From a virus: a stretch of 64,000 bases of DNA. Shown in pieces: positions 1 through 64,000 of this stretch. The stretch spans positions 75,596 through 139,595 of the IMG/VR virus record IMGVR_UViG_3300046534_001374; one strand, 5' to 3'. A program made the translations under genes and the position numbers. The notes under the pieces are model-generated. The model worked only from the letters and a program-made list of their open reading frames with translations. It did no database searches and was not told the origin of the DNA. How positions within the stretch are numbered: the first letter of the stretch is position 1; the number at the start of each line of letters is the position of its first letter.

Positions 1-126
1 ATCCTTGATCATCGACACATTAATGCCGCTCTCACCAGAACCAATTGTGGTTCTGGTGTATTTTACCCACCCCAAATCAAAAAGATGTTCCAGTGCGTCG
101 ATATCTTCGTATTCAGTAATTTTCAT
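1..126 (-). CDS. hypothetical protein (partial, runs off window start)
   Basis: ATG at 126 (MKITEYEDIDALEHLFDLGW...), open to window edge, tightly downstream of 136..732. Confidence 0.55.
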   Translation of the reverse strand, partial: MKITEYEDIDALEHLFDLGWVKYTRTTIGSGESGINVSMIKD

Positions 127-135
127 ATTAAAGTC

Positions 136-732
136 CTATTGGATTACGATACCTCTTCCGCAATCAGAGACACTAGCTTCTGTGAGTTGGTCAAGCTTGA
201 ATTGTGCAATCGATCCAGTTTTGAGGTAATTCCTCTTGATGAAGTTTTTGGCTCTAACAGGTGCGCCGCTATTTACAGGCTTCTTCGGTGGCCCTTCCTT
301 GATCACCACTCGCTCCACCAGAAGACCTTTTAGATGGACCGACCCAGTTGCAATATGCTCCTTCGTCGCTGGCCCTACCCGCCTGTAGGCGTCAAGTTGT
401 CCATTGGAACGGTTCTTCGACTCGGTAGTTTCTTTCCTAAGACCCTTGATAAGGGCATCTTTAGCCTCCTCCAAGATGTCTTTGGGGGTTTTTGTATCGT
501 GGTGTTTGTCGAACTTTGTTAGGATATCGGCGAATTCCAAAACATCTCCTTTGGTTGGGGTCCATTTATCGAGGAATTCCAAATCAGCATTAACACCGTC
601 TTCGTATGACATTCCGGCGTTAATTACATAATCGGACACTTCCCCCTTCGCGTTGGTATACCCCTTCACTTTAACGAAGAGGCAGTCTGTTTCGGGGATT
701 TGGCTTAGTTGGTCTGCAAGTTTTGTTGACAT
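136..732 (-). CDS. phage hypothetical protein
   Basis: 198-aa ORF in tightly packed minus-strand run. Confidence 0.7.
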   Translation of the reverse strand: MSTKLADQLSQIPETDCLFVKVKGYTNAKGEVSDYVINAGMSYEDGVNADLEFLDKWTPTKGDVLEFADILTKFDKHHDTKTPKDILEEAKDALIKGLRKETTESKNRSNGQLDAYRRVGPATKEHIATGSVHLKGLLVERVVIKEGPPKKPVNSGAPVRAKNFIKRNYLKTGSIAQFKLDQLTEASVSDCGRGIVIQ

Positions 733-741
733 GTCGTTATA

Positions 742-1518
742 CTAAAGGTTTTTTTGAATGTTGTCAAGGGATTTTTCATCCACGATCAGATTTTTTGTCT
801 GGAATCCAAAATCCCCAAGGTCAAATTCTTGATCCTCTGAGTATGCTGGCATCCCGTCAGCACCCACAATAGCACCTAATGCGCTACCGTCAAGAGAATC
901 TTCAGATTCTCCACCTTTTTGATCTCCATTTTCGTCTAGAATCTCGCTAACATAATCAATTCTAGCTTCCCTTGAACCTGTCACCTCGTCAATGAATGCG
1001 CATTTAGATGTAGGGTAGAGTGTTTCGGCTAATGGTCCTCCAGTTGCATATTCCATATAAAAAGTATTCAGGAGATTGTCAAAACCTCTTCTGAAGTCAT
1101 CGTTGATTTCTTCTGGAACTTCGATCCCGTCTTTGTCGTCGATAGGGATGAAATAAATCATATGATAGTATTCCATAGACCTTTTAGTAATTTCAATACT
1201 TTCAGCCAAAAATCCATCAGAAATCTTATCGGCCCCTAGAGAATAAAGAAACATAGTTACCGCTAGATTGTCAAGTAAAGTCCTGTCCATAATGACTCGC
1301 CTGTTCGTGTCTCTTTTCTGCCACAAGCCTTGTGCTTGTTTAAACATGAAATCTCGAATCAATCTCTGACTTTCTTCTGTTCCATTTTCATAAAGATCCA
1401 AATTAGGGATATCCCTATAAGATTCTGCTGGTTGTCCGTATCTAGGAAACTTCTTAACGAAGTCTTTAATAAATGTAGACTTCCCCGTTTTTGTTGCGCC
1501 TGTTGTCCCTATAATCAT
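742..1518 (-). CDS. P-loop nucleotide kinase-like ATPase (AAA_28/NadR-like)
   Basis: N-terminal Walker A GATKTGKST and DRTLLD motif typical of this kinase-fold family. Confidence 0.7.
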   Translation of the reverse strand: MIIGTTGATKTGKSTFIKDFVKKFPRYGQPAESYRDIPNLDLYENGTEESQRLIRDFMFKQAQGLWQKRDTNRRVIMDRTLLDNLAVTMFLYSLGADKISDGFLAESIEITKRSMEYYHMIYFIPIDDKDGIEVPEEINDDFRRGFDNLLNTFYMEYATGGPLAETLYPTSKCAFIDEVTGSREARIDYVSEILDENGDQKGGESEDSLDGSALGAIVGADGMPAYSEDQEFDLGDFGFQTKNLIVDEKSLDNIQKNL

Positions 1519-1522
1519 TTTC

Positions 1523-1804
1523 TTATAACCAATTAAAATTTACAATAGTGCTAATGCCTAGCCTACCCGATACCGAATCGTCGTCAGATATAGTATCTAC
1601 TATATACCCTAGAGCTTCTAGTTCGTTGGTATAATACGCCCTTTCTTGTAATGAATTACATACAAATTGGCTACAACCAATACCCTTTCTAGAATCTTCT
1701 GCAACATCGTCCAAAAGTTCTACTAAGTTTTCTTTCCAATATTTTAGCTGTGAATCTACATAGTTATTGTAGTTTTCCATAGCTGCTTTAGCGGTGATTT
1801 TCAT
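1523..1804 (-). CDS. hypothetical protein
   Basis: 93-aa ORF, packed operon. Confidence 0.6.
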   Translation of the reverse strand: MKITAKAAMENYNNYVDSQLKYWKENLVELLDDVAEDSRKGIGCSQFVCNSLQERAYYTNELEALGYIVDTISDDDSVSGRLGISTIVNFNWL

Positions 1805-1808
1805 ATTT

Positions 1809-2141
1809 CTAAATTCCTGCTCTACTTAGGATTGAATCATTAGAACAAAAAACTGATTCTAGAACAAAAATTACAGATCTAATCTCGTCCGCTACAGGAA
1901 CTAGCTTTTCCACTGGAGGTTCGTCATCACATGACGCAGGGCGCGGATAATCCTCTCTCAATACAGGTTTAAATTGATTTTCTAAATCCACAGACTGGTC
2001 TCTCAGCATCGCGGCAATAGTATTCAATTGCTCTATATATTGTTCAACTTCTGTCAAGCTTCTTGGACAGGCACTACTCACATCATTACTCGTTACGTTA
2101 TTAATATTCATAAATTTATTTTGTTTCTTGTTTTTCGACAT
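1809..2141 (-). CDS. hypothetical protein (coiled-coil)
   Basis: 110-aa ORF, packed operon. Confidence 0.55.
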   Translation of the reverse strand: MSKNKKQNKFMNINNVTSNDVSSACPRSLTEVEQYIEQLNTIAAMLRDQSVDLENQFKPVLREDYPRPASCDDEPPVEKLVPVADEIRSVIFVLESVFCSNDSILSRAGI

Positions 2142-2571
2142 ACATAAACACCTGCTTCTCTCTTGCGAAGATGTATTTAGATCCCGCGAAGGTAACAGGG
2201 ATACCTGCCTTCTGCTCTAGAACAACGGTATATCCTTGTTTGGTGTATTTAACATTGTCACCAACCATTACCACTTTACATGCCTTGAAAACATTACCAC
2301 CTTGTTGATCTCTAAAAGCTTCCTCGGAGAAGACTAGACCATTTTTAATAATCAAACCATCGTCGGTTCTTTCTTCATTATCCAAAACGATATCTTCCAA
2401 AAGAATAACATCGTCGGGAACACCTGTTACTACGAAACCATCCAGAGGTAATTCGTGACACAATTCTTCATCCCACAATTCTTCACCTGTAGAAGTTCCT
2501 GCGTCATTACTTTCGAGTTTTGGTTCAAATACCAATTTTTGTTCTGCCCTTTCAGTTCTAGCCATAAACAT
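2116..2571 (-). CDS. groES: co-chaperonin GroES-like (gp31 analogue)
   Basis: DDVILLE...EERTDDGLII...KVVMVGDNVKYTKQGYTVVLE...G..YIFAREKQV follows the Cpn10 pattern. Confidence 0.75.
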   Translation of the reverse strand: MFMARTERAEQKLVFEPKLESNDAGTSTGEELWDEELCHELPLDGFVVTGVPDDVILLEDIVLDNEERTDDGLIIKNGLVFSEEAFRDQQGGNVFKACKVVMVGDNVKYTKQGYTVVLEQKAGIPVTFAGSKYIFAREKQVFMYVEKQETK

Positions 2572-2613
2572 ACATTACCAGCAGTTTCCAACTATTCAAG
2601 TTACGGGACAAAC

Positions 2614-3033
2614 TTATTTAACAAAAACATCCATATACATAGGATTGTTATCTCTCATATTCCTATACTTCCCTGTTGTGGACACATATACGTCAAACAC
2701 ATAAGACTTTCCTTTAGAAGCCCTTTTCTTAGTTACAGCACTACCTCTATCCTGCACTTTGAATTTACCGTCACCGACGATACCTTTTAAGTCTGGGATG
2801 TAAATTTCAGTTCCAAAACCAAAATTAGGATGAGCAGCTACAGTGATACCTTCTTTAGCCCTTTTTGTTTTCGGGTCGGCAACTTGCGAACCCCATTTAT
2901 CCTGATTTGGATTATAGTATGTGATACGACAATGTATCTTCTTATTATACCCTATCATTTGTTTGAGGGGCAATTCTTTTGGTGCTGCTATAGTGGTTGT
3001 TAGTAATGTGATTAATAGTAATATAGTTTTCAT
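2614..3033 (-). CDS. 3D-domain (MltA-like) cell-wall lytic protein with signal peptide
   Basis: ITYY...TVAAHPNFGFGTEIYIP...VQDRGSAV...FDVYV 3D-domain pattern; hydrophobic N-terminus MKTILLLITLLTTTIAA. Confidence 0.75.
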   Translation of the reverse strand: MKTILLLITLLTTTIAAPKELPLKQMIGYNKKIHCRITYYNPNQDKWGSQVADPKTKRAKEGITVAAHPNFGFGTEIYIPDLKGIVGDGKFKVQDRGSAVTKKRASKGKSYVFDVYVSTTGKYRNMRDNNPMYMDVFVK

Positions 3034-3043
3034 AAATAGATGT

Positions 3044-3622
3044 ATGACTCGTTTTGAAGAATTGGCAAAAGCCTACTCCCTTGAATATTTTGGCAAACCT
3101 TTGATGGAAGCTGGTGTGGAGGGTATTGATGTTTTAGACGATGATCAAACCAGCGCAATACCAGAAACTGAAGAAAGTGGTTCGTCGGACATTGGTAAGT
3201 TATTACTCCTAACAAACATCCTTTTGAAAGCTGCTAAATTCAAGCCTAGTGATGAAGTGGTTGCATATTTAAATATGCCGCGTTTTAAGACACTATCCCC
3301 ATTTTCAAAATTAACAGCAGTAAGAAATCTTATTTCCGATCATCCTGAAATGATTGTTCAAGAAGCCGAGGGGGACGAAGGTGCTGAATTGGAAGATGGT
3401 GAAAATGATATGGAGCCTCCTATGGAAGGTGAGGTTGAAGACTTCGGTGAAGCTGAACTAGAACTAGACGAAGCAAGCGAAGAGGAGATTCTTAATTTAA
3501 CATTAAGAGTTCTTGAAATGGACCCATATAGTCTCCCGTCTACTCTTAGAACACTTCCGTCAAGAGCGACCGAGGAGAATTATGAGGAGATCATTACCGC
3601 ATTAGAGTCTATCCTTGTTTAA
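3044..3622 (+). CDS. acidic hypothetical protein, probably virion/late
   Basis: Start reassigned to ATG 3044 (MTRFEEL), preceded by TAAATA-N5 late motif. Confidence 0.6.
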   Translation: MTRFEELAKAYSLEYFGKPLMEAGVEGIDVLDDDQTSAIPETEESGSSDIGKLLLLTNILLKAAKFKPSDEVVAYLNMPRFKTLSPFSKLTAVRNLISDHPEMIVQEAEGDEGAELEDGENDMEPPMEGEVEDFGEAELELDEASEEEILNLTLRVLEMDPYSLPSTLRTLPSRATEENYEEIITALESILV

Positions 3623-3830
3623 GGGCTTTCATTAAATTTCCCTCAAGTGCTGCTTTAGACGGGAATCCTTTATCGAAAAAGGGTGCGATTCGTTCATCCA
3701 CAACGGTATCATACCCTTTGATGGATGGCTGTAAAAAGAACTTTTGATCTTTGGCCACTATATACCCTACGGTTCTTTCTCCGTATTGCACGACATATTC
3801 ATTGTCATTTTTAAGCGGCTTGTAACTCAA
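3609..3830 (-). CDS. hypothetical protein
   Basis: 73-aa ORF. Confidence 0.5.
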   Translation of the reverse strand: MSYKPLKNDNEYVVQYGERTVGYIVAKDQKFFLQPSIKGYDTVVDERIAPFFDKGFPSKAALEGNLMKALKQG

Positions 3831-3845
3831 GCTCTCCTGAGCACC

Positions 3846-3998
3846 TCAAGCCTCCTCCAAGGCTTTTCTAGATGAGGTATAACGATCTTGGAGTTTGTCA
3901 TCCAAGATAGTCTGTAGTATGGCAGAGGCTTTCTCGATGTCTTTACCTTGTGTTGCAGCTACAAACTCTTTAGTTTTTTCGTGTGGTTTATTTTTCAT
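3846..3998 (-). CDS. small protein resembling T4 prohead core gp67
   Basis: EFVAATQGKDIEKASAILQTILDDKLQD resembles the gp67 LIEAIKSNDLVAARKLF pattern; weak. Confidence 0.35.
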   Translation of the reverse strand: MKNKPHEKTKEFVAATQGKDIEKASAILQTILDDKLQDRYTSSRKALEEA

Positions 3999-4005
3999 TT
4001 CTACT

Positions 4006-4632
4006 TTAATTATCGATATCGGTTCGTAAATCAAAAGTCATCCTATCGTAGGCGAAAGAAAAGTCAATGTAAATAACGTCACCTTCCGTATTATTGTCTA
4101 GCGGATAACCGCCTAGCTTAGTGGGGACCACTCCATGAAAAGTATAAAGACCGATAGGTTTCTTATATTGCCCTAACAAAAATACACTGTAAGTTGTTGA
4201 GTAATGGTCCTTTTCAAAACCACCGACCACACCCTTTTCGATATCAACTAACATCTGCATCCATTTATAAATCGACCAATAGTTAGACATATTATCATCC
4301 ATTTTAAATTGTATGTCAATATCAGGAAAATCATCGTATTTCGTTCCTGCTTCGGTATGGCTACCCACACCGTAAGCAACCTTAGTTGCAGGTATGGAGA
4401 TGTCGGGGATTGTTATAGATCTAACACTTAATTCTAGTTTCTCAAGAGAGATCTCTTTGTCTGTGTCTCTGTTGACTCTGTTAAACTTCCTTAAGCATGT
4501 CGGTAAATCTAAGATAGTATCAAACTTGTCGTTATACAAATTATTCAGCTCACTAGTCCCGCCAGCAGATCCAAAAATCTTTGGCGGAAGTGCCTCTGGA
4601 GGACAGGTGGTATTTTTAACAACATCAGACAT
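4006..4632 (-). CDS. gp3: tail completion/sheath stabilizer (T4 gp3-like)
   Basis: VRSITIPDISIP...G.KYDDFPDIDIQFKMDDNMSNYWSIYKWM...YTFHGVVPTKLGG, tail-tube-fold gp3 pattern. Confidence 0.7.
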   Translation of the reverse strand: MSDVVKNTTCPPEALPPKIFGSAGGTSELNNLYNDKFDTILDLPTCLRKFNRVNRDTDKEISLEKLELSVRSITIPDISIPATKVAYGVGSHTEAGTKYDDFPDIDIQFKMDDNMSNYWSIYKWMQMLVDIEKGVVGGFEKDHYSTTYSVFLLGQYKKPIGLYTFHGVVPTKLGGYPLDNNTEGDVIYIDFSFAYDRMTFDLRTDIDN

Positions 4633-4672
4633 CGTAATTAATATTTAGTGTAGTGTGTAAATAATTACAGTT

Positions 4673-5335
4673 ATGCGAGACTCCGATATAATGAATGATG
4701 CCAAAGGACGATTCGATAAGTGGTCCGAAATCCATTTACAATATCATGATTTTTTGGATGAGGGATTTGAAGCTACTGATAGCGGTTATGGCAACACAAG
4801 TTATGATCCATCTATAACGGAATACTATCATACTGGCTGGTATGAGTTGAGCTTCACACTAGAAAAACCTATCCAAAAATTTACTAAAATATTATGGGAA
4901 TATTTTCCTTTGGATGAGTCTTACAAAAAAGACAATACGGCGGGTTCCGTGGATTGGTCTCATGATGAAAATACTATAGTGGTGGGTATTTCCTATTTTT
5001 CATTCTCATCTTTTTATACACACAATGATGAAGAAAATGAATTTCAAATTTTCTATAATGTCGCTAAAAATGAAGACTTGGGGGTTATAGCAGATATGCC
5101 GGATCATATCGTATGGGACAAGGATTCAACCGAAGGTGATATATATTTTGTTAAAAATGACATTGTAGAGTTAAAAACATTTCTTAACGTTTTTAACTCT
5201 ACTTTAGAGTTTGGTAATATAGACAGTGGTAAAATCGAGGAATGGGTTGAGGAGGAATATTCTGAAATTGTCCAATTAACTAACTCAAAAGATATCTTGG
5301 AAAACTTTGGATATTGGGAGGAAGAAAACTATTAA
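4673..5335 (+). CDS. acidic hypothetical protein
   Basis: 220-aa ORF preceded by TAATTA-N5 late motif. Confidence 0.65.
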   Translation: MRDSDIMNDAKGRFDKWSEIHLQYHDFLDEGFEATDSGYGNTSYDPSITEYYHTGWYELSFTLEKPIQKFTKILWEYFPLDESYKKDNTAGSVDWSHDENTIVVGISYFSFSSFYTHNDEENEFQIFYNVAKNEDLGVIADMPDHIVWDKDSTEGDIYFVKNDIVELKTFLNVFNSTLEFGNIDSGKIEEWVEEEYSEIVQLTNSKDILENFGYWEEENY

Positions 5336-5343
5336 TTACTAAT

Positions 5344-5673
5344 ATGATTGTTTTGGAATTGTTTGTTTTGTTTCTTTCTTCTCTGGGTATGATAAATATT
5401 TTGATTTATAGCCCATTGACTGAAGGTATTAGATCTTTCCTTATCAAGATATTCTCTAAATTTGGTAAGGAAAAAGTGGGACACTATTTATCACAGTGTC
5501 CCACTTGTATGGGTTTTTGGGTAGGAGTTATCATGCTCCTTGTGTGGCTGTCCGGTTTAGTGTGGTTTACACTACCATTTTCAATCAGCTTTCTAGGCTA
5601 TCTTGGCGGGCTGTATCTGTTTCCGCTACCTGAAAGGCTTGCTCCGAAACAGTTTCAGAAAAACCAGCCTTGA
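5344..5673 (+). CDS. DUF1360-like membrane protein
   Basis: TM segments with LSQCPTCMGFW motif. Confidence 0.6.
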   Translation: MIVLELFVLFLSSLGMINILIYSPLTEGIRSFLIKIFSKFGKEKVGHYLSQCPTCMGFWVGVIMLLVWLSGLVWFTLPFSISFLGYLGGLYLFPLPERLAPKQFQKNQP

Positions 5674-5884
5674 TAATATCGACAAACTCTATTTTTTCAC
5701 CGCCCTCCAAGTCCATCACAGAAGCACCCACTGCGATATTCATGATATGGATTAGTAATGTAGCTCTAAGAGCTACATCTTCGATCTCCATCAAATTGGA
5801 TCTAACAGAAACACCCATACCATCAAATTCGCCAGTTTCGTCGTCGGTATCCACATTGGCTGATAATAGCGTAAAATTAATCAT
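5585..5884 (-). CDS. hypothetical protein
   Basis: ORF from ATG 5884 (MINFTLL), coupled to a ~59-aa ORF at 5877-6056. Confidence 0.5.
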   Translation of the reverse strand: MINFTLLSANVDTDDETGEFDGMGVSVRSNLMEIEDVALRATLLIHIMNIAVGASVMDLEGGEKIEFVDIIKAGFSETVSEQAFQVAETDTARQDSLES

Positions 5885-6055
5885 GGTCTTCAGCTTTAGG
5901 GATTGCGACAACCACTTCTTGGATGTCCTTCTTTTCTAAACCAATCTTTTCCCAGTTGATATCACTGATATTGTTTGCGCTTTTTAACACATCCAAACCA
6001 GATTCTCCGACTTGTTTCGTGATCTGCTCTTGTATTCTTTTTACATCTTCTGTCA

Positions 6056-7897
6056 TTATAGTATTCTACTTTGTCCTTTTTCTTTTACCACGTTAATAAT
6101 TTTAGCATCGGGAATATCAAATTGTGTTTTGTGTGTAATGATATACGGGTTCTCTCCGTGCTCTTTTTGCCTTTCGACTAGGATTGCTGATATAGCATCT
6201 AAACCTGATTGGTCAACAGCATAATCAAAAGACTCGTCAATCAGTTTAATATTGAAACTAATCTGATTCTGAATTCTGAGGATATCAGAGAAAGTTAGGA
6301 ATAAGGCCATATTGATTCTCCACTTCTCACCGCCCGAGAATGACTCATACTGCATCTCAAGACCTCCTAACGTCTTCATGGAGTATTCCATATGCTCATC
6401 AAACAAAACCTCGCAAGGAGCACCAAGACGCATTAGATACGCATTAAGGCTAGTATTAAACAAGGTGATCAGTTTCGAGAGGATTGAACTTCTCAAACCC
6501 TTCTCGCTGAATACGATTTTTACGTGGTGTAAAACTTCGAGTTCTGTTTCTAGTGTTTCTAATTCGGTTTTAAAGATTTTAATCTTCTTTTCGGTCTCCG
6601 AATAATCCCTCATCAAGGTTTTCAAAATAGAACTGTCTTCCGGCTTCTTGATATCTTCCAGAGCATTTTTCCTATCCTTCTTAAGGATCTCGATTTCCCT
6701 AATCTTCTTTTCGTAATCAGAAATTTCTTTCTGATTCTTGAAAGCTTTGCTTGTTAGATCCGATCTAGCGTTTTGAACTTTAAATTCTTTCTGTTCGAGT
6801 AATTTGATCTCTTCGTTGAGTTCTTTATAATTCACTCGTTGATCAACGATCAATTCCAAAAGAGTTTCATTCTCATTAACCATTCTTTTACAATCAGCAT
6901 CGATAACATCTCTATCATCTTTGTCAATATCTTTACCACATTCGCCGCAAACCTTAGCTTTAGTCTTTCGTTCTACTTCTCTCTTATTAGTTTCGATAGT
7001 TGATAGGTTAATATCGGCTTCATATTTTATGGTAGAGCGTGATTCTTTCTTTACAGAAACCTTTGTTTGAATCTTAGTTAGTAACTGGGAATATTTATCA
7101 GTCTCCAACGCTAGATCTATCGCCTCGGGCTTATCACCGATAAAAGATTCCATTCTCGAAATTTCTATTTCAAGTCTTCCAAGCTGTTCTTGTTTCTTTT
7201 TGGTTGCATTTTCAAATTCAACCTTAACCGTTTTGATTTGATTCTTGATAATGGGGAGGTGTGGTTCGGAAGAGCTAATTTCGGTCTGCTTCTTACTAAC
7301 CTTTTTGCTGACTGTGTTGAATTCTTCTCTTGCCAGTTTCTCGGCTTCTTTGATATATGTGAAATCAAAAATAGTTCCAATGAACTTCTCCCTTTCAGTT
7401 TTCATCATACTAAAGAAAGAACCTGAGTCTGCTTTGGTTGCCATAGACTGCATGAAGACTTCCTTTTTGATACCTTTCAGTAGAGTGTCGGCAATGTATG
7501 CTTGTGTCGCAGGTGAATTACTTTGGGTTTTATTATCACCGTCTACAGTCAAAGTAAGCTTCGATGGATTAATTGTCCTGTTAATAACGACTGGGATAAT
7601 TGTGTCATCTTCCGCAATATCCAACTTCAATTCTACGATACATTTCTTCTTACCTCCACGATTGAATGGGATTGAGTCTTTGGGGAATTTCTTTCTAGAG
7701 GTCTCTCCATACAAAGCATAAACTAAACTGTCAAAGAAGATGGCAGTCTTACCAACTCCATTATTCTGGTCCTCTTGCCCTACAGTTCGGTTTTCACCTC
7801 TGATGAAATAAATACCGTCTTCGAATGTATAACTTACCTTCTCACCACAAGAAAGGAAGTATGAAAGGTCGATTGATTTAAATTTAATTCGTCTCAT
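6056..7897 (-). CDS. gp46: recombination endonuclease ATPase subunit (Rad50/SbcC-like)
   Basis: Walker A NGVGKT, coiled coil with CGEC zinc hook, signature FSGGE, Walker B LIDESFD, IITH. Confidence 0.93.
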   Translation of the reverse strand: MRRIKFKSIDLSYFLSCGEKVSYTFEDGIYFIRGENRTVGQEDQNNGVGKTAIFFDSLVYALYGETSRKKFPKDSIPFNRGGKKKCIVELKLDIAEDDTIIPVVINRTINPSKLTLTVDGDNKTQSNSPATQAYIADTLLKGIKKEVFMQSMATKADSGSFFSMMKTEREKFIGTIFDFTYIKEAEKLAREEFNTVSKKVSKKQTEISSSEPHLPIIKNQIKTVKVEFENATKKKQEQLGRLEIEISRMESFIGDKPEAIDLALETDKYSQLLTKIQTKVSVKKESRSTIKYEADINLSTIETNKREVERKTKAKVCGECGKDIDKDDRDVIDADCKRMVNENETLLELIVDQRVNYKELNEEIKLLEQKEFKVQNARSDLTSKAFKNQKEISDYEKKIREIEILKKDRKNALEDIKKPEDSSILKTLMRDYSETEKKIKIFKTELETLETELEVLHHVKIVFSEKGLRSSILSKLITLFNTSLNAYLMRLGAPCEVLFDEHMEYSMKTLGGLEMQYESFSGGEKWRINMALFLTFSDILRIQNQISFNIKLIDESFDYAVDQSGLDAISAILVERQKEHGENPYIITHKTQFDIPDAKIINVVKEKGQSRIL

Positions 7898-8168
7898 ATG
7901 ATTTAAAAAATTGGTTAAGTCTTTCGATCTTTGCCTTGGCCTTTCTTCTGAGATATCGATCTAGGGGTTCGAAAATTTCCTCCTCACCATTATCTCTATA
8001 CTCTCTCATGTCAGTGTCGGAATCCCATATAGAGTATCCCATAAACATAACAAGGTCAACCATACCGCCAGTTCGGTATTCAAAACATTGATAGTCATCA
8101 TCATTGAAGAAATCCATCATGTCGTAATTTAGAGTATGGACCAATTCAATTATTTTTTTAGTTTTCAT
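7884..8168 (-). CDS. hypothetical protein
   Basis: 94-aa ORF overlapping gp46 start. Confidence 0.6.
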   Translation of the reverse strand: MKTKKIIELVHTLNYDMMDFFNDDDYQCFEYRTGGMVDLVMFMGYSIWDSDTDMREYRDNGEEEIFEPLDRYLRRKAKAKIERLNQFFKSYETN

Positions 8169-8169
8169 A

Positions 8170-8898
8170 TTATTTTAAATCTTTAAATTTATCAGTTATA
8201 GCCTTTGTGTCTGCCATCAATCTTAAGACACTTTCCCTATCCCAAACTTTTGAATCTTCGAAGTTTCCAATCCCATTCTTCATATCAATACACATCTGAT
8301 ATGTATTGAGATATCCAGCAGCATCAACAATATTGTCTCTTTTCACTGAGTGTGTTTCTCTAGCAACTTTCAAAAGGGTCATCATTAGAGCCACGTCTTC
8401 GGGGGTGAGTTTAGAATCGGTTTTGTATTTCATATCGATATACCAATTCCATCCATCTGCAATGTTCTTGAAGTTTTCAGAAGGGTGGCCGTATGCAGAT
8501 TGTCTAGCTCCATTGGTAAGCTCTTCAGCTTCGTCCAAGATACTTTTATTTTCCTTTTTTGGGGTCTGTAACGAATTCAAATCTTCGTCTAGAATCTGCA
8601 TTCCAAATTCTTTCGCAAGAGCGCGTTCAATTGGCGCACCTCTGGAATTTTCCCAACCTTTCATCATGACTATACAATTACACTTCATTAGTTTTGCAAT
8701 ATCATTTTTCATATAATCCTCCCATGAAGGATTCTCGAAATCTAAATCCAACTTGGAAGGGTTGATGATCTCGTATGTAACATTGGGATATTCACTTTTT
8801 AGAGTTTCTGTTACATCCTTTTCTAACTGCAAAAAAGCTTCTTTGTTGTGATTTGGGATACCTGTCATTGGTCCCGAGATATAGTAAACGTTATGCAT
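8170..8898 (-). CDS. DUF4406 (nucleoside deoxyribosyltransferase-like) + DUF6378 fusion protein
   Basis: YISGPMTG...INP...GWENSRGA..E (DUF4406) followed by ILDEAEEL..G.RQSAYGHPSENF..IA..W...LLKVAR...DNIVDAAGY (DUF6378). Confidence 0.75.
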   Translation of the reverse strand: MHNVYYISGPMTGIPNHNKEAFLQLEKDVTETLKSEYPNVTYEIINPSKLDLDFENPSWEDYMKNDIAKLMKCNCIVMMKGWENSRGAPIERALAKEFGMQILDEDLNSLQTPKKENKSILDEAEELTNGARQSAYGHPSENFKNIADGWNWYIDMKYKTDSKLTPEDVALMMTLLKVARETHSVKRDNIVDAAGYLNTYQMCIDMKNGIGNFEDSKVWDRESVLRLMADTKAITDKFKDLK

Positions 8899-9384
8899 CT
8901 ATCGAGTTTCGTAAACTTTAGTGAAATCGGTATTGGGCATAAACCATGTATCCTTTACGTCAACCTCGCCATCTTCCTCTAGATTCCACAGAACCCAACC
9001 ATCGTTATTAGGGTTGGCGTATTCCATAGGTCCATCCAAAGTGCCCAGTTCAACAGGATTAATTCCAACTTGCTCTGCTTTGATTGGGTTCTTAGTCCAA
9101 AGATTAGAGGACCATTCATCGGGCATGAGACCTTCAAAAGGATTGTGTGAAGTCCATCCTACGGGATTGTGTTCATCGCCAGCAACTAGATGTGCGACTG
9201 TGTCTTTATCGTTAATCTGAACCCAACATCCTTTAAGATGTTCTTGTTTATTTCCTTCTCCCCAAGAAGTTGATTTGTCTAAGGAAATAGGGTCTGCGCA
9301 CCAAAACATCATTTTTGGTTCGTCTGTTTTTTTGTAGTAGGTTTTCATTTTTAGTTCTTCTGGTTTTCTGTAGTAGGTCTCCAT
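8899..9384 (-). CDS. PGDYG-like domain hypothetical protein
   Basis: C-terminal TLDGPM...GWVL...F..VYE pattern; start likely 9384 or 9348. Confidence 0.5.
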   Translation of the reverse strand: METYYRKPEELKMKTYYKKTDEPKMMFWCADPISLDKSTSWGEGNKQEHLKGCWVQINDKDTVAHLVAGDEHNPVGWTSHNPFEGLMPDEWSSNLWTKNPIKAEQVGINPVELGTLDGPMEYANPNNDGWVLWNLEEDGEVDVKDTWFMPNTDFTKVYETR

Positions 9385-9693
9385 AAATTTGAAGTTACCA
9401 TACGAATTCCTCAAAACAACCCCTAAAATGAAAATAATCGAAAATGTGGAAAACCTCAAAATTTCCCCGCACCTAAATATAATATATGTTTTATATAAGA
9501 TTAATACGGTTTTAAATGAAGTTGTTATAGTATTATGTGTTCCGCCAGAGGCGGTTATATTATTAATATTATATTAAAACCGTTTTTATTCTTTATTTAA
9601 TCCAGATTCTAAGAATATTTAATATCTAGGTAAAAATTTTTCAAGCCATAAAATGAAAAAAGATGAAAAAAGATTTTTATTTGCTTTGAAAAG

Positions 9694-9722
9694 TTGAATT
9701 CGCTTAGGCATTATGCTATAAT
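9694..9722 (+). promoter_or_regulatory. sigma70-type early promoter
   Basis: TTGAAT-N17-TATAAT, 7 nt before the uvsY ATG. Confidence 0.8.
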
Positions 9723-9729
9723 CCTTCAT

Positions 9730-10221
9730 ATGAGTGAGGGTCAATACGATGTTTTTGATAAAATGATTACAAAAATCAAAAGCCGCAATGCTAAAAAAAT
9801 AGCACAGGATTATTTTGATGATTGGGAACGGGATGCATCGGTAGACCAGCTAACATTAATGGTTAAATTAGAGGAGGTTTCTTTGATTGCACATAAATGG
9901 TCAAAGAGAAATTTTGACCAAAAAATGTATTTGTATGAACTTGGTAGAATGAGAGAAACTGTTTTTCAAAAACTTAAAAAAATCAAACAACATTCAGGAG
10001 ATATTTTAGATAAAAGTAGATTTGGAACACTGTCAGAGGATGCTCCAGCTTGGGGTTATGCGTTAAAGAAGGAACAACCTCTTATAGATATTGATAATAG
10101 CATTGCAGAGAATGTGTTGTTGTCTGAGTTTATTCAGGAATATGTAAACTTTGCAAAATTCACATTGATGAAGTCTTGTAGTAGTATTGTTGAACTTAAA
10201 AAAGTCGAAGCCCTAACATAA
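9730..10221 (+). CDS. uvsY: recombination mediator UvsY-like
   Basis: WERDASVDQLTL...LIAHKWSK helical pattern, size, and position directly before uvsW. Confidence 0.6.
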   Translation: MSEGQYDVFDKMITKIKSRNAKKIAQDYFDDWERDASVDQLTLMVKLEEVSLIAHKWSKRNFDQKMYLYELGRMRETVFQKLKKIKQHSGDILDKSRFGTLSEDAPAWGYALKKEQPLIDIDNSIAENVLLSEFIQEYVNFAKFTLMKSCSSIVELKKVEALT

Positions 10222-11714
10222 TGCTGGAATTTCAAATAAATATTGATCTTGATGAAGAAGGCAACGGTGTTCTTGAAAGCACTCATTTCGAAATCATTAG
10301 GAATAAATTTTCATGGGCAAACCCAGAGTATAGATTTGCTCCGAAATGGAGAAAGAATCAGCTTATGAAAAAATGTTATGCAATCGACACAAACGGAAAA
10401 TTCCCAATCGGATTACTGAATGAGATTTATGATTTCACAAAAGCATTCATACCACACCTAAACAAAAATCAATTTATTGTTAGCTCCAGAGCTAGGTATT
10501 TTTATGAACCCTCGTTCTTATTACCAACGAAATACGAACTCCACCAATTTGATGGTTGGGAATATCGCGATATCCAGTTGAAAGCTTTAGATCGAGTATT
10601 CGTAAGAGGTAGAGGTATCGTTAAGGTTGGAACTAGTGGAGGGAAAGGGTTAATCATGGCTTCCATTTGTAGGACTATTTTGAACTACAACCCTTGCCAG
10701 ACTATTGCCATTTTGGTTCCGACACATTTGGTTGGGAAAACCTACGATGAATTTATTGACGAATTTAAATTCACCACGGAGCAAGTTTCCCAATGGACCG
10801 CTAAAGGGAAAGAAGATTTCACTACACCGATAATCATTGTTGGATCAAATCTTTCAGTTGCCCGTGCAGAGAAGTTTCACCAACACATCGGAAACCGAAA
10901 TCTTTTTTTAATTGATGAATGTCACATAATAAAGGATTCCAGTAAAATAACGCAACTGGTTAAATCGGTCAAGACTAACAATATTATTGGGTTTACCGGA
11001 ACTCTACCACCAGAACCACAAGACCTTTATTCTGTTTTAGGAAATATTGGTAAAGTTGTTTGCAACGTAGAGTCCTCTGAACTCAGGGATAAAGGTTTGA
11101 AGGCACGTTCCAAGGTTTACTCTACATGTTTCACAGGGTGCTCCTACAAGCCCGTAAAGGAGTATGTAGATGAAGAAGGTAGCGAGAAGATTTACACAGA
11201 CACTCAAATGTTCACGAATGAGATGGAATACCTTTTGAGATCTCCAGAAAGAACAGATTATATTTGTCGCTGGGTTTTAAAAGTATGCACCGGAAATACC
11301 ATGATTCCGGTTGATCGTGATTTTCATGAAGAGATTTTAAAAGAAAGGCTTGAAAATTGCGGAAGAAAGGTTATCGTCATAAATGGAGACACCCCAGAAG
11401 AAGAAAGAACCAAGGCATACTCCGATATGGAGAATGAGGAAGGGACTATTCTAATTGTCAAAACAGGAGTAATGAGAGAAGGAATTTCAATTAAGAATTT
11501 GAGCTTTATGGTTGGGTTCTTTGCGCAGAAATCATTTATCAGGATAATCCAACTACTCGGTCGAATCGAAAGATTAGGCGGAAATGAGGTTCCGATCTTT
11601 TTTGATTTCTATGACACCACATATTTCAGTAAGAAACACTACACCGAGAGGAAGTCTTTCTATAAAAAGGACAAAACACCAGTTGTCGAAAAAAGGGTGA
11701 AACTTAACTATTAA
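10221..11714 (+). CDS. uvsW: SF2 DNA helicase UvsW
   Basis: RDIQ, GTSGGKG, LVPT, DECH, GFTGT, EGISIKNL, QLLGRIER motifs. Confidence 0.92.
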   Translation: MLEFQINIDLDEEGNGVLESTHFEIIRNKFSWANPEYRFAPKWRKNQLMKKCYAIDTNGKFPIGLLNEIYDFTKAFIPHLNKNQFIVSSRARYFYEPSFLLPTKYELHQFDGWEYRDIQLKALDRVFVRGRGIVKVGTSGGKGLIMASICRTILNYNPCQTIAILVPTHLVGKTYDEFIDEFKFTTEQVSQWTAKGKEDFTTPIIIVGSNLSVARAEKFHQHIGNRNLFLIDECHIIKDSSKITQLVKSVKTNNIIGFTGTLPPEPQDLYSVLGNIGKVVCNVESSELRDKGLKARSKVYSTCFTGCSYKPVKEYVDEEGSEKIYTDTQMFTNEMEYLLRSPERTDYICRWVLKVCTGNTMIPVDRDFHEEILKERLENCGRKVIVINGDTPEEERTKAYSDMENEEGTILIVKTGVMREGISIKNLSFMVGFFAQKSFIRIIQLLGRIERLGGNEVPIFFDFYDTTYFSKKHYTERKSFYKKDKTPVVEKRVKLNY

Positions 11715-11718
11715 TTTT

Positions 11719-12564
11719 ATGAGTAAGAAAAACGAGAAACATTATGTAATCAAGGAAGACCTTTGGCAGGAGATTAAGGAATTTTATGATTCCGAAGGGG
11801 CTATGGGCAACACATTAGGTGTTGTGATTGACAATATTGCCAACAAAATTATGACTAGTCAAAACTTCAGCGGATATCCTTATAAGCAAGAGATGATCAG
11901 TGATGCTGTTTTGAGGATGGTTACAACGTTATCAGAACGTAAATTTAAACTATGGAGTGACGCCAAATGTAAGAAAATCCAATATAGGTCTTTCGTAGGC
12001 TACAAGGTTGACGGTGAGGTTGATCTTGAAAAGGGCGAGGTTTTACAAGTTAATTCTTTTAATATCTTCGAAAATATTGAATCCCATGAACCTAAAAATA
12101 AGGTTGCGAAAAAAATTAAAGATGTATCAATATTTGATATTGACGCCGAACATTTTTTCCATGAAGATATTAAAGGAGTTGTCAAGAAAACCCCTTGTTG
12201 GAAAAAGAATAGAGTCGCAAAGGGGGTTAGTATTGTTAAAACTGGCGATCCTAATGATTTTTTGGAAATCCACACATATATCGAATCTGACAAGAAAGTT
12301 AATGGCCGAAACCTTTACGTTGTCGGTGACATGTATGATAAAGGAGGTAAGGTAGTTAGGCAGAAAAGTAATGCCTTTGGTTATCTATCTCAAATTGCGA
12401 AACACGAAGCAGTCACTAGAATTAAAAAAGAAAAGAAAAACACCGACGCAATTCGAACACACCAAGAAGATGAAATGGTTTCGTTTCAGTCTGAGAATTG
12501 CGAGATGACTCCGCAAAGAATTTTTGACGACAGTTACGAAAGTTACGATAGCAACAATGAGTAA
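11719..12564 (+). CDS. gp55: late-transcription sigma factor gp55 with large insertion
   Basis: HYV..., NFSGYPYKQEMISDA and NAFGYLSQIA...RIKKEKK gp55 motifs separated by ~135 extra aa. Confidence 0.85.
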   Translation: MSKKNEKHYVIKEDLWQEIKEFYDSEGAMGNTLGVVIDNIANKIMTSQNFSGYPYKQEMISDAVLRMVTTLSERKFKLWSDAKCKKIQYRSFVGYKVDGEVDLEKGEVLQVNSFNIFENIESHEPKNKVAKKIKDVSIFDIDAEHFFHEDIKGVVKKTPCWKKNRVAKGVSIVKTGDPNDFLEIHTYIESDKKVNGRNLYVVGDMYDKGGKVVRQKSNAFGYLSQIAKHEAVTRIKKEKKNTDAIRTHQEDEMVSFQSENCEMTPQRIFDDSYESYDSNNE

Positions 12565-12796
12565 TATTAATATGTTTTATTTAATTGAAGACCACGAATA
12601 TTGTAGCGATGTCGATGAGATCTACTGGCACCACAAAACAGTCCTATTCGAAAACGCTAATAAAAAAGTAGTTGAATTCGAACTTGGGAAATGTCATGAT
12701 CACTCATATGAGGTTTCGGGTTATCACATGGATTATTTGAAACATTTTATAGTGGATGAAGAAACACTAGAAACACTAGAACTACGGGGTTTATAA
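12557..12796 (+). CDS. hypothetical protein
   Basis: ORF overlapping gp55 stop. Confidence 0.5.
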   Translation: MSNINMFYLIEDHEYCSDVDEIYWHHKTVLFENANKKVVEFELGKCHDHSYEVSGYHMDYLKHFIVDEETLETLELRGL

Positions 12797-12987
12797 TGAC
12801 ACAATTAGAAGGAACCTACGCAGAGGATGACGAGGAATTTGAATATGTATGTCGGGTATTTTGGTGGGGAAAGGGTTCCGATATAGAATGGGTTAATGGA
12901 TCGGGGGAGGCTGTAGATGTAAGCCACGGCGATGTTTTGAGAATGTTTGGTAATGGCACATGGTGCGCACTGTATAGAAAAAAATAG
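12796..12987 (+). CDS. hypothetical protein
   Basis: 63-aa ORF coupled by TAATG. Confidence 0.5.
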   Translation: MTQLEGTYAEDDEEFEYVCRVFWWGKGSDIEWVNGSGEAVDVSHGDVLRMFGNGTWCALYRKK

Positions 12988-12988
12988 T

Positions 12989-14056
12989 ATGAAAATTAAA
13001 GGTAAACAAATAGGTATTATAGGAGATCTACACTTAGGTTCTAAGAACGGAACCCATGCAGATAAATGGGAGAAGGTTTATGACGATGTCCTAGAATGGA
13101 TTGAAGAATCATTCTTAAACAGGGTTGAAACTATCATGTTCCTCGGAGATATCTTCGATGGGAGATTTAGCAAGACTAGTGAGAAAGCTATGTCTTTCAG
13201 GACACTTAACTATGCCGATAAATTCTTTGAGCGTTTGGCTCAGAACTTTGAAGTTATTGCCTTCAGTGGTAACCATGATGTTTACTATAAAGATAGTTGT
13301 GAGGTTAGTGCTTTGACTCTGTTAGAAAACAAACCAAACATAAGAGTTGTATCTAAGCCAACGCCTTTTGAGGTTGATGATAGGGTTTATAAAATACTAC
13401 CTTGGGCTTGCTGCCCATTTACCGGACATCAGAAGGGTGAGGTTTATGATGCAATCTTCGCTCACTTGGATATCCAAACATTTAAGATGAACGCTCACAA
13501 GGTCTCTGAGCACGGGTATACACCAAAAGCCTTATTCGAGATCTGCGATGTTGTTTATACCGGACATTATCACGGAAGACAACAGAGGGAATACCAGAAG
13601 GGTAAGAAGGGGATCTACTACGTAGGGACACCCCTACAGTTGGATTGGAATGAAGCAGGTAAGGACAGTTTCATTTACATTCTGGATCTATCTAAAAATA
13701 AAATGGTAGAAGAGTTTGAAAATGACTTTTCACCGAAACATATTAAAATGGATGCTAGTTCCATTATCAAAAATAAAGGAAAAGATATTGGTCATAATAT
13801 TGTAGAGGTTTTGTGGGATATATCACCAGAGGAAAATCTAACAAAGATGGAAGGAGTTCTAGAAGGAATTCAAACCTTCTCACATAAAATGAACTTCGAA
13901 AAAACCATCACCGTTGATGTCAATGAATTGAAACTTATAACCGAAGCTATTGAACCGACAGAACAAGCGGAGGAATATATCAATCAAATGGATTGGCCTA
14001 ATACAGATAAAGTAGTTGAAAAATCAGTATCCTTCATTAACATCGTAAAAGTATGA
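12989..14056 (+). CDS. gp47: recombination endonuclease nuclease subunit (Mre11/SbcD-like)
   Basis: GDLH, LGDIFD, GNHD, AHL, GHYH metallophosphoesterase motifs. Confidence 0.92.
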   Translation: MKIKGKQIGIIGDLHLGSKNGTHADKWEKVYDDVLEWIEESFLNRVETIMFLGDIFDGRFSKTSEKAMSFRTLNYADKFFERLAQNFEVIAFSGNHDVYYKDSCEVSALTLLENKPNIRVVSKPTPFEVDDRVYKILPWACCPFTGHQKGEVYDAIFAHLDIQTFKMNAHKVSEHGYTPKALFEICDVVYTGHYHGRQQREYQKGKKGIYYVGTPLQLDWNEAGKDSFIYILDLSKNKMVEEFENDFSPKHIKMDASSIIKNKGKDIGHNIVEVLWDISPEENLTKMEGVLEGIQTFSHKMNFEKTITVDVNELKLITEAIEPTEQAEEYINQMDWPNTDKVVEKSVSFINIVKV

Positions 14057-15249
14057 GGAGTATCATTAGAGAGAAAAAAGACAGGGTTAATATAGGAGAT
14101 CTTGAGTCTATGGGTATGGACAATCGCGGCGGGTTCCACCCTTCGGTATTTTTTGCTAAAAGGACAGGACATTCTGGGTTGGTTTATAATTACGTAGAAC
14201 CTGCTTTATTTAAGACGTTATGGACTAAACCAACAACAAACGGAATCATTTACCGAAATGACCTGATTGATATGTTGAACGAACACCCCGACTATATGGT
14301 TGTATCGCTACATCAAAATACCGTAGATATGAGATCCCTACTAGATGACGAAGAGTTAGGGTATTATGGATCAATTAGAGAATATAATCAGATTTGGTTT
14401 TATGACACCCTAAACCGGATGGTTTTAGGTCTTGTATATAACGATAAGGGTTGTTCCCATACTACATTTTTTTGTTTAAAATCTGAAACTCATGTGGATT
14501 ATATAAAAACGGTTGAAGACTACAAGTTGAGCGAAGAGGAATTTGTAAAGGACCAAATCCCTAAAGTATTTATATTAGAGAGTAATCAGTTAGAAGGTCT
14601 TTTCAAAACCCCTTTCGGGTTATCCGAGATAGATGTAGACCTTGATATGAACTATAATGAGGATATCCTCGATATGGACAACAATATGGAAAGGTTCATC
14701 AATAATAAAGAAACCGGAAATGGCCTGTGTTTGTTACACGGCGACCCGTCAGGGGGTAAGACGAGTTACATTAAGCATTTGATACAGACATACCCAGCAA
14801 CACCCTTTGTGTTTATAGCACCGTCTATGGTGACCGCATTCGCATCTCCTGAATTTACCTCGTTTTTGAGATCTAATAAGGGTGCTATTATGATTATTGA
14901 AGATGCTGAATCTATTCTTAGAAAGAGGGAGGACGGTGAGCGTAATGATTGTGTTGCCAACTTACTACAAATGACTGATGGTTTACTTTCGGATGCATAT
15001 AATTTAAAGATCATAGCTACATTCAATACCGGATTGAAGCATATTGACGAGGCTCTTACAAGAAAGGGCAGGTTGCATGTAGAGTATAAATTCGGAAAGT
15101 TGTCACTGTCCAAGTCTAAACTGAAAGCAAAGGAACTAGGTATAGACGAGGATCTAATCACAGATCCAATGATGTTAGGGGAAATTTATAACTTTCTTAA
15201 AGAAAATGGTGTGAAAAAGGTGGAAAAAAGAAAAATTGGGTTTAATTAA
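14053..15249 (+). CDS. AAA+ ATPase
   Basis: HGDPSGGKT, IIEDAE, LLQMTDGL, ALTRKGRL, C-terminal KIGF. Confidence 0.85.
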   Translation: MRSIIREKKDRVNIGDLESMGMDNRGGFHPSVFFAKRTGHSGLVYNYVEPALFKTLWTKPTTNGIIYRNDLIDMLNEHPDYMVVSLHQNTVDMRSLLDDEELGYYGSIREYNQIWFYDTLNRMVLGLVYNDKGCSHTTFFCLKSETHVDYIKTVEDYKLSEEEFVKDQIPKVFILESNQLEGLFKTPFGLSEIDVDLDMNYNEDILDMDNNMERFINNKETGNGLCLLHGDPSGGKTSYIKHLIQTYPATPFVFIAPSMVTAFASPEFTSFLRSNKGAIMIIEDAESILRKREDGERNDCVANLLQMTDGLLSDAYNLKIIATFNTGLKHIDEALTRKGRLHVEYKFGKLSLSKSKLKAKELGIDEDLITDPMMLGEIYNFLKENGVKKVEKRKIGFN

Positions 15250-15254
15250 AGTTT

Positions 15255-15881
15255 ATGGCTAATAAGAAGACAGCAAAAACTAAGACAGCAACTGTAAAGA
15301 AAGAGGTTGCAACTACAGATATCGCAAATGTGTTTAAGGATGAAATTCCCCAAGCCAAAAAAAATTGGGCACCCAGTCAGGGTGTCGGCGAAGGGGGGGT
15401 GGTCGAAAGCTTTTCTGATGTTGAAGTTTCAGAGAATCAGTTTTCACCCGAAACTGATTTAAAAGGAGGAGTCCGACCCAACGTGGAATTGCAGTTGGCG
15501 GCTATGCAAAATTCTATTGCGGAATTAGCTAAAATTCAAAGAGAATCCTTACAACTACAGGCTTCCGAACCTGCTGGAACTCCCCGTGGTCATGATATTG
15601 AACAAAATAATAGAAAAACTGCATTGACATCGGCTCAGAAGACTTCAACTTCAGTGAAATTGTCAGAACCACAACGCAGTCCAGCATATGTCGGAGGAAA
15701 TCCAGAAGGACTTGAAGAGCGAGTTCGTAGATTTATTGCGGAGTTGGCGTCATACGAAACGAAAGCTCGCTCACTCAGTAAAGAAATGGTTCGGGATATT
15801 GATATGAAGCGACAGGATTCGGCAAATGCCGATAACTTCAAATGGTTTCAAGATCGGTTGAACGACATTATTAAAGGATAA
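15255..15881 (+). CDS. hypothetical protein
   Basis: 208-aa ORF. Confidence 0.65.
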   Translation: MANKKTAKTKTATVKKEVATTDIANVFKDEIPQAKKNWAPSQGVGEGGVVESFSDVEVSENQFSPETDLKGGVRPNVELQLAAMQNSIAELAKIQRESLQLQASEPAGTPRGHDIEQNNRKTALTSAQKTSTSVKLSEPQRSPAYVGGNPEGLEERVRRFIAELASYETKARSLSKEMVRDIDMKRQDSANADNFKWFQDRLNDIIKG

Positions 15882-15885
15882 AATT

Positions 15886-16116
15886 ATGAACGAAGAAACT
15901 AGAGAAACATACGAAGAGGAACTATTAAGGCTTCAAGTTGAAAATCAAAGGATACAAAACGCAATTTTATTGTCAAATCACACATCAGTGTCCTTACTAT
16001 ATCTCTTGAAGAGAGATATAGGTTGGACTGATGATGAATTGAAAGAAAACGAAGCATGGTTAATGAGGGAGTTTAAAGTTTCATTTGCTAACAATCAGAC
16101 TTTAGCGTGTGGTTAG
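15886..16116 (+). CDS. hypothetical protein
   Basis: 76-aa ORF, packed. Confidence 0.55.
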   Translation: MNEETRETYEEELLRLQVENQRIQNAILLSNHTSVSLLYLLKRDIGWTDDELKENEAWLMREFKVSFANNQTLACG

Positions 16117-16119
16117 GGT

Positions 16120-16599
16120 ATGAAAATTATTGAAGGTAATTTATTAGACTTCCCCGAAGATATAGACTTCGCTTATCACAACGCGAATTGTAGAGCTTGT
16201 ATGGGATCTGGAATAGCTCTGGAGGTCAGAAAAAGATTTCCAGAGGTATTCCAATCTGATAAAGATTATTCGATTCAAGTAGGTCCGAGGAGACTAGGGA
16301 ATTATTCTTTTTCCAAATTGAAGAAAGCCCCCGATAAAAGAGTCTACAATTTGTATGGACAAGATTTGGGTGGCGAAGTTCCATTTAGGATTAAGTCTTA
16401 TATGTCTGCTCTCCTCAAATCACTTAAACATATCAGGAATGAATGTAGCGTCAATAAAACCAAACTACCTATTCTAGGATTCCCTTGGTTAGTTGGTGCG
16501 GGATTAGGTGGCGGATATTTTCCATACATTAAAGATGTTACCGAATGGATGTTGGATCAAAATGGATTTGAAGGGGTGTGGGTAAAATTTAATGAATGA
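16120..16599 (+). CDS. macrodomain (ADP-ribose-processing, T4 Tk.4-like) protein
   Basis: IIEGNLL...HNANC...MGSGIA...NLYGQ...P.VGAGLGGG. Confidence 0.85.
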   Translation: MKIIEGNLLDFPEDIDFAYHNANCRACMGSGIALEVRKRFPEVFQSDKDYSIQVGPRRLGNYSFSKLKKAPDKRVYNLYGQDLGGEVPFRIKSYMSALLKSLKHIRNECSVNKTKLPILGFPWLVGAGLGGGYFPYIKDVTEWMLDQNGFEGVWVKFNE

Positions 16600-16855
16600 T
16601 AAAGATTTCCATTTGTTAGGCGAAGAAAGCGAAATCCAACACACACTCTGCATTGACATGGGTTTAGAGGAGCTTTATGGTTTGGATGTAGTCATAGACC
16701 GAGAAATCGTAGACCAGCACCTAAGGACGTTTATATGTCCATTAAAGGGTGTTACATGGGTCTATTATGATGAACATCCCTTGGTCGTTACGTGGACAGA
16801 AGAATTCGAAGGGACTACAACAACCTTCACTAGATTATTATTTGAGAGTTTATAG
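16592..16855 (+). CDS. hypothetical protein
   Basis: 87-aa ORF. Confidence 0.55.
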   Translation: MNDKDFHLLGEESEIQHTLCIDMGLEELYGLDVVIDREIVDQHLRTFICPLKGVTWVYYDEHPLVVTWTEEFEGTTTTFTRLLFESL

Positions 16856-16890
16856 CTTGACCCGAAGAAAAAATAGCCCACCATCACCGT

Positions 16891-17340
16891 ATGGACCTAG
16901 CCGATAAACCCTACGAGATTGGAGATGTAATCCAATCTATAGAAACCCACACATCACCCTCTATCGAGGAATGTATTGAAACCCCTGCCGATCATTGGTG
17001 GGTTCGTTTTGTCAAAATAGTTGTAGCAGAAACCGAAGACGACGTAGATATTGTTTACGGAAAATACACCTTGAATAACGAAAGTTGTATTTGTAGTTGT
17101 AGAGATTGGGCGGGTATTTGGGATTTTGGAAATTATAGCTATAAACACCACTATAATTGTGAGCACTATGATGACACTATTATCGAAGTGGTCAGGGTCT
17201 CTTTAGATGGGAATTGTTATTACGAAAAGAGTATGTCGGAAGCATTAGAACATAAGAATGAAAACGACTCGGTTAAGTTTGAGTATATGTTTATGGAGAA
17301 ATCCAACTACGAAGAGCTACCTGAATTTGAAGGATTTTAA
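16891..17340 (+). CDS. hypothetical protein
   Basis: 149-aa ORF ending LPEFEGF. Confidence 0.6.
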   Translation: MDLADKPYEIGDVIQSIETHTSPSIEECIETPADHWWVRFVKIVVAETEDDVDIVYGKYTLNNESCICSCRDWAGIWDFGNYSYKHHYNCEHYDDTIIEVVRVSLDGNCYYEKSMSEALEHKNENDSVKFEYMFMEKSNYEELPEFEGF

Positions 17341-17342
17341 TT

Positions 17343-17789
17343 ATGAAAGAAATGAAAGAAGAATATAGTGTATCATATGATAGTTTTACAGATCGTTTTC
17401 ATATTTATAAAACCGATGAACCAAACCCTTTAAAGCGCGGTATATCCGATGAAGATTTGACCGAAGAAAATAAACCCTTTTTTCAAAAACTAATCAATCA
17501 ATACGCTGAAGAGAATAAGGATATTATCTATCAAAAGAAAGAATATAATAAAGTAAGCTCTTTGTTCGAAAACAATCGAAAAAAAGCTACAGTAGAGGGT
17601 GTTAAGATTATTTTACCTGATGATTTTAACCCTGATTTTGATGATTGGGAAAAATTTATCAAACATAAAACCAATACCGATTCTGTGTTTATTTATGATG
17701 ATATTAGATTTCTCAGCGGAACTGCTGGATTTATGATTAAGGACAAACAAGGGAAAGTAAAAAAACAGTTAGTTATTTGGAGAAGTTAA
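17343..17789 (+). CDS. hypothetical protein
   Basis: 148-aa ORF. Confidence 0.6.
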   Translation: MKEMKEEYSVSYDSFTDRFHIYKTDEPNPLKRGISDEDLTEENKPFFQKLINQYAEENKDIIYQKKEYNKVSSLFENNRKKATVEGVKIILPDDFNPDFDDWEKFIKHKTNTDSVFIYDDIRFLSGTAGFMIKDKQGKVKKQLVIWRS

Positions 17790-17879
17790 ATTTATAGTTG
17801 TGAGATCAACTTTAAAAAACTCAATTATATTAGTTGCCTTGGAAGCACTGAAAACATCACCTACGACAAAGAAAAAAAT

Positions 17880-20531
17880 ATGTATAGACACGTTTATTAC
17901 GACAAGAAAAGTTCCCAGATCCATGAAAACACATGGGATACCGAGGGAGAGAGAATTACAAAGGTTACCGATTTTAAACCTTTCCTGTTCACAGAGACAG
18001 ACAAGAAAACCAAATACAAATCCATTTTTGGAACGTATCTAGAACCGCATCTATTTGATAATGATAGTAAGCGTTACTGGTTTGTTGAGAATAAGGATGA
18101 GAAGATTTTCTACAATCTTCCACCAGAGCAGCAATACCTAATTGCAAACTATCGAAAGGTTCCGCAGGAGGAATTTTCGGTAAATCCAATCAGAACTTTC
18201 TTTCTGGATATTGAAGCACCAGCCAAATCTGAATTTCCTGCACCGAAAGATGCCAAGTATGAAATCGATCTTATGTCCATCTATGATTCCCTGACAGGGA
18301 AGTATTATATGTGGGGTAAGAAAGCTTGGGATAGAAGTGGAGTTGAAGAGACCCTAGATAAACTCAACAAGGAAAAGGGTGAGGAAGGAAAACTACTCCC
18401 TATTTCTATTGATGATATTGTGTATTATGAGATAGAAGATGAGAAGGAACGACTTACCCATATGCTCAATTTTTGGGTTAAGAATTATCCCGATATTTAC
18501 ACAGGCTGGAACTGTAATGGTTTCGATACAGTCTATATCATTAATAGATTGAAGCTTGTATTGGGTGGAAAACACTACCAGAAGCTTTCACCTTACGGTA
18601 AGGTTACAGCCAAAGAAGGTTTCGATAAATTCGGAAACCCCGAAATTCGTTATAATATCCACGGCATTAACGTTATGGATTATATGGATGTGTTTTCTAC
18701 TTTCACCTTTAAGGCTGAGAGAGAAAGTTGGTCTCTGGATGCAGTTGCTAGCGATATCCTAGAATGCGGTAAGGTCGATGCTGGGATGTCTCTCTACGAT
18801 CTATCCATAAAAGATTGGCCCAAATACAGCCTCTATAACTTGGTTGACGTAGCTCTTCTAGTTTCTATGGATGCCGAGTTGGAATTCCTTGAAACGTCTC
18901 GCCAGACGGCATATGAGGGGTTCTCCAACTATGTCGAGAGCTTGGGTAAGATCAAGGTTATTAATGGATCTATTGCGGCAAGTGCTGTTAACAAAGGTGT
19001 GTTTGTTCCTTCGGCTAAAAGATCGCAACCAGTATCCTTTGAGGGTGGGTTTGTTAAAGAACCAACTGTGGGGCTGACAACAAATCTATTTTCTTACGAT
19101 ATCACATCACTATATCCAACGAATATGATTTCATTGAACACTTCATTGGAAACCAAAGTTGGATCTGTCCAAGGTCAAGACGGCGAGTTTATCATTTACA
19201 CCGACTACGGAACTTCCTGTAAAGTCAGGGAAGATCGATTCCTAGATGAGATGAGAGAAAAGGGCTATTGTGTTTCAAAAGCTGATGTTATTTTTGACTT
19301 GAACAAATCAGGTATTGTTATCGAATTTATTCAAAAGCAGTTTGATAACAAAAGCCTGTATACGAAAAAAGCCGACCAATGTCTCTCAAAAGATGATTTT
19401 GAGGGTGCTAAATACTGGCAGAGAAAAGCGAAGATCACCAAGATTTTTCTTAATAGTTGTTATGGGATGATTTCAGCAGCAGCTTCACCTCTTTATGATT
19501 TGGATATTGCCCGTTCAATTACTTTAACTGGACAAGGTGTTACTAAGAATGCGATTGATGAGATACAAAAGTTGTTTAAAAAAAGTTATGGTTGTGAAGA
19601 AGATCCGGTTGTGGGCGGGGACACGGATAGTGTTATGGTTACGTTCGATTCCGTAGTTAAACACTACGGTAAAGAATTCTTTGAAAATGAAGCACTAACC
19701 CCTTTCGGTAAAATCTATTCTGATAAGATTGGTGATTTTCTTAATAAGATCACTAATGATTGGGCTAGAGATACGATGGCTTGCACCAAACCTACGTATA
19801 ACTTTGGTAGGGAAAAAGCAGCACCAACCGCTTTGTTCTTTGCTAAAAAGCAATATGCATACTACGTCCTAGATAACGAAGGCTTTCCTCTCCCCGAAAA
19901 GAAGAGGATGAAATACACTGGGTTGAAGGTTATCAAATCCGAATATTCGCCTATGGTGAAGGGTTTGTTCAACGAGCTGTATTTTGAAACTCTCGCCAAA
20001 TATCTGGAGATGGGTCATAAGTTTAATAGGATTCATTTATGTAAAATTTTAGCGAAACATAAGGAGCAGTTTTTCAAGGCAAGTTTTTCAGACGTGTCTA
20101 AAAGACAGAGAGCAAACAACCTGTCCCTATACGAGAATGGTGGTTCTAGAGTTAATAAAGAAGGATCGACTGTTATTACCGAAGGTTTTAGAGAACGTTA
20201 TGTCGCAGGGAGTCGTTGTCCTGCCCAAGTCAAGTCTTGTGTATTTCATAATAGGATCGTCGAAGACTTGGGACTAAAAGGGAAGTATCAATTACATCAA
20301 GGAGGTGTTAAAGCTCTGTGGTGTTATATTAAACCTAATGAATATGGTATCGAGTCTATCGCGGGCAGTAATCAGAAACTACCTGAAGAGTTTGGTTTGG
20401 AGATAGATTACGAAAAGCAATGGGAAAAAATGTATCTAACCGTGGCCAAACAATTGTTCGATACGGTTGGTTGGATCTTCCCCAATCTGAAGCATGATGA
20501 AGAAGTCGATTTCGAAGAGCTTTTTGGATAA
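17880..20531 (+). CDS. gp43: family B DNA polymerase
   Basis: Exo DIE, GWNCNGFD, YNLVDV; Pol YDITSLYP, KIFLNSCYG, GDTDS, KKQY. Confidence 0.97.
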   Translation: MYRHVYYDKKSSQIHENTWDTEGERITKVTDFKPFLFTETDKKTKYKSIFGTYLEPHLFDNDSKRYWFVENKDEKIFYNLPPEQQYLIANYRKVPQEEFSVNPIRTFFLDIEAPAKSEFPAPKDAKYEIDLMSIYDSLTGKYYMWGKKAWDRSGVEETLDKLNKEKGEEGKLLPISIDDIVYYEIEDEKERLTHMLNFWVKNYPDIYTGWNCNGFDTVYIINRLKLVLGGKHYQKLSPYGKVTAKEGFDKFGNPEIRYNIHGINVMDYMDVFSTFTFKAERESWSLDAVASDILECGKVDAGMSLYDLSIKDWPKYSLYNLVDVALLVSMDAELEFLETSRQTAYEGFSNYVESLGKIKVINGSIAASAVNKGVFVPSAKRSQPVSFEGGFVKEPTVGLTTNLFSYDITSLYPTNMISLNTSLETKVGSVQGQDGEFIIYTDYGTSCKVREDRFLDEMREKGYCVSKADVIFDLNKSGIVIEFIQKQFDNKSLYTKKADQCLSKDDFEGAKYWQRKAKITKIFLNSCYGMISAAASPLYDLDIARSITLTGQGVTKNAIDEIQKLFKKSYGCEEDPVVGGDTDSVMVTFDSVVKHYGKEFFENEALTPFGKIYSDKIGDFLNKITNDWARDTMACTKPTYNFGREKAAPTALFFAKKQYAYYVLDNEGFPLPEKKRMKYTGLKVIKSEYSPMVKGLFNELYFETLAKYLEMGHKFNRIHLCKILAKHKEQFFKASFSDVSKRQRANNLSLYENGGSRVNKEGSTVITEGFRERYVAGSRCPAQVKSCVFHNRIVEDLGLKGKYQLHQGGVKALWCYIKPNEYGIESIAGSNQKLPEEFGLEIDYEKQWEKMYLTVAKQLFDTVGWIFPNLKHDEEVDFEELFG

Positions 20532-20539
20532 TTAATATT

Positions 20540-20818
20540 ATGGCTAACAAATTAAGACTTGAGCAAGAAGATGGCAGTGTTTATAGACTGACTAAAGTTG
20601 ATGGAACTATTTTCCAAATTGAGGTAGAAAAACCTGACGGAGAAAAGTTTATCCAAAAATATGATGTAACAAAAGAAAAGGGTTCGCAGCTAATCAAACC
20701 TAAAAAGAAAAAGGTTGTTAAAGAACTTGAACCTGCTATTGAAGAGGTTGTTAAAGAACCTACCAAAACTAAAAAGAAAAAGGTTGTTAAAGAAGAACCA
20801 AAAGCCACCGAAGAGTAA
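20540..20818 (+). CDS. Lys/Glu-rich small protein with repeated KKKKVVKE
   Basis: 92-aa ORF, TAATTA-N5 late motif, internal repeats. Confidence 0.6.
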   Translation: MANKLRLEQEDGSVYRLTKVDGTIFQIEVEKPDGEKFIQKYDVTKEKGSQLIKPKKKKVVKELEPAIEEVVKEPTKTKKKKVVKEEPKATEE

Positions 20819-20836
20819 AACATTTTTTAAGCTTTC

Positions 20837-20880
20837 AAAATACCATAGGTTATTTCACCATAACTTATGGTATTTTTTTT
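20837..20880 (+). terminator. intrinsic terminator
   Basis: AAAATACCATAGGTTAT / ATAACTTATGGTATTTT stem followed by T run. Confidence 0.75.
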
Positions 20881-20890
20881 ATTTACTCAC

Positions 20891-20919
20891 TTGAAAAAGT
20901 TTTAACAGTCTGTTATGAT
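20891..20919 (+). promoter_or_regulatory. sigma70-type promoter
   Basis: TTGAAA-N17-TATGAT. Confidence 0.7.
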
Positions 20920-20928
20920 GAAACCGTA

Positions 20929-21273
20929 ATGGAAATTAACGTATTTGAAAAAGAAGGTGCTATCATCGTAGCACAAGTGATGTATAGTAATGAAGATGGC
21001 TGGGGTGTTAAGAATCCCAAATTGGTCCAAGCCTATCCCCATAGGAACGAACAAACCCAAAAAGCCGAACTCAATATTCAGTTGCTACCGCTTGTGTATG
21101 AAGCTCTACTCGAAGACCCAGCCCGAGGTTTCAGAGTGGCCTACAAAGTAGGCACATATCAAGATGTGACCAGTCAGTTTAGCAACAGCATCCCCGATCT
21201 ATATTCTACATTAGAGGAATCTAAAGAGAAGAAGAATGAAGCTGATACCGAATCCCAAATTGTAACTAGCTAA
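20929..21273 (+). CDS. hypothetical protein
   Basis: 114-aa ORF after promoter. Confidence 0.65.
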   Translation: MEINVFEKEGAIIVAQVMYSNEDGWGVKNPKLVQAYPHRNEQTQKAELNIQLLPLVYEALLEDPARGFRVAYKVGTYQDVTSQFSNSIPDLYSTLEESKEKKNEADTESQIVTS

Positions 21274-21277
21274 AGTA

Positions 21278-22315
21278 ATGAACGAACTACTAAAAAAGCT
21301 CAAAAAGAGCAACACAATTGAAGGTGCGGATACAATCAAAAACTCTAAGTTTTTTGTTGAGGAGTTCTATACGACAGGGGTTCCAGCTTTGGATATTGCT
21401 CTATCGGCTAGAGTAAAAGGTGGTGGATTCTCAAGAGGATCTTTGGTTATTGCGGGTAACTCCAAGACATTCAAAACATTGTTTATGCTAATCTTGGCCA
21501 AAGAATATATGGATTCTTGTCCCGAATCCATCTTCATCTTTTTTGATGCAGAGTATGGTTGTAGTAGCGATACAATGGAGTCTGTGGGGATTGATACTTC
21601 GAGAGTATATCACAAGCCTATTATGTCCATCGAAGACCTTAAATTGGATATAGCAAAAACCCTTAAAGATCTTACCGAAGAAGATAAAGTATTCATCGGA
21701 ATTGATTCTTTAGGTCAGATTGCATCCAAAAAAGAAATGACTGATGCGGAAGACGGAAATGTTAAAGTGGATATGACCAGAGCAAAAGAGATTGGCTCTT
21801 TCTGGAGAATTATTAACCCGCACCTAAACGTTAAGAAAATCCCTCTAGTTGCTATCGCCAAAACTTATGAGACTCAGGAGTTGTATTCTAAGACCGTTAT
21901 CGCAGGAGGTAAAGGTATGGAGCTTACACCGAACAACATTTGGGTAATCGGAAAGCAACAAGAAAAAGACGGAAAAGAATTCGTCGGGAGTAACTTCATA
22001 GTTAACGTTCACAAAAGTCGCCTAACTAAAGAGAAATCAAAGTTTCCAATCAAAGTTACCTTTGAAGGTGGTCTGGATAAATATTCTTCGCTATTAGACA
22101 TTGCAAGGGCAACTGGTCATGTTACTGTCCCGACACAGGGTTGGTATTCCAAAGATGGCGGTGAGACTAAACTAAGGAATAAGGATACCAATACTGCTGA
22201 ATTCTGGGGTTCTATCATCGACGATGTAACATTCCAAAAAGCAGTCAAAGATCGTTATTCTTTGGGCAGTCTTAAAGGAGAACCTGTAGAGATTGAAGTA
22301 GAACAAGATGTGTAG
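21278..22315 (+). CDS. uvsX: RecA-like recombinase UvsX
   Basis: TGVPALDIALS, GNSKTFKT, FFDAE, IDSLG, DMTRAK. Confidence 0.95.
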   Translation: MNELLKKLKKSNTIEGADTIKNSKFFVEEFYTTGVPALDIALSARVKGGGFSRGSLVIAGNSKTFKTLFMLILAKEYMDSCPESIFIFFDAEYGCSSDTMESVGIDTSRVYHKPIMSIEDLKLDIAKTLKDLTEEDKVFIGIDSLGQIASKKEMTDAEDGNVKVDMTRAKEIGSFWRIINPHLNVKKIPLVAIAKTYETQELYSKTVIAGGKGMELTPNNIWVIGKQQEKDGKEFVGSNFIVNVHKSRLTKEKSKFPIKVTFEGGLDKYSSLLDIARATGHVTVPTQGWYSKDGGETKLRNKDTNTAEFWGSIIDDVTFQKAVKDRYSLGSLKGEPVEIEVEQDV

Positions 22316-22568
22316 TAAAGATGACAAATCTCTGGGGATTGATGTAGAAAATATTCAATCCCCAGAATCAAAACGTATGGAAGAACTTTCAGAGAAGCAA
22401 GAAGCTTTCCGAATAAAGTTTGAAAAGGCTAGGACCGATGGCGTGTTCCTTGATAGGGAATGTGATGAAGCAAAACCCAATACTGTCATAGATAGATTTG
22501 AAGAAGAGTGTCGTAAAAAGATAGAAATACTAGAAGAATATGAAAGACAGAAAAGAGAAAGAAATTAA
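22308..22568 (+). CDS. hypothetical protein
   Basis: 86-aa ORF. Confidence 0.5.
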   Translation: MCSKDDKSLGIDVENIQSPESKRMEELSEKQEAFRIKFEKARTDGVFLDRECDEAKPNTVIDRFEEECRKKIEILEEYERQKRERN

Positions 22569-23463
22569 CAAAATGTTTGAACAGGTGTGTTTGGAATCGG
22601 GGGTGGTTGAGAAAGCACTGAAACCTGCTATTAAAATTACAGGAGGTCTGTTTCCGGTTCCGTTATCGGAGATATTAGGCATGGAGAGTTTTGAGTTTAA
22701 AATATCGGAAAGTGATTACGAAGCTGATGTAAAACTAAAAGATATCATCAAAGATAATATGGTAAAAATGGAATTAACAGGGGGCGATTTTTTACCATAC
22801 AACATATGCATACAGCCTGACACAATGATTGAAATGGGAGACCCAAATTCCGAGGAAACTGATGAATTAGGATTTTTCACGCACACACTTTCTACCAACA
22901 TGAACGTTGTTATTCGTGGTTGTAAATTAGCTAAGGGCTGGCGTGTTGACAATACGGAAGATGATTACACTATGCTACTTGTCAACACAGGCGAAAAACG
23001 AAGCGTTGAAAACTACTATAATGAGTATAACTGCCAAAAAAAGAACCACATAGAATCTATAGAAAATGTAAGATTTTTGGGTAAAGTTAAAAACTGGTTT
23101 GTTAAAACCTTTAGGAAAAATGTATGGACAAAAAAATTACATTTTCCCAAACCATATACACCACATATGGTAATATTGGATAGCATCAAAATGGATATTC
23201 ATGAAGTGGAGGCAACCCTAGGCACTTTGGTTCTGAGGAAAAATACGAATGAAAACTCGGTTCATATTAATATGATTATGAATAATCCCGAAAAAAATAA
23301 AGCTATAGAAACCGATGTCTTAGATGGTGTTTTTAATGAAGTCAACAAAGAGACGGATAGGCGTATTGCAGATGCGACCCAATTAATTGTTAATGCAAGA
23401 AAACGTCGGAATATTATCCATAATAGCTCCGAACATTTATATCAAAACTTAGTTGTATCGTAA
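22540..23463 (+). CDS. hypothetical protein
   Basis: 307-aa ORF. Confidence 0.65.
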   Translation: MKDRKEKEINKMFEQVCLESGVVEKALKPAIKITGGLFPVPLSEILGMESFEFKISESDYEADVKLKDIIKDNMVKMELTGGDFLPYNICIQPDTMIEMGDPNSEETDELGFFTHTLSTNMNVVIRGCKLAKGWRVDNTEDDYTMLLVNTGEKRSVENYYNEYNCQKKNHIESIENVRFLGKVKNWFVKTFRKNVWTKKLHFPKPYTPHMVILDSIKMDIHEVEATLGTLVLRKNTNENSVHINMIMNNPEKNKAIETDVLDGVFNEVNKETDRRIADATQLIVNARKRRNIIHNSSEHLYQNLVVS

Positions 23464-23487
23464 AAACAGAGGGGTATAATCATATTA

Positions 23488-24861
23488 ATGGAAGAGCTTA
23501 ATTTAGGATACATAGAAAAGGCATTAGCATATTCGTCGATTTTCGGTAAGGACCGTGAGATTTTCTGTCCTGCTATTATCGAATTCGTCTCCAAAAAAAC
23601 AATCATTGATGAGAATAACTTTCTTGCACTAAACATAGCAAAGGAGTTTTTTCTAAAACATAACCAAGTTCCAAGTCCTGCGGAGATTAAACAATATCTC
23701 AAAACGGAGGAGCAAAGGGATAGTTTCAGAGTTTTCTTGAAAGGGTATAAATCTTTTCAGAAGTCAAAATTTGATACAAAGATTTTATTAAATTCTGCTG
23801 AAGAGTTTTTCAGGCAGAGAATTATTCAAGGATTAATTGATGATGGATTCGCTAAAGGTATGGCGGGTGAACCTCTTGATATTGGAGAGGTTTACGGAGA
23901 GATGGAAAAGGCCATGTCAATCTATATGGTTGACGATCTTGGTCTACGATTGTTTGAGAAGACTGGTCGAGAAGACTACATTAGAGAGCTTAACGACGAA
24001 ACTAACCGCCTTCCAACAGGCTTTGCTTGGTTGGATCAGCAAATTGGAGGTGGGCTACTGGCAAAGGGTTCTGCGATGTATAACATTTGTGCTGCATCTA
24101 ATATCGGTAAGTCCAACTTCATCAAGTCTCTTGCTTGCAACCTTTCAAAACAAGGTAAGAACTGCTTGGTTGTATCATTGGAGATGCCTCGTTATATTTA
24201 CGCCGATAGATTCGTAGCCGAATTGGCAGATGTGGCAATCTTTAATCTTAAAAGTGAATCTGAAAAGATTGGGCAGTTTCTAACTTCTGCTACCGATAAG
24301 GGTTACGGGGATATTCTGATCAAAGACTTTGCAACTGGATCGCTAACACCCCAAGGATTGTCGGCATTCATCAAACGGGCCGAAAATCATTTAGGGATTA
24401 AGTTTGACTGTGTTTTTGTTGATTACCCTGAACTACTCAAACCAAGTAAGACATATACACAACACCATTTGTTGGTATCAAGCCTGTATGTTGAGACCCG
24501 AGCACTATCATTCAACCACGGAATTCCCTTCGTTGTCGTATCACAGCTTAACAGAGCCGGATACGACACCGAAAAACCTAGCATGTCTAATCTAGGTAGC
24601 TCAATTGGTATCGCCACTTGTTCCGATTTCTGTGGTTTCCTCTACGCAACTGATGACATGAAGGAGATTAACCAGTTTGGTTTCATTGTAGGTAAGAGCA
24701 GATTCGGTCCTGTAAATAAAGTTCACAGATTTAACACTGACCCCTTGACTTTAAAAATTTCCGAGTCTAGAATGCAGGAAGGAGATAGCATGTCTATCGA
24801 GCCTTTAGAGGATGAAACCGAAGAGGCGGAAGATTTCTTCGAGGATCTAATGAAAGACTAA
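23488..24861 (+). CDS. gp41: replicative DnaB-like helicase
   Basis: PTGFAWLD, AASNIGKS, SLEM, VDYPELL, SQLNR, KSRFG. Confidence 0.94.
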   Translation: MEELNLGYIEKALAYSSIFGKDREIFCPAIIEFVSKKTIIDENNFLALNIAKEFFLKHNQVPSPAEIKQYLKTEEQRDSFRVFLKGYKSFQKSKFDTKILLNSAEEFFRQRIIQGLIDDGFAKGMAGEPLDIGEVYGEMEKAMSIYMVDDLGLRLFEKTGREDYIRELNDETNRLPTGFAWLDQQIGGGLLAKGSAMYNICAASNIGKSNFIKSLACNLSKQGKNCLVVSLEMPRYIYADRFVAELADVAIFNLKSESEKIGQFLTSATDKGYGDILIKDFATGSLTPQGLSAFIKRAENHLGIKFDCVFVDYPELLKPSKTYTQHHLLVSSLYVETRALSFNHGIPFVVVSQLNRAGYDTEKPSMSNLGSSIGIATCSDFCGFLYATDDMKEINQFGFIVGKSRFGPVNKVHRFNTDPLTLKISESRMQEGDSMSIEPLEDETEEAEDFFEDLMKD

Positions 24862-24894
24862 TATGACTAATATGACTAATATGACTAATATGAC
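24856..24894 (+). repeat. 9-bp tandem repeat (GACTAATAT)x4
   Basis: Directly visible at the gp41 stop / next start junction. Confidence 0.9.
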
Positions 24895-25537
24895 AAAATT
24901 TTTTAACCAAGGAAAAATTAGAGGCGGTAAGATGGACCACTATTATACCGATAACTTTAAGTTTGGTAAATTACCTGTAGACCTCGCAGGGCAATCACAA
25001 GAGGTTTTTCACAATCTAGTTGATGCAGAAATTGTCAAGAAAATGGTAGATGTAGTGGAAAGAGATAGAATCGACGCAACAATTTTATCACTACATAATG
25101 CAGAATTATTAAACGAAAAAGATATGAACCAATACGAAAAACAGACAAAAACGATAGAACTCAATAAAGAGGATTTTGATAAAAAGATTGAACTGTATAC
25201 GGCTCTTCTTGAGGAAGAACTAGATGACCAGACCAAGTTTTTCACAGAGACTCTGGAAGATAAACCAGACTCAACAAATTTTACTTTAGGTAAAAAGTTC
25301 CAGTATTTGGACAACGAGTTTATTATAATTTCTGTGACGCACACAAGCGAATACATCTACCCTAGCGAAGAATTTAAAACTAAGGTTGTTTCTGAGATTG
25401 GTTTAGATCAATATAATCTTCTACAAATAGGCCGAAACTACAGATACGAGTATGCCGTTATTGCTGAATATTTTTTCGGCGGATTCCGAACAAAGACATT
25501 TAGTTTTGATCTGTTAGATGCCTTGGGTATTTACTAG
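24863..25537 (+). CDS. hypothetical protein
   Basis: 224-aa ORF starting MTNMTNMTNMT. Confidence 0.6.
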   Translation: MTNMTNMTNMTKFFNQGKIRGGKMDHYYTDNFKFGKLPVDLAGQSQEVFHNLVDAEIVKKMVDVVERDRIDATILSLHNAELLNEKDMNQYEKQTKTIELNKEDFDKKIELYTALLEEELDDQTKFFTETLEDKPDSTNFTLGKKFQYLDNEFIIISVTHTSEYIYPSEEFKTKVVSEIGLDQYNLLQIGRNYRYEYAVIAEYFFGGFRTKTFSFDLLDALGIY

Positions 25538-25570
25538 TTGAAAAAATAAGTTATTCTAATAAATATCTGA

Positions 25571-25861
25571 ATGAACTTATTCGATCAACACGATTCCCTT
25601 AGAAACTCACATGAAAAAATTTCTGATAGGGAGAACAACAAGAACTTCATTCACATGGTCACCCTTACGTCTCTTTTGAATAAAGTTTTCTATTCTCCCG
25701 TTTCGTTCTTGATTGAATATATTGAAAATGCTAATCTTCAATTGTTGATTGAACAACACACGGGGTATAATAGATATAATTTTATCATTCAATTCATTAG
25801 GAATTTTCCAAATGTGTCTAAATCTAGAAGACTAAAGAAAGTAGTAGACAACAACAAATAA
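25571..25861 (+). CDS. hypothetical protein
   Basis: 96-aa ORF, TAAATA-N5 motif upstream. Confidence 0.6.
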   Translation: MNLFDQHDSLRNSHEKISDRENNKNFIHMVTLTSLLNKVFYSPVSFLIEYIENANLQLLIEQHTGYNRYNFIIQFIRNFPNVSKSRRLKKVVDNNK

Positions 25862-25862
25862 T

Positions 25863-26153
25863 ATGAAAAAACAAACCCCCTTATTGACAATCGATGCGGT
25901 AGAAATACCCGAGGCACATGGCCAATTTGCAAAGGCGATTGCAGCATTAGCAGACAACTATGGTATGGATAGTTTTACTATGACATACAGACCTAATTTT
26001 GAAAATAGGCTAGGGTATGATGTTAGTGGTGATTTAAAGATTTATTATTCATCGGTTGACGGTAGAGGTAGACCCGAAAGAACTCTAAAAATAGAATGCG
26101 ACACCAAAACAACATCATCGATTATCTCAGAAAGAGGTGTTTATAGCCAATAA
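25863..26153 (+). CDS. hypothetical protein
   Basis: 96-aa ORF. Confidence 0.55.
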   Translation: MKKQTPLLTIDAVEIPEAHGQFAKAIAALADNYGMDSFTMTYRPNFENRLGYDVSGDLKIYYSSVDGRGRPERTLKIECDTKTTSSIISERGVYSQ

Positions 26154-26160
26154 ACAAAAC

Positions 26161-26829
26161 ATGGATAACGTTTCAACGGAAGTAAAAGAGTTGTATAACT
26201 TACATCTCCATACATCACGGACATTCAGAAGAAAGCCATTCAGGGCTAGGAAGAAGTTTGAGGACTTTGAAGAAGATCCAAGATATCCACACTACCTTTT
26301 TCTAACGAAGTGGTTCAGGAAGCATTCTGACATCAACAGGCAGATGTTCTTCGAGGCTACTCTGTATTTCCACAAGGAAGAAGAGTTTATCCATATCAAA
26401 GAGTATGCAACCAAGTCACAGGCACTAACAAACTACGTACAGTATTGTAAAATTATAGATGGTTTAGATCTTGACAATCCTAAGTCTTTAAGGTTCTGTA
26501 TGGAGTCGTATAAGTTTATCAGGAAATTCTGCAAAGAGAAGGGGGTTAAACTATCGGAGTATTTAGAGTATCGCGAAGCGGGTTGCCAACCTCATTTCTG
26601 GATTCATATAAAAGGACATAATATTTGTAGATATTCGTTGTTTCCATTTCCAGACTATGATACAAAATTGAAGAGGTTATACCGAGAGCAAGAGTTGTGG
26701 GGAATGTATTTAGGTAGTGGAGATTTCTCACCCTTCTTTTTCAAACAAAGATATGATGCGTCAAAAAAGTATAAGAAACTATCAAAAGAAATCAAATTAA
26801 AAGTTGAAAACACACCACCCACAAGCTAG
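26161..26829 (+). CDS. possible helicase loader (gp59-like)
   Basis: Basic, aromatic-rich ~220 aa protein shortly upstream of gp32 as gene 59 is in T4; sequence resemblance weak. Confidence 0.35.
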   Translation: MDNVSTEVKELYNLHLHTSRTFRRKPFRARKKFEDFEEDPRYPHYLFLTKWFRKHSDINRQMFFEATLYFHKEEEFIHIKEYATKSQALTNYVQYCKIIDGLDLDNPKSLRFCMESYKFIRKFCKEKGVKLSEYLEYREAGCQPHFWIHIKGHNICRYSLFPFPDYDTKLKRLYREQELWGMYLGSGDFSPFFFKQRYDASKKYKKLSKEIKLKVENTPPTS

Positions 26830-26832
26830 TAT
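26804..26832 (+). promoter_or_regulatory. sigma70-type promoter
   Basis: TTGAAA-N17-TAGTAT, 6 nt before ATG 26839. Confidence 0.6.
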
Positions 26833-26838
26833 AAAGAT

Positions 26839-27201
26839 ATGAACGAAGACACATACATCGAATCAGAATGGTTCCCAAACTCCACTGAAAATAGTGATGA
26901 AATTTCAGCTTATAAGACCTTTAATTTAATAATTAAAGGTCAGCAATTTGAACTAACTGAAGACGAGGTCGAAACCTTGATTCAAGAACTTCAAAATGCG
27001 GTATCGAGAAATAAACCCGAAGAAGAAAAGCCCGAAATTGACATCGAAACTTTATTCGAGCCGTTTATTAAAACGGCCAAAGAAGCTAGACATAACCAAG
27101 ATAAAGCGAAAGATATCTGGCAGGACTTCCCTACCAATATTCCTGAATTTTGGTGTGGGGTAGGGACTAAAACAAAACAAAACAAAACAAAACAAAACTA
27201 A
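26839..27201 (+). CDS. hypothetical protein
   Basis: 120-aa ORF. Confidence 0.55.
   Translation: MNEDTYIESEWFPNSTENSDEISAYKTFNLIIKGQQFELTEDEVETLIQELQNAVSRNKPEEEKPEIDIETLFEPFIKTAKEARHNQDKAKDIWQDFPTNIPEFWCGVGTKTKQNKTKQN
27169..27198 (+). repeat. (AAAAC)x6 tract, candidate gp32 translational operator
   Basis: Six perfect pentamers ending 9 nt before the gp32 ATG. Confidence 0.8.
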
Positions 27202-27207
27202 ATTAAT

Positions 27208-28173
27208 ATGAAAAAAGACGAACTAGACGCATTATTTGCGGAAGCAGAAGCAAAAACCGACAAGATTGATGATCAATCGAAAAGTAAAAAATCTCGCGAT
27301 GTGAGATTACTTGACTGTAATAAACCCAAAACGGTTCTATTCAGAATGTTTATGGATACCAAAGGTAAGGTTCTGAACCTTCCCTACAATTTCAACTCTT
27401 TCAAGTCACCTATTGATGGTAAGAATGTTCCTCTCGGAATTTCTAGAACTCTCTGGGATGGTGAGCCGGATTATATCAAAAAGTTTCAGACTGAACTATG
27501 GGGCAACGGGCAGAACGACCTAGCGAAACTCCTTTACCCAAAAGAGAGAAGTAGAGTTAATATTTTCTGTCTTAGTGATTCCTCAGACGAGGCAGCAGAA
27601 AAGACTTTCAAGGTTTGGGAATACAGCAATAAACCGGTAGATGCCGAAAGACCAAGAACGGGTTCTCCCTTTAATAAGTTCCTTAAAGAAATCTTTGACG
27701 ATCCCGAAAACGAGGTCACCAAACGTCAACTATTTTCACTAGATTTTTCTGGAGTTACTATTAAAATGGTTATCACCAAAGGGGACGATCCTTGGCCCGA
27801 GTTCAAATTCTCTATATATACAGGAAAGAAGGACGACTTCTTTAAGAAGATTACACCAGAAAAGGCAGGTATTCTTCAAAAAGAGAAGGGTTCCGATCTT
27901 CTGTCTATGTTGGAACAGCCCAAGATTGATGCAGAGCTGGATAAGATTCTTAAGACAAGGCTTCTCGGTGTTTCGGTAGGTGCCCAAACTTCAGCCAGAA
28001 CAGAAGCTCCTGTAGGTTTCGATGATGACGAGGATGATGATGACATCCCGATGTCCCACGGCTCGTCGGAAGACACAGTGAGCGAATCGTCCGAAACTTC
28101 TTCGAAGGGTAATGAATCTGATGATGCAGAATTCGATAATCTGATGAAAGAATTCGATATGGAGGATGAATAA
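27208..28173 (+). CDS. gp32: single-stranded DNA-binding protein
   Basis: D.R....K..V.FR, ELW, VNIF..SD, KVWEY, FSLD.SG, strongly acidic C-terminal tail. Confidence 0.8.
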   Translation: MKKDELDALFAEAEAKTDKIDDQSKSKKSRDVRLLDCNKPKTVLFRMFMDTKGKVLNLPYNFNSFKSPIDGKNVPLGISRTLWDGEPDYIKKFQTELWGNGQNDLAKLLYPKERSRVNIFCLSDSSDEAAEKTFKVWEYSNKPVDAERPRTGSPFNKFLKEIFDDPENEVTKRQLFSLDFSGVTIKMVITKGDDPWPEFKFSIYTGKKDDFFKKITPEKAGILQKEKGSDLLSMLEQPKIDAELDKILKTRLLGVSVGAQTSARTEAPVGFDDDEDDDDIPMSHGSSEDTVSESSETSSKGNESDDAEFDNLMKEFDMEDE

Positions 28174-28181
28174 TTAGGGCT

Positions 28182-28622
28182 ATGTCACAAACACCTGAAG
28201 AATTAGAAATTTTGGCGGGGATGGTCGATCATATTAATATATTCGACAATCAATTAAATCGTCAAATGGAAAAAGCGCCAACCGTTGACAGTCGAGTTGA
28301 ATCAAATCGAATTGATAAGAGACAAGCTCTAACCCAGCTTGCTCGACATGGTAGACCTGATGCCCACAGTGAAGGAAGTGGTGATAAGGTTCCGCTATAT
28401 CAACCAAATGCCAATGATGGTTTTGGTGATATGGCAGAATTTCCTGCAACTACACACCAAGCCCAACAAATACGGAAACAACACCCTTCACAGCAACAGT
28501 TTGTTGAATCTACATCTCTATTACCTCCGAGTATTTTAACTAGTATTTTGAGGAAATTGATTTCGATTGAAACTTCTGTTAACAAATTAGTTGAAAAACA
28601 AAAAACTACTGATAACATTTAA
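28182..28622 (+). CDS. hypothetical protein
   Basis: 146-aa ORF, TAATTA-N5 motif. Confidence 0.6.
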   Translation: MSQTPEELEILAGMVDHINIFDNQLNRQMEKAPTVDSRVESNRIDKRQALTQLARHGRPDAHSEGSGDKVPLYQPNANDGFGDMAEFPATTHQAQQIRKQHPSQQQFVESTSLLPPSILTSILRKLISIETSVNKLVEKQKTTDNI

Positions 28623-28625
28623 TAC

Positions 28626-29366
28626 ATGAGTAAAAAGATTATGGTCAATCGAAAAGAATTCGAAAAGAATTTTTTAGAAGCCATAAAGTCTTTTGTTCCC
28701 AAGTGCGAGTTCTTCCCCATCTATATGATTAGGGGAAAACTCGTTACTTTTTGTGCCAATAGGCAAGAAAACGGGACACTGGCTTTATATTTAGAACACA
28801 CACCACTTCACCACAATTTGGATGAGGGTGACGTAATTTACATCAAAGACCCTCAGAAGCTACTCAGTGCGGTTAAAATGCTAAGTGACGAACGTATCCT
28901 GCTTAAGATTATAGATCACCAGATTGTATGTAAAACTGATGATTTTCAGTTCACATTCACTTTATATGATCCTATTCTAGCCAAGAGAGATAAAACTTTC
29001 TGGAAACCTGAGAAGTTTAATAGTATTAAAAAATCATTTAAGGTAGGAGTTCTTTTGGAAAAGGATTTGATTGCTAAGATTAAGACTGCTTGCAACGTGG
29101 TTGATATCGATACAGTTACTATCGAAAACAAAGATGATGAAATGTTATTAACCGTAGGGAGCAGTAAGGCTAACTCGGTGAGCACCAAACTCCCCTATAT
29201 CGATCACTTCTCAGAACATAGTAAGTTCATCAAGAATATTTTCCATTATGTTGGTAAGTCTGATGCAACCCTTTATGAAACTGAAGACGAGAAAGTAATT
29301 GGATTCAGAGAAGAGAATGAAACTAATGTAAAATATTACATCGTAACCAAAACTAAGAATGCATAA
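28626..29366 (+). CDS. gp45: sliding clamp (gp45-like)
   Basis: 246 aa, two-domain alpha/beta pattern, IYIKDPQKLLSAVKML, C-terminal YYIV. Confidence 0.6.
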   Translation: MSKKIMVNRKEFEKNFLEAIKSFVPKCEFFPIYMIRGKLVTFCANRQENGTLALYLEHTPLHHNLDEGDVIYIKDPQKLLSAVKMLSDERILLKIIDHQIVCKTDDFQFTFTLYDPILAKRDKTFWKPEKFNSIKKSFKVGVLLEKDLIAKIKTACNVVDIDTVTIENKDDEMLLTVGSSKANSVSTKLPYIDHFSEHSKFIKNIFHYVGKSDATLYETEDEKVIGFREENETNVKYYIVTKTKNA

Positions 29367-29625
29367 TTTGGAAAAAGAAATATTGGAATTTGCCACAAAC
29401 AACTGGGGTGAAAAAGATCTATGTGGTATCGGTCTGAAGCTAGGTGAGGAATGCGGAGAAATCCAAGGTGCTATAGTTAAGATTCCTGAAGGTAGAGCAA
29501 CAGAACAAGATCTCAAAGATGAGATTGGTGATTCTTTGATTGTGCTTTCACAACTAGCAGCCAAGATGGACACTACTTTGGATGAATTGAGATTTGGTCG
29601 TTTGAAAACTATAGTGGAACGTTAA
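29359..29625 (+). CDS. MazG-like nucleotide pyrophosphohydrolase
   Basis: KLGEECGEI...LKDEIGD motif. Confidence 0.85.
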   Translation: MHNLEKEILEFATNNWGEKDLCGIGLKLGEECGEIQGAIVKIPEGRATEQDLKDEIGDSLIVLSQLAAKMDTTLDELRFGRLKTIVER

Positions 29626-29629
29626 AGTA

Positions 29630-30133
29630 ATGGGTAAAATCGAATCAAACATCACCCGACTTTCTTATATGTTAAAACGTTTAAGGGGTTCTGGATACAA
29701 AGCAGATAAACTTATAGGTAACAGTGACCCAAGAAGCTTGGAGATTGATTTCGAAAAGTTTTTGGATAAGGTCTTTCCTGAAGAGAGGCCGTTCTATAAT
29801 AAAGATATTAAAACCGTTCTAAAAGAGTTTAGAACTGAATTTCTTAGATATACTTATTTGACAAATAGCTATACCGAATTTGATTCTAGGAAGTGGACGA
29901 TCATTATCGATGGTGGTAGAGGGAATGTTTTTTTAACTTTCTTCGAAAATTCAAAAGATGTAGACGAAAAGTATGAAAGCTTTGGTAGTGATTACTTTGA
30001 GATATATGACGGCGATCAATATGTCAAACCTATCAGAAAAAAGTTAAACACTCATTCATTTGAAGTAATAGTTAAGGAATTAAATGCACTTGGTATCCTA
30101 AATAAATTCGCTAACTATAGTAATGGAGAATGA
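29630..30133 (+). CDS. hypothetical protein
   Basis: 167-aa ORF. Confidence 0.65.
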   Translation: MGKIESNITRLSYMLKRLRGSGYKADKLIGNSDPRSLEIDFEKFLDKVFPEERPFYNKDIKTVLKEFRTEFLRYTYLTNSYTEFDSRKWTIIIDGGRGNVFLTFFENSKDVDEKYESFGSDYFEIYDGDQYVKPIRKKLNTHSFEVIVKELNALGILNKFANYSNGE

Positions 30134-30542
30134 AGATCAGAACATAATCGACCAGCTCGATCTTAATACCGAAGAACAAAAGGGTGTTGAGAAGTTTTTA
30201 GAGGCGGTAGATTTTAAATCTAAAGATTTCCGCGCAGTATCAGAAGCACTGGAGGAAAAATACTATATTCCATTAGATGCCGAAAAGAAAACCCTTGAAC
30301 AGAAAACAGTTCTATTTAATATTCTTCAAGAATTCTTCAGTTGTTTTGTTGTATTTGGGTATGATATGTCAGGCAATGATATGTATTACCACTTTGCCCC
30401 TAACTCACTAACGCATACCGCGTTGGATAAAAAGTTCCAAGAATTAAGTCAGCAGAGAGCTATTCAAGAATCGGGCCTATTCCAAATCTTAAATCAAGCA
30501 TCCGATGAAGATCCGGAAGATTATGAAGATGATGAAGAGTAG
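30123..30542 (+). CDS. hypothetical protein
   Basis: 139-aa ORF. Confidence 0.65.
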   Translation: MENEDQNIIDQLDLNTEEQKGVEKFLEAVDFKSKDFRAVSEALEEKYYIPLDAEKKTLEQKTVLFNILQEFFSCFVVFGYDMSGNDMYYHFAPNSLTHTALDKKFQELSQQRAIQESGLFQILNQASDEDPEDYEDDEE

Positions 30543-30548
30543 TTAGAT

Positions 30549-33500
30549 CTACTCACAGGGAATACAATTAGAGTTCTTTGTCACTGAAAGTTCGCTGTCG
30601 GAAGCTCTAGTAAGAAGTTCCATAATGTCGTCTATATCTGTATTAGGATCTGCGATAAGATCGGTAATCTTATCGAAGTTGGAACTGTTTTCATTGCAGT
30701 CTTCAAATAACTTGAAAAGATTGGGATCTTGATATCTGATAGGGGTTTGTTTGCCCCTCAGTCTTGATTTTTTATGGACAACCTCTGGGGCTAAAATAGG
30801 TTCCGCACCAGCCGCCGCAGCACCACATTGACGGACATCATCATTAGTATCCAATAATGTAGAAGATATAGTAGCAACTGTATGCGAATGGGATGAATTG
30901 GTTAAACTGGACACTGCAACAGACACCACATCACCACCCATAGAATCTTTACCCATAATAATACCTGCGGGTAGATCGCTATAGCTTATAGTGGTTTCGG
31001 TTTCCGAGTATTGTAGAGGCGCTGTAATATGTTGAGTAGTCATACCACCTTCGTTGTGGATTCCACCCTTAACCACCATATTAGAGCTAATTGCTACACT
31101 AGAATCTAGTGCTACCGTTTTATACGACTCCCCGCCGATTAGATTGACTCTAGGTTTGATGGTAATGACATCAGCGGTAAGTTCCAGAGACTTACCACCA
31201 TCAAGCACCACCTCATTGTTAGAAGATATATTAACTTGATCAGCCGAGATAGTCATGATTCTACCTTGTAGCTCAAACATACCAAGAGTCTTCTGACTAA
31301 TACCATTCGCACCCACAAATAAAGCATATTTGTTTGATACCATCATAGAGTAATCACCGCCAGACAAACTATTAGTGGCGACGGGCTCAACGTGTGGAGT
31401 TGGGACATACATCGGGAATACACCTTTGCCAGACTTGGAAGGCATCTGACCCATAAGCTTCCTCTTCCCCACAGGATCGACTCTGATAGAATTCAAATCA
31501 TTCATATTAGAACCTACAAAGATTGTATGGGATCTAGAGATGTAGTCTGTTACATTACCACCTTTACTCAAACGATTTTCGAGTTCTGACATCTTATCAG
31601 AATTCGCATTGATCATATCAGGGATCTCTTTTTTCCTAGGATCTCTTTTAAAGACACCTTCGGCAGACCAAGGAACTTTACCGCTACCTTGGCAGTTGAA
31701 ACAATTCTCACGAGCTTCACTTGTTTCCGAAACAGTAGATTTACCAGCGGATAAACTTTCGGAAATACCGCCAGCACCATTAGGCATAGCGGGAGTGAAT
31801 GTAGACGGTGTAGTTGTCCTAGTTGGGAATTTGTTTTTTCCGTTGCATACAGGACAATCCGTAGTGTCCCCATCCTGCGTCTGTAGAGGCGAGGTATCCA
31901 ATTCATGACCAGAACCAGCCCTTTGTAAATCAAAGAGTTGTTGCGTATCATGGATGGGTTGGTGTAGTTCTTTAATTCTTTTTGATATGTCGGCATCACC
32001 TTTAACATTACCGAATTTATTATAAACATCACCCTTAACTATAAGCTCCTTATCACCTTGAATAAAGAATGAGCCATCACCCCTAACAGTTGAGAATTCA
32101 TCACCTTTAATCAAACGAGTTTTACCGCCAACCGCAAATTCGGTAGTCCCCATTTGATTCATCTCATAGGAACCGCCATGAGCAGAGCCAATTTTATATC
32201 TTTCACGGCCAGTGGTATCGACTATTTCCGCATATCCACCCCTACCATTTATTACGGTTTTACCCCTATATATATTTGATTCATCACCTTCCATTGGTTC
32301 GGGATTATCTGGAGATGGCGAACTAATATCATAAACCCCCGCATAGTCTTGGGGTTTAGGATTGTTTGCAAAAACGACAGGGTAATCTATATCTCCACCT
32401 TCGAAGAAAACCCACACATTAGCCCCCACATCGGGTGTTGAAAAAGAGCCACGGGAAACGTTATTGTAAGGGGTATGCGCAATAGAGTTCGAAGCAGGAT
32501 TTACTTTATTGTTTTCAGGTTTATCGGTGTAGTCTTTATTGTTGTTTGAGATGTATGTATCCAGTTTAGCTTGCGCTTCTGCCTTTTTCTCGGTATCGGA
32601 TTCGTCAATCTCTAAATTAGCCCAGAACAAATCTCTCTCCTCTCGAAGTGAATTTGCCGCCTCGACATTTTCGGTCGTTGGTTTGGTTCTTGCCAACTCG
32701 GAAGCTTCATAGATCTTTTTACCAAAATCCACAGTTTTTTTAATATCAGTATCGGAGATATCTATACTACTCAGAAAAGCCTCATCACGAGTTTCTTCGG
32801 GGTGTTTGTTACCGACAGCACCAAAAGCATCTCTGGTGGTTACAACCTTACCGCTAGCCAAAGGTCTGATAATATACCTCATGGCAAATTCCCTTTCGCC
32901 AATAGTTTCGCCATTATACCTCAATACAGCACCCGTTCTATCACCACCGACATTGGTTGAGATGCTAGTATTTTCATGCGGAGCCATCAAAACAGCACCT
33001 TGGATTTGCCCTAAAGTCTCAAGAAGAATCTTATTATATTCTCCTATGTTTTGAACAACACAATTGATAGCCGCCACATCTTTATTAAAGAAGGGTTCTG
33101 TGAATATTACAGGATTACTAGAAGGGAAGTTTTTCCTCTTGACACCTCGGTTTTTCCTCGGAACTCCGTGACTAGCGAAGAACTGCCCCAACCTTTGCAG
33201 GTATTGGGTGGCTCTATTTTCTTCATCCGAAGAAGCACCCGAGGGTATCAAGACTTCAAACCCTTTGGCGCTTGCACTAGCGGCATTGAAGTCTAATGAA
33301 ATCTTTCGATCACCAACTCTGGATTCAAATTTACCCATCTTGGCTTTGATATCATTCCTAGAGCCACAGAAGATTCTTACACCAGAATTAACAGAAAATC
33401 CCCCATCACAAGATCCTGAAGAAAATGCATTCGCAGCAGATTGTGTTGGCTTCGATATAGTTGGCTGCGGTGTCGAAGCGGGAACGGGCGGTGGTTTGAC

Positions 33501-34247
33501 ATCACCCCTTCTAAGCGGACCCCAGTAACGAGATAAGCCCCTAGTCCGACCACCCGCGATAATATTATCATCACTAAGTAATTTTTCTGCAATGCTAATA
33601 GTTTGATCAATATTAAATTGGGGGTCATAAAGTTGCTCCAATGTATACGCTTCCCCTGAAGGGTTGTAGCCTTTATTCTGCCCATCTTCCGGAGACAGTT
33701 GATATAGTCCATGTGATCCACTAGGTATGTCGGCACGGCCTTGATCGCCAACAGTCCCTGTTTTGAAGCTTGATTCCTTATATCCTAAAGTGACGAAGAA
33801 ATTAGCCCAACTTTCAGGGGAACCGTCAATATTAAACTGAGCAGCATCCGAAGGAATCTTTCCATTAAGTTGTGAGTTCCTAATAGCTCCTATGAAATAA
33901 GACCTAACCTCTTCGGGATCAACTCTACCTTCATCATCTGCGGAAACCGAACCATCAAATCCAGTGTAGCCATCCCCAAAAGTTTCAACCCCACCGTAAC
34001 CATAAGACGATCCACCACCAGCCATCACTGGTTGTGCAACTTCAGCCCAAGGCAAATTTTTAGAAACAGTATCGACTAATTTTTTACTATAACCATCAAC
34101 CAATCCCTTTTCACTACCTCCATTAGCATCTATATCTTGTTGATATATTTCTTTATGGACCGCAGGAACCCAAACCTTCACTTTACCCGCACGACTAGGA
34201 TCGGCTCTCTTAAAAACGATCCCTCTAAAATTTCCTAAATGTTGCAT
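30549..34247 (-). CDS. gp5: baseplate hub / tail spike (gp5-like) with peptidoglycan hydrolase domains
   Basis: RGIV..RADP..AGKVKVWVP, LPWA, P.VGA.VWVFFEGGD..YPV OB-fold motifs, beta-helix repeats, inserted enzymatic domains. Confidence 0.85.
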   Translation of the reverse strand: MQHLGNFRGIVFKRADPSRAGKVKVWVPAVHKEIYQQDIDANGGSEKGLVDGYSKKLVDTVSKNLPWAEVAQPVMAGGGSSYGYGGVETFGDGYTGFDGSVSADDEGRVDPEEVRSYFIGAIRNSQLNGKIPSDAAQFNIDGSPESWANFFVTLGYKESSFKTGTVGDQGRADIPSGSHGLYQLSPEDGQNKGYNPSGEAYTLEQLYDPQFNIDQTISIAEKLLSDDNIIAGGRTRGLSRYWGPLRRGDVKPPPVPASTPQPTISKPTQSAANAFSSGSCDGGFSVNSGVRIFCGSRNDIKAKMGKFESRVGDRKISLDFNAASASAKGFEVLIPSGASSDEENRATQYLQRLGQFFASHGVPRKNRGVKRKNFPSSNPVIFTEPFFNKDVAAINCVVQNIGEYNKILLETLGQIQGAVLMAPHENTSISTNVGGDRTGAVLRYNGETIGEREFAMRYIIRPLASGKVVTTRDAFGAVGNKHPEETRDEAFLSSIDISDTDIKKTVDFGKKIYEASELARTKPTTENVEAANSLREERDLFWANLEIDESDTEKKAEAQAKLDTYISNNNKDYTDKPENNKVNPASNSIAHTPYNNVSRGSFSTPDVGANVWVFFEGGDIDYPVVFANNPKPQDYAGVYDISSPSPDNPEPMEGDESNIYRGKTVINGRGGYAEIVDTTGRERYKIGSAHGGSYEMNQMGTTEFAVGGKTRLIKGDEFSTVRGDGSFFIQGDKELIVKGDVYNKFGNVKGDADISKRIKELHQPIHDTQQLFDLQRAGSGHELDTSPLQTQDGDTTDCPVCNGKNKFPTRTTTPSTFTPAMPNGAGGISESLSAGKSTVSETSEARENCFNCQGSGKVPWSAEGVFKRDPRKKEIPDMINANSDKMSELENRLSKGGNVTDYISRSHTIFVGSNMNDLNSIRVDPVGKRKLMGQMPSKSGKGVFPMYVPTPHVEPVATNSLSGGDYSMMVSNKYALFVGANGISQKTLGMFELQGRIMTISADQVNISSNNEVVLDGGKSLELTADVITIKPRVNLIGGESYKTVALDSSVAISSNMVVKGGIHNEGGMTTQHITAPLQYSETETTISYSDLPAGIIMGKDSMGGDVVSVAVSSLTNSSHSHTVATISSTLLDTNDDVRQCGAAAAGAEPILAPEVVHKKSRLRGKQTPIRYQDPNLFKLFEDCNENSSNFDKITDLIADPNTDIDDIMELLTRASDSELSVTKNSNCIPCE

Positions 34248-34251
34248 AATA

Positions 34252-35352
34252 TTAAGTTATTGGTGTTTCCAATCTGGTGTCTAAATCGGCAATAGCTGCA
34301 TCTAGTTGTTTAGCCCACGCCTTTTCAGCAGCAATGATATTAGTCGTATCACTAGACCCACCGGATAACGGAGGTTTTGAATTGTTGCTTGCATTGTTCT
34401 CGGTTTTATTGATCTTGTCTCCGAGTATATCAACAAATGCGGTTTCTCGACCGATAGAAATATTTAAAGGTTCGTTGGAAACGCTATATTCATGACACAT
34501 AGGATATAGATTGTTAATCTTTTTAACCAGATCCCCGTATTGTTGGAATAGAATTCCTAGATATTTTTTTCTGTTATCCAAAACATCCAAGAAGCTAAAA
34601 GTATCTTGTGCTAAATTATATAGATGCGCCAAAGGTTCGTCCATAATATTAAATATTTTACCATATGTGCATTTAGGTAAAACTCTCGAACCTAGTCTTT
34701 GGAATAGTCTGATATTGTCGTGGAAGTTTTCAGCATATTCAGGTAGCATACGAATCCATGTGTGTTGTCCTAGAACACTACTAAGTCCTGTGCTGTCCAA
34801 TACATTACCTATAATACCGTCAACCATATTTATTGCATTGTCAGGAATTATGATGTTAGAATAGATCGTTCCTAGAGCTTCTGAAACTTCCGTAAACAAC
34901 GGCATCTTATTCAGACTAGAGGTTATAGCCGTTCTAACACCATCAGGTAGGAGTATATCTACATTTTTAAGGTAACCACGCAAAAGAGTTGCAGACACAT
35001 CCTGAAGAGTAATGTCCCCGATAAGATCGCCCAGCTCACTCACATCCTTTACAATACGCTGTATACCTATAACCGTATTTTCAATCTCCAAAATTGAGGA
35101 TCTAAATCCCTCATCTCTACCGAATAGGTTTTTAGTGAATGATACTAATTCTGTGCTTGGACCCCTATAAGGCCCGTGCAGCTTCGCAACTTTGGCTACA
35201 GAATCCTCAACACTACCAACGGATTGATTTATGAGAGAAATGTTATCAAAAACTTTACGTGTTTTGTAACCATCTCGACTCGGCATTTGGGACTCTAAAT
35301 ATTCGCGACCAACAATCTCTGCTGCGGCGATGGGGTTACAAATATTACTCAC
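34252..35352 (-). CDS. probable virion structural protein
   Basis: 366-aa ORF upstream of gp5, GTG start with TAAGTA-N6 late motif. Confidence 0.6.
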   Translation of the reverse strand: MSNICNPIAAAEIVGREYLESQMPSRDGYKTRKVFDNISLINQSVGSVEDSVAKVAKLHGPYRGPSTELVSFTKNLFGRDEGFRSSILEIENTVIGIQRIVKDVSELGDLIGDITLQDVSATLLRGYLKNVDILLPDGVRTAITSSLNKMPLFTEVSEALGTIYSNIIIPDNAINMVDGIIGNVLDSTGLSSVLGQHTWIRMLPEYAENFHDNIRLFQRLGSRVLPKCTYGKIFNIMDEPLAHLYNLAQDTFSFLDVLDNRKKYLGILFQQYGDLVKKINNLYPMCHEYSVSNEPLNISIGRETAFVDILGDKINKTENNASNNSKPPLSGGSSDTTNIIAAEKAWAKQLDAAIADLDTRLETPIT

Positions 35353-35396
35353 TGAATTTACTTATGTTGTGGGTTTGTTATTACTAAGTATAACAT

Positions 35397-35654
35397 ATGA
35401 AAACAACGATTGCGGCTATTTTTGTTAACCTGCTAAAATTCCTAGCTGCTCGCGAATTAAATTCGAACGTTAGAACAATCATAGAACTCTATAATGAAGA
35501 AGAAAAACTTATATCAAAAATTAGCGAAGCTCACGGGTCTCTCGATTTTAGCCCTGATGGTTCTTACATCTTGCAACTCAAGCATAGGCTTGAAGCCAAT
35601 AGAAACATCATCAAACTTCTCGAAGCCAAAACGCTTCCAAGTTCCAGCGAATAG
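35397..35654 (+). CDS. candidate i-spanin (Rz-like)
   Basis: N-terminal hydrophobic segment then helical region; late motif TAAGTA-N6; overlaps a lipoprotein ORF. Confidence 0.5.
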   Translation: MKTTIAAIFVNLLKFLAARELNSNVRTIIELYNEEEKLISKISEAHGSLDFSPDGSYILQLKHRLEANRNIIKLLEAKTLPSSSE

Positions 35655-35757
35655 TAAAGTGGTATTTAAAGGGAAGGTATTCACATTACCCGAAGATACC
35701 GATGTTGTTACTTTGGAACAACACAAAGAAGAGGTAACTAGATTACTAATAGATTAA
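35494..35757 (+). CDS. candidate o-spanin lipoprotein (Rz1-like)
   Basis: Basic N-terminus, hydrophobic core, lipobox LTSC; +1 frame overlap with 35397 ORF. Confidence 0.6.
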   Translation: MKKKNLYQKLAKLTGLSILALMVLTSCNSSIGLKPIETSSNFSKPKRFQVPANSKVVFKGKVFTLPEDTDVVTLEQHKEEVTRLLID

Positions 35758-35930
35758 CCTTCTAGTAATTGCTTTTCTCCATCCGGTTCGATGCTTTCTT
35801 CTATTTTTAGTTGGTCCAAGTTTTTGAGAATTAAGATAGGGTATTCAACCCATCTATGAGGGGCATCATTGAGAAGATCGATTAATTGGGTTAATTTAGA
35901 TTCCTCAATAACAAATAATTTTTCATCCAT
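35754..35930 (-). CDS. small hypothetical protein
   Basis: ATG 35930 (MDEKLFV) with TAATTA-N5 motif. Confidence 0.55.
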   Translation of the reverse strand: MDEKLFVIEESKLTQLIDLLNDAPHRWVEYPILILKNLDQLKIEESIEPDGEKQLLEG

Positions 35931-35969
35931 ATTTTTAATTATCGGGAGATTGGTTTTAAACAATTATTT

Positions 35970-36088
35970 TATGAACGTCAAAGTGGAGGCGCGATCTAAA
36001 CCGAACTCCGTTCGGGATTAAAACGCGATCTAATATAAAACTCAACTAAGTTAGCGGTAGATCGTCGCTCTCCCACGCCTTGTTGTCT
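35970..36088 (-). repeat. attC: attC site 1 (R'' AGACAAC, R' GTTCATA)
   Basis: 119 bp; 16-bp stem GTGGAGGCGCGATCTA / TAGATCG[T]CGC[T]CTC[C]CAC on + strand. Confidence 0.87.
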
Positions 36089-36135
36089 CTTCAAGTAAAA
36101 CTTGAACTATTGATTTCGACATCTAATTAAATGTG

Positions 36136-36333
36136 ATGAAAAGTAAAATCAAAGCATGGTGGGAAACATTTTGGTTCAAATATGTCCCTGCTTCTACAAG
36201 TCAAGTGTTGTCGTGGCAGAGTAAACAGCGCGAGGAGCTGAATCGTCGGGATGCGGAGCGATATTACAATCGTCAAAATATGAAGAATAATCAACAAAAG
36301 CAGAAAGACGGTCCTGAAAATCACGAAGGATAG
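36136..36333 (+). CDS. cassette A reverse ORF (late motif)
   Basis: TAATTA-N6-ATG; MKSKIKAWWETFWFKYV... Confidence 0.55.
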   Translation: MKSKIKAWWETFWFKYVPASTSQVLSWQSKQREELNRRDAERYYNRQNMKNNQQKQKDGPENHEG

Positions 36334-36511
36334 CCTCCAATTCACCACTAATAAAAGATTCTTCTATTACTTCTCCGTTTGGTTGAAAAGTTTTTCCACT
36401 GAATTTCTCATCATACGATTCATCTGAGAGTTTCTCCTTGATCACAATCCTAACGGATGATAAGTTGGAAAACGTGTAATCTAATTCGTGGTGTTTTGAG
36501 AATCTATTCAT
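36194..36511 (-). CDS. cassette A forward ORF
   Basis: ATG ~15 nt after the G/TT crossover, 105 aa. Confidence 0.55.
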   Translation of the reverse strand: MNRFSKHHELDYTFSNLSSVRIVIKEKLSDESYDEKFSGKTFQPNGEVIEESFISGELEAILRDFQDRLSAFVDYSSYFDDCNIAPHPDDSAPRAVYSATTTLDL

Positions 36512-36520
36512 GATTTTCTA

Positions 36521-36652
36521 AGACAACGATGGAGCATATCTAATCAATACCAATTTCAATATGAATACAAAAAATAATAAACAAACAACTAATGACTCCT
36601 CCAAAACCAACCAAGGTAGCGGTAGTGAGTTAGATACTGCGCCTTGTTCACC
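36521..36652 (-). repeat. attC: attC site 2, divergent type (R'' GGTGAAC, R' GTTGTCT)
   Basis: 132 bp; stem GCATATCTAATC / GA[G]TTAGATA[C]TGC, 5/6-nt spacers, shares TAGCGGTAG with the other copies. Confidence 0.8.
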
Positions 36653-36920
36653 TCTCCGTCTTTTTGATCTGACTAAGACAACACCAGAAATGGTTGAACA
36701 AGAATCAAATTACGAATCCCCTACTTTGAAGCAGAAACAACTAGCTCTGAAAAAAGAGGTATATCCAGATCAATCCCCGCAAGCTCTATCAAAGAGTTAT
36801 CAAGACGCTCTTGAGCTTGGTTACGTGAAACCTCAGAATCCCAATTTTGATTGGGAACCTTATAAAGATTTGGTTTGTAGATTGGTAAATTCCGAAGATC
36901 AGATTTCAGCTTCGGTATAA
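36561..36920 (+). CDS. cassette B reverse ORF starting inside attC2
   Basis: 119 aa, reads through the R'' box as ELDTAPCSP. Confidence 0.45.
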   Translation: MNTKNNKQTTNDSSKTNQGSGSELDTAPCSPLRLFDLTKTTPEMVEQESNYESPTLKQKQLALKKEVYPDQSPQALSKSYQDALELGYVKPQNPNFDWEPYKDLVCRLVNSEDQISASV

Positions 36921-36996
36921 TATATTGAAGCTGTTTCTTCCTGTGGTGTAATGATTCTAGTATTTCTAGGCATTGTGCTTTTGTTGGATCGGGCAT
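36721..36996 (-). CDS. cassette B forward ORF
   Basis: ATG ~18 nt after crossover, 91 aa. Confidence 0.45.
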   Translation of the reverse strand: MPDPTKAQCLEILESLHHRKKQLQYIIPKLKSDLRNLPIYKPNLYKVPNQNWDSEVSRNQAQERLDNSLIELAGIDLDIPLFSELVVSASK

Positions 36997-37008
36997 GTCC
37001 TATTTCTA

Positions 37009-37127
37009 GGTGAACGTCAATGTGGAGGCGCGATCTAAACCGAACTCCGTTCGGGATTAAAACGCGATCTAATATAAAAATAAACTAAGTTAGCGGTAGA
37101 TCGTCGCTCTCTCACGTCTTGTTAGCC
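37009..37127 (-). repeat. attC: attC site 3 (R'' GGCTAAC, R' GTTCACC)
   Basis: 119-bp copy of the repeat family. Confidence 0.88.
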
Positions 37128-37157
37128 CTTCAAATGGTTTTAGGGATAAATATAAGC

Positions 37158-37352
37158 ATGAGAAAACCAAACAGCCCACTAAGAACAATGGATAAGCTCC
37201 TTAAGCCATACATGCAGGAAATAAAAAATCCCGATAGCTGTGATGATCTACTAAATTATTTTGCAGATTGTATGGATGAATGGTGGAATAATCTAGATGC
37301 ACGAAATAAAGAATGCCCCCTTCCCCGAAAAGCTAATCTAGAGAAAATATAG
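37158..37352 (+). CDS. cassette C reverse ORF (late motif)
   Basis: TAAATA-N5-ATG; 64 aa MRKPNSPLRTMDKLLKPY... Confidence 0.6.
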   Translation: MRKPNSPLRTMDKLLKPYMQEIKNPDSCDDLLNYFADCMDEWWNNLDARNKECPLPRKANLEKI

Positions 37353-37569
37353 TTCCGTCAGTTTCAATTCGTTTGGCAAAATCTTGTATCTTATCTTTAT
37401 CTTTCAGTGAATTTAGAGCTACTTCAATCTGAGAAGCCGTTAGATTCCCTTTTTCTTGTTCAGTGATATGCCATTCTCCAAAATCTTCAGAGTTTATTTT
37501 CTTTAAGATTTCGGTTTCCAGTTCTCTTTTTGGGTTTAGTCTAAGATTATAGTTATTTGGTTCTGACAT
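37333..37569 (-). CDS. cassette C forward ORF
   Basis: ATG ~23 nt after crossover, 78 aa. Confidence 0.6.
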   Translation of the reverse strand: MSEPNNYNLRLNPKRELETEILKKINSEDFGEWHITEQEKGNLTASQIEVALNSLKDKDKIQDFAKRIETDGTIFSLD

Positions 37570-37586
37570 GATTTCTTAGATTCTCG

Positions 37587-37704
37587 GGCTAACGTCAATG
37601 TGGAGGCGCGATCTAAACCGAACTCCGTTCGGAATTAAAACGCGATAATACATAAACATAACTAAGCTAGCGGTAGATCGTCGCCCTCTCACGCCTTGTT
37701 CTGC
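37587..37704 (-). repeat. attC: attC site 4 (R'' GCAGAAC, R' GTTAGCC)
   Basis: 118-bp copy of the repeat family. Confidence 0.88.
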
Positions 37705-37724
37705 ATCTGGGCCTAAGTATGAAT

Positions 37725-38075
37725 ATGACCTATGAACAAGAACGAATCCTAATAAACCAAACAATCCAAGATTACCTAAATTCATGGCATCATCGCATCT
37801 GGACCCAAGCGATCACTCAACTTGACCTGTCAGTTCCAAATACCCCCTTTCGTCTTGTGAGATTTGAACTAGGGCGACTTCTTCTTGTTTTATCTCACCT
37901 TGTGTTTGTCGGTTCCCATCTAAAAGACAGAGTGCTTCAAACATTCGGTGCTGGGGAAAAATTTGACACCTTACAAGGTCCAGTGGCAACATTAGGTTTT
38001 CGAGATCAGTTCTCAGACTATACCAAAATCTACCGACATAAGATCCACCACGAAGATCAAAATCGTTGCAAATGA
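37725..38075 (+). CDS. cassette D reverse ORF (late motif)
   Basis: TAAGTA-N5-ATG; MTYEQERILINQTIQDYL... Confidence 0.5.
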   Translation: MTYEQERILINQTIQDYLNSWHHRIWTQAITQLDLSVPNTPFRLVRFELGRLLLVLSHLVFVGSHLKDRVLQTFGAGEKFDTLQGPVATLGFRDQFSDYTKIYRHKIHHEDQNRCK

Positions 38076-38187
38076 AAATAATCCTTTCGGAGCTTTGATA
38101 TACCATTTTCGCATCAAGAAAATTACTTAGATCAAGTTCTTCGTCGGGATCACTATAATACAGTCTAAAATATGTAGGTTTACTCAT
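37813..38187 (-). CDS. cassette D forward ORF
   Basis: ATG ~22 nt after crossover, 124 aa. Confidence 0.55.
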   Translation of the reverse strand: MSKPTYFRLYYSDPDEELDLSNFLDAKMVYQSSERIIFICNDFDLRGGSYVGRFWYSLRTDLENLMLPLDLVRCQIFPQHRMFEALCLLDGNRQTQGEIKQEEVALVQISQDERGYLELTGQVE

Positions 38188-38203
38188 GGATTCTTAGTTT
38201 CTA

Positions 38204-38322
38204 GCAGAACGTCAATGTGGAGGCGCGATCTAAACCGAACGTAGTTCGGGATTAAAACGCGATCTAATATAAAAATAAACTAAGTTAGCGGTAGATCGTC
38301 GTCCTCCCACGTCTTGTTCTGC
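38204..38322 (-). repeat. attC: attC site 5 (R'' GCAGAAC, R' GTTCTGC)
   Basis: 119-bp copy of the repeat family. Confidence 0.88.
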
Positions 38323-38363
38323 ATCTGGATTTGAAAAGTTTGATGTGATTACTAATTAAAGTA

Positions 38364-38513
38364 ATGAACGAACAAAAAACTTTGGTGTATGATGGTGAAC
38401 TAACTCTAGACGAAGCCAGAAACAAAATCAGAAACAAAGATGGTTCAAAACTTACGGATGCGGAGTTTGTTGAATTATTCCAACCCTTTACCAAGGAAGC
38501 TTCTCGTCCCTAA
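38364..38513 (+). CDS. cassette E reverse ORF (late motif), 49 aa
   Basis: TAATTA-N5-ATG; MNEQKTLVYDGELTLDEARNKIRNKDGSKLTDAEFVELFQPFTKEASRP (below ORF-track cutoff, translated by hand). Confidence 0.55.
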   Translation: MNEQKTLVYDGELTLDEARNKIRNKDGSKLTDAEFVELFQPFTKEASRP

Positions 38514-38676
38514 TTTCAATATTGTTTAAAATCACAAGCGGTAACCCCTCATTTGTTCGTTTAGTAATTTTAGATTGTTTCTCACACCACTCCATTTCTG
38601 ATTGATTTGGTGTTTGGAATGACCAAATATAATATTCTGGTCCTTGTGAGTTGGTTACGGTGTATTGCTGGATCAT
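38488..38676 (-). CDS. cassette E forward ORF
   Basis: ATG ~29 nt after crossover, 62 aa. Confidence 0.55.
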   Translation of the reverse strand: MIQQYTVTNSQGPEYYIWSFQTPNQSEMEWCEKQSKITKRTNEGLPLVILNNIEIRDEKLPW

Positions 38677-38699
38677 AATTATCTAGTAGGTAATTTATT

Positions 38700-38818
38700 G
38701 CAGAACGTCAATGTGGAGGCGCGATCTAAACCGAACTCCGTTCGGAATTGAAACGCGATCTGATATAAAAATAAACTAAGCTAGCGGTAGAACGTCACTC
38801 TCTCACGTCTTATTAATA
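38700..38818 (-). repeat. attC: attC site 6, degenerate (R'' AAC mutated to AAT, stem mismatches)
   Basis: 119-bp copy with right arm TAGAACGTCACTCTCTCAC and R'' reading ATTAATA on + strand. Confidence 0.8.
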
Positions 38819-38861
38819 ATATAAAACTTGAAAAGAGGAATTTTTATAGTAATCTCATCTT

Positions 38862-39764
38862 ATGAAGAACATCCTAATAGATGCCAACAATATGCTACAC
38901 AGGAGCATAGGCAACACCGAGAAGTATCTAGAAAAAAATTCGAGAGCAACTAGAAAGCTGGACAATAAAGGAAACGATGTCACTGCTTTGCAGAAGTTTT
39001 TTTCGGATATATACTATACCTCCTCAGATTTTCTTGATGCAGACACAGAAATTTATATGGTGTGGGATAGGAAGATCGACCCAGAAGCGATCAACTGGAG
39101 AACCACAGTTAACCCACTTTATAAAGCAAACAGAGGATCTATAGATACTAATGGTCCGAAGAAGCAAGTGTATAGCCTATGTAAACATGCCAAATATATA
39201 GCAGATGCCTACGGGTTTCATTCAGTATTTCCCCTCTGCTCCGAAGCAGACGACCTAATACATTATCTCAATAAAAACCTAGAAGGCGGTAGTTTGATTA
39301 TTTCTTCCGACCATGACTTCTTCCAATGTATATCTGAGGATTGCAGTATTTATAACCCCCAGAAAAGAATGCTTCTGGAACTTGATAACTGGGATGAATA
39401 TGCCCCAGTATCTAAAGAACACTATGTTTTATGGAAATCAATTAAGGGCGACCCCTCTGATAACATCAAAGGGTTGTTCCGTTATGGTGAGAAGAAAGCT
39501 AAAAAGCTGGTCGAGAACTGGGACGAGCTTTCACCTAAACTGACAGAGGAGCAAATAGATATTATTGAGGAAACTAAAAGTTTAATTGATCTTAATTTTA
39601 AACCTTTATCTGATAAAGAGGTGTGCTTCATTAAGAGGCAGATCGAGCCTAAAGAAAAAAAGAAAGATTGGGAATTGACTCGGATTCTGGACAACTACCA
39701 TGTCACCTACAAGACCAGAGAGATGTGGGATAACTTCAACACCCTAAAAGAGTTATATCTATAA
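38862..39764 (+). CDS. rnh: RNase H / 5'-3' flap exonuclease
   Basis: LIDANN, WR..VNPLYKANR, EADD, SSDHDFFQ, GDPSDNIKG. Confidence 0.92.
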   Translation: MKNILIDANNMLHRSIGNTEKYLEKNSRATRKLDNKGNDVTALQKFFSDIYYTSSDFLDADTEIYMVWDRKIDPEAINWRTTVNPLYKANRGSIDTNGPKKQVYSLCKHAKYIADAYGFHSVFPLCSEADDLIHYLNKNLEGGSLIISSDHDFFQCISEDCSIYNPQKRMLLELDNWDEYAPVSKEHYVLWKSIKGDPSDNIKGLFRYGEKKAKKLVENWDELSPKLTEEQIDIIEETKSLIDLNFKPLSDKEVCFIKRQIEPKEKKKDWELTRILDNYHVTYKTREMWDNFNTLKELYL

Positions 39765-40207
39765 TGGAACCGAAACAAATATTGAATAAAACGAAAGCAT
39801 GGCTTGTTGGTGGGGTTGTGTTAAGTCTTTTGGTGTTTTATGTGGTTGGATTGGTGGCGAAGCTTTCGATCTTGGCCTTATTATTAACTGTAATTTCGGT
39901 TTTGATTTATAACATAAAACTAAGTAATAAAATATTTCAAGAAGAAGCAATAACTAGTAACACTAAGTTTCGGGAAGAAACCAGACGAGCTGAGATAGAC
40001 CACCAGAAACAAATACACCAAAGGATTTCAGATAGAATCTGGGACATTCCAATTGAGATGCGTTGTAGGCATTGTTCATCTATTGAGGAAATAGATTTTG
40101 GATTAGAGGTCCAAGGATTTAAATGTAAGAAATGTAATGGCTACAACAAGCTATTCATACATTTCACAGCAATAGGAGAAACCGAAAACTCAAAAAGCAA
40201 TGGATAG
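39764..40207 (+). CDS. membrane protein with C-terminal zinc ribbon
   Basis: Two TM helices; CRHC...CKKC. Confidence 0.65.
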   Translation: MEPKQILNKTKAWLVGGVVLSLLVFYVVGLVAKLSILALLLTVISVLIYNIKLSNKIFQEEAITSNTKFREETRRAEIDHQKQIHQRISDRIWDIPIEMRCRHCSSIEEIDFGLEVQGFKCKKCNGYNKLFIHFTAIGETENSKSNG

Positions 40208-40586
40208 CGATTTAGATAAAGCAATTAAAGGTAATGATTTAGGGATACCTAGAGGTATAAAGGGAATAACTACATACCAAGGGCCAAACACGGTCGGTCC
40301 TATTCCGGTGGAGCTTATGGCCGAACCAGCGGCAAATCCTTTCAGACCATGCTTAGATGACGTTTTAAATAGGCTACCTTCGGCAGACCAGCATCTAGTT
40401 AGGCAGCATATATCCATTCTTTCCGGTGAACGGTTCCCCAAGTCTTCGGGGATACTGGCTGAAAGGTTGGATAGAATGGTTGGAAAAATCAAACATAGAC
40501 AAGAGCTTGAGCCTGAAGGTGATAATAAAAAAGAACTTTTGGAGTTGTTCGCAATCTTCGCGACACACTATATTCACTATATTTAA
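40200..40586 (+). CDS. hypothetical protein
   Basis: 128-aa ORF, packed. Confidence 0.55.
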   Translation: MDSDLDKAIKGNDLGIPRGIKGITTYQGPNTVGPIPVELMAEPAANPFRPCLDDVLNRLPSADQHLVRQHISILSGERFPKSSGILAERLDRMVGKIKHRQELEPEGDNKKELLELFAIFATHYIHYI

Positions 40587-40588
40587 GA

Positions 40589-41023
40589 ATGCCCAACAGA
40601 CATATACCTTGTATAGACTGTGGTGAGGCTAAGTGGCTCTCTCAAAATCAATTTAGGGTTAAGGTGGCGGAAGAGGGTAGCCCCAAAAAAGTAAAGAGAA
40701 GATTCCGGTGTAAGAAATGTAAGAAATTGGAGAGAGAAGATCCATTAATATACCAATTACAGTATGGAAAACATATCAAGCGCATCAAAGCCGATGTTCG
40801 AAGGGAGTTGTCTGCGTTTTACACAACAAACGACGTAAATAAGCTTCGAAAAGGTGTGGATACTATTTTTATTAAAAACGGTATTGACCCGATGAAGATA
40901 CTGTTCCATAAGAGTGTAAGCGGGAACGGAAAATTGATAGGAATTACCGTAACCGAGTTCCCATTTATCGGTGAATTGTATATCGCAATATACACCGAGA
41001 GGAAAATAGACAAACACACCTAA
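40589..41023 (+). CDS. basic zinc-finger protein
   Basis: CIDC...CKKC. Confidence 0.6.
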   Translation: MPNRHIPCIDCGEAKWLSQNQFRVKVAEEGSPKKVKRRFRCKKCKKLEREDPLIYQLQYGKHIKRIKADVRRELSAFYTTNDVNKLRKGVDTIFIKNGIDPMKILFHKSVSGNGKLIGITVTEFPFIGELYIAIYTERKIDKHT

Positions 41024-41030
41024 ATTTAAA

Positions 41031-41483
41031 ATGAAGAAAACTAAAGAAGATTATATTGATGAAGTCCACACAGAAATTTGGAAAACTGTTCACTTAGAAT
41101 ACCCTACGGAGGTTATCTGGGATTCTGAAATGAATTGTTTTTTATGCGAAAATGAAACTGGGGCGTATTATGTAGATTACGCAGACTTTTTCAAAAAACA
41201 TGTAATCAAGTCAAATGTTAGGGGTTGGGGTAGTAGCAAAAACAATAACAAAAAGCATCTAGCTAGTTGGCTATGCCTTATTAATGGGCATAATATGTGG
41301 GAGGATTGTTTAGAAGCGAATACAGAAAAGATTTCTCGCATGAAGGCGAAAAACGAAAAACCCTCGAACGAAAGGAATAATCTAATAGAATATATCGCAG
41401 ATCGTTACGAGGATGCTCTATTCTCTATGGAGAATGCAACTTCTCCAGAATGGCTGGAAGCCTATATCTTCGAAAGACATTAA
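41031..41483 (+). CDS. hypothetical protein
   Basis: 150-aa ORF. Confidence 0.6.
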   Translation: MKKTKEDYIDEVHTEIWKTVHLEYPTEVIWDSEMNCFLCENETGAYYVDYADFFKKHVIKSNVRGWGSSKNNNKKHLASWLCLINGHNMWEDCLEANTEKISRMKAKNEKPSNERNNLIEYIADRYEDALFSMENATSPEWLEAYIFERH

Positions 41484-42148
41484 CAGTCAATAGATGATTT
41501 AGAATCTCTGGTTGCAATCAAAGCTTCATACTCGTCATATATCACCGATTGGTTGGTCTGTGCTGAGTCCGAATCATTAGCATTATTGCCGAAGGAATCT
41601 AAGTCAATACCTTCAAGAGGAATTGGTTGCCAGTAGTTATAGGTGAACGTAACATCAAAGTTTGTGATATCGTCACTCATATTATCATAAGCAATTTCAC
41701 CAACACTACTAGGGAATACGCCGATAAACTCAACACCTCTCACAACTCTATTAGACTTGTCAGTGACGACATATTGAATGGTGGAATCATCACCAACACA
41801 ATATTTAGATGAACCATCAAGAGGGTTTCCTAATTCGGTTGACCATTGCAGGAGTGAGTTATATGCGAGAAAGTTTGCAGGAGTTCTAAAACCGATAGTG
41901 GTTTCATTGCCAAATTGCAATTGACCCATCTCCTTAAGCATACTGCCTTGGTAAGGCACATCTTTAGCATCTCTAGTGAGAGCAGGTAGAGCGGCGGTGC
42001 TGATATAATGTAGACCTCTTAAGATCTGCGAGCTGAAAGGTTCTGGACCAATCTTCACTGGTTTCAGAAAGTTTTGACGGGAAAATCCGTGCTTTCTGAA
42101 TTGTCTTTCACCTTCACGAAGATTATAAGTGTTTGAAATCTCATTCAT
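41480..42148 (-). CDS. gp19: tail tube protein (gp19-like)
   Basis: AALP....DVPYQG....G, FIGVFPSSVGEIAYD....I..FDVTFTYNYW; start at second Met (42148) fits the TAATTA-N6 motif. Confidence 0.8.
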   Translation of the reverse strand: MNEISNTYNLREGERQFRKHGFSRQNFLKPVKIGPEPFSSQILRGLHYISTAALPALTRDAKDVPYQGSMLKEMGQLQFGNETTIGFRTPANFLAYNSLLQWSTELGNPLDGSSKYCVGDDSTIQYVVTDKSNRVVRGVEFIGVFPSSVGEIAYDNMSDDITNFDVTFTYNYWQPIPLEGIDLDSFGNNANDSDSAQTNQSVIYDEYEALIATRDSKSSIDC

Positions 42149-42209
42149 ATACATTAATTAGTCTCCGACCTCATTTAAAAATCATATAGGAGTTGCTATA
42201 ATTACTATC

Positions 42210-45173
42210 ATGTCACAGCCAATCTCACCAGCGATTATCATCAATGAGAATTTTGATGCTAGACCTTTAATCCCAGAAGGATATAATGTGCTATGTTTAG
42301 GTTTCACATCCGAAGGTGTAGCGAACGAGCCATTTATCCTAAGAAGCTTACCCGAGTTTATTACTCTCTTTGGTGAGCCAGATCCGTCACGAACCGAACA
42401 GATCTACTCATTCGAGTCTGCTAAAAGGATTATTGAGTCTGGAGCCAACTTAGTTTTTGTTAAACTTCCATATGGACCTGAAGAAGGTTTCGATGTTGGT
42501 GATGAATACTCAGCCCTCCTTTACCCAGCACTTGAGGACACAGTCTCCGAGTCGGTTATTTTAAATTACAAGGCTACTCAAGATATTACTCCAGAAGAAT
42601 TCGGAGATCTCAAAACGGTCAAACCGTTTGATACTGGTTTGGCTGAAGGTGGATTACTGAGTGCGTATGAGTATACTCAGATCATTGCAGCAACTACCAC
42701 ATTTGATCCAGCGATCACTATTGATGACTTTGTATATAATTCTAATTCGGGTGGTCTTAAAACTGAATACACATACGTAGTAACAAGCGGCGACTTAAAT
42801 GCCACTAACGGAGTTCAGTTGACTGGACTGGAATCCGCAATCCAATCAGCATTTTCGGTAAACGATTCTGGTTATATTGGAGCGGTAGGGGCCGGTTCCG
42901 AACGTGTTCCTATCAGTGATTATCAATATAAGTTAATGGTCGAGGAAAATCCATTAGAAGCAGATAAATTTAAAGCCGTTATCCCCCGTAGCGGGGCAAC
43001 TGCCGAGTGGGTTTATGTTGGGGCTTCATACCCTGCTATTGTGGATCTAGGGGCTTATGAATTATATGATGGTGTGGGCGTTTCAGCCGGAACTATAGAT
43101 TTGGAAGTTGTATTTGTTTCGGGGCTTGTAGCCAACCAAGAATTAACCACAACAGAGTATCTCGCAATGCTCCTAATTATGGATGATAGTTCGTTCGAAC
43201 CATCACTCCTTACGGAAGTGTTTACAGTAACCGACAGTGTAGGCTATGTTCTCGGACAACCTGTTCGTATCGATCTTGATGAAAATGGCTACGATAAGAT
43301 CCAATGCGGCCTTATTGACTGGTCAACCAGTTACACTATTTTTGATGATACTATTACTACGTTTGACCCTGTCGAGTTTGGTAAGGTAGGTCTTATTGTA
43401 TTAGATAGCGGTCGCTCCAAAACCAAGGATGCTCGCGAAGGTTACTATATCACCGTAACAGACAATACCGATGGCGACCCAGCGTCTGATTGGGATTCTA
43501 TCACTAATATCAAGACCAGCACATCCACTACGGGTGAAGTTATTTGGGACGACCTGTCAACAGACACTTACGACTTTAATTTGAAAGCTCCTTTCGGAGA
43601 ACCTGTCCCCAGTATATCGCAAGCAGTTTCTGCTCTTTCCGAACAGCATATCAATGGATCATGGTCAGACCCAGATCATAGAAACTTCTTGAATGTTACC
43701 CTATGGAGACTTCGTAAAGATGTTCAAAATGGTTCTAATCAACTAATTCCCAGTGTTGTTGAATCCCACACTGGTTCTATTTCTGAAATCGAGAAGACTA
43801 TCACCGAAGGTGGCTTCCAACAAAATATCTTTTTGGAGAGTAAAGTTGAAGGCGATTCAAGTAGACTGACGGTATTAGTAAATCCCAATATCGCAGATGA
43901 TAGTTACGTAGGCACTGATGGACAGAAAATCAAGAATGTTAGAATGTGGAGAGGTAACACTAATGGTTTAGGGTCTAGCTTCCTTTCTCTTTCAGAAGCT
44001 AACTTTAAGGGGTATTCCAACGGGATGTATTCCGTTAGTCAGTATGTAGCGAAACAACCAGAAAAAGCTTGTGACGTGGGTAATATTCCGGCTAAACTGA
44101 GAAACGCTCTTTGCACCGTTGATAATCCCGAGCGTGTAAGCCTCGACCTTTCGATTGAAGCGGGTTTAGGAACCATCTGGAACACGGTTAAGGAAGACCG
44201 AGATCAATGGCTCACAAGCACACAGGCGGACAACTCTTTCTGCTTCAATGATAAAGTATTCCTTAATGTCGTTGAAGATCTTGGTAGAACAGTTCCCGAA
44301 GGTTCTGAAACAGGAAACATGAGAACTAACTGGAGACAGATCTACGACACTTTCCTCACTTTCACCGAATCGACTAGAGTGGTTAACGGCGGTATACATC
44401 ACTTACATATTGCAGATAACCTCAGACATTCTCTGGTTAATGGTAGGGATTGTAAAGTTTATGATTCGAAGACCAAATGTAAAAATGCTGGAGTTTTCCA
44501 GACCGAAGTTTACTGGCCCTTGAAAAACCTTACTAAAGGATTGAGCAACACTATCACGACTATCGATGCCCAATGGTATAAGTCGAGCAACGTTTATAGT
44601 TCTTCTCCAGTTTGGATTCCGAGTTCACCTGTTACTGCGGCACTGTTCGCACAAACAGACTTCCCTTGGTTGGCTGCTGCTGGTGTTCAAAGAGGTTTGA
44701 TCCGAAATGTTGTTGATGCAGCAATCGATCCGGTTCTTCGCGACCGAGATTACTTGTTCAAGATCCAGCAAAACGCGGTATTCTTCGACAAGAACTACGA
44801 CGGTTTCCTTCGTTTCGCAGATAGAACAATGCTTAAGAATGATAACCACCAACTAAAAGAAAACTCTGCGAGAAGACTACTTATTTGGCTTGAAGGAAAT
44901 CTTCAGTCCGCGCTTAGACCGTTCTTATTTGAGCAGAATAACCTTCAGACCAGAATTCGTTTCAAGAATAACATTGAACTCTACTTGAACACCCTGCTTC
45001 AAAATGGGGCGATTGAAGATTTCAATGTAAGTTTGAAAAAGAATACTCTAGCCACACAACAGGACGGTTGCTTAGTTGCTGATATCGGCATCACCATTAC
45101 CGGAATCGTTAATCAGATCAAACTTAACCTTAACCTCCTTAGGTTGGATCAAAACTTCCAAGAAGTTTTTTAA
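42210..45173 (+). CDS. gp18: tail sheath protein
   Basis: ISPAIIINE, F..LFGEP, PWLAAAGVQRG, RRLLIWLE, FLFEQN...TR..F sheath motifs. Confidence 0.92.
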   Translation: MSQPISPAIIINENFDARPLIPEGYNVLCLGFTSEGVANEPFILRSLPEFITLFGEPDPSRTEQIYSFESAKRIIESGANLVFVKLPYGPEEGFDVGDEYSALLYPALEDTVSESVILNYKATQDITPEEFGDLKTVKPFDTGLAEGGLLSAYEYTQIIAATTTFDPAITIDDFVYNSNSGGLKTEYTYVVTSGDLNATNGVQLTGLESAIQSAFSVNDSGYIGAVGAGSERVPISDYQYKLMVEENPLEADKFKAVIPRSGATAEWVYVGASYPAIVDLGAYELYDGVGVSAGTIDLEVVFVSGLVANQELTTTEYLAMLLIMDDSSFEPSLLTEVFTVTDSVGYVLGQPVRIDLDENGYDKIQCGLIDWSTSYTIFDDTITTFDPVEFGKVGLIVLDSGRSKTKDAREGYYITVTDNTDGDPASDWDSITNIKTSTSTTGEVIWDDLSTDTYDFNLKAPFGEPVPSISQAVSALSEQHINGSWSDPDHRNFLNVTLWRLRKDVQNGSNQLIPSVVESHTGSISEIEKTITEGGFQQNIFLESKVEGDSSRLTVLVNPNIADDSYVGTDGQKIKNVRMWRGNTNGLGSSFLSLSEANFKGYSNGMYSVSQYVAKQPEKACDVGNIPAKLRNALCTVDNPERVSLDLSIEAGLGTIWNTVKEDRDQWLTSTQADNSFCFNDKVFLNVVEDLGRTVPEGSETGNMRTNWRQIYDTFLTFTESTRVVNGGIHHLHIADNLRHSLVNGRDCKVYDSKTKCKNAGVFQTEVYWPLKNLTKGLSNTITTIDAQWYKSSNVYSSSPVWIPSSPVTAALFAQTDFPWLAAAGVQRGLIRNVVDAAIDPVLRDRDYLFKIQQNAVFFDKNYDGFLRFADRTMLKNDNHQLKENSARRLLIWLEGNLQSALRPFLFEQNNLQTRIRFKNNIELYLNTLLQNGAIEDFNVSLKKNTLATQQDGCLVADIGITITGIVNQIKLNLNLLRLDQNFQEVF

Positions 45174-45198
45174 GATTAGATCCTAGTTAAAATTCAAC

Positions 45199-45231
45199 AA
45201 AACCCTCCTTAAAAATTAAGGAGGGTTTTTT
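45199..45231 (+). terminator. bidirectional intrinsic terminator
   Basis: AAAACCCTCCTTAA-aaa-TTAAGGAGGGTTTT. Confidence 0.85.
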
Positions 45232-45299
45232 GTTGACAAAAATTCAAAATTCGGTAAGAATCTTGGTATGGCCGACTACAGGTTATCCAAAATTCTAAT

Positions 45300-45674
45300 A
45301 TGAACAAATACCTAGAAGAAGAAACAAATAAATTATTGCAAGAAATAGAATCAATCACAGACTTGAACGAGAAATCCGTGATTGTTTCCCATATATGGTG
45401 GCATAACTTTTCTCGTGATACCCACCCTAGATGCGTTGAACTTATGCGACTTAAACGAGAATTACCATACCCAAAAAAAGGGGTCTCTATTGAACGGATT
45501 GAAGAACTTGTTCGCAATTTCCCACCTCGGTTTGTCCAGAACCTAGGTGCGTATATTAAACCCCAATTTGAAGGAACGCCTTCAAAGTATGGTGAACATA
45601 AAAAGAATCGGAGTTATAAGGTCGAAATCGTTCATTCTGTTTCAAGTGAAATTTGGTCAAGGGCAATTTCTTAA
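45300..45674 (+). CDS. hypothetical protein
   Basis: 124-aa ORF downstream of TTGACA at 45233. Confidence 0.5.
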   Translation: MNKYLEEETNKLLQEIESITDLNEKSVIVSHIWWHNFSRDTHPRCVELMRLKRELPYPKKGVSIERIEELVRNFPPRFVQNLGAYIKPQFEGTPSKYGEHKKNRSYKVEIVHSVSSEIWSRAIS

Positions 45675-45675
45675 T

Positions 45676-46590
45676 ATGAAACATAATTTCGAAAATCAAT
45701 ATCTGGATATCCTTGGAGAACTTGTCGATTATGGAGTTCTAAAAGAAAATAGAACAGGCACCAATACATATGCCTTGTTCGATAGATCTATTAGGCATGA
45801 TATGTCTCTAGGTTTTCCTGCCCTGACCACTAAGAGAATCGCGTTCAAAACTCTGAAGGTTGAGCTAGAAGGCTTTATCAAAGGTATCACATCTAAAGGA
45901 TGGTATCAGGAAAGAGGTTGTCATATCTGGGATGAGTGGTGCAATCCACAGAAAGTCCCCTATGGAACTGACGAAGAAACCAAAGCTAAAATGTTGGCTG
46001 AAGATGATCTTGGCCCCTGTATCTATGGTGCTTCGTGGCGAGGCTTTCATGATCCACAGGTTGAGTTGTCTTGGGGTATAGATGAATCAGGTAAAGAGCT
46101 TTTGATTGATAATGGTGAATCCGTAGATCAATTTAAAAATATTGTTGACACTCTAAAAACCAATCCAGACGATAGGCGGATGGTTTGTTTAGCATGGAAT
46201 CCACTAGGCTTGAAACACACAGCACTTCCCGCATGCCATCTCTGTTTTATTGTCAATGCGTTGGGCGGTAAATTAAATCTAACATGGTTACAACGCAGCG
46301 CAGATTGGTTCTTAGGGGTTCCTCTAAATGCAGCTTTCTACGGTATGCTCTTACATCTGTTGGCCAAAGAAGCTGGGCTAGAAGAGGGTGAGCTGGTAGG
46401 TCATTTTGTAGATGTTCACTTGTATGACAATCACATCGATCAAGCAAAGATTCAACTAGAACGACATATTGATAAGACCACCCCCCAACTCGAAACAGAG
46501 AGTGGTGGAATTTTTGATTGGGATCATACCAAATCAAGCTTGTTTAATTATAAACCCCAACCTTCGATTAAAGCACCCGTAGCGGTATAA
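45676..46590 (+). CDS. thyA: thymidylate synthase
   Basis: NRTGT, TTKR, IWDEW, ALPACH, QRSADWFLGVPLN, HLYDNH; start at MKHNFENQY. Confidence 0.95.
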   Translation: MKHNFENQYLDILGELVDYGVLKENRTGTNTYALFDRSIRHDMSLGFPALTTKRIAFKTLKVELEGFIKGITSKGWYQERGCHIWDEWCNPQKVPYGTDEETKAKMLAEDDLGPCIYGASWRGFHDPQVELSWGIDESGKELLIDNGESVDQFKNIVDTLKTNPDDRRMVCLAWNPLGLKHTALPACHLCFIVNALGGKLNLTWLQRSADWFLGVPLNAAFYGMLLHLLAKEAGLEEGELVGHFVDVHLYDNHIDQAKIQLERHIDKTTPQLETESGGIFDWDHTKSSLFNYKPQPSIKAPVAV

Positions 46591-46596
46591 AAATTC

Positions 46597-46625
46597 TTGA
46601 CATCTACAAATAAGTAAGGTAGCAT
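46597..46625 (+). promoter_or_regulatory. sigma70-type promoter
   Basis: TTGACA-N17-TAGCAT. Confidence 0.65.
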
Positions 46626-46636
46626 GCATCATCATT

Positions 46637-47230
46637 ATGATCCTAAAATTAAACAAAAACTATATACCTTGTGGTATGTGTTATTGGCAAGACGCTATGC
46701 ACGGCCTTTTCAAGGGTAGTTTCACGGCATTTGATATAAACCTAGAGCCAGACGGGTCTACATCGGGGTTGGGTAGAATGGATTGGTCTCAATGGATCAT
46801 GAAACCTGTCGCGAACAACAGAGAAGCTAAATACATAGGAACTGTTGATCGTAGTATAGAAATACCACAAATTATAGTAGCTGAGAATTACAAGAAAACT
46901 GTAGTAAAAACACCTACGTTAACCAAGTCTCGTATATGGGAAAGGGACAACCATACATGCGTTTACACCGGAGTTAAACTTAAAAAAAGTGAGTTGTCTG
47001 TTGATCATATAATTCCGATATCCCGTAATGGAAAAACCTCTTGGACCAATCTCGTCACCACATCTAGAAAAATAAACTCCCTGAAATCCGATTGGCTCTT
47101 GGGTGAAATTCCTAAGAGTATTCTGGATAAAATGGGTGTTATTGAATTGGGTTTATTATATAAGCCTTATAAACCAAAATCGGGATTTGTGTTCCCAAAC
47201 CCCACACCAGAGCAATCCATGTTCCTATAG
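46637..47230 (+). CDS. HNH endonuclease
   Basis: IWERDNHTCVYTG...SVDHIIPISRNG..SWTNLV...N..K. Confidence 0.88.
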   Translation: MILKLNKNYIPCGMCYWQDAMHGLFKGSFTAFDINLEPDGSTSGLGRMDWSQWIMKPVANNREAKYIGTVDRSIEIPQIIVAENYKKTVVKTPTLTKSRIWERDNHTCVYTGVKLKKSELSVDHIIPISRNGKTSWTNLVTTSRKINSLKSDWLLGEIPKSILDKMGVIELGLLYKPYKPKSGFVFPNPTPEQSMFL

Positions 47231-47272
47231 AATATCTTCTTGTTTTTATAAAAATGGCTCATAATTAATTTT

Positions 47273-47986
47273 ATGGGCCATTCTTATGAGTTAGATGAAA
47301 TCGAGGAGTATGTGAAATGTAGAGATGATATATTTTATTTCTCCGAGAAATAATTGAAAATAAAACTAACTCCGAATCAGGAAAGTATCGTTGACTCATA
47401 CCAGAACCACGCCAGAGTTTTGGTTGAATGCCCTCGAAGAAGAGGTAAGTCCACCGTTAATATGGTCTGGATGATTTGGAATTTAATTTTCCAAATGAAC
47501 CACAACACAGGGTTTGTGGGTCATAATAGTCATATAAACCACTTGCTATTTAATAATATCAGGAATGTGATAGGGGAACTTCCATCGTTCCTAAAATCAA
47601 GCATCGTGTTTGTTGGAGAGAAATTAATAGAAACCAAAGATAGATCTCGATTAATACTATTCACACCAAATACAAACTCGGTTAGAGGTCTTTCTTTGGA
47701 TAACTTAATTTGGGAAGAGTATGATCACATAGAATGTGAGTCTACCTACACAGAAATCCTACAAAACATAACCCCCGCTGTTACTCATAGTGGTGGTAGT
47801 ATATTTATGGTCGGTGGTTATATTAAACATCACCCTGCATTATTAAAATCGGAGGGGTGGCATCAATGTAAAGTTCCACTATTCAAAGGTAACGTATCCA
47901 CCTTTTCCGAAGGAAGTAAAGTTGTGAATGAACGTATTCTACAACTGGGTGGCTTGAATACATTCCTTAGAGTTGAGTTGGGGTAA
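47273..47986 (+). pseudogene. terminase large-subunit ATPase-domain paralog interrupted by in-frame TAA (47351-47353)
   Basis: EEYVKCRDDIFYFSEK* then in-frame LTPNQ, PRRRGKST, RGLSLD.LIWEE; no nuclease domain. Confidence 0.7.
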
Positions 47987-48032
47987 ATAGTATAGTTTTT
48001 AAAAAAAACTATAAATTCCATATATAATTTAT

Positions 48033-49922
48033 ATGGAAGATGATAGACTGTGGGGAAAAAGCCAGATACCCGATGCCAAAATTATAACACAAAATAATTA
48101 TCTAGGTAACGAAAAGTTGCTACAGAAAGGTTCGGTGATGGAGTTATTACCCGAACATATTTTGGAGTATAAGCGATGTAGAGAGTCCATTGAATACTTC
48201 GCGGAGAACTATTATACCATCCTTGTAAAGGGCACACAGAAGGAACTCATGCAGCTTTGGCCTATCCAAAGAGAGGCACTACAATTCTTCCAAGACCACA
48301 ACAGGGTGGTTCTCAATGCGTCTAGGCAGACATCTAAAACTACAATGGTTGTCCTATTCATTTTATGGAAATTGATATTCTCTGACGGTATCCAACAGAT
48401 CGGATTGTTGGGAAACAAGTATGAATTGGCAAAACTAAACCTTAAAAAGGTTCAAGAAAGTTTCGAAGATCTACCGTATTTCCTTAAACCTTTCGTTGAG
48501 AAATGTAACGAAAGTGTTATTATATTGGATAACAAATGTCTATGCCGAATTACCTCTACTTCTTCTACTGCATTTCGAGGATCTACTATCACTAGTCTTA
48601 TTATTGATGAAGCGGCATTCATTAATGCAAATGGACAATCGGGTCTTGATGAGGAGATTATGCAATCACTAACGCCTACATTGGAAGCAGCAGGAGATGA
48701 TTCTTTTTGTATTCTAATATCAACACCCTTTGGTATGAATAATGTTTTTGCTAGATACTTCTTCAAAGCCAAGAAATATCAAAAACTTTTGCGAGACAAA
48801 CCCGATGCAACGGATGAAGACAAGAAGGGTATAAAAACAAAATACAAACCCTTTGAGATTTTATGGAGTGACCACCCAAAACGAGACCAAGACTGGTATG
48901 ATGACAGGATTATTGAGATGGGTTCGGAGCAAGCATTTTTTGTTGAATTCGGCGGCTCGTTCGATCTCGGTAGTAATCAAAAGAAGCTCTATGATAATGA
49001 CTTTAAGAAAGAGGTGGAGTCTGATAAAGAAGATCCGATGTTCACCCAAACTAAAGATCTATCAGATGTAAATGACCCTAGAGATAAATCATTAAAGGTA
49101 TGGGAATATGCGGAACCAAACCACATTTACTCTGCGGGTGTTGATGTGGCAGAAGGTGTTGGCGGATGTTCTTCTACTATATGCATCACCGACATCACCG
49201 ACCTATATGACACCAAGCAAGTTGCGGAGTATGCTTGTGATTCTATTTTGGTCGAAGACTTCGCACTAGTATGTATTGATATTTTCAACAGATATAACCA
49301 ATGCTATGCCACTGTAGAGAACAACGGTAAAGGTGGTGGTGAGTTGATCACACTGCTGAAGAAGTTCCACCAGTATCCTAAATTGATATGCTACCATCAT
49401 GATGAAAAAGCGAGAGATGCCATGAATAAAAACGGACAAGTTGGTATTACCAATCACCATAACACTAAAAAGAAAGTTATATCCAATGTTCGCCACTTCA
49501 TTAATAGCCGAAAACGAGGAGGTATCAGGGTAAAAACTATTACTATCAGATCCGAAAAACTTCTAGAAGAAATGGATACTTTCATCAGGCACGAAGGTTC
49601 TGGTTCGGGTAATGGTAATTGGAAACGAGAATCCCAAAGTGTTTATGACGATAGGGTTGATGCGTTTTGTTATTCGTTATTCCCACTACATCACGATATT
49701 GTGGAAAGATATTTCAATTTATCGGAACCGAAATTTGACGATGCTATGAAACCGTTTCATATTGTTTCCGAAAAGATGAAGGGTAACGGCGATACACGGA
49801 GGGAACAAATGGCTTTACCTGCAAATAATACTACAGTCAATGTATCAATTTATTTTGGCTCTTCAAACACGCCTATAAATAACCCCGAAGATTCGGATTT
49901 AGACTGGTTGCGGAACTTTTAA
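48033..49922 (+). CDS. gp17: terminase large subunit
   Basis: EYKRCRESIEYFAENY, SRQTSKT, RG...LIIDEAAF, ISTP, GVDVAEG, VENN, DDRV. Confidence 0.95.
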   Translation: MEDDRLWGKSQIPDAKIITQNNYLGNEKLLQKGSVMELLPEHILEYKRCRESIEYFAENYYTILVKGTQKELMQLWPIQREALQFFQDHNRVVLNASRQTSKTTMVVLFILWKLIFSDGIQQIGLLGNKYELAKLNLKKVQESFEDLPYFLKPFVEKCNESVIILDNKCLCRITSTSSTAFRGSTITSLIIDEAAFINANGQSGLDEEIMQSLTPTLEAAGDDSFCILISTPFGMNNVFARYFFKAKKYQKLLRDKPDATDEDKKGIKTKYKPFEILWSDHPKRDQDWYDDRIIEMGSEQAFFVEFGGSFDLGSNQKKLYDNDFKKEVESDKEDPMFTQTKDLSDVNDPRDKSLKVWEYAEPNHIYSAGVDVAEGVGGCSSTICITDITDLYDTKQVAEYACDSILVEDFALVCIDIFNRYNQCYATVENNGKGGGELITLLKKFHQYPKLICYHHDEKARDAMNKNGQVGITNHHNTKKKVISNVRHFINSRKRGGIRVKTITIRSEKLLEEMDTFIRHEGSGSGNGNWKRESQSVYDDRVDAFCYSLFPLHHDIVERYFNLSEPKFDDAMKPFHIVSEKMKGNGDTRREQMALPANNTTVNVSIYFGSSNTPINNPEDSDLDWLRNF

Positions 49923-49960
49923 GTTGAAAATTAAAAACCTTGCTTATTCTTAAATTCCCT

Positions 49961-49996
49961 AAAGCTCTAAAGGTTAGTCCCTTTAGAGCTTTTTTT
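49961..49996 (+). terminator. intrinsic terminator after gp17
   Basis: AAAGCTCTAAAGG / CCTTTAGAGCTTT plus T run. Confidence 0.7.
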
Positions 49997-50209
49997 GACT
50001 TCGAAGTCTAGGGATTTTAATATGTGTGAAATTGTGATTGTTTCGTCAAGTGATTGGAGTCTTTTGAGTTCTTCGCCTAAACAATCAATAAACTTGGGAT
50101 CAAATCCTCCAGCCTTTTTAATCTTTCGAGGATAGAAAACTCGTTTCTTTTCTACCCTGCTTTCTTCTTCGAGAACTTCTTTTTTAAAAATATCTTCAAA
50201 CTGACTCAT
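49967..50209 (-). CDS. hypothetical late protein
   Basis: 80 aa; TAATTA-N6 motif. Confidence 0.6.
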   Translation of the reverse strand: MSQFEDIFKKEVLEEESRVEKKRVFYPRKIKKAGGFDPKFIDCLGEELKRLQSLDETITISHILKSLDFEVKKSSKGTNL

Positions 50210-50215
50210 GTTAAG

Positions 50216-50221
50216 TAATTA
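50216..50221. promoter_or_regulatory. palindromic TAATTA late-promoter motif shared by divergent genes
   Basis: 6 nt from minus ATG 50209 and 5 nt from plus GTG 50227. Confidence 0.6.
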
Positions 50222-50226
50222 TCCTT

Positions 50227-50586
50227 GTGAAGGAGAAACAAAAAGATTTACCACAATTACCAAACCTCAGTAATAACAATTTAGAGACCTTGTTTTATGT
50301 TGATCAAGATGAAGAGGGTAACTATTTCTACGATCTTTCGGATACCATCTATGTTGAAACGGAGGGGATGAACCCGACCTATTACGTTGAGTATGATGTT
50401 CAATCCAATGATACTTTGTTTAGTATCGCCAAGAAGTTTTACGAAACCTATAACTTGTGGTGGGCTGTAGCTATTACCAACAACATAGATGACCCTTTCC
50501 AGTTGGGGGATATGGTGGGTGAAACTATCAAAATCCTAAAGAAGCCTGTATTAGGGCAGATGATGTCCATTATTGACAAGCAGTAA
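50227..50586 (+). CDS. gp53: baseplate wedge LysM protein (gp53-like)
   Basis: YDVQSNDTLFSIAKKFY....LWWAVAITNNIDDPF. Confidence 0.75.
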   Translation: MKEKQKDLPQLPNLSNNNLETLFYVDQDEEGNYFYDLSDTIYVETEGMNPTYYVEYDVQSNDTLFSIAKKFYETYNLWWAVAITNNIDDPFQLGDMVGETIKILKKPVLGQMMSIIDKQ

Positions 50587-50587
50587 C

Positions 50588-50595
50588 TATAAATA
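50588..50595 (+). promoter_or_regulatory. T4-consensus late promoter TATAAATA
   Basis: Exact gp55 consensus, 5 nt before ATG 50601. Confidence 0.75.
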
Positions 50596-50600
50596 AGAAT

Positions 50601-51566
50601 ATGCAAAGTTTTAAATTGTTTTTCGAACATTTCAGAAATTCTATTCTAGAAGAAAGTTTACAGTCTAGAATCGACGAGTTGGTTGGCTCTAATGTTTTCG
50701 GTGCTTTAGGTGAGGATTTCATTCAACAGAGATTTGAAGAGTATAAAACAAAAGGAGTAGTTCCCACAGAAAGACTTAATACTAGGAAGTCCGACAGAAC
50801 AGGACTTGAGATGATTGAACTTACGGAAAAAGACTATGAGGAAATCCTACCATTCGTATTCAAAATGGATAAAGAGGTTAGGGATAAAGTTATTGAGTTG
50901 GCTAAAGGCGACGATAAGAAATCTGGTAAAATTAATAAGTTCTACAATGGCTTAACCGTTAGACCAGTTTTCGAAGATGCTTCCCAGATCAAAGGAACCC
51001 TCACAAACTGGTTCGTATTTAGAAATAAAGATAACGATGTTCCCAAAAGTTTAAGATCGAAGATTGACTTCGGAACACTCGAAGCGGGAGTTGATAAGGC
51101 ATTAGCCGAACAAAATGGAGAAGGGGATGATACTAAAAAGAGTGGTGGAGATCCCGACTATAATAAACCCGATGGCTTCTCTTTCATCCGAGAAGTTAAC
51201 AACATGCGTTTGTATAAATGGAATTCTATCGGAACTGTTTGTAGTTTAGATCCTACTGTTAAGAAGGACTGGCTTTCGATTAAGTTTGATGTTACAGGTA
51301 ATGCTTCTAATAAATGGTGTGTAGCTGGCGACAGTGGTGAGTATCGTGATCAATACGGTGAGCCGGACGATAAAGGGGATTTTAAGTATCCATACTACAT
51401 GGTTCGCAAAAAAGGTGATGGTGGTTACAGACCTTATGTTTTGATGCACGGAGAGACAAAGCAATGTAAAGATATAAATGATCACGCCATCGACGAGGAA
51501 CTTGCAGAGGAGATTTATCCAGCTGTTCAAGGAATGCTTAAGCAGATTATCTTTAATAATTCATAA
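50601..51566 (+). CDS. late hypothetical protein (possible internal head protein)
   Basis: 321 aa, MQSFKLFFE start, KWCVA motif, late promoter. Confidence 0.65.
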   Translation: MQSFKLFFEHFRNSILEESLQSRIDELVGSNVFGALGEDFIQQRFEEYKTKGVVPTERLNTRKSDRTGLEMIELTEKDYEEILPFVFKMDKEVRDKVIELAKGDDKKSGKINKFYNGLTVRPVFEDASQIKGTLTNWFVFRNKDNDVPKSLRSKIDFGTLEAGVDKALAEQNGEGDDTKKSGGDPDYNKPDGFSFIREVNNMRLYKWNSIGTVCSLDPTVKKDWLSIKFDVTGNASNKWCVAGDSGEYRDQYGEPDDKGDFKYPYYMVRKKGDGGYRPYVLMHGETKQCKDINDHAIDEELAEEIYPAVQGMLKQIIFNNS

Positions 51567-51570
51567 TATC

Positions 51571-51993
51571 ATGGGACCGGACATACAACAGTGGTTAGAA
51601 TCTTCTTATGAAGATTTGAAACTTGCTTATGAAGATAAAGACAATTATAGTATAAATGTAATTGATAATAAAGACGAATATTATTTTGGCGTTTCTGTGG
51701 CCAAAAGGGGTGTTGGAGTATTCTTACATTTTTCAGTAAACACGGATATAGTAGAAGAGGTGGAACTCGATGGTTATGATGGTTATTATGATGACCAAGG
51801 TGATGATGGTTATTATGATGACCAAGGTGATGATGATAAAGACTTTATGGCATTTAGCCAATTTTTCGAAAGAGAATCACTATACAACGCTAGATTCAAA
51901 AGAAGAACCTCTAACGAATGGGACCACGGTATAGTCTCTCACGATGTTAGAGGTGTCTGGAAAGAATTTACAGAATCGATTGAACAATACTAA
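51571..51993 (+). CDS. acidic hypothetical protein
   Basis: Start at MGPDIQ; contains a 27-bp tandem duplication. Confidence 0.55.
   Translation: MGPDIQQWLESSYEDLKLAYEDKDNYSINVIDNKDEYYFGVSVAKRGVGVFLHFSVNTDIVEEVELDGYDGYYDDQGDDGYYDDQGDDDKDFMAFSQFFERESLYNARFKRRTSNEWDHGIVSHDVRGVWKEFTESIEQY
51778..51831 (+). repeat. 27-bp tandem duplication (DGYYDDQGD x2)
   Basis: GATGGTTATTATGATGACCAAGGTGAT twice. Confidence 0.9.
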
Positions 51994-52001
51994 TCCATAA
52001 T

Positions 52002-52493
52002 ATGAATGCAGTGATTCCAGATATACCAACAGGCGAAGTCACATCTGAAGGTAAGCCTATTTTGAAGTTCGTTACTTTTGACGACATCAAAGAGGATTTT
52101 CTGCGAGCATTTAATTCCAATGCACCTTCCCCTATTGTTGATATATCAGATGAAGGTATATCTAAAATTGATTCTAGATTAAATAATTTTAATCCACAAG
52201 TTTCATCAAAACAGTTTAATAGTGTGCAAGCCCTAGAGGGAATGGTTGATAATTTCCTAGACAAGATAGACTCGACCAATGGCGTTAGCTACTCCGAACA
52301 CTCGGTGAACCCAGAAGTAGCCAGAATGTTCCCACAAGCCATGTTCACGCCCTCTACTGAGATTGTCATGAATGAAGTCAGGAATGACATGAGACAGTCT
52401 AGAATCGACCACAGAGCGCAACTGGATACCGCTAAACATCTACATGAAATGGCATGGGGTAAAGATGGTGGTTATAACTTTCTGGGTTGGTAA
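52002..52493 (+). CDS. hypothetical protein
   Basis: 163-aa ORF. Confidence 0.6.
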   Translation: MNAVIPDIPTGEVTSEGKPILKFVTFDDIKEDFLRAFNSNAPSPIVDISDEGISKIDSRLNNFNPQVSSKQFNSVQALEGMVDNFLDKIDSTNGVSYSEHSVNPEVARMFPQAMFTPSTEIVMNEVRNDMRQSRIDHRAQLDTAKHLHEMAWGKDGGYNFLGW

Positions 52494-52506
52494 ACTAAAT
52501 AAGTAA

Positions 52507-54408
52507 GTGAGCATCATTACCCCATTAGATTCCGACATACTCCTTGACGATTTAGAGGCGTATGATTCTGGTGTTTTTAGAACTATTAGAAGTTCTTTCA
52601 TTCTCCCTTTTCAAGAGGAAGATCTCAGAGTTCCTTATGATTTCTACTTTTCAGAGAATATTAACCCTCTATTCGAAAAGGTATACGCTAATGTCGAATA
52701 CTTGGAGGGCTTCGCTAAAATATACAATTCGGTCCTACCGTTAGAAACTTTAACATGCCCCGAATATGGTGACGATATATTGGGTTTGAAAACTTCCGAT
52801 AAATTTGAGGTAACGTTCACCAAAAATGAAATAACAATTTATCAGAAAGGTGTTTTACAACAGACTATAACACAAACCCAGTTTGGGCGATTCTTTGATA
52901 TCCGAGATGTTGCTTTAAATGGTGATGTTTTGTTTGTATTGGATGGTAATTTTGTTTTAAAGCTGGACATCGAATCTAATCCTTTCAAGTTCCTAACTTT
53001 CTTCGGTGGGGTTGGCTCCAAATCTTCCGAATATAAATTCAAAGATCCTGTCAAGATTATTTTAGATAAGGGTCAGCTTTATATTTTCGATCAAGACACC
53101 CAAGTTTTAAAACACTATAATGAGTTTCTATCTTTTGTAGTGAATATAGATGTAGCGGGGGTAGTTGATGTTGATGTTGTGGATGGTGTAATTTACAAAG
53201 TAACCACTTCCGAATTAATTTTTAAAGACCAAGTTATCAGACACGGGATACCCGAAGTGGATAAGATTCTTGTTGACAAAACCCAAGAAGGATTCTTATG
53301 GGTTGGGTCAACCACATTACTGAAGAAGTATGCCTTTAATGGTCTGGAGATATATTCCAATACCAGAGAGGATCTAATTTCTATTGATCGTTACGGGACA
53401 TCTTTGATGGTTATTGATGGCGGTTCTGTGGTTAGGGAAATCGAATACCAATTCGTTACTACTATTTTAAGCGAGGACGGGTTGGCGTTTCCCAAAGAGA
53501 CTATATTGATTCATCCTGATGAACTGAATAGTGATATGGTGGTGAACGACAGTATTCAAAAGCTTTACACTCTGCTTAACTCGTTTAACCAAAAGATTGT
53601 TGGGAAGTTTGTATCAACACTAGACGCCGAAAGTAATTACGTTTCTGTCGATGTAGGGGTTTTATACCCTATCGAAGATGACTTTTTAGAAATCGAGGGT
53701 GACGGGTTAACCATAGAAGACGTTTATACTAAACTAGAAAGCGAAGGGGTTATAATAGGAGGCGGACATTTATTATATGAAATTGTAGACATTTCGGGCG
53801 AAAGACAATTCATAGTAATCGGCCAAACACCCGAGTTCACCGGAAGTGATGTCATTGTGCTAAACCATCAAGCCTTCCACCGACATGATGAGATTGTTTC
53901 TTGCCATGCATGGGATAGAACTTTGGATGTTGTTTTTGATATAATAACTTATATCAAAAATAGATTGATCGGTGTCGAGGTGTTTAATGTTGACTCGGGA
54001 ATCCCCGATAGTCTACCCGCAAACGATGTTAGTTTTGTTACTAAAATTAACTGGAGTTTGGGTTCACAGTCGTGTGAAGGTATAGAGCCTCAACTATTTA
54101 ACCCCAATTTCACACCACTATCTCTTGAGGAGTTGAGTATACCCGAGTTAAGTTGTCATTCTCTTTGTGAATGTATTGACGCACTATACTTTGGTGGGGA
54201 CGGTGCTAGATATACTGGCGGGCCTTGTGTTGTATATTCCACAGAGCCGAGTTGTAATGAGGTATTATACTTCGGTGGGGACGGTGCGAGATATACTGGC
54301 GGGCCTTGTGGAATATATTCCACAGAGCCGAGTTGTAATGAGGTATTATACTTTGATGAGGCTGGGTCGATGTATAGTGATGGGTCTTGTGGCGTATACT
54401 CCGATTAA
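52507..54408 (+). CDS. virion structural protein with beta-propeller-like region and Cys-rich C-terminal repeats
   Basis: NHL-like GGVG....FKDPVKI..D...LYIFD; TAAATA-N5-GTG. Confidence 0.65.
   Translation: MSIITPLDSDILLDDLEAYDSGVFRTIRSSFILPFQEEDLRVPYDFYFSENINPLFEKVYANVEYLEGFAKIYNSVLPLETLTCPEYGDDILGLKTSDKFEVTFTKNEITIYQKGVLQQTITQTQFGRFFDIRDVALNGDVLFVLDGNFVLKLDIESNPFKFLTFFGGVGSKSSEYKFKDPVKIILDKGQLYIFDQDTQVLKHYNEFLSFVVNIDVAGVVDVDVVDGVIYKVTTSELIFKDQVIRHGIPEVDKILVDKTQEGFLWVGSTTLLKKYAFNGLEIYSNTREDLISIDRYGTSLMVIDGGSVVREIEYQFVTTILSEDGLAFPKETILIHPDELNSDMVVNDSIQKLYTLLNSFNQKIVGKFVSTLDAESNYVSVDVGVLYPIEDDFLEIEGDGLTIEDVYTKLESEGVIIGGGHLLYEIVDISGERQFIVIGQTPEFTGSDVIVLNHQAFHRHDEIVSCHAWDRTLDVVFDIITYIKNRLIGVEVFNVDSGIPDSLPANDVSFVTKINWSLGSQSCEGIEPQLFNPNFTPLSLEELSIPELSCHSLCECIDALYFGGDGARYTGGPCVVYSTEPSCNEVLYFGGDGARYTGGPCGIYSTEPSCNEVLYFDEAGSMYSDGSCGVYSD
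54184..54405 (+). repeat. 81-bp tandem repeat (27 aa) x~2.7
   Basis: LYFGGDGARYTGGPC..YSTEPSCNEV units at 54184, 54265, 54346. Confidence 0.9.
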
Positions 54409-54457
54409 ATAATTAACTTTTAACGTAGCTTATGCTATAATTAATATTTATGGGATA
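54394..54457 (+). repeat. 64-bp direct repeat, copy 1
   Basis: GTATACTCCGATTAAATAATTAACTT...CTATAATTAATATTTATGGGATA. Confidence 0.88.
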
Positions 54458-55952
54458 CGAAGGTAGAGAAATGTCATTAGCTGCGACTAAATTTGTTTTG
54501 GGTGATGCCAATTCAGAAGAAGAAAAGACAGCTATCAGGAATCAGATAGGAGCAGTTGATACCACATACACGCAAAGTTTAACCGGATCAACCTTAACCC
54601 TAACAGGTTCTGATGCTTCAACTACTGATATTGATTTAACCAGTAACCCGCTAGACACGTTAATCCCTTTGGCCGACAATGTCTGGATCATGGGCGAAGA
54701 CGGCGCGACCATCACGGACATCCGAGGCAGTAACAACGCCACCATCGTTGGTTCCTTGCCTGACCCTACATCCGACCAATCGTTCTACAAAGCCCGCACT
54801 TTTGACGGCACAACCATGTCAGCCGTGACAGGCGACCTAGGTAATGCACGCAACGCATTCACAGCGATCATCACACATCGACATGACGCGCTTACCTCTG
54901 ACGGATTGCTTAGTAGTGCCAAGTCAACCGCCACTTCTTCCGACTTCTCCGAGGTTAACTGGATGACATGGGCCGCAAGCGATGAAATCACTTTCTATTG
55001 CCGTCGTGCTAACAGCACTGGTAACTTCGACCAACTTCGTATCAGCCCTATCGAAGCCGGTGTGGGATACACTACCCTCATGCAAAATGACGGAGCTAAA
55101 ATGACTTTGTTAGTAAGCGGAGTCGGCCTTCTTGACACGGATGCCGCACTGTATTCATCCTATACCGAGACCACGGACCAACCTCTTCACATCGGTAAAT
55201 CCTTTCAGACTGCCGCTGCTGCTTCCACGTTACTTGACGGGGAATCGGGAGGAGTTCTTTACTACAAAAAAGCAATCGGGTCGGACTACTACCCCCTTGT
55301 TGAACAACTTAAACCAGCACACTGGCGGGAATATATACGAGTCAACCTCGGCGTAGGTGCATGGGGAGACTCACTCACCACCGCGTCCTTCGCGGACCCG
55401 TCTTATGTCAAAGGTTTCGCCACGGGAATGGGACTACACGACCACGACCTGAACGGTGTTGGTGGAGAAACTTCAGTATCTATAATTTCCCGTATCAACG
55501 GAACGTCACTAGCTGACCTGCGCCGCAAATACACCATCATATTCATGGGTAACAACGACGGTAATAGCGCCATGGCAACCGCCGCCCAAAACACCCTTGA
55601 CGCAATCAATCGCTTCCTTCTGGCTGGAAACCAGAACATCCTTGTCCTAGGCATACCTAACCGCACAGTCACCGACGCCACCGACGCCACCATAGACGAC
55701 CGCACCGCATACGGAGCCCAAATCCAAGCTATCGTAAAGCCTTTCTGTGATGCCACACCGTATGTCACTTACTTCGACACCCAAGACTGGTTCGTCAACT
55801 CTGACAACTACACGCCTCTCGACTCTGACGACAGCATGGACCAAGGCAAAGGAATCGTACCTCGCTCATGCCGTGATGACAGATTCTCGGTCGCGTCCAC
55901 ACACTTCGGTGATATCGGTGCAGCTCACTTAGCCGCACTCTTGCTACCATAG
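54450..55952 (+). CDS. tail-associated protein with LamG-like and SGNH/GDSL hydrolase domains
   Basis: AWGDSLT, NGVGGETS, IFMGNND, terminal His (THF); visibly higher GC and C-ending codons from ~54640. Confidence 0.75.
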   Translation: MGYEGREMSLAATKFVLGDANSEEEKTAIRNQIGAVDTTYTQSLTGSTLTLTGSDASTTDIDLTSNPLDTLIPLADNVWIMGEDGATITDIRGSNNATIVGSLPDPTSDQSFYKARTFDGTTMSAVTGDLGNARNAFTAIITHRHDALTSDGLLSSAKSTATSSDFSEVNWMTWAASDEITFYCRRANSTGNFDQLRISPIEAGVGYTTLMQNDGAKMTLLVSGVGLLDTDAALYSSYTETTDQPLHIGKSFQTAAAASTLLDGESGGVLYYKKAIGSDYYPLVEQLKPAHWREYIRVNLGVGAWGDSLTTASFADPSYVKGFATGMGLHDHDLNGVGGETSVSIISRINGTSLADLRRKYTIIFMGNNDGNSAMATAAQNTLDAINRFLLAGNQNILVLGIPNRTVTDATDATIDDRTAYGAQIQAIVKPFCDATPYVTYFDTQDWFVNSDNYTPLDSDDSMDQGKGIVPRSCRDDRFSVASTHFGDIGAAHLAALLLP

Positions 55953-55996
55953 ATCCTCTAAAAGAATATCAACCACACCACCTTGATTGGTGGTGT

Positions 55997-56060
55997 GTAT
56001 ACTCCGATTAAATAATTAACTTCTAACGTAACGTACACTATAATTAATATTTAAGGGATA
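55997..56060 (+). repeat. 64-bp direct repeat, copy 2 (ATG mutated to AAG)
   Basis: Matches 54394-54457 with a few substitutions. Confidence 0.88.
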
Positions 56061-56120
56061 TGCGTTAAGAATGGGATGGAGATTCAGCATACGCCCAGAA
56101 TTGATGTAATATAATAGTAG

Positions 56121-56606
56121 ATGGCTAAGAACAGAAAACCAAGACCATCATATCACCAAGGTATCTACAAACCAAGATACCCCGAAAAGAATATAAACCA
56201 AACTCCAATCGAGTATCGTTCTCAATTGGAGTTTGAATATATGTGGAGAGTTGAAAAATCATCCAATATCCTCAAATGGGGTAGTGAGACTATTTGGGTT
56301 CCTTATTATAACAAAGTCAAGAAAAGGGTTTGTCAATATTGGGTGGATTTATATGTCGAAACAAAAAATCAAGGAATCATAATTGTTGAGATTAAACCCG
56401 AGAGGGAGATCAAAGCAATCAAAGAGAACAAAAGACCCAAAGCTACCAAGAAAAAGAAGAGATCAACTCTCCTTTACGAAACTAAAATGTGGATAATTAA
56501 CAAATCTAAATGGGAAGCTGCAAATGACTTCGCTAAAAAGAAAGGTTGGAAGTTTATGATTGTTAGTGAAAAACATCTTAAAGATAATAAGGTTCCTTTC
56601 CTTTAG
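56121..56606 (+). CDS. gp4: head completion nuclease (gp4-like)
   Basis: QG.YKP..PEK, YRS.LE, WGSE...PY, Y.VD, VEIKP, N.SKWEAA. Confidence 0.9.
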   Translation: MAKNRKPRPSYHQGIYKPRYPEKNINQTPIEYRSQLEFEYMWRVEKSSNILKWGSETIWVPYYNKVKKRVCQYWVDLYVETKNQGIIIVEIKPEREIKAIKENKRPKATKKKKRSTLLYETKMWIINKSKWEAANDFAKKKGWKFMIVSEKHLKDNKVPFL

Positions 56607-56638
56607 AGAAAAATCTTGAGTGGAGACTAATTAAAAGT

Positions 56639-57091
56639 ATGAGTATTAGTAGTAGATTCGCCAAGAGATACACCGTTTCTGGTGAGCTTGAAATTGTCAT
56701 TCTAAAGGATGATTCGGGCGTATTGCTTAGTAATCGCCTAGGACCATACTCTGTAAGCACACCGCCGAGTAGCACAGAGTTCCCCGATTGGGCAACCCTC
56801 ATTACCACAGTGGAAGATGCTATGGTTAATACTTTAGATGTTAAGCGAGTGGAGCTTAGTGGACCTACAACATGGACTACTGATGCTACTATCGTATCAT
56901 TCAATCTAAAAGCAATACTATCAGACAGTTCGACACTCACTGATATTGATTCTGTAGTTACACCTATCATCACTGGAGAGACCGTCAATTATACGGCAGA
57001 ACAGAATGGTAAAAACGAACTAGGTTCTGGTGTTATTCTCACTGTTGCTTCTGGCGATACCTTTATTGTCGAGTATATGGTTTCTTCTTAA
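56639..57091 (+). CDS. probable virion protein
   Basis: 150 aa, beta-rich, TAATTA-N5 motif. Confidence 0.6.
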   Translation: MSISSRFAKRYTVSGELEIVILKDDSGVLLSNRLGPYSVSTPPSSTEFPDWATLITTVEDAMVNTLDVKRVELSGPTTWTTDATIVSFNLKAILSDSSTLTDIDSVVTPIITGETVNYTAEQNGKNELGSGVILTVASGDTFIVEYMVSS

Positions 57092-57125
57092 CATCTAATA
57101 TTTACATTTTACACTACTTATAATT

Positions 57126-58574
57126 ATGCCTATAGACGGAAAACTACCTATTGATCGTTCATCCAACAACATCACGATAGATACTACGGAGTTGCAGGTG
57201 GTTGAGAAAGCCAACCTCCAAGATTTTGTTGAGGGTGTTGATCACTCTTTGTTAGCAGCTCGTGGGACAGGGGTCAATACAACTTATGTATGTTCTGTCA
57301 CAGTTGGGGGAGCTACCTTTACACACGGCGCAGTTGGAGGGGAGATCCAATCAGACCAAGGGTATGTTCATCAGCATTTCGGAGGCGAATCCGGAGTTAC
57401 AGTTGCAAATTTAACAGCACCCTCGACGTTTGTTTACCTTGATAAGGATAATACAATACAGCAACAGATTACTATTCCAACTGACGAAGATTGGGTTAGG
57501 AAGATTTTCACGATGCGTATTGCGGTTAACCTCACCACTAACCAAATAGTTGGCTTTGAATATTTGAATAACCCTATTGGCAATTATGCTAATAATACAA
57601 GAACTATTTATTCATACTTGCTTGCACAGGGTGTGCCATTTAAAAAAGACATGGAGGTTACGGGTAGGGCAGACCTTGGTTTCGATTTGGCGGCTGGAAG
57701 CTTTTTGGAGTATGGCGGCACGGGGAATATCCACAGACCCCACGTTGCTCCTTTTGGTTTAGTAGAGAATGCAGAGTTTTACTTGGCAGACCGAACTACA
57801 TATGATGCAGGGGGAAATACCGATATACCTAAATTTTGGGATAACGCCGGAACTCTTACAGCAATAGGATCTACTACTTTGGTAGGGCATAGACTATACC
57901 GTTTCAGTGATGATAACGGTAATGTGGTAATGCAGTATGGGCAGGGAAATTACGCTAACATGTCACTTGCAAAAGCAGGGGTGTTAACAGAAGATTATGT
58001 TCTAAATCCAATTCTAAAAAATGCCACTTTTCTAGGTTGGTGGATTATTGAATCAACCGCTACTAACACGAGCGGAACAACTCTAACAAGTTTCGTAGAA
58101 TATACTTTAGGAATCCAAGGCGGGGTCTCTAGTGGTCTATCAGGTGCAATGCTTAGAGGTAATAACGGGTCTGATATATTAGATGCTGCCATATTCCGAT
58201 CCAGCCTTGCTCTAGGAAATGCCGAAGACACAAGCGATGCCACAAAGTTTGCGAACTATCTCTCTACCCAAGCTCTATCAATTGTCACTAATGAGACCGA
58301 TTGGGATGTTTCTTCAGGTAAAAAGGCAACACTCGTCCATGATTCTGACACGGAGATTCAAATCCCAACTAACTTACCAATAGGTCAGTCAGGGACTATC
58401 TCAGGAACTCAGGATGCAACAGGGGGTAGAGCTTTGTCTGTAGCTTCTGGTATGACACCGTGGGCTGATTTTACAGAAGTTGCGAATCAGGCAGCAAACA
58501 AAGGATGGACTTTATCGATTGATCGTGTAGCTGCAAGTGAATATCGTGTTTATTTAGTTTTACAGCCAGCTTAA
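57126..58574 (+). CDS. tail fibre-related protein
   Basis: 482 aa, G/T/N-rich; C-terminal WDVSSG..ATL...PTNL..GQSG....QDATGGR fibre module. Confidence 0.7.
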   Translation: MPIDGKLPIDRSSNNITIDTTELQVVEKANLQDFVEGVDHSLLAARGTGVNTTYVCSVTVGGATFTHGAVGGEIQSDQGYVHQHFGGESGVTVANLTAPSTFVYLDKDNTIQQQITIPTDEDWVRKIFTMRIAVNLTTNQIVGFEYLNNPIGNYANNTRTIYSYLLAQGVPFKKDMEVTGRADLGFDLAAGSFLEYGGTGNIHRPHVAPFGLVENAEFYLADRTTYDAGGNTDIPKFWDNAGTLTAIGSTTLVGHRLYRFSDDNGNVVMQYGQGNYANMSLAKAGVLTEDYVLNPILKNATFLGWWIIESTATNTSGTTLTSFVEYTLGIQGGVSSGLSGAMLRGNNGSDILDAAIFRSSLALGNAEDTSDATKFANYLSTQALSIVTNETDWDVSSGKKATLVHDSDTEIQIPTNLPIGQSGTISGTQDATGGRALSVASGMTPWADFTEVANQAANKGWTLSIDRVAASEYRVYLVLQPA

Positions 58575-58577
58575 TCT

Positions 58578-61500
58578 ATGGACTCAGTTACATTACAACC
58601 AAATATGGTCCAGCGTGCGGGATACGGGGAACTTGACTCTCTATCTCTCTCTGGGTTATTGTATCAGGGTGCCGAGATAGAAGGAAACAAATTCTACAGT
58701 AAAACAAGAAATCAGACTGGGACATCTAAACGACCTCTGTTAGAAGGGAAGTGTTTTGATGGTGATGGTACAGATGATGGAATCACATTCACAACAGCAA
58801 TTGTTCTTGACGGAGACTTTGAGATTGAGTTTAATATGAACGGTGACGACGTTACTGAACGTCATATATTTGCTAATTCTGCTGTATCGGGTAATGGACG
58901 TATCTCTTTTACTTATGTTGGATATCTTAATATCTCTAATGATAGTAATACTGTTGTAAACTTTACTGGATTCACTTTCCTAACAGGAACTGACTATAAA
59001 GTGTTTTTGGTTCGTACAGGGACAAGCGTAACCCTCACAGTAAACGATGTTTTAGAAGATACCCAACCCGTAACTGGGGATATTACTCTAAATAGTGCGA
59101 TGCTTCTTCGTGGAACAGCAACTTCATGGGAGACATTCGATGGTAAAATGTGGGGAGTTAAAATATACAAAGCTGGAGTTCTTCAAGTGTTCTACAAAAT
59201 GGACGAGGTCGATGGTACAACATCTTTTGACAGTTCTGGAAACGGTAACCACGGTGTAATTACAAATGCTACACTCTCAACTTTCCACGCAACACAAGAT
59301 GTTTATAGTTACCAAAATCAAGTTGGGTATAGTAATTACTTTATAGGAAATGACACGCTTATCTCTCCAAGCATTGCTTTGACCGATTTATCATTCACAT
59401 TTAATAATAACGGTGCGACAACTCAATTTATCATTATTAGTAACTCTGCTACCGTTTTCCTACTCGCTATGGATTCTGGCTCTACCAGCACTGCTATTTC
59501 TGGTAGCTACGGAACGCTTGTAGTTACAATCGACGGTGTAGCCTTTAGTGGGACGCGTGCTGAACTTTATACTTTGCTTACTGACGATGAAAACCATGAG
59601 ATTGTTATATCAAACATCACAAGAACAGACCCTGTTTATTTAGGAGGTTACTCTCCTGATACAAATTGGGACATCACTTCACAATACATCTCAAACGTAA
59701 TCGTAAACGGTGTTGCAATTGAGGGAACAACATACGTTCCACGAGACGAAGCACTCCCAACTCTTGATGTATTCGGAAACACTTTGCAAAACTCTGGACT
59801 CGTTAAACCTTATGCTTTAATTGAGGGGAGTAATTGTGGTCATGGCGATGGTAATGACGACGGTGTAACATTCACAACAGCGATTGTTCTTGATGGCGAT
59901 TTTGAGATTGAGGTTAATATAAATGCTGATGATGTTACAGGAAGACATATATTAGCCAACAGTGATGGTGGTGGTTCGACTTCACGGGTTACATTAAATG
60001 ACTCTGGGAGGCTTGCAATTTATGATAATGCTGGTGGGTATGTAAACTTCAATGGATTTACATTCTTGACAGGAACAGACTATAAAATATCGTTGGTTCG
60101 TGTAGGAACAAGCGTCACATTCAAAATAAACGGAACTTTAAACGATACTCAAACCCTATCTGGAGATATTGAACTCAACAGTGCAATGCTTGAACGTGGG
60201 ACAGCAACTTCATGGGAGACATTCGATGGTAAAATGTGGGGAGTTAAAATCTACAAAGCAGGAGTTCTTCAATTGAATTACCCATTCTCAGAAGGAGCAG
60301 GAACAAGAATCAATGACGTTTCAGGCAATGGAAATCATGGGACAGCAACAAACATCACAGAAAGTACATTCTGGGGTAGCACACAAGATGTTTTCCATTA
60401 CAATATTAACACTGGGTTTAATAAGTATATGCACTTTGATGGTGTGGATAATTTAGTGACAACAGAAACAGTCCAAGATATTAGTGGTGCTTTCGATATG
60501 ACTGTTAGTTATATAGGAACAGCTAATCAAACAGCGTATATAGCTCATCAAGGAAATGGTGGAGGGACTTCAGCTAAAACTATTTCGATATTAGCTAATG
60601 ACTCTAATGTAGTCGTCACTCTTAGTGCTGGTTCAAGCACACCTATTACAATAGCAGGTGCTAATGATGGAGACTTTCATACTATTAGAATAATATCTGA
60701 TGGAACTACTTATGAAGTATTCTTCGATACAATATCAGAAGGAACTTCTAGTATTGACCAAACAACAATAAATAATAATTTCCCTTTAATGTTTGGGGGA
60801 AGATACAACAATACCATCGACGCTTTTACACTCACTTTTGAGGGGTCAATATCTAATATTACCGTCAATGGTGTTGCAGGTTGGAATGGCTATGGAAACA
60901 CAGATGAAGACTGGCTTGATACAGTAATACCAGTAGGTGATGAACGTATGTATTTTGATGGTGCTGATGATGCTGTTCTCTACGGTGATATTGATGTTTT
61001 AGATTATGACGCAGGGTTTAAAGTAAAAGTCACTATTGCTACCTCAGACGATGATGGTGTGAAAGCTTTAGCTTCAAAAGCTGGCGGTAGTGGAACAGCT
61101 AGGTGGTTGTGCTACTTAAACTCAGGACAACCAACTATTCTCCTAGGGGATGGTACAGACCAAGTAGTAATTTCAGGTAATATTGACGTAACTGACGGTC
61201 TGGAACACGAACTTATTTTTATAATATCTAATTCAAACAGCACTGCTACTAAAATATTTATTGATGGGGCGGAATCTACTTATTCCCCACAATCTGACCC
61301 AACAGTTATTGATTCAATGGCTAATGCCTCCCCTCTAACTGTCGGTGCGTATAATACCAATGCTGGACGTTTTATAGGAATTATTTCAGACGTGTCTATT
61401 ACTAATTTGAGCGATACAGTAGCATGGAGTGTTGGAGGCTATGGAAACACAGATGCAAAATGGCTGGACCAAACTGGTTCAAATAACGGTACAGTTGTAG

Positions 61501-62534
61501 GTTCACCTCGTAGAGTGTTTCTTGATGGTTCAACACTTAACTTTCCTAATGATGGAACAGTTGCAGGTTCACCAGCGAACATAAGAATCCCTAAATTAAC
61601 TTCAGCTGACACTGATGCTCTTGGTAACACACTAAGAAACATTCCAGTGGCAGGACACAACGATGCAGAATCAACATTCGATTTTAAGAACGTTGCGCTA
61701 GGTGGTGTTGTATCACCAAGCACAGCTAATGTCTATGAGGGCTATGCTCTTTTCGATGGGTCGAATGATTATATATCAGTTCCTGACAACACGGATTTAG
61801 ATATTACCAACAACTTGTCGGTTACAGCTAGGGCGAAAAATGATAATGCAGCAATTGCAGGTTCTGAAAGTATTATTGCTAAGTACGACTATGGAAACAG
61901 CAAACGTGAATGGCTTATGTATTTTGAAAGAGAAAAGATGGCTATGGCTTTTGGCGACCCCTCTGATGGAAGTCTTCAAGCTATTTGGAAATCTAATGAT
62001 GACGTTGTAGTAAACTTAACAAACACTTACGGATTTACTTTTGCAAGCGGAGACTTGAAAGTTTATGTTAATGGTGCAGAGGTTGCAGGCTCTGTTACAA
62101 CTGGAACTATTCCCTCGACCTTATACCTCAGCGATACTCCTTTGAGAATAGGTATTATAGACAACGGTGCTTCAAGGGAATATCATTGGGAAGGTAATAT
62201 ACTTGATGCTAGAATCTACAACACTACTGTATTAACTGCGGCACAAATGTTATCTATTCACAATGGTACGAACATAACTACTAATCTAGTAGCTCACTAC
62301 CCTCTAATCAAAGACGCTCTCGACACATCAGGTAATGGTAATAATGGAATTGTGGAGGGTGTAACATTTCCCAAAGTAACGCTACCAGATACATATGCTT
62401 TTGGCGACACTGTAACTAACCCAGTGTTCAAACGTGATGTATCAACAACTAAAGAAGACCGCTTCTTGATTTATGAAGCAGGACTCACAGGAACTGACCT
62501 CACAAAGTCAGAGACTTACACAGATAACATTTAA
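58578..62534 (+). CDS. large tail fibre / receptor-binding protein with multiple LamG (concanavalin A-like) domains
   Basis: Repeated FDG.DD and D.SGNGNHG motifs, 1318 aa, internal duplication. Confidence 0.85.
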   Translation: MDSVTLQPNMVQRAGYGELDSLSLSGLLYQGAEIEGNKFYSKTRNQTGTSKRPLLEGKCFDGDGTDDGITFTTAIVLDGDFEIEFNMNGDDVTERHIFANSAVSGNGRISFTYVGYLNISNDSNTVVNFTGFTFLTGTDYKVFLVRTGTSVTLTVNDVLEDTQPVTGDITLNSAMLLRGTATSWETFDGKMWGVKIYKAGVLQVFYKMDEVDGTTSFDSSGNGNHGVITNATLSTFHATQDVYSYQNQVGYSNYFIGNDTLISPSIALTDLSFTFNNNGATTQFIIISNSATVFLLAMDSGSTSTAISGSYGTLVVTIDGVAFSGTRAELYTLLTDDENHEIVISNITRTDPVYLGGYSPDTNWDITSQYISNVIVNGVAIEGTTYVPRDEALPTLDVFGNTLQNSGLVKPYALIEGSNCGHGDGNDDGVTFTTAIVLDGDFEIEVNINADDVTGRHILANSDGGGSTSRVTLNDSGRLAIYDNAGGYVNFNGFTFLTGTDYKISLVRVGTSVTFKINGTLNDTQTLSGDIELNSAMLERGTATSWETFDGKMWGVKIYKAGVLQLNYPFSEGAGTRINDVSGNGNHGTATNITESTFWGSTQDVFHYNINTGFNKYMHFDGVDNLVTTETVQDISGAFDMTVSYIGTANQTAYIAHQGNGGGTSAKTISILANDSNVVVTLSAGSSTPITIAGANDGDFHTIRIISDGTTYEVFFDTISEGTSSIDQTTINNNFPLMFGGRYNNTIDAFTLTFEGSISNITVNGVAGWNGYGNTDEDWLDTVIPVGDERMYFDGADDAVLYGDIDVLDYDAGFKVKVTIATSDDDGVKALASKAGGSGTARWLCYLNSGQPTILLGDGTDQVVISGNIDVTDGLEHELIFIISNSNSTATKIFIDGAESTYSPQSDPTVIDSMANASPLTVGAYNTNAGRFIGIISDVSITNLSDTVAWSVGGYGNTDAKWLDQTGSNNGTVVGSPRRVFLDGSTLNFPNDGTVAGSPANIRIPKLTSADTDALGNTLRNIPVAGHNDAESTFDFKNVALGGVVSPSTANVYEGYALFDGSNDYISVPDNTDLDITNNLSVTARAKNDNAAIAGSESIIAKYDYGNSKREWLMYFEREKMAMAFGDPSDGSLQAIWKSNDDVVVNLTNTYGFTFASGDLKVYVNGAEVAGSVTTGTIPSTLYLSDTPLRIGIIDNGASREYHWEGNILDARIYNTTVLTAAQMLSIHNGTNITTNLVAHYPLIKDALDTSGNGNNGIVEGVTFPKVTLPDTYAFGDTVTNPVFKRDVSTTKEDRFLIYEAGLTGTDLTKSETYTDNI

Positions 62535-62555
62535 AAACAGATAACATTTAAAATT

Positions 62556-62999
62556 ATGGCTAAAATTACAATCGCACAAGAAACAATCGACACAAACGAA
62601 CAAGTCCAAGAACTTGCAATCAACGCTGTCACAAAAGGAGCAGACGTTAAACCTGATGGGGACAACGCTGTTTACATAGTAGGAGATACAAAGCTTTCAG
62701 TAGACGTTGCGAAGTTTATAGCTTCCGTTGGTGGAGAAGTTGAGGGGTTTCAACTCTTTGCCGAAGTAGTGCCAACAGACCTTGTTCCTGAAGGAATCCG
62801 AGGAAGAGCAACCACAGACGAGGAAGGGGTAGAGACCGTAAAGACTTGGGAACAATGGAGGACAATCCTCGTAAGAGACTCACGTAATTTCATAGAACTA
62901 TCAGACGGAAAAGATTACCTCAAGATCTCAGAGCTTGTTCCTGTATTCGACCTCCTTATAAAACCAGAAGATTTGCCTGTAGATGCAGTAATAGACTAA
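62556..62999 (+). CDS. hypothetical protein (possible fibre chaperone)
   Basis: 147 aa after the fibre gene. Confidence 0.6.
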   Translation: MAKITIAQETIDTNEQVQELAINAVTKGADVKPDGDNAVYIVGDTKLSVDVAKFIASVGGEVEGFQLFAEVVPTDLVPEGIRGRATTDEEGVETVKTWEQWRTILVRDSRNFIELSDGKDYLKISELVPVFDLLIKPEDLPVDAVID

Positions 63000-63011
63000 C
63001 CTAATATTAAT

Positions 63012-63350
63012 ATGATTGAAGAAGAAAATATACCATTAACAGAACTACAACTCTCCCAACAAACAGGAGTCAGATGTTTCCTAGTTTCGTTAGAACATTT
63101 CAGTAATGTCTCAGATGCTATCGAAGGTCAACGAAATCTTGACCAGATCCATACGATTAGCTCGTTTCGTCAATTAGATGCTTACCCAGTATCAACGTCA
63201 GGAGAAGTTATGGTCAAGTGTAGAACAAACCAGATCACCGCAGCCGATGAGGTGATCTTGATTCAAGCAAAAGACTCTGGACTTATTGATGAGAAAACTG
63301 TGGATGAGTTTGAAGCACTCAAGCCAGAAGAAGACGAAGAAGAAATCTAA
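63012..63350 (+). CDS. hypothetical protein
   Basis: 112-aa ORF. Confidence 0.6.
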   Translation: MIEEENIPLTELQLSQQTGVRCFLVSLEHFSNVSDAIEGQRNLDQIHTISSFRQLDAYPVSTSGEVMVKCRTNQITAADEVILIQAKDSGLIDEKTVDEFEALKPEEDEEEI

Positions 63351-63407
63351 CAACTTATATTAGATCCTAACTTCTTGTAATTTATCGAATCGCTCATAAT
63401 TAATTTT

Positions 63408-63596
63408 ATGAGCGATTTGTCTTTTAAGTTCCAAGAACTAACCACTATCCAAGCTTTGGTCGAAATCCAACTTGATACTTTGACCCATCTCGAAGATATC
63501 AATGAAGACCCAGACCAAAAGAAGTTCATTAAAAATGAATTGGGTAAGATCAAACCCTTAAAAACAAAGATCGGAAAATTGATTAAGAGCTATTAG
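63408..63596 (+). CDS. small late hypothetical protein
   Basis: 62 aa; TAATTA-N5-ATG. Confidence 0.55.
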   Translation: MSDLSFKFQELTTIQALVEIQLDTLTHLEDINEDPDQKKFIKNELGKIKPLKTKIGKLIKSY

Positions 63597-63621
63597 GGGT
63601 TGGGAATCCTAATTATAAGTG

Positions 63622-64000
63622 ATGTCTGCACAAAATTCATTACTATCTTTCAAGCAATGGAATGTAGCTAATCCCAGCATCCCATTTGATAAGAAGATGG
63701 TGATGTATCAGGATTACCTACAATCGACCTTAATCACGGATGTTAAGGAGGCTTCGGTGGAAGAGGCGAACCAACAAAAGGAATCCTATAAGAGCTTCCT
63801 ACGGAGACTGACGGTCATTTATGACGATGATCCAGACATCAAGAAGTTATCTAATTTAGATTTGGACGACGATCTTCAATTAATTTCGGCTATTCCTATT
63901 TTCTCTGCCAAGATCAGAGACATTGCGATCTTCTATCGAAAGAGAAGAAAAGAAATTAAAAAGCTCAAGGAGAAGTATTCAGTTAAGGGGACTGAACAAG
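63622..64000 (+). CDS. probable virion protein (partial, runs off window end)
   Basis: TAATTA-N6-ATG; MSAQNSLLSFKQWN... open to window edge. Confidence 0.6.
   Translation, partial: MSAQNSLLSFKQWNVANPSIPFDKKMVMYQDYLQSTLITDVKEASVEEANQQKESYKSFLRRLTVIYDDDPDIKKLSNLDLDDDLQLISAIPIFSAKIRDIAIFYRKRRKEIKKLKEKYSVKGTEQ

Follow-up and report, generated by a model that had tools for sequence, protein, structure and literature searches.

A probable cluster of attC sites in a lytic, distantly T4-like phage, with cassettes also present in a bacterial integron

Introduction

Integrons are bacterial gene-capture systems. The DNA analysed here raises the question of whether a lytic virus may hold the recombination sites of such a system and exchange cassettes with it. 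The window, i.e. the whole stretch that was analysed, comprises 64,000 nt of a 139,595-bp phage contig (139.6 kb; 65% complete). The phage is a large, lytic myovirus and is T4-like, as a first-pass annotation had it, in a distant sense: its DNA polymerase is only 27% identical to those of T4-type phages.

Results

Location and composition of the array

The window array spans 35970-38818 and consists of six sites and five cassettes, with an rnh-like gene on one side and baseplate genes on the other (Table 1). The five near-identical repeats and the divergent sixth listed in the first-pass annotation were all recovered at the same positions, with start-to-start spacings of 551, 488, 578, 617 and 496 bp. 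The typical copies (A, B, C, D and E) are mutually 84-100% identical. Ten repeats are present in the whole 139.6-kb contig: the six of the window array, three in a second array (array 2; contig positions 9037-10207, outside the window) and one truncated copy. The sites thus occupy three separate loci of the phage genome.

Table 1. Features of the window array and its flanks, in the order in which they are read on the minus strand (positions in the window). R1 and R2 are the covariance models described in the text.
Feature	Position	Strand	Remarks
5'-3' exonuclease (rnh-like), flanking phage gene	38862..39764	+	divergent from the array
attC E	38700..38818	-	first site read on the top (minus) strand; adjoins rnh; R1 17.6 bits, R2 92 bits
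Cassette 1 body	38323..38699	-	GC 0.35; ORF 38488-38676 (-), 62 aa; convergent ORF 38364-38513 (+), 49 aa
attC D, typical	38204..38322	-	site of cassette 1; R1 18.4 bits, E 0.023; R2 112 bits
Cassette 2 body	37705..38203	-	ORF 37813-38187 (-), 124 aa, no known family
attC C, typical	37587..37704	-	site of cassette 2; folds, R1 and R2 models
Cassette 3 body	37128..37586	-	ORF 37333-37569 (-), 78 aa; convergent + strand ORF, end at 37352 (72-77 aa)
attC B, typical	37009..37127	-	site of cassette 3; folds, R1 and R2 models
Cassette 4 body	36653..37008		coding strand uncertain
attC F	36521..36652	-	second sequence type, same geometry; R2 68.6 bits
Cassette 5 body	36089..36520	-	ORF 36194-36511 (-), 105 aa
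attC A, typical	35970..36088	-	last site of the array; folds, R1 and R2 models
Flanking phage genes	30549..35352	-	1232-aa baseplate hub-like protein (Phage_base_V) and 366-aa protein

In cassette 4, the ORF at 36561-36920 (+; 119 aa), which starts within attC F, out-scores the ORF at 36721-36996 (-; 91 aa) for coding. The R' end of attC E, G/TT between 38706 and 38705 (the slash marks the crossover point), is the start of the 62/49-aa cassette, and the R' flank of attC A (GTTCATA) runs into the phage ORF at 35754-35963 (-). The crossover point of attC D lies between 38210 and 38209. On the minus strand of the typical repeats a weak promoter-like GTTTAT-N18-TTTAAT is visible by eye.

The repeats have the structure of attC sites

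Unconstrained DNA folds of the repeats yielded an inner hairpin, CCGAAC-N3-GTTCGG, and an outer stem of 15 bp, in which the 3' arm of the + strand carries three bulged bases. The inner hairpin and the position of all bulges on one arm had been proposed from the letters; the stem is one base pair shorter than the 16 bp given there, and the number of bulges is three rather than 2-3. The geometry is the canonical one of attC sites, as had been proposed; on the + strand it reads AAC-6 nt/5 nt-GTT, with bulges at 16/20/24. The R box of the phage sites is 7 nt long and ends in AAC/GTT. The typical copies, attC F, its second copy F2 (contig positions 10076-10207) and about 25 related sites start with xxxxAAC and end with GTTxxxx, the inverse core sites of an attC; exceptions are attC E (AAT) and a few bacterial sites (ATC/GAT). 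The R' boxes are not GTTRRRY and the wider consensus is not kept. Besides the change of AAC to AAT in R'', attC E has two mismatches in the L stem and is degenerate. The + strand of attC F reads AAC-6 nt-GCATATCTAA ... TTAGATA-C-TGC-5 nt-GTT, and the homology of F and F2 extends from AAC to 1 base beyond GTT.

Established attC sites have two or three bulges at positions 16, (20) and 23/24 opposite AAC, 6 bp from first to last, and spacers of 5-6 nt (Nivina 2016, PMC5027507). The + strand spacers of the phage sites, GTCAAT (6 nt) on the 5' arm and GYCTT (5 nt) on the 3' arm, are both unpaired and match this description. The phage copies likewise have extrahelical bases of the attC kind: unpaired bases are found at 16-17, 20-21 and 24 from the 3' end, with the 5-nt spacer at 8-12. 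Control attCs of Vibrio anguillarum (MK672802), analysed with the same script, gave bulges at 16/20/24, and the bacterial sites of the same system (see below) gave 16/20/23-24 or 16/23. At bulge position 16 of the attC bottom strand G is usual; the phage sites have a pyrimidine there and at bulge position 20 as well.

Each copy is followed on its right by a flank that is the reverse complement of the left flank of the next copy. This covariation, the main argument of the first-pass annotation, was found in five of five pairs in the window (GTTGTCT, GTTCACCT, GTTAGCCC, GTTCTGC and GTTCTGCA) and in both pairs of array 2 (GTTGTCTC and GTTCGCTA). With 4-5 free bases per pair, the complementarity is far beyond chance. 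Counted by cassette, R' and R'' are complementary in 7/7 cases in the phage and 9/9 on the bacterial contig L115, and likewise in the Vibrio control. One point of the first-pass annotation needs correction: since the flank rule is strand-symmetric, it cannot by itself fix the orientation of the sites; the position of the bulges does so. Among 22 distinct divergent sites, 89.4% of the cells were paired, as compared to 65.6% after shuffling and 32-42% with a slid partner. Compensatory changes were present in 15/15 L-stem pairs, and the observed values were reached by 0/500 shuffles. The structure is thus kept while the sequence varies, as in attC sites.

Two covariance models were used. For model R1 the training set consisted solely of 14 Vibrio attCs, and both strands of the window were searched with no filters. 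The five best window matches were D, B, E, C and A; each is a full-length match on the minus strand and has exact ends. They scored 15.4-18.4 bits with E-values of 0.023-0.13, which are marginal and only roughly calibrated, and the five matches amount to about one independent hit because the copies are near-identical. Model R2 was built from the sites of this system; in the reciprocal search it picked up the Vibrio attCs with their ends placed exactly (E 0.026-0.25, again marginal), and it also matched attCs on the correct strand in the independent integron contigs L124 and L126. Overall, the repeats are recognized as attCs by covariance models, with marginal scores, and the Vibrio-only model, the reciprocal model and the + strand folds together support their identity.

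A bacterial integron with the same attC design

Metagenome contigs, several of them from the same samples as the phage, contain a complete integron (integrase, attI and cassettes), the attC sites of which share the design of the phage sites. On contigs L115 and L124-L126 the integrase and the array, which begins with attI, are divergently oriented, and between these platforms nucleotide identity stops at the G/TT of attI. The tyrosine recombinase of L115, divergent from the array, matches TIGR02249 (integron integrase) with an E-value of 3e-62 and 210 bits for a cut copy; this intI copy diverges beyond residue 329 and may be disrupted. A full-length protein that is 96% identical to it (P0001) scores 345 bits against a TIGR02249 cut-off of 265. 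The context of the P0001 integrase is chromosomal (PSCyt/PSD1/DUF1501 genes, GC 0.58), and the nearest named relatives of the integrase are from Verrucomicrobiota (Akkermansiaceae, Luteolibacter, Haloferula). The bacterial arrays carry HicAB and RelB/YafQ cassettes and group II intron reverse transcriptases. The partner integron is of the sedentary type and sits in the chromosome of a PVC-group bacterium.

The first-pass annotation saw no integrase in the window and ascribed recombination to an IntI of the host or to one elsewhere in the phage genome. A search with PF00589 over all 139,595 bp of the contig (65% complete), the window included, detected no tyrosine recombinase, and no intI or attI was found adjoining the phage arrays in the 139.6-kb contig. 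An external IntI does exist: bacterial contigs assembled from the same samples encode an integron integrase, and the bacterium is probably the host (see Discussion). Because intI and attI were not found and the flanks are rnh and baseplate genes, the array is classed as a CALIN, a cassette cluster that lacks an integrase, and not as a complete integron.

Cassettes common to phage and integron

Three phage cassettes are common to the phage and the integron; two are 99-100% identical and the third abuts an integron attC. Cassette 1 (62/49 aa) together with attC D (38705..38211) recurs at 100% identity in L113 and L114, with bacterial cassettes on either side. In L111 and L109 the 81-aa cassette of array 2 comes after attI (...ATACTG/TTGTCTC), and in L110 it comes after another attC. 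Cassette 2 (124 aa) is joined in L104 at G/TT behind an attC matching L115:3911-4003 at 100% identity. One shared cassette thus has three different partners at G/TT: attI, a phage attC and a further attC. In the other variant contigs the breaks are at G/TT or within 1-5 nt of it, so that the insert boundaries coincide with the expected crossover point or miss it by a few bases. Inexact junctions are those upstream in L113 (...ACGA/TTCTGC, one extra A) and from attC D to a 156-aa cassette (five extra bases, ATTGAC-TCTACG/TT). The GC content of the shared cassette bodies is 0.32-0.36, as compared to 0.40-0.57 in their bacterial neighbours, and where the typical attC type occurs in bacterial arrays the body is AT-rich (3/3 occurrences). 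At the sequence level, the shared cassettes suggest that genes pass directly between a lytic virus and the gene-capture system of a bacterium. The variant contigs include products of attI x attC recombination. The phage arrays themselves were invariant in all samples examined, and the shuffling of accessory genes within the phage, as put forward in the first-pass annotation, is a prediction.

Discussion

We conclude, with a probability of about 85%, that the repeats are genuine attC sites and that the stretch is a CALIN in a lytic, distantly T4-like phage with cassettes in common with a bacterial integron. In the proposed mechanism, the + strand of the window would be the recombinogenic bottom strand. 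When single-stranded, it would fold into a hairpin of R box, unpaired spacer and L box with three bulges, and be bound by IntI, which would cut between A and C of AAC (G/TT on the top strand). Recombination of attC x attC would free a cassette as a circle, and recombination of attC x attI or attC x attC would insert it. The enzyme would be supplied by the chromosomal integron of the PVC-group bacterium and not by the phage contig. From co-occurrence and shared cassettes we infer that the bacterium bearing the integron is the host of the phage and that its IntI may act on the phage DNA during infection. The AT-richness of the shared cassettes suggests transfer from phage to bacterium. As to the first cassette, IntI is reported to insert cassettes at genomic attG sites outside attI/attC (preprint 10.1101/2022.09.11.507474), which offers a way by which it could have entered the phage genome, although no attG-type junction was identified at the ends of the phage arrays.

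True attC sites could also have reached the phage as an array fragment taken up by illegitimate or homologous recombination, in which case the phage would be a passive carrier on whose DNA no recombination occurs. The contig without intI or attI and the decay of site E fit such a fossil, and the phage arrays are identical across all samples examined, with no cassette polymorphism among the phage contigs, which agree at 100% identity; moreover, phages bearing off chromosomal integron fragments have been described (Qi 2023, PMC9892861). We consider it unlikely, however, given sites at three separate loci and shared cassettes that occur singly, in varied bacterial contexts and at attI, with no common block. 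In addition, the phage cassette bodies have a phage-like GC content (0.32-0.40, versus 0.45-0.57 in the bacterial arrays) and score positively for coding when a model trained with phage genes is applied, and it is with AT-rich bodies that the typical attC is found in bacteria. That the array region is a phage/bacterial chimera made by assembly is barely credible. Contig breaks do occur at the repeats, and the ends of L104 and L109 are foreign: in both, a bacterial site is joined to a cassette and then to phage genes; these two may be walks of the assembly graph via a cassette common to two genomes. Yet in at least five samples independent assemblies span the junctions of array and phage genes on both sides at 100% identity (L100, L104, L105, L106, L108), so that the arrays are seen in the same way within phage genes each time.

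A different enzyme, such as a phage-encoded Xer-like recombinase in the unsampled 35% of the genome, is conceivable for an incomplete contig. With none in 139.6 kb, a canonical geometry of the IntI type, a TIGR02249 integrase and attI x attC junctions, we regard it as very unlikely. PeSLs, which consist of a sigma-70 consensus promoter and a G/C-rich terminator hairpin and recombine homologously at varied internal points (PMC2839356, PMC4122927), suggest another origin of the repeats, namely as promoter/terminator modules of a T4-type hyperplastic region whose cassettes move by homologous recombination (Arbiol 2010, Comeau 2014). The repeats indeed lie directly upstream of ORFans and between T4-type core genes, the inner hairpin is followed by TTT, the centre is AT-rich, and PeSLs form mini-circles and have themselves been likened to integrons (PMC2839356, PMC4122927). 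Against this, a consensus scan detected no sigma-70 consensus promoter in the typical repeats. The breakpoints are at the outer AAC/GTT edge and not within the repeat, even with an unrelated partner (attI, X-type attC), sequence-unrelated sites keep their geometry through compensatory changes, and the same sites adjoin a bona fide IntI and attI. An origin as PeSL-like modules is accordingly highly improbable.

Within the reading of the repeats as attC sites, the phage lineage might be more than a carrier, namely the source of cassettes that are fed into the host integron by its IntI, and the sites may double in the phage as PeSL-like promoter/terminator modules. We consider this less likely than not. 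It is suggested by a homogeneous, AT-rich typical attC that is joined to unrelated ORFans of phage-like composition and, in bacteria, to AT-rich bodies in all three occurrences.

That a chromosomal integron shares cassettes with a lytic phage, with junctions at the canonical crossover, is direct sequence evidence for cassette traffic between virus and bacterium. Site-specific recombination could thereby explain at least part of the variable ORFan regions seen in T4-type phages, and the finding extends integron biology to uncultured bacteria with Verrucomicrobiota as their nearest named relatives. With a defined pair of phage and bacterium, the old question of where cassettes originate can be put to the test. 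Since anti-phage genes make up many of the chromosomal cassettes, the phage-borne ones are candidate counter-defence genes.

Comparison with known systems

Like the VCR-type attCs of Vibrio (V. anguillarum, MK672802), the phage sites are about 120 nt long and homogeneous per array, with an R box, a 5-6-nt spacer and bulges at 16/20/24. R'/R'' complementarity by cassette, small ORFan cassettes and mutual detection by covariance models are also shared with the Vibrio arrays. Unlike Vibrio integrons, the phage sites reside in a lytic phage with no adjoining intI, attI or Pc. On the bottom strand their bulges consist of pyrimidines (T/C, T/C, T) instead of G, T, T, no base of the spacer is paired, and several cassettes have two convergent ORFs or a bottom-strand ORF. 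With PeSLs, for which circular intermediates have been proposed, the sites share their place as repeated intergenic elements that flank ORFans in T4-type variable regions; attC geometry, breakpoints at G/TT and an IntI partner set them apart.

The first-pass annotation placed the novelty in the multi-cassette, homogeneous array. Phage attC clusters are already published: virulent phages carry integrase-free clusters, and IntI1 recombined 5/6 tested phage attCs (Qi 2023, PMC9892861). Such clusters have become known only recently and without a natural partner, and no report of natural cassette sharing between phage and integron was found in the literature. Compared with those phages, the present one is distantly T4-like and has 6 + 3 (+1 truncated) sites of a homogeneous type. 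What further distinguishes it is the natural partner integron, which has the same attC design and contains cassettes at 99-100% identity, including one at attI.

Repeat copies and their flanks

Five near-identical repeats and a divergent sixth, described in the first-pass annotation, were found in the window where it had placed them (array 1, window 35970-38818), and further copies were located elsewhere on the contig, three of them in array 2 (contig 9037-10207). The solo copy is distant from both arrays and has the R''/L'' arm and the centre; its other arm and inner hairpin are absent.

Coordinates of the attC copies on the phage contig
Copy	Type	Array	Position	Length
A	typical, near-identical	array 1	window 35970	118-119 nt
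B	typical, near-identical	array 1	window 37009	118-119 nt
C	typical, near-identical	array 1	window 37587	118-119 nt
D	typical, near-identical	array 1	window 38204	118-119 nt
E	typical, near-identical	array 1	window 38700	118-119 nt
F	divergent sixth repeat	array 1	window 36521	
H		array 2 (outside window)	contig 9037-9154	
G		array 2 (outside window)	contig 9546-9664	
F2	second F-type copy	array 2 (outside window)	contig 10076-10207	
Solo	incomplete	outside window	contig ~67855-67938 (L130:8455-8538)	

When the right flank of a copy is reverse-complemented, it gives the left flank of the following copy. This covariation, which had been reported for the window, was confirmed there (5/5 pairs) and extended to array 2 (2/2), with 4-5 free bases agreeing per pair. 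The rule is identical on either strand and thus does not fix the orientation. The homology between F and F2 starts at AAC and ends one base past GTT, with nothing further, so that AAC...GTT delimits a discrete element in the second sequence type too. A target-site duplication, as left by a MITE-like element, was ruled out because the left and right flanks of one copy are unrelated.

Two long bottom-strand ORFs, at window 36561-36920 (+, 119 aa) and contig 9826-10167 (-, L001:1690-2031, 113 aa), have their first 30 residues in common (MNTKNNKQTTND...). These residues are coded inside the F-type attC, and the two proteins are unrelated past the GTT of the site. A cassette adjoining the F-type site may receive from it a start codon and an N-terminal tag.

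Folding and strand assignment

By definition, the bottom strand of an attC site has AAC in its 5' arm, unpaired spacers of 5-6 nt, and two or three extrahelical bases on the opposite arm at positions 16, (20) and 23/24, the first and last being 6 bp apart (Nivina 2016, PMC5027507). The chromosomal-type integron on Vibrio phage Va_90-11-286_p16 (MK672802), which is mentioned by Qi 2023 (PMC9892861), served as the positive control. Unconstrained DNA folds of its bottom strands gave unpaired bases at 16, 20 and 24. With the same script, the window + strand of the phage copies showed unpaired bases at 16-17, 20-21 and 24 and a 5-nt spacer at 8-12, in accord with the attC geometry previously claimed for a minus-strand reading. 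The 3' arm reads, from outside inward: 7-nt R'', TTCTG, CAC, T or C, CTC, T or C, CGC, T, GCTAGA. The + strand was the more stable in 9/9 copies tested, and the only two stem variants (D/H and F2) pair as G-T on the + strand and are A-C mismatches on its complement. The bulge positions, the strand stability and the G-T variants together identify + as the bottom strand and minus as the top strand. The cassette ORFs, mostly on the minus strand and starting 15-25 nt past each site, are consistent with this. A rule-based attC scan was dropped, as it gave more than 100 random matches per 64 kb; a stricter version was used only for tabulating sites.

Covariance models

The attC identity was also assessed with a covariance model trained on 14 Vibrio attCs only, searched against both strands of the window without filters. 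The best five matches were D, B, E, C and A; each lay on the minus strand, covered the full length and had exact ends (15.4-18.4 bits, E 0.023-0.13). As the copies are near-identical, these matches amount to roughly one marginally significant match, with registration and strand exactly as predicted. A second model, built from sites of the phage/bacterial system, recovered the Vibrio attCs with exact ends on the top strand (E 0.026-0.25), and also detected attCs in two integron contigs outside its training set.

About 25 distinct sites from phage and bacterial contigs follow one common plan on the top strand: xxxxAAC, AAnnC, 3 bp, bulge 16, 3 bp, ..., 3 bp, 3 bp, TnnnAC, GTTxxxx. In an alignment of 22 sites the proposed pairs were paired in 89.4% of cases, versus 65.6% after shuffling and 32-42% when slid. 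Compensatory changes were present in 15/15 L-stem pairs, and 0/500 shuffles reached any observed covariation measure. Some bacterial cassettes of two contigs, L110 and L111 (e.g. L111:783-883), carry the core triplet ATC/GAT instead of AAC/GTT, as in R'' CACTATC with R' GATAGTG.

The partner integron

A search with the 156-aa cassette, a bacterial neighbour of the shared 62/49-aa cassette, yielded 16 contigs from many samples. One of these, L115, consists of a divergent integrase gene, an attI region (~1290-1420) and ten co-oriented cassettes (including DUF6714 and HicA/HicB); along its array, R' pairs with the R'' of the following site in 9/9 cases. The product of the divergent gene matched TIGR02249 (integron integrase, E 3e-62) and the Pfam families SAM_4 and Phage_integrase. 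A full-length integrase, P0001, is 96% identical to the L115 fragment and scored 345 bits over the whole TIGR02249 profile (cut-off 265). Its locus is chromosomal, with a GC content of 0.58, and adjoins PSCyt1/PSCyt2/PSD1 and DUF1501 genes. Named relatives of the integrase (~70-80% identity) belong to Haloferula, Luteolibacter and Akkermansiaceae. The L115 and P0001 platforms share 89% nucleotide identity, ending at the attI G/TT.

The L115 intI copy diverges from its 96%-identical relative past residue 329, and L115:1-115 has no match to the related platform; possibly the gene is disrupted or the contig end foreign. The arrays of two further contigs contain group II intron reverse transcriptase/maturase genes (L118:2742-4172 (-), L124:1-5481), that of L118 running opposite to the cassette genes; L124 also holds a RelB/YafQ pair. 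Similar group II introns are known to be associated with attC sites.

Shared cassettes and their junctions

The 62/49-aa cassette of array 1 together with attC D (window 38705..38211) was found 100% identical in L113 and L114. The match to the phage begins at the TT of G/TT, cassettes with a GC content of 0.45-0.53 come next, and downstream of the phage cassette both contigs match L115 with 100% identity. The 81-aa cassette of array 2 follows immediately after ...ATACTG/TT in L111, a different attC in L110 and attC H in the phage, with the same G/TT junction in 3/3. In L104 the 124-aa cassette of array 1 is joined at G/TT to a foreign attC; this 86-nt end had no match in IMG/VR and is 100% identical to the L115 attC at 3911-4003. 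At their heads, L111 and L109 match the L115 attI region with 95% identity. Two junctions depart from G/TT, one by 1 base and the other by 5. Where attC D meets the 156-aa cassette (L113:612-634; also L114 and L122), the sequence is ATTGAC-TCTACG/TTATGCC, five bases beyond a simple G/TT exchange; these additional bases are similar to the spacer in the attC that comes before the 156-aa cassette in L115. From co-occurrence and the shared cassettes we infer that the owner of the integron is the host of the phage.

The phage cassette bodies have a GC content of 0.32-0.40, and a coding model that had learned from long phage ORFs gave them positive scores. Cassettes with the typical attC type in bacterial arrays (n=3: the 81-aa, the 62/49-aa and the 120-aa cassette of L087) have a body GC of 0.32-0.36 versus 0.40-0.57 for their neighbours, which suggests that these three come from the phage lineage. 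No function was recognizable for the cassette proteins in PHROGs, Pfam, PADLOC or the ESM Atlas.

The phage genome and its recurrence

The 139,595-bp IMG/VR viral contig, of which the window makes up bases 75596-139595, is rated 65% complete. It codes for a T4-type DNA polymerase (27% identity with T4-like phages), a DnaB-like helicase, an SbcC-like nuclease, tail sheath, large terminase, baseplate hub and a 5'-3' exonuclease. Array 1 is flanked by baseplate genes on one side and rnh on the other. An integrase had been noted as missing from the window, and no tyrosine recombinase was found anywhere in the contig. Megablast of the array region gave no match to cultured phages, and an rnh tblastn against these gave only relatives with less than 32% identity; the phage has no close relative in culture. 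Loci related via rnh were not found in IMG/VR, nor was any Rfam match within window 35000-40000. CTATAA(A/T)T-like motifs precede structural genes by 5-12 nt (before the start codon) at window 42210, 48033, 50601, 54450 and 57126, and look like T4-type late promoters with almost leaderless mRNAs; the typical attC centre holds a comparable TATAAAAATA on the + strand.

A chimeric assembly with host DNA had been raised as a possible objection. Exact-protein look-ups recovered the phage, with 100% identity, from several JGI samples and from one Logan run, and there the arrays have phage genes on both sides, so the region is not an assembly chimera. L104 and L109, in which a bacterial site is followed by a shared cassette and then by phage genes, may be walks through the assembly graph and not real molecules. 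Among the phage contigs seen, no cassette polymorphism was found.

Exact-pattern scans of the repeat returned nothing or chance 15-mers only in IMG/VR, nothing or chance matches in GC-rich genomes among 185k species genomes, and one contig in metagenomes. This contig, L087 (Ga0209187_1026623), comes from a sample other than those of the phage contigs and has a typical-type attC that shares 88% identity with copy D. The site follows the AT-rich 120-aa cassette, inside a GC-richer two-site array; the next cassette codes for a 395-aa protein of no known family. A search for other contexts of the L087 cassette gave nothing informative.

Comparison with known systems

Taken together, the geometry, the covariation, the shared cassettes and the partner integron support the initial interpretation of the region as an integron attC cassette array in a phage. 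Virulent phages that carry CALINs (attC clusters without integrase) have already been published, as has an assay in which IntI1 recombined sites of this kind (Qi 2023, PMC9892861). The closest phage-side analogue is the PeSLs of T4-type phages, which differ from the present sites in every defining feature tested. No published report of natural phage-integron cassette sharing was found, in a literature coverage that is incomplete, so that novelty is unproven. Seemingly new features are attC sites of canonical geometry in a lytic phage of the T4 type, a phage-associated attC type that is homogeneous, and the identification of a natural partner integron with which cassettes are shared. Judged from its sequence, the element is a phage CALIN in which cassette exchange between phage and bacterium is recorded with unusual directness.

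Follow-up and report, generated by a model that had tools for sequence, protein, structure and literature searches.

A T4-like phage array of integron-type cassettes that each hold two converging reading frames

A T4-like phage carries, at positions 35972-38824 of the window (the whole stretch of DNA that was analysed, 64,000 nucleotides), a run of five integron-type cassettes, c1 to c5, each of about 0.5 kb and composed of one attC hairpin and two small converging ORFs. One ORF lies on the minus strand, in the integron sense (c1_can to c5_can), and the other on the plus strand, in the phage sense (c1_rev to c5_rev). The pairing, which a preliminary description of the sequence had pointed out, is borne out in 5/5 cassettes of the window and recurs in six further ones, two in a second array of this phage and four on related contigs; both ORFs occupy fixed positions in 11/11 cassettes, a two-faced anatomy that shuffled sequence does not reproduce. 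What is new here is that one of these units, c5, with both of its ORFs and its start motif, is 100% identical on contigs that run into an array adjoining an integron integrase. We hold it to be somewhat probable that each cassette of the phage array joins an attC site and a gene in integron layout to an opposing gene in phage layout, and that whole units travel between phage and integron.

Where integron cassettes originate has long been debated; the usual description of a cassette is that of a promoterless single gene. In the classical form, a promoterless ORF is followed by attC and is read from Pc.

Results

The features of the array are listed in Table 1. Six copies of the repeat, AT-rich and GC-rich ones with unrelated stems, fold into one common architecture, made up of a stem with single-base bulges confined to the 3′ arm, together with an R box and a spacer that stays unpaired. 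The conserved ends of the repeat are AACGTCAAWGTGGAGG...CTCYCACGNCTTGTT. Each site has two to three such bulges, always on that arm as read on the window plus strand, and the orientation that they define is consistent with the direction of the genes in the integrase-bearing array. The R′ and R″ boxes are complementary over 7-8 nt in a cassette-specific manner in 7/7 phage cassettes (for example, GTTAGCCC/GGGCTAAC, GTTCACC/GGTGAAC and GTTGTCT/AGACAAC), and the same holds in the integron contig L026. Where alternative junctions occur, the sequences part precisely at the crossover (L010 compared with the window, L018 with L019, and L001/L007 with L003/L006). The 86-nt alternative junction of L010 is absent from the phage genome and from viral_contigs, neither viral_contigs nor genome_contigs contains an exact attC core, and a search of 400 Verrucomicrobiota genomes for the attC-end pattern returned only a Luteolibacter MAG that had already been found. 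The evidence supports the view that the cassettes are real integron-type units. Two other identities of the repeats were rejected: a known structured RNA, as Rfam gave no family, and a MITE with target-site duplication, as each body is flanked by inverted complements and the elements are not bordered by direct repeats.

Table 1 Features of the cassette array (window coordinates)
Feature	Position	Strand	Remarks
attC-like, class 1, cassette c1	35972..36094	+ (bottom-type strand)	repeat family; fold evidence from sister copies
TAATTA-N6-ATG signal of c1_rev	36124..36138 (TAATTA 36124-36129, ATG 36136)	+	TTGAAC 16 nt upstream
c1_rev, 65 aa	36136..36333	+	motif; codon score 0.18; not JGI-called
c1_can, 105 aa	36194..36511	-	codon score 0.25; full-length homologue P0007
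attC variant, class 2, cassette c2	36527..36650	+	repeat family, fold; c2_rev ATG in loop
c2_rev, 119 aa	36561..36920	+	codon score 0.27; JGI-called
c2_can, 91 aa, doubtful	36721..36996	-	codon score 0.10; not JGI-called
Terminator-like hairpin, 12-bp stem then T run	36907..36933	+	at c2_rev stop, inside c2_can
attC, class 1, cassette c3	37011..37133	+	repeat family, fold
TAAATA-N5-ATG signal of c3_rev	37147..37160 (TAAATA 37147-37152, ATG 37158)	+	
c3_rev, 64 aa (72 aa if from ATG 37134)	37158..37352	+	codon score 0.19; JGI-called
c3_can, 78 aa	37333..37569	-	codon score 0.32; JGI-called
attC, class 1, cassette c4	37589..37710	+	repeat family
TAAGTA-N5-ATG and c4_rev, 116-118 aa, doubtful	37714..38075 (TAAGTA 37714-37719, ORF from 37719/37725)	+	codon score 0.03; not JGI-called
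c4_can, 124 aa	37813..38187	-	codon score 0.17; JGI-called
Cassette c5, discrete mobile unit (attC, motif, c5_rev, c5_can)	38211..38705	both	495 nt identity elsewhere
TTGAAA-N16-TAATTA-N5-ATG and c5_rev, 49 aa	38353..38513 (TAATTA 38353-38358, ATG 38364)	+	codon score 0.41; JGI-called
c5_can, 62 aa	38488..38676	-	codon score 0.14; JGI-called in phage and integron contexts
Terminal attC, degenerate R″ (CTTATT)	38702..38824	+	

The cassette bodies have a GC content of 35-40%, compared to 38% for the phage and 48-50% for the bacterial integron array. No integrase was found on the phage contig, which is about 65% complete. With blastn, the array matched none of 50,697 phage records, and searches for related viral loci based on the rnh gene and on c1_can found none. 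The ORF pairs of the 11 cassettes are mutually unrelated, and a search among them for homologous cassette pairs suited to dN/dS of both frames found none. Pfam, PHROGs and PADLOC returned nothing significant for the ten ORFs of the window.

The five minus-strand ORFs start where the preliminary description had placed them, 17-29 nt past the AA|C crossover (given there as 15-29 nt), and stop short of R″ by 71-200 nt (there 65-205 bp). An ORF of at least 45 amino acids begins within 35 nt of the crossover in 11/11 cassettes; in shuffled sequences the mean was 0.34 cassettes and the highest count 4. The leader of these ORFs is of the GTTnnnnYTAGAAA type, a style shared with host-type integron cassettes, and no promoter for the top-strand (window minus) genes was found in the phage. 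The phage cassettes do not follow the form of a promoterless single ORF ending at or in attC, and the host-type cassettes do. In a search of 1.8 billion proteins, c1_can matched P0007 (E 5.9e-13); it is the sole cassette ORF with a homologue outside the attC-encoded leader, and conservation of both strands is thus seen in one case, that of locus L020, which is 41% identical to c1 and in which the antisense frame is open with its stop at the homologous place. Modelled with AlphaFold2 on an alignment of two sequences, c1_can reached a pLDDT of 52, too poor for a fold search. The protein search with c4_can returned only c4_can itself, and its ESM Atlas matches were sub-threshold.

The plus-strand ORFs share the direction of the flanking phage genes, overlap their partners at the 3′ end (by 140, 200, 20, 263 and 26 nt in c1 to c5) and, where led by a motif, begin 35-56 nt beyond R″. 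Four of the five are preceded by TAA[ATG]TA 5-6 nt before the ATG, which confirms the earlier reading; c4_rev is the weakest of the four cases, with the rarest motif variant (TAAGTA) in front of the second in-frame ATG (37725). The stretch that carries the c5_rev signal and its counterpart in cassette X, in the second phage array, are 90% identical. The fifth ORF, c2_rev, has no motif and starts inside the loop of a class-2 attC. Its first 30 amino acids are attC-encoded and common to three other proteins with unrelated bodies (P0002, P0003, P0005). The idea of one conserved leader peptide for the loop-start ORFs of the GC-rich loci L001, L004, L005 and L012 was rejected, as their frames through the 3′ arm differ. 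A protein search with c5_rev returned only c5_rev itself, and the body of Y_rev gave only sub-threshold matches in the ESM Atlas.

The motif is the phage's own start-proximal signal and is tied to gene starts. The proposal that its presence ahead of 4/5 plus-strand ORFs might be chance was examined by dinucleotide-shuffling the five cassette bodies 5000 times and scoring motif-N5-6-ATG on the plus strand: a mean of 0.116 of the five cassettes had it, none of the 5000 shuffles reached four, and the mean fell to 0.006 cassettes when an ORF of at least 45 amino acids was also required. The cassettes' minus strand does not contain it. Genome-wide there are 61 motif sites, 53 of which lead into an ORF of 40 amino acids or more, and the motif precedes 27 of the 92 first ATGs of long ORFs as compared to 1.3% of all ATGs. 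The consensus is TAATTA (66%) or TAAATA (25%), with A or C directly before the core. As to the structural genes that it was said to precede, the motif does lie upstream of two, the sheath gene and one that is tube-like; most of the genes that bear it cannot be named. It is absent before six replication or recombination genes (UvsW, Metallophos, AAA, DNA polymerase B, UvsX and DnaB-like).

In T4, late promoters (TATAAATA) are read by gp55-RNA polymerase, lack a −35 element, and direct transcription to start 6-7 nt downstream. The phage encodes a gp55-like σ factor (window 11719-12564, phrog_234 match, 1.6e-13), and the motif resembles a T4 late promoter in its association with sheath and tube-like but not replication genes, and appears to do so in its AT-rich −10-type element and in the lack of a fixed −35. 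It differs in that TAATTA or TAAATA is fixed 5-6 nt before the ATG, and in that a quarter of the sites have a TTG 16-17 nt upstream (13/53, including c1, c5 and X; background, 8.8%); the exact T4 octamer is present at only some sites. The fixed 5-6 nt spacing and the lack of a Shine-Dalgarno sequence imply leaderless mRNAs, and the motif is probably a gp55-type late promoter that yields them. The suggestion that the plus-strand gene is readable only by gp55-RNA polymerase finds no support: 3/5 motif-bearing plus-type ORFs of the phage (c1, c5, X) have TTGAMA 16 nt upstream. The gene for an rnh-type exonuclease, which follows the array at 38862, lies behind TTGAAA-N16-TAATCT-N6-ATG.

Cassette c5 has moved as a whole unit, and it is linked to an integrase-bearing array. 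Its 495 nt are 100% identical in L022/L033, L023 and L025, where the neighbours differ on both sides, and L033 runs on at 100% for 1840 nt into L026. Both c5 junctions in the integron contigs are slightly irregular, with one extra A and one extra TCTAC. The c5-linked array adjoins an integron integrase (TIGR02249, 3.4e-62) whose identity to an integrase of the Luteolibacter MAG is 70%. It contains an attI-like junction, a HicAB cassette, a group II intron and single co-oriented ORFs that end in R″; c5_can points the same way there as the remaining cassette genes. None of these integron contigs is longer than 7 kb, and they carry no link to a chromosome. About 34 kb of largely overlapping integron-array contigs lack the motif, and no reverse ORFs were found in host-type cassettes. 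The phage contig L009 and the integron contig L027 are from one sample, and the phage and integron copies of c5 are from the same sample series.

Discussion

We propose the following model, which is drawn from the sequences. The top-strand gene (window minus) has the integron layout: it lacks its own promoter, and the ATG lies 17-29 nt past the crossover. The bottom-strand gene (window plus) has the phage layout, behind TAA(T/A)TA-N5-6-ATG, with a spacing that would put a T4-late-type transcription start at or beside the AUG. In class-2 attC cassettes the plus gene starts at the loop ATG instead. The units would travel whole between phage arrays and the chromosomal-type integron of a Luteolibacter-like bacterium, presumably by the action of that bacterium's integron integrase. 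Both genes are probably expressed, each in its own context. The dual-context reading of the preliminary description is thus strengthened where it concerns residence, by the 100% identity of c5 in the phage and in the integrase-adjacent array; the expression of each gene there is a prediction.

The cassettes also appear to have been shaped, or born, in the phage. The earlier idea that they are phage-built gains from a GC content that fits the phage and from the absence of the motif from the integron contigs. A further extension, which we regard as possible though rather doubtful, is that phage genomes are a workshop for, or source of, cassettes, in which the bottom gene serves the phage via a leaderless late-type promoter and the top gene becomes Pc-readable after transfer by the integrase, with two-way shuttling during infection. 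The array offers a concrete example on which the exchange of cassettes between a chromosomal-type integron and a lytic-type phage can be tested, and a cassette design readable from either strand depending on residence. If both genes are expressed, phages could use the recombinase of the host to shuffle their accessory genes, and bacteria would gain a route for importing phage genes.

Another account, which we consider unlikely but by no means negligible, is that each cassette holds one real gene, canonical or reverse, that the partner ORF is a by-product of its protein and of AT-rich DNA, and that the motif marks only real reverse genes. The codon scores of c4_rev and c2_can are like those of non-coding sequence, the non-overlapping part of c2_can scores −0.006, and the terminator-like hairpin of c2_rev falls inside c2_can; these two ORFs may be non-coding. 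JGI called a single gene in each of c1, c2 and c4. When the codons of the better ORF were resampled synonymously, the partner frame was open in 15% of cases for c1, 1.6% for c2, 3.1% for c4 and 59% for X; long overlaps alone are therefore weak evidence. Against this account stand (i) the fixed positions of both ORFs in all 11 cassettes, (ii) overlaps of just 4-48 nt in c3, c5, Y, L016_B and L019_2, where each ORF has its own coding-like stretch and nearly all pairs have both ORFs called as genes (both members are JGI-called in c3, c5, L016_A, L016_B and L019_2), (iii) the use by 6/7 pairs of the antisense frame that is least open in the phage's genes (stop frequency, 0.082), and (iv) the homologue of c1, in which both frames are open at 41% identity. 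Furthermore, most cassette ORFs have codon scores above 0.106, the 95th percentile of 144 spurious ORFs, and many exceed the spurious maximum of 0.235.

Other readings concern what the pairs or the repeats are for. Toxin-antitoxin modules are adjacent genes of known families that are usually co-transcribed, and integron cassettes can carry defence genes. That the pairs are regulatory or addiction modules (convergent antisense or toxin/antitoxin-like) which stabilise the arrays through interacting products or RNAs is improbable: the ORFs do converge, with 3′ overlaps of 4-263 nt in every one of the 11 cassettes, and toxin-antitoxin cassettes, HicAB among them, are present in the related bacterial array, but no toxin, antitoxin or defence family was matched, the eleven pairs are mutually unrelated, unlike a module family, and known toxin-antitoxin cassettes are co-directional operons. 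A complex prediction for c3_can and c3_rev (score 0.01) counts neither for nor against binding. The toxin/antitoxin-like pairs of the preliminary description thus found no match, and its captured host defence cassettes fare no better. A phage motif would indeed couple a defence component encoded by the reverse ORF to infection; PADLOC, however, gave no match at E < 0.003, the GC content of the bodies is phage-like and not integron-like, and host-type cassettes have neither motif nor reverse ORFs, all of which makes such capture very improbable. We give equally little credence to the repeats being PeSL-type regulatory cassettes shuffled by phage recombination, with a convergent likeness to attC. 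PeSLs are repeated stem-loops with promoters that flank small novel ORFs in T4-like variable regions and are linked to modular shuffling; they are short and have early σ70-type promoters, and homology is the proposed route of their recombination (PMC2839356, PMC4122927). Their layout is matched by the hairpin and promoter-like element before each small, novel plus-strand ORF, between conserved T4-like genes (PMC2839356, PMC4122927), and the same hairpin-promoter module lies before the rnh gene and two large phage genes. The repeat of the phage array, in contrast, is about 120 nt long and belongs to an integron family of sites: its breakpoints are site-specific and share one exact position, inverted 7-8-mers particular to each cassette accompany them, the bulges are confined to a single arm, and the same site family lies beside an integron integrase in an array that has c5 in common with the phage.

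The two-ORF cassettes share with classical ones the order R″/L″/L′/R′, bulges on one arm, the AA|C (G|TT) crossover, cassette-specific R boxes, a short leader and discrete mobility. They differ in that the top ORF stops 71-200 nt before R″, in that the gap holds a promoter-like element and the start of the opposing gene, and in an attC of about 120 nt with three bulges. Clusters of attC sites without an integrase (CALINs) occur in virulent phages (Qi et al. 2023, PMC9892861), and the present array resembles them in its small ORFs of unknown function, its lytic-type phage and the lack of a nearby integrase. The available part of that report describes phage CALINs with divergent directions or several ORFs between sites (PMC9892861); the array differs from those in having a converging pair in every cassette and a phage start signal before the reverse gene. 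It also differs in the identical cassette in an integrase-bearing bacterial array, as the same part of the report gives no cassette shared by phage and bacterium (PMC9892861). Cassettes with their own promoters, independent of Pc, are described for sedentary chromosomal integrons in Vibrionaceae arrays (bioRxiv 10.1101/2023.11.21.568050). The phage cassettes are like these in having a promoter-like element inside the cassette; unlike the bacterial promoters described there, this element belongs to the phage and is directed against the array.

Repeats of the arrays fold as attC sites

The window covers the 3′-terminal 64 kb of a 139,595-bp IMG/VR virus contig that is 38% GC, ~65% complete (CheckV) and derived from a very divergent T4-like phage. 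Its replication and packaging genes include UvsW, DNA polymerase B, UvsX, a DnaB-like helicase and the large terminase, and no tyrosine recombinase is found in this ~65% complete contig. The window repeats delimit five cassettes (c1 to c5). A second array holds two class-1 and one class-2 attC sites and two cassettes (X and Y) with the same converging ORF pairs.

Features of the phage contig
Feature	Position	Remarks
Late sigma factor gene, gp55-like	window 11719-12564	
Sheath gene	window 42210-45173	
Five ~120-nt repeats	between window 35972 and 38824	84-96% mutually alike
Variant (class-2) repeat	window 36527-36650	
Second array	genome 9038-10205 (L014:239-1406)	opposite strand; outside window
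Half attC copy	genome 67856-67930 (L015)	
58-aa ORF	window 35754-35930 (-)	top strand, just beyond last attC

Single-stranded DNA folding of the window plus strand yields an R box on the outside (xxxxAAC with GTTxxxx), a spacer that stays unpaired and a long stem. The stem has 2-3 single-base bulges, which are found exclusively on the 3′ arm. Metagenomic copies with unrelated GC-rich stems display an identical fold architecture. Since the bulges lie on the 3′ arm of the plus strand, this strand is of the bottom type and the usual coding (top) strand corresponds to the minus strand, which agrees with the strand assignment of the preliminary description. In all seven phage cassettes, the bases that follow GTT at one end and those preceding AAC at the other are reverse complements (for example, GTTAGCCC/GGGCTAAC and GTTCACC/GGTGAAC). 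A search of Rfam with the repeat returned no family.

Independent assemblies break exactly at the crossover. Contig L010 matches the window over 4264 nt until ...AAC|GTTCTGC and then enters a different GC-rich site; L018 and L019 have one cassette in common and diverge directly past GGTGAAC|GT; and the pairs L001/L007 and L003/L006 have the element and the right flank in common, but not the left flank.

Most cassettes probably carry two converging genes

The converging design recurs in X and Y and, on related contigs of other samples, in the cassettes L016_A, L016_B, L019_1 and L019_2. Across cassettes, the top-strand ORFs (46-124 aa) start 17-29 nt past the crossover, and the bottom-strand ORFs (49-119 aa) start either 35-56 nt past R″, after the motif described below, or at the ATG that lies within the class-2 loop. 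The top-strand ORF occupies its fixed place in 11 of 11 cassettes, compared to a mean of 0.34 in shuffled sequence.

The coding character of these ORFs was scored with a codon-usage model for which 92 long phage ORFs were the training set, with spurious ORFs within long genes serving as the null (95th percentile 0.106, maximum 0.235). The top-strand ORFs of c1, c3, X and Y, the bottom-strand ORFs of c2, c5, X and Y, and every ORF of L016_A, L016_B and L019_2 exceed the null maximum (0.24-0.41). The top-strand ORFs of c4 and c5, the bottom-strand ORFs of c1 and c3 and both ORFs of L019_1 fall between the 95th percentile and the maximum (0.14-0.22), and the scores of the top-strand ORF of c2 (0.10) and the bottom-strand ORF of c4 (0.03) are weak. 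JGI gene calls include both partners in c3, c5, L016_A, L016_B and L019_2 and a single one in c1, c2 and c4.

The top-strand product of c1 has a full-length homologue, P0007 (41-43% identity, E = 5.9e-13). The contig of P0007 likewise keeps an antisense frame of 52 open codons, whose stop lies within 1-2 codons of the homologous place, and the 9 nt past the canonical stop are nearly unaltered between the two loci. In six of the seven pairs of this phage, the antisense register employed is the least open one in phage genes (stop frequency 0.082, compared to 0.036 and 0.046 in the other registers). The overlap could nevertheless be a by-product of a single coding frame: upon synonymous resampling of the better ORF, the partner frame remained open in 15% (c1), 1.6% (c2), 3.1% (c4) and 59% (X) of trials, and the long overlaps are thus only modest evidence for a second gene. 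Taking the sequence data together, our reading is that both genes are probably real in most cassettes and that one member is doubtful in c2 and c4. The top-strand ORF of L019_1 (L019:265-492, minus strand) encodes two CxxC pairs in a zinc-ribbon-like arrangement and is the sole cassette product with a recognisable feature.

Four of the five window bottom-strand ORFs carry a phage start motif

The positions of the five minus- and five plus-strand ORFs given in the preliminary description match our own, and the motif TAA[ATG]TA that it placed 5-6 nt ahead of the ATG in four of the five plus-strand ORFs is real and exceeds chance: in 5000 dinucleotide shuffles, it occurred in a mean of 0.116 of the five cassettes and never reached at least four. 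It was never found on the minus strand of the window cassettes. Genome-wide, 53 of its 61 sites lead into an ORF of 40 aa or more, the distance to the ATG peaks sharply at 5 and 6 nt, and the motif precedes 29% of the first ATGs of long ORFs, compared to 1.3% of all ATGs. As it is present upstream of the sheath gene and a tube-like gene and absent ahead of six replication/recombination genes, the motif fits a late class.

Reading of the bottom-strand genes only by a gp55-RNAP, as previously proposed, is not established, because 13 of the 53 motif sites (background 8.8%) also have a TTG 16-17 nt upstream, and these include c1, c5 and X, out of five cassette ORFs of the phage that bear the motif. 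The spacing implies that transcripts would begin at or beside the AUG. Throughout the genome, TAA(T/A)TA is fixed 5-6 nt ahead of the ATG in a design without a Shine-Dalgarno sequence (e.g. 42199-42212, 54438-54452 and 56628-56641), and the sigma-70-like promoters of the phage likewise end 6-7 nt ahead of the ATG; this design suggests that many phage mRNAs may be leaderless.

Two further ORFs at the arrays carry the motif. The 58-aa ORF starts 44 nt past the crossover and has its own TTGTTT-N16-TAATTA-N5-ATG; no other top-strand ORF at this array has the motif. In the second array, a 570-aa phage gene occupies the reverse-ORF position after TTGTGA-N16-TAATTA-N5-ATG.

The fifth plus-strand ORF (c2, 36561) starts at an ATG inside the class-2 attC loop. 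The 30 residues encoded by this attC form the N-terminus of four proteins (P0002 to P0005) whose bodies are unrelated. This stretch is conserved and polar (MNTKNNKQTTND...GSGSELDTAPC; window 36561-36650, L014, L016 and L019), and may act as a leader peptide or just provide a start site.

An identical cassette resides in a bacterial integron

The bottom-strand protein of c5 is present on nine contigs. A 495-nt stretch (38211-38705), which comprises one attC, the motif and both c5 ORFs, is 100% identical to the phage in L022/L033, L023 and L025 from three samples. The flanks in these contigs are different (~47-53% GC) and contain other classes of the same site family, and the c5 junctions show small irregularities. 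L033 runs on, over 1840 nt at 100% identity, into L026, which encodes a divergently oriented integrase of the integron type, truncated at the contig end (TIGR02249, 3.4e-62; PF13495 and PF00589), along with an attI-like junction (...aaatact|GTTAGCC) and a row of single-ORF cassettes that share one orientation, have their stops in R″ and include DUF6714 and HicAB. A Luteolibacter MAG encodes an integrase with 70% identity to that of L026 and also contains a single site of this attC family. The contigs of the integron are short; in another of them, L029, the reverse transcriptase of a group II intron (RVT_1 and GIIM, L029:2742-4172) is inserted against the cassette direction. Phage contig L009 and integron contig L027 come from one common sample. 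JGI samples 3300060907 and 3300054693-97 represent sites where the phage occurs.

Within the integron array, the top-strand gene of c5 points in the same direction as all other cassette genes and its bottom-strand gene is opposite. The motif with its spaced ATG occurs on neither strand of ~34 kb of largely overlapping integron-array contigs, and the cassettes neighbouring c5 there have no credible reverse ORF. The phage cassette bodies are 35-40% GC. Phage and bacterial cassettes share the top-strand leader GTTnnnnYTAGAAA...ATG.

A model for the cassettes

We propose that these units are integron cassettes adapted to phage life. The bottom-strand gene, which in L016 and in both arrays points the same way as the phage genes beside it, would be expressed from the phage's own start signal that it carries. 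The top-strand gene, for which no promoter was found within the phage, is laid out as in an integron, and Pc would drive it once the unit sits in a bacterial array. As the ~65% complete phage contig has no integrase, the units are presumably moved by that of the host.

Integrase-less attC arrays in virulent phages, with sites recombined by IntI1, have already been described by Qi et al. 2023 (PMC9892861), and the base phenomenon is thus not new. Two converging genes as a constant design, a phage start signal within cassettes and the presence of an identical cassette in a phage and an integrase-bearing array do not appear in the literature consulted. The closest phage-side analogue is the PeSLs, stem-loop-plus-promoter cassettes that shuffle small ORFs in T4-type phages (PMC2839356, PMC4122927).

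GC-rich, lone and partial sites

GC-rich attC sites of classes 3 and 4 adjoin phage-type cassettes at L010:1-86, L019:1090-1194, L022:2338-2463 and the tails of L018 and L023. L010, otherwise identical to the phage, has such a site in place of c5 beside c4, and array content therefore varies among co-occurring phage variants. Lone sites (L001-L008 and L012), which share the conserved ends and have unrelated GC-rich centres, lie within gene rows of phage-like contigs and of the Luteolibacter MAG. The ORF upstream of a lone site often stops in the loop after ...NVKVE(G/A)P, and the next ORF often begins in the loop, sometimes as an ATGA overlap. The half sites of L015 and L018:119-198 start at one common internal point (model position 48), and that of the phage is followed by a 538-aa gene after CTAATTA-N6-ATG.
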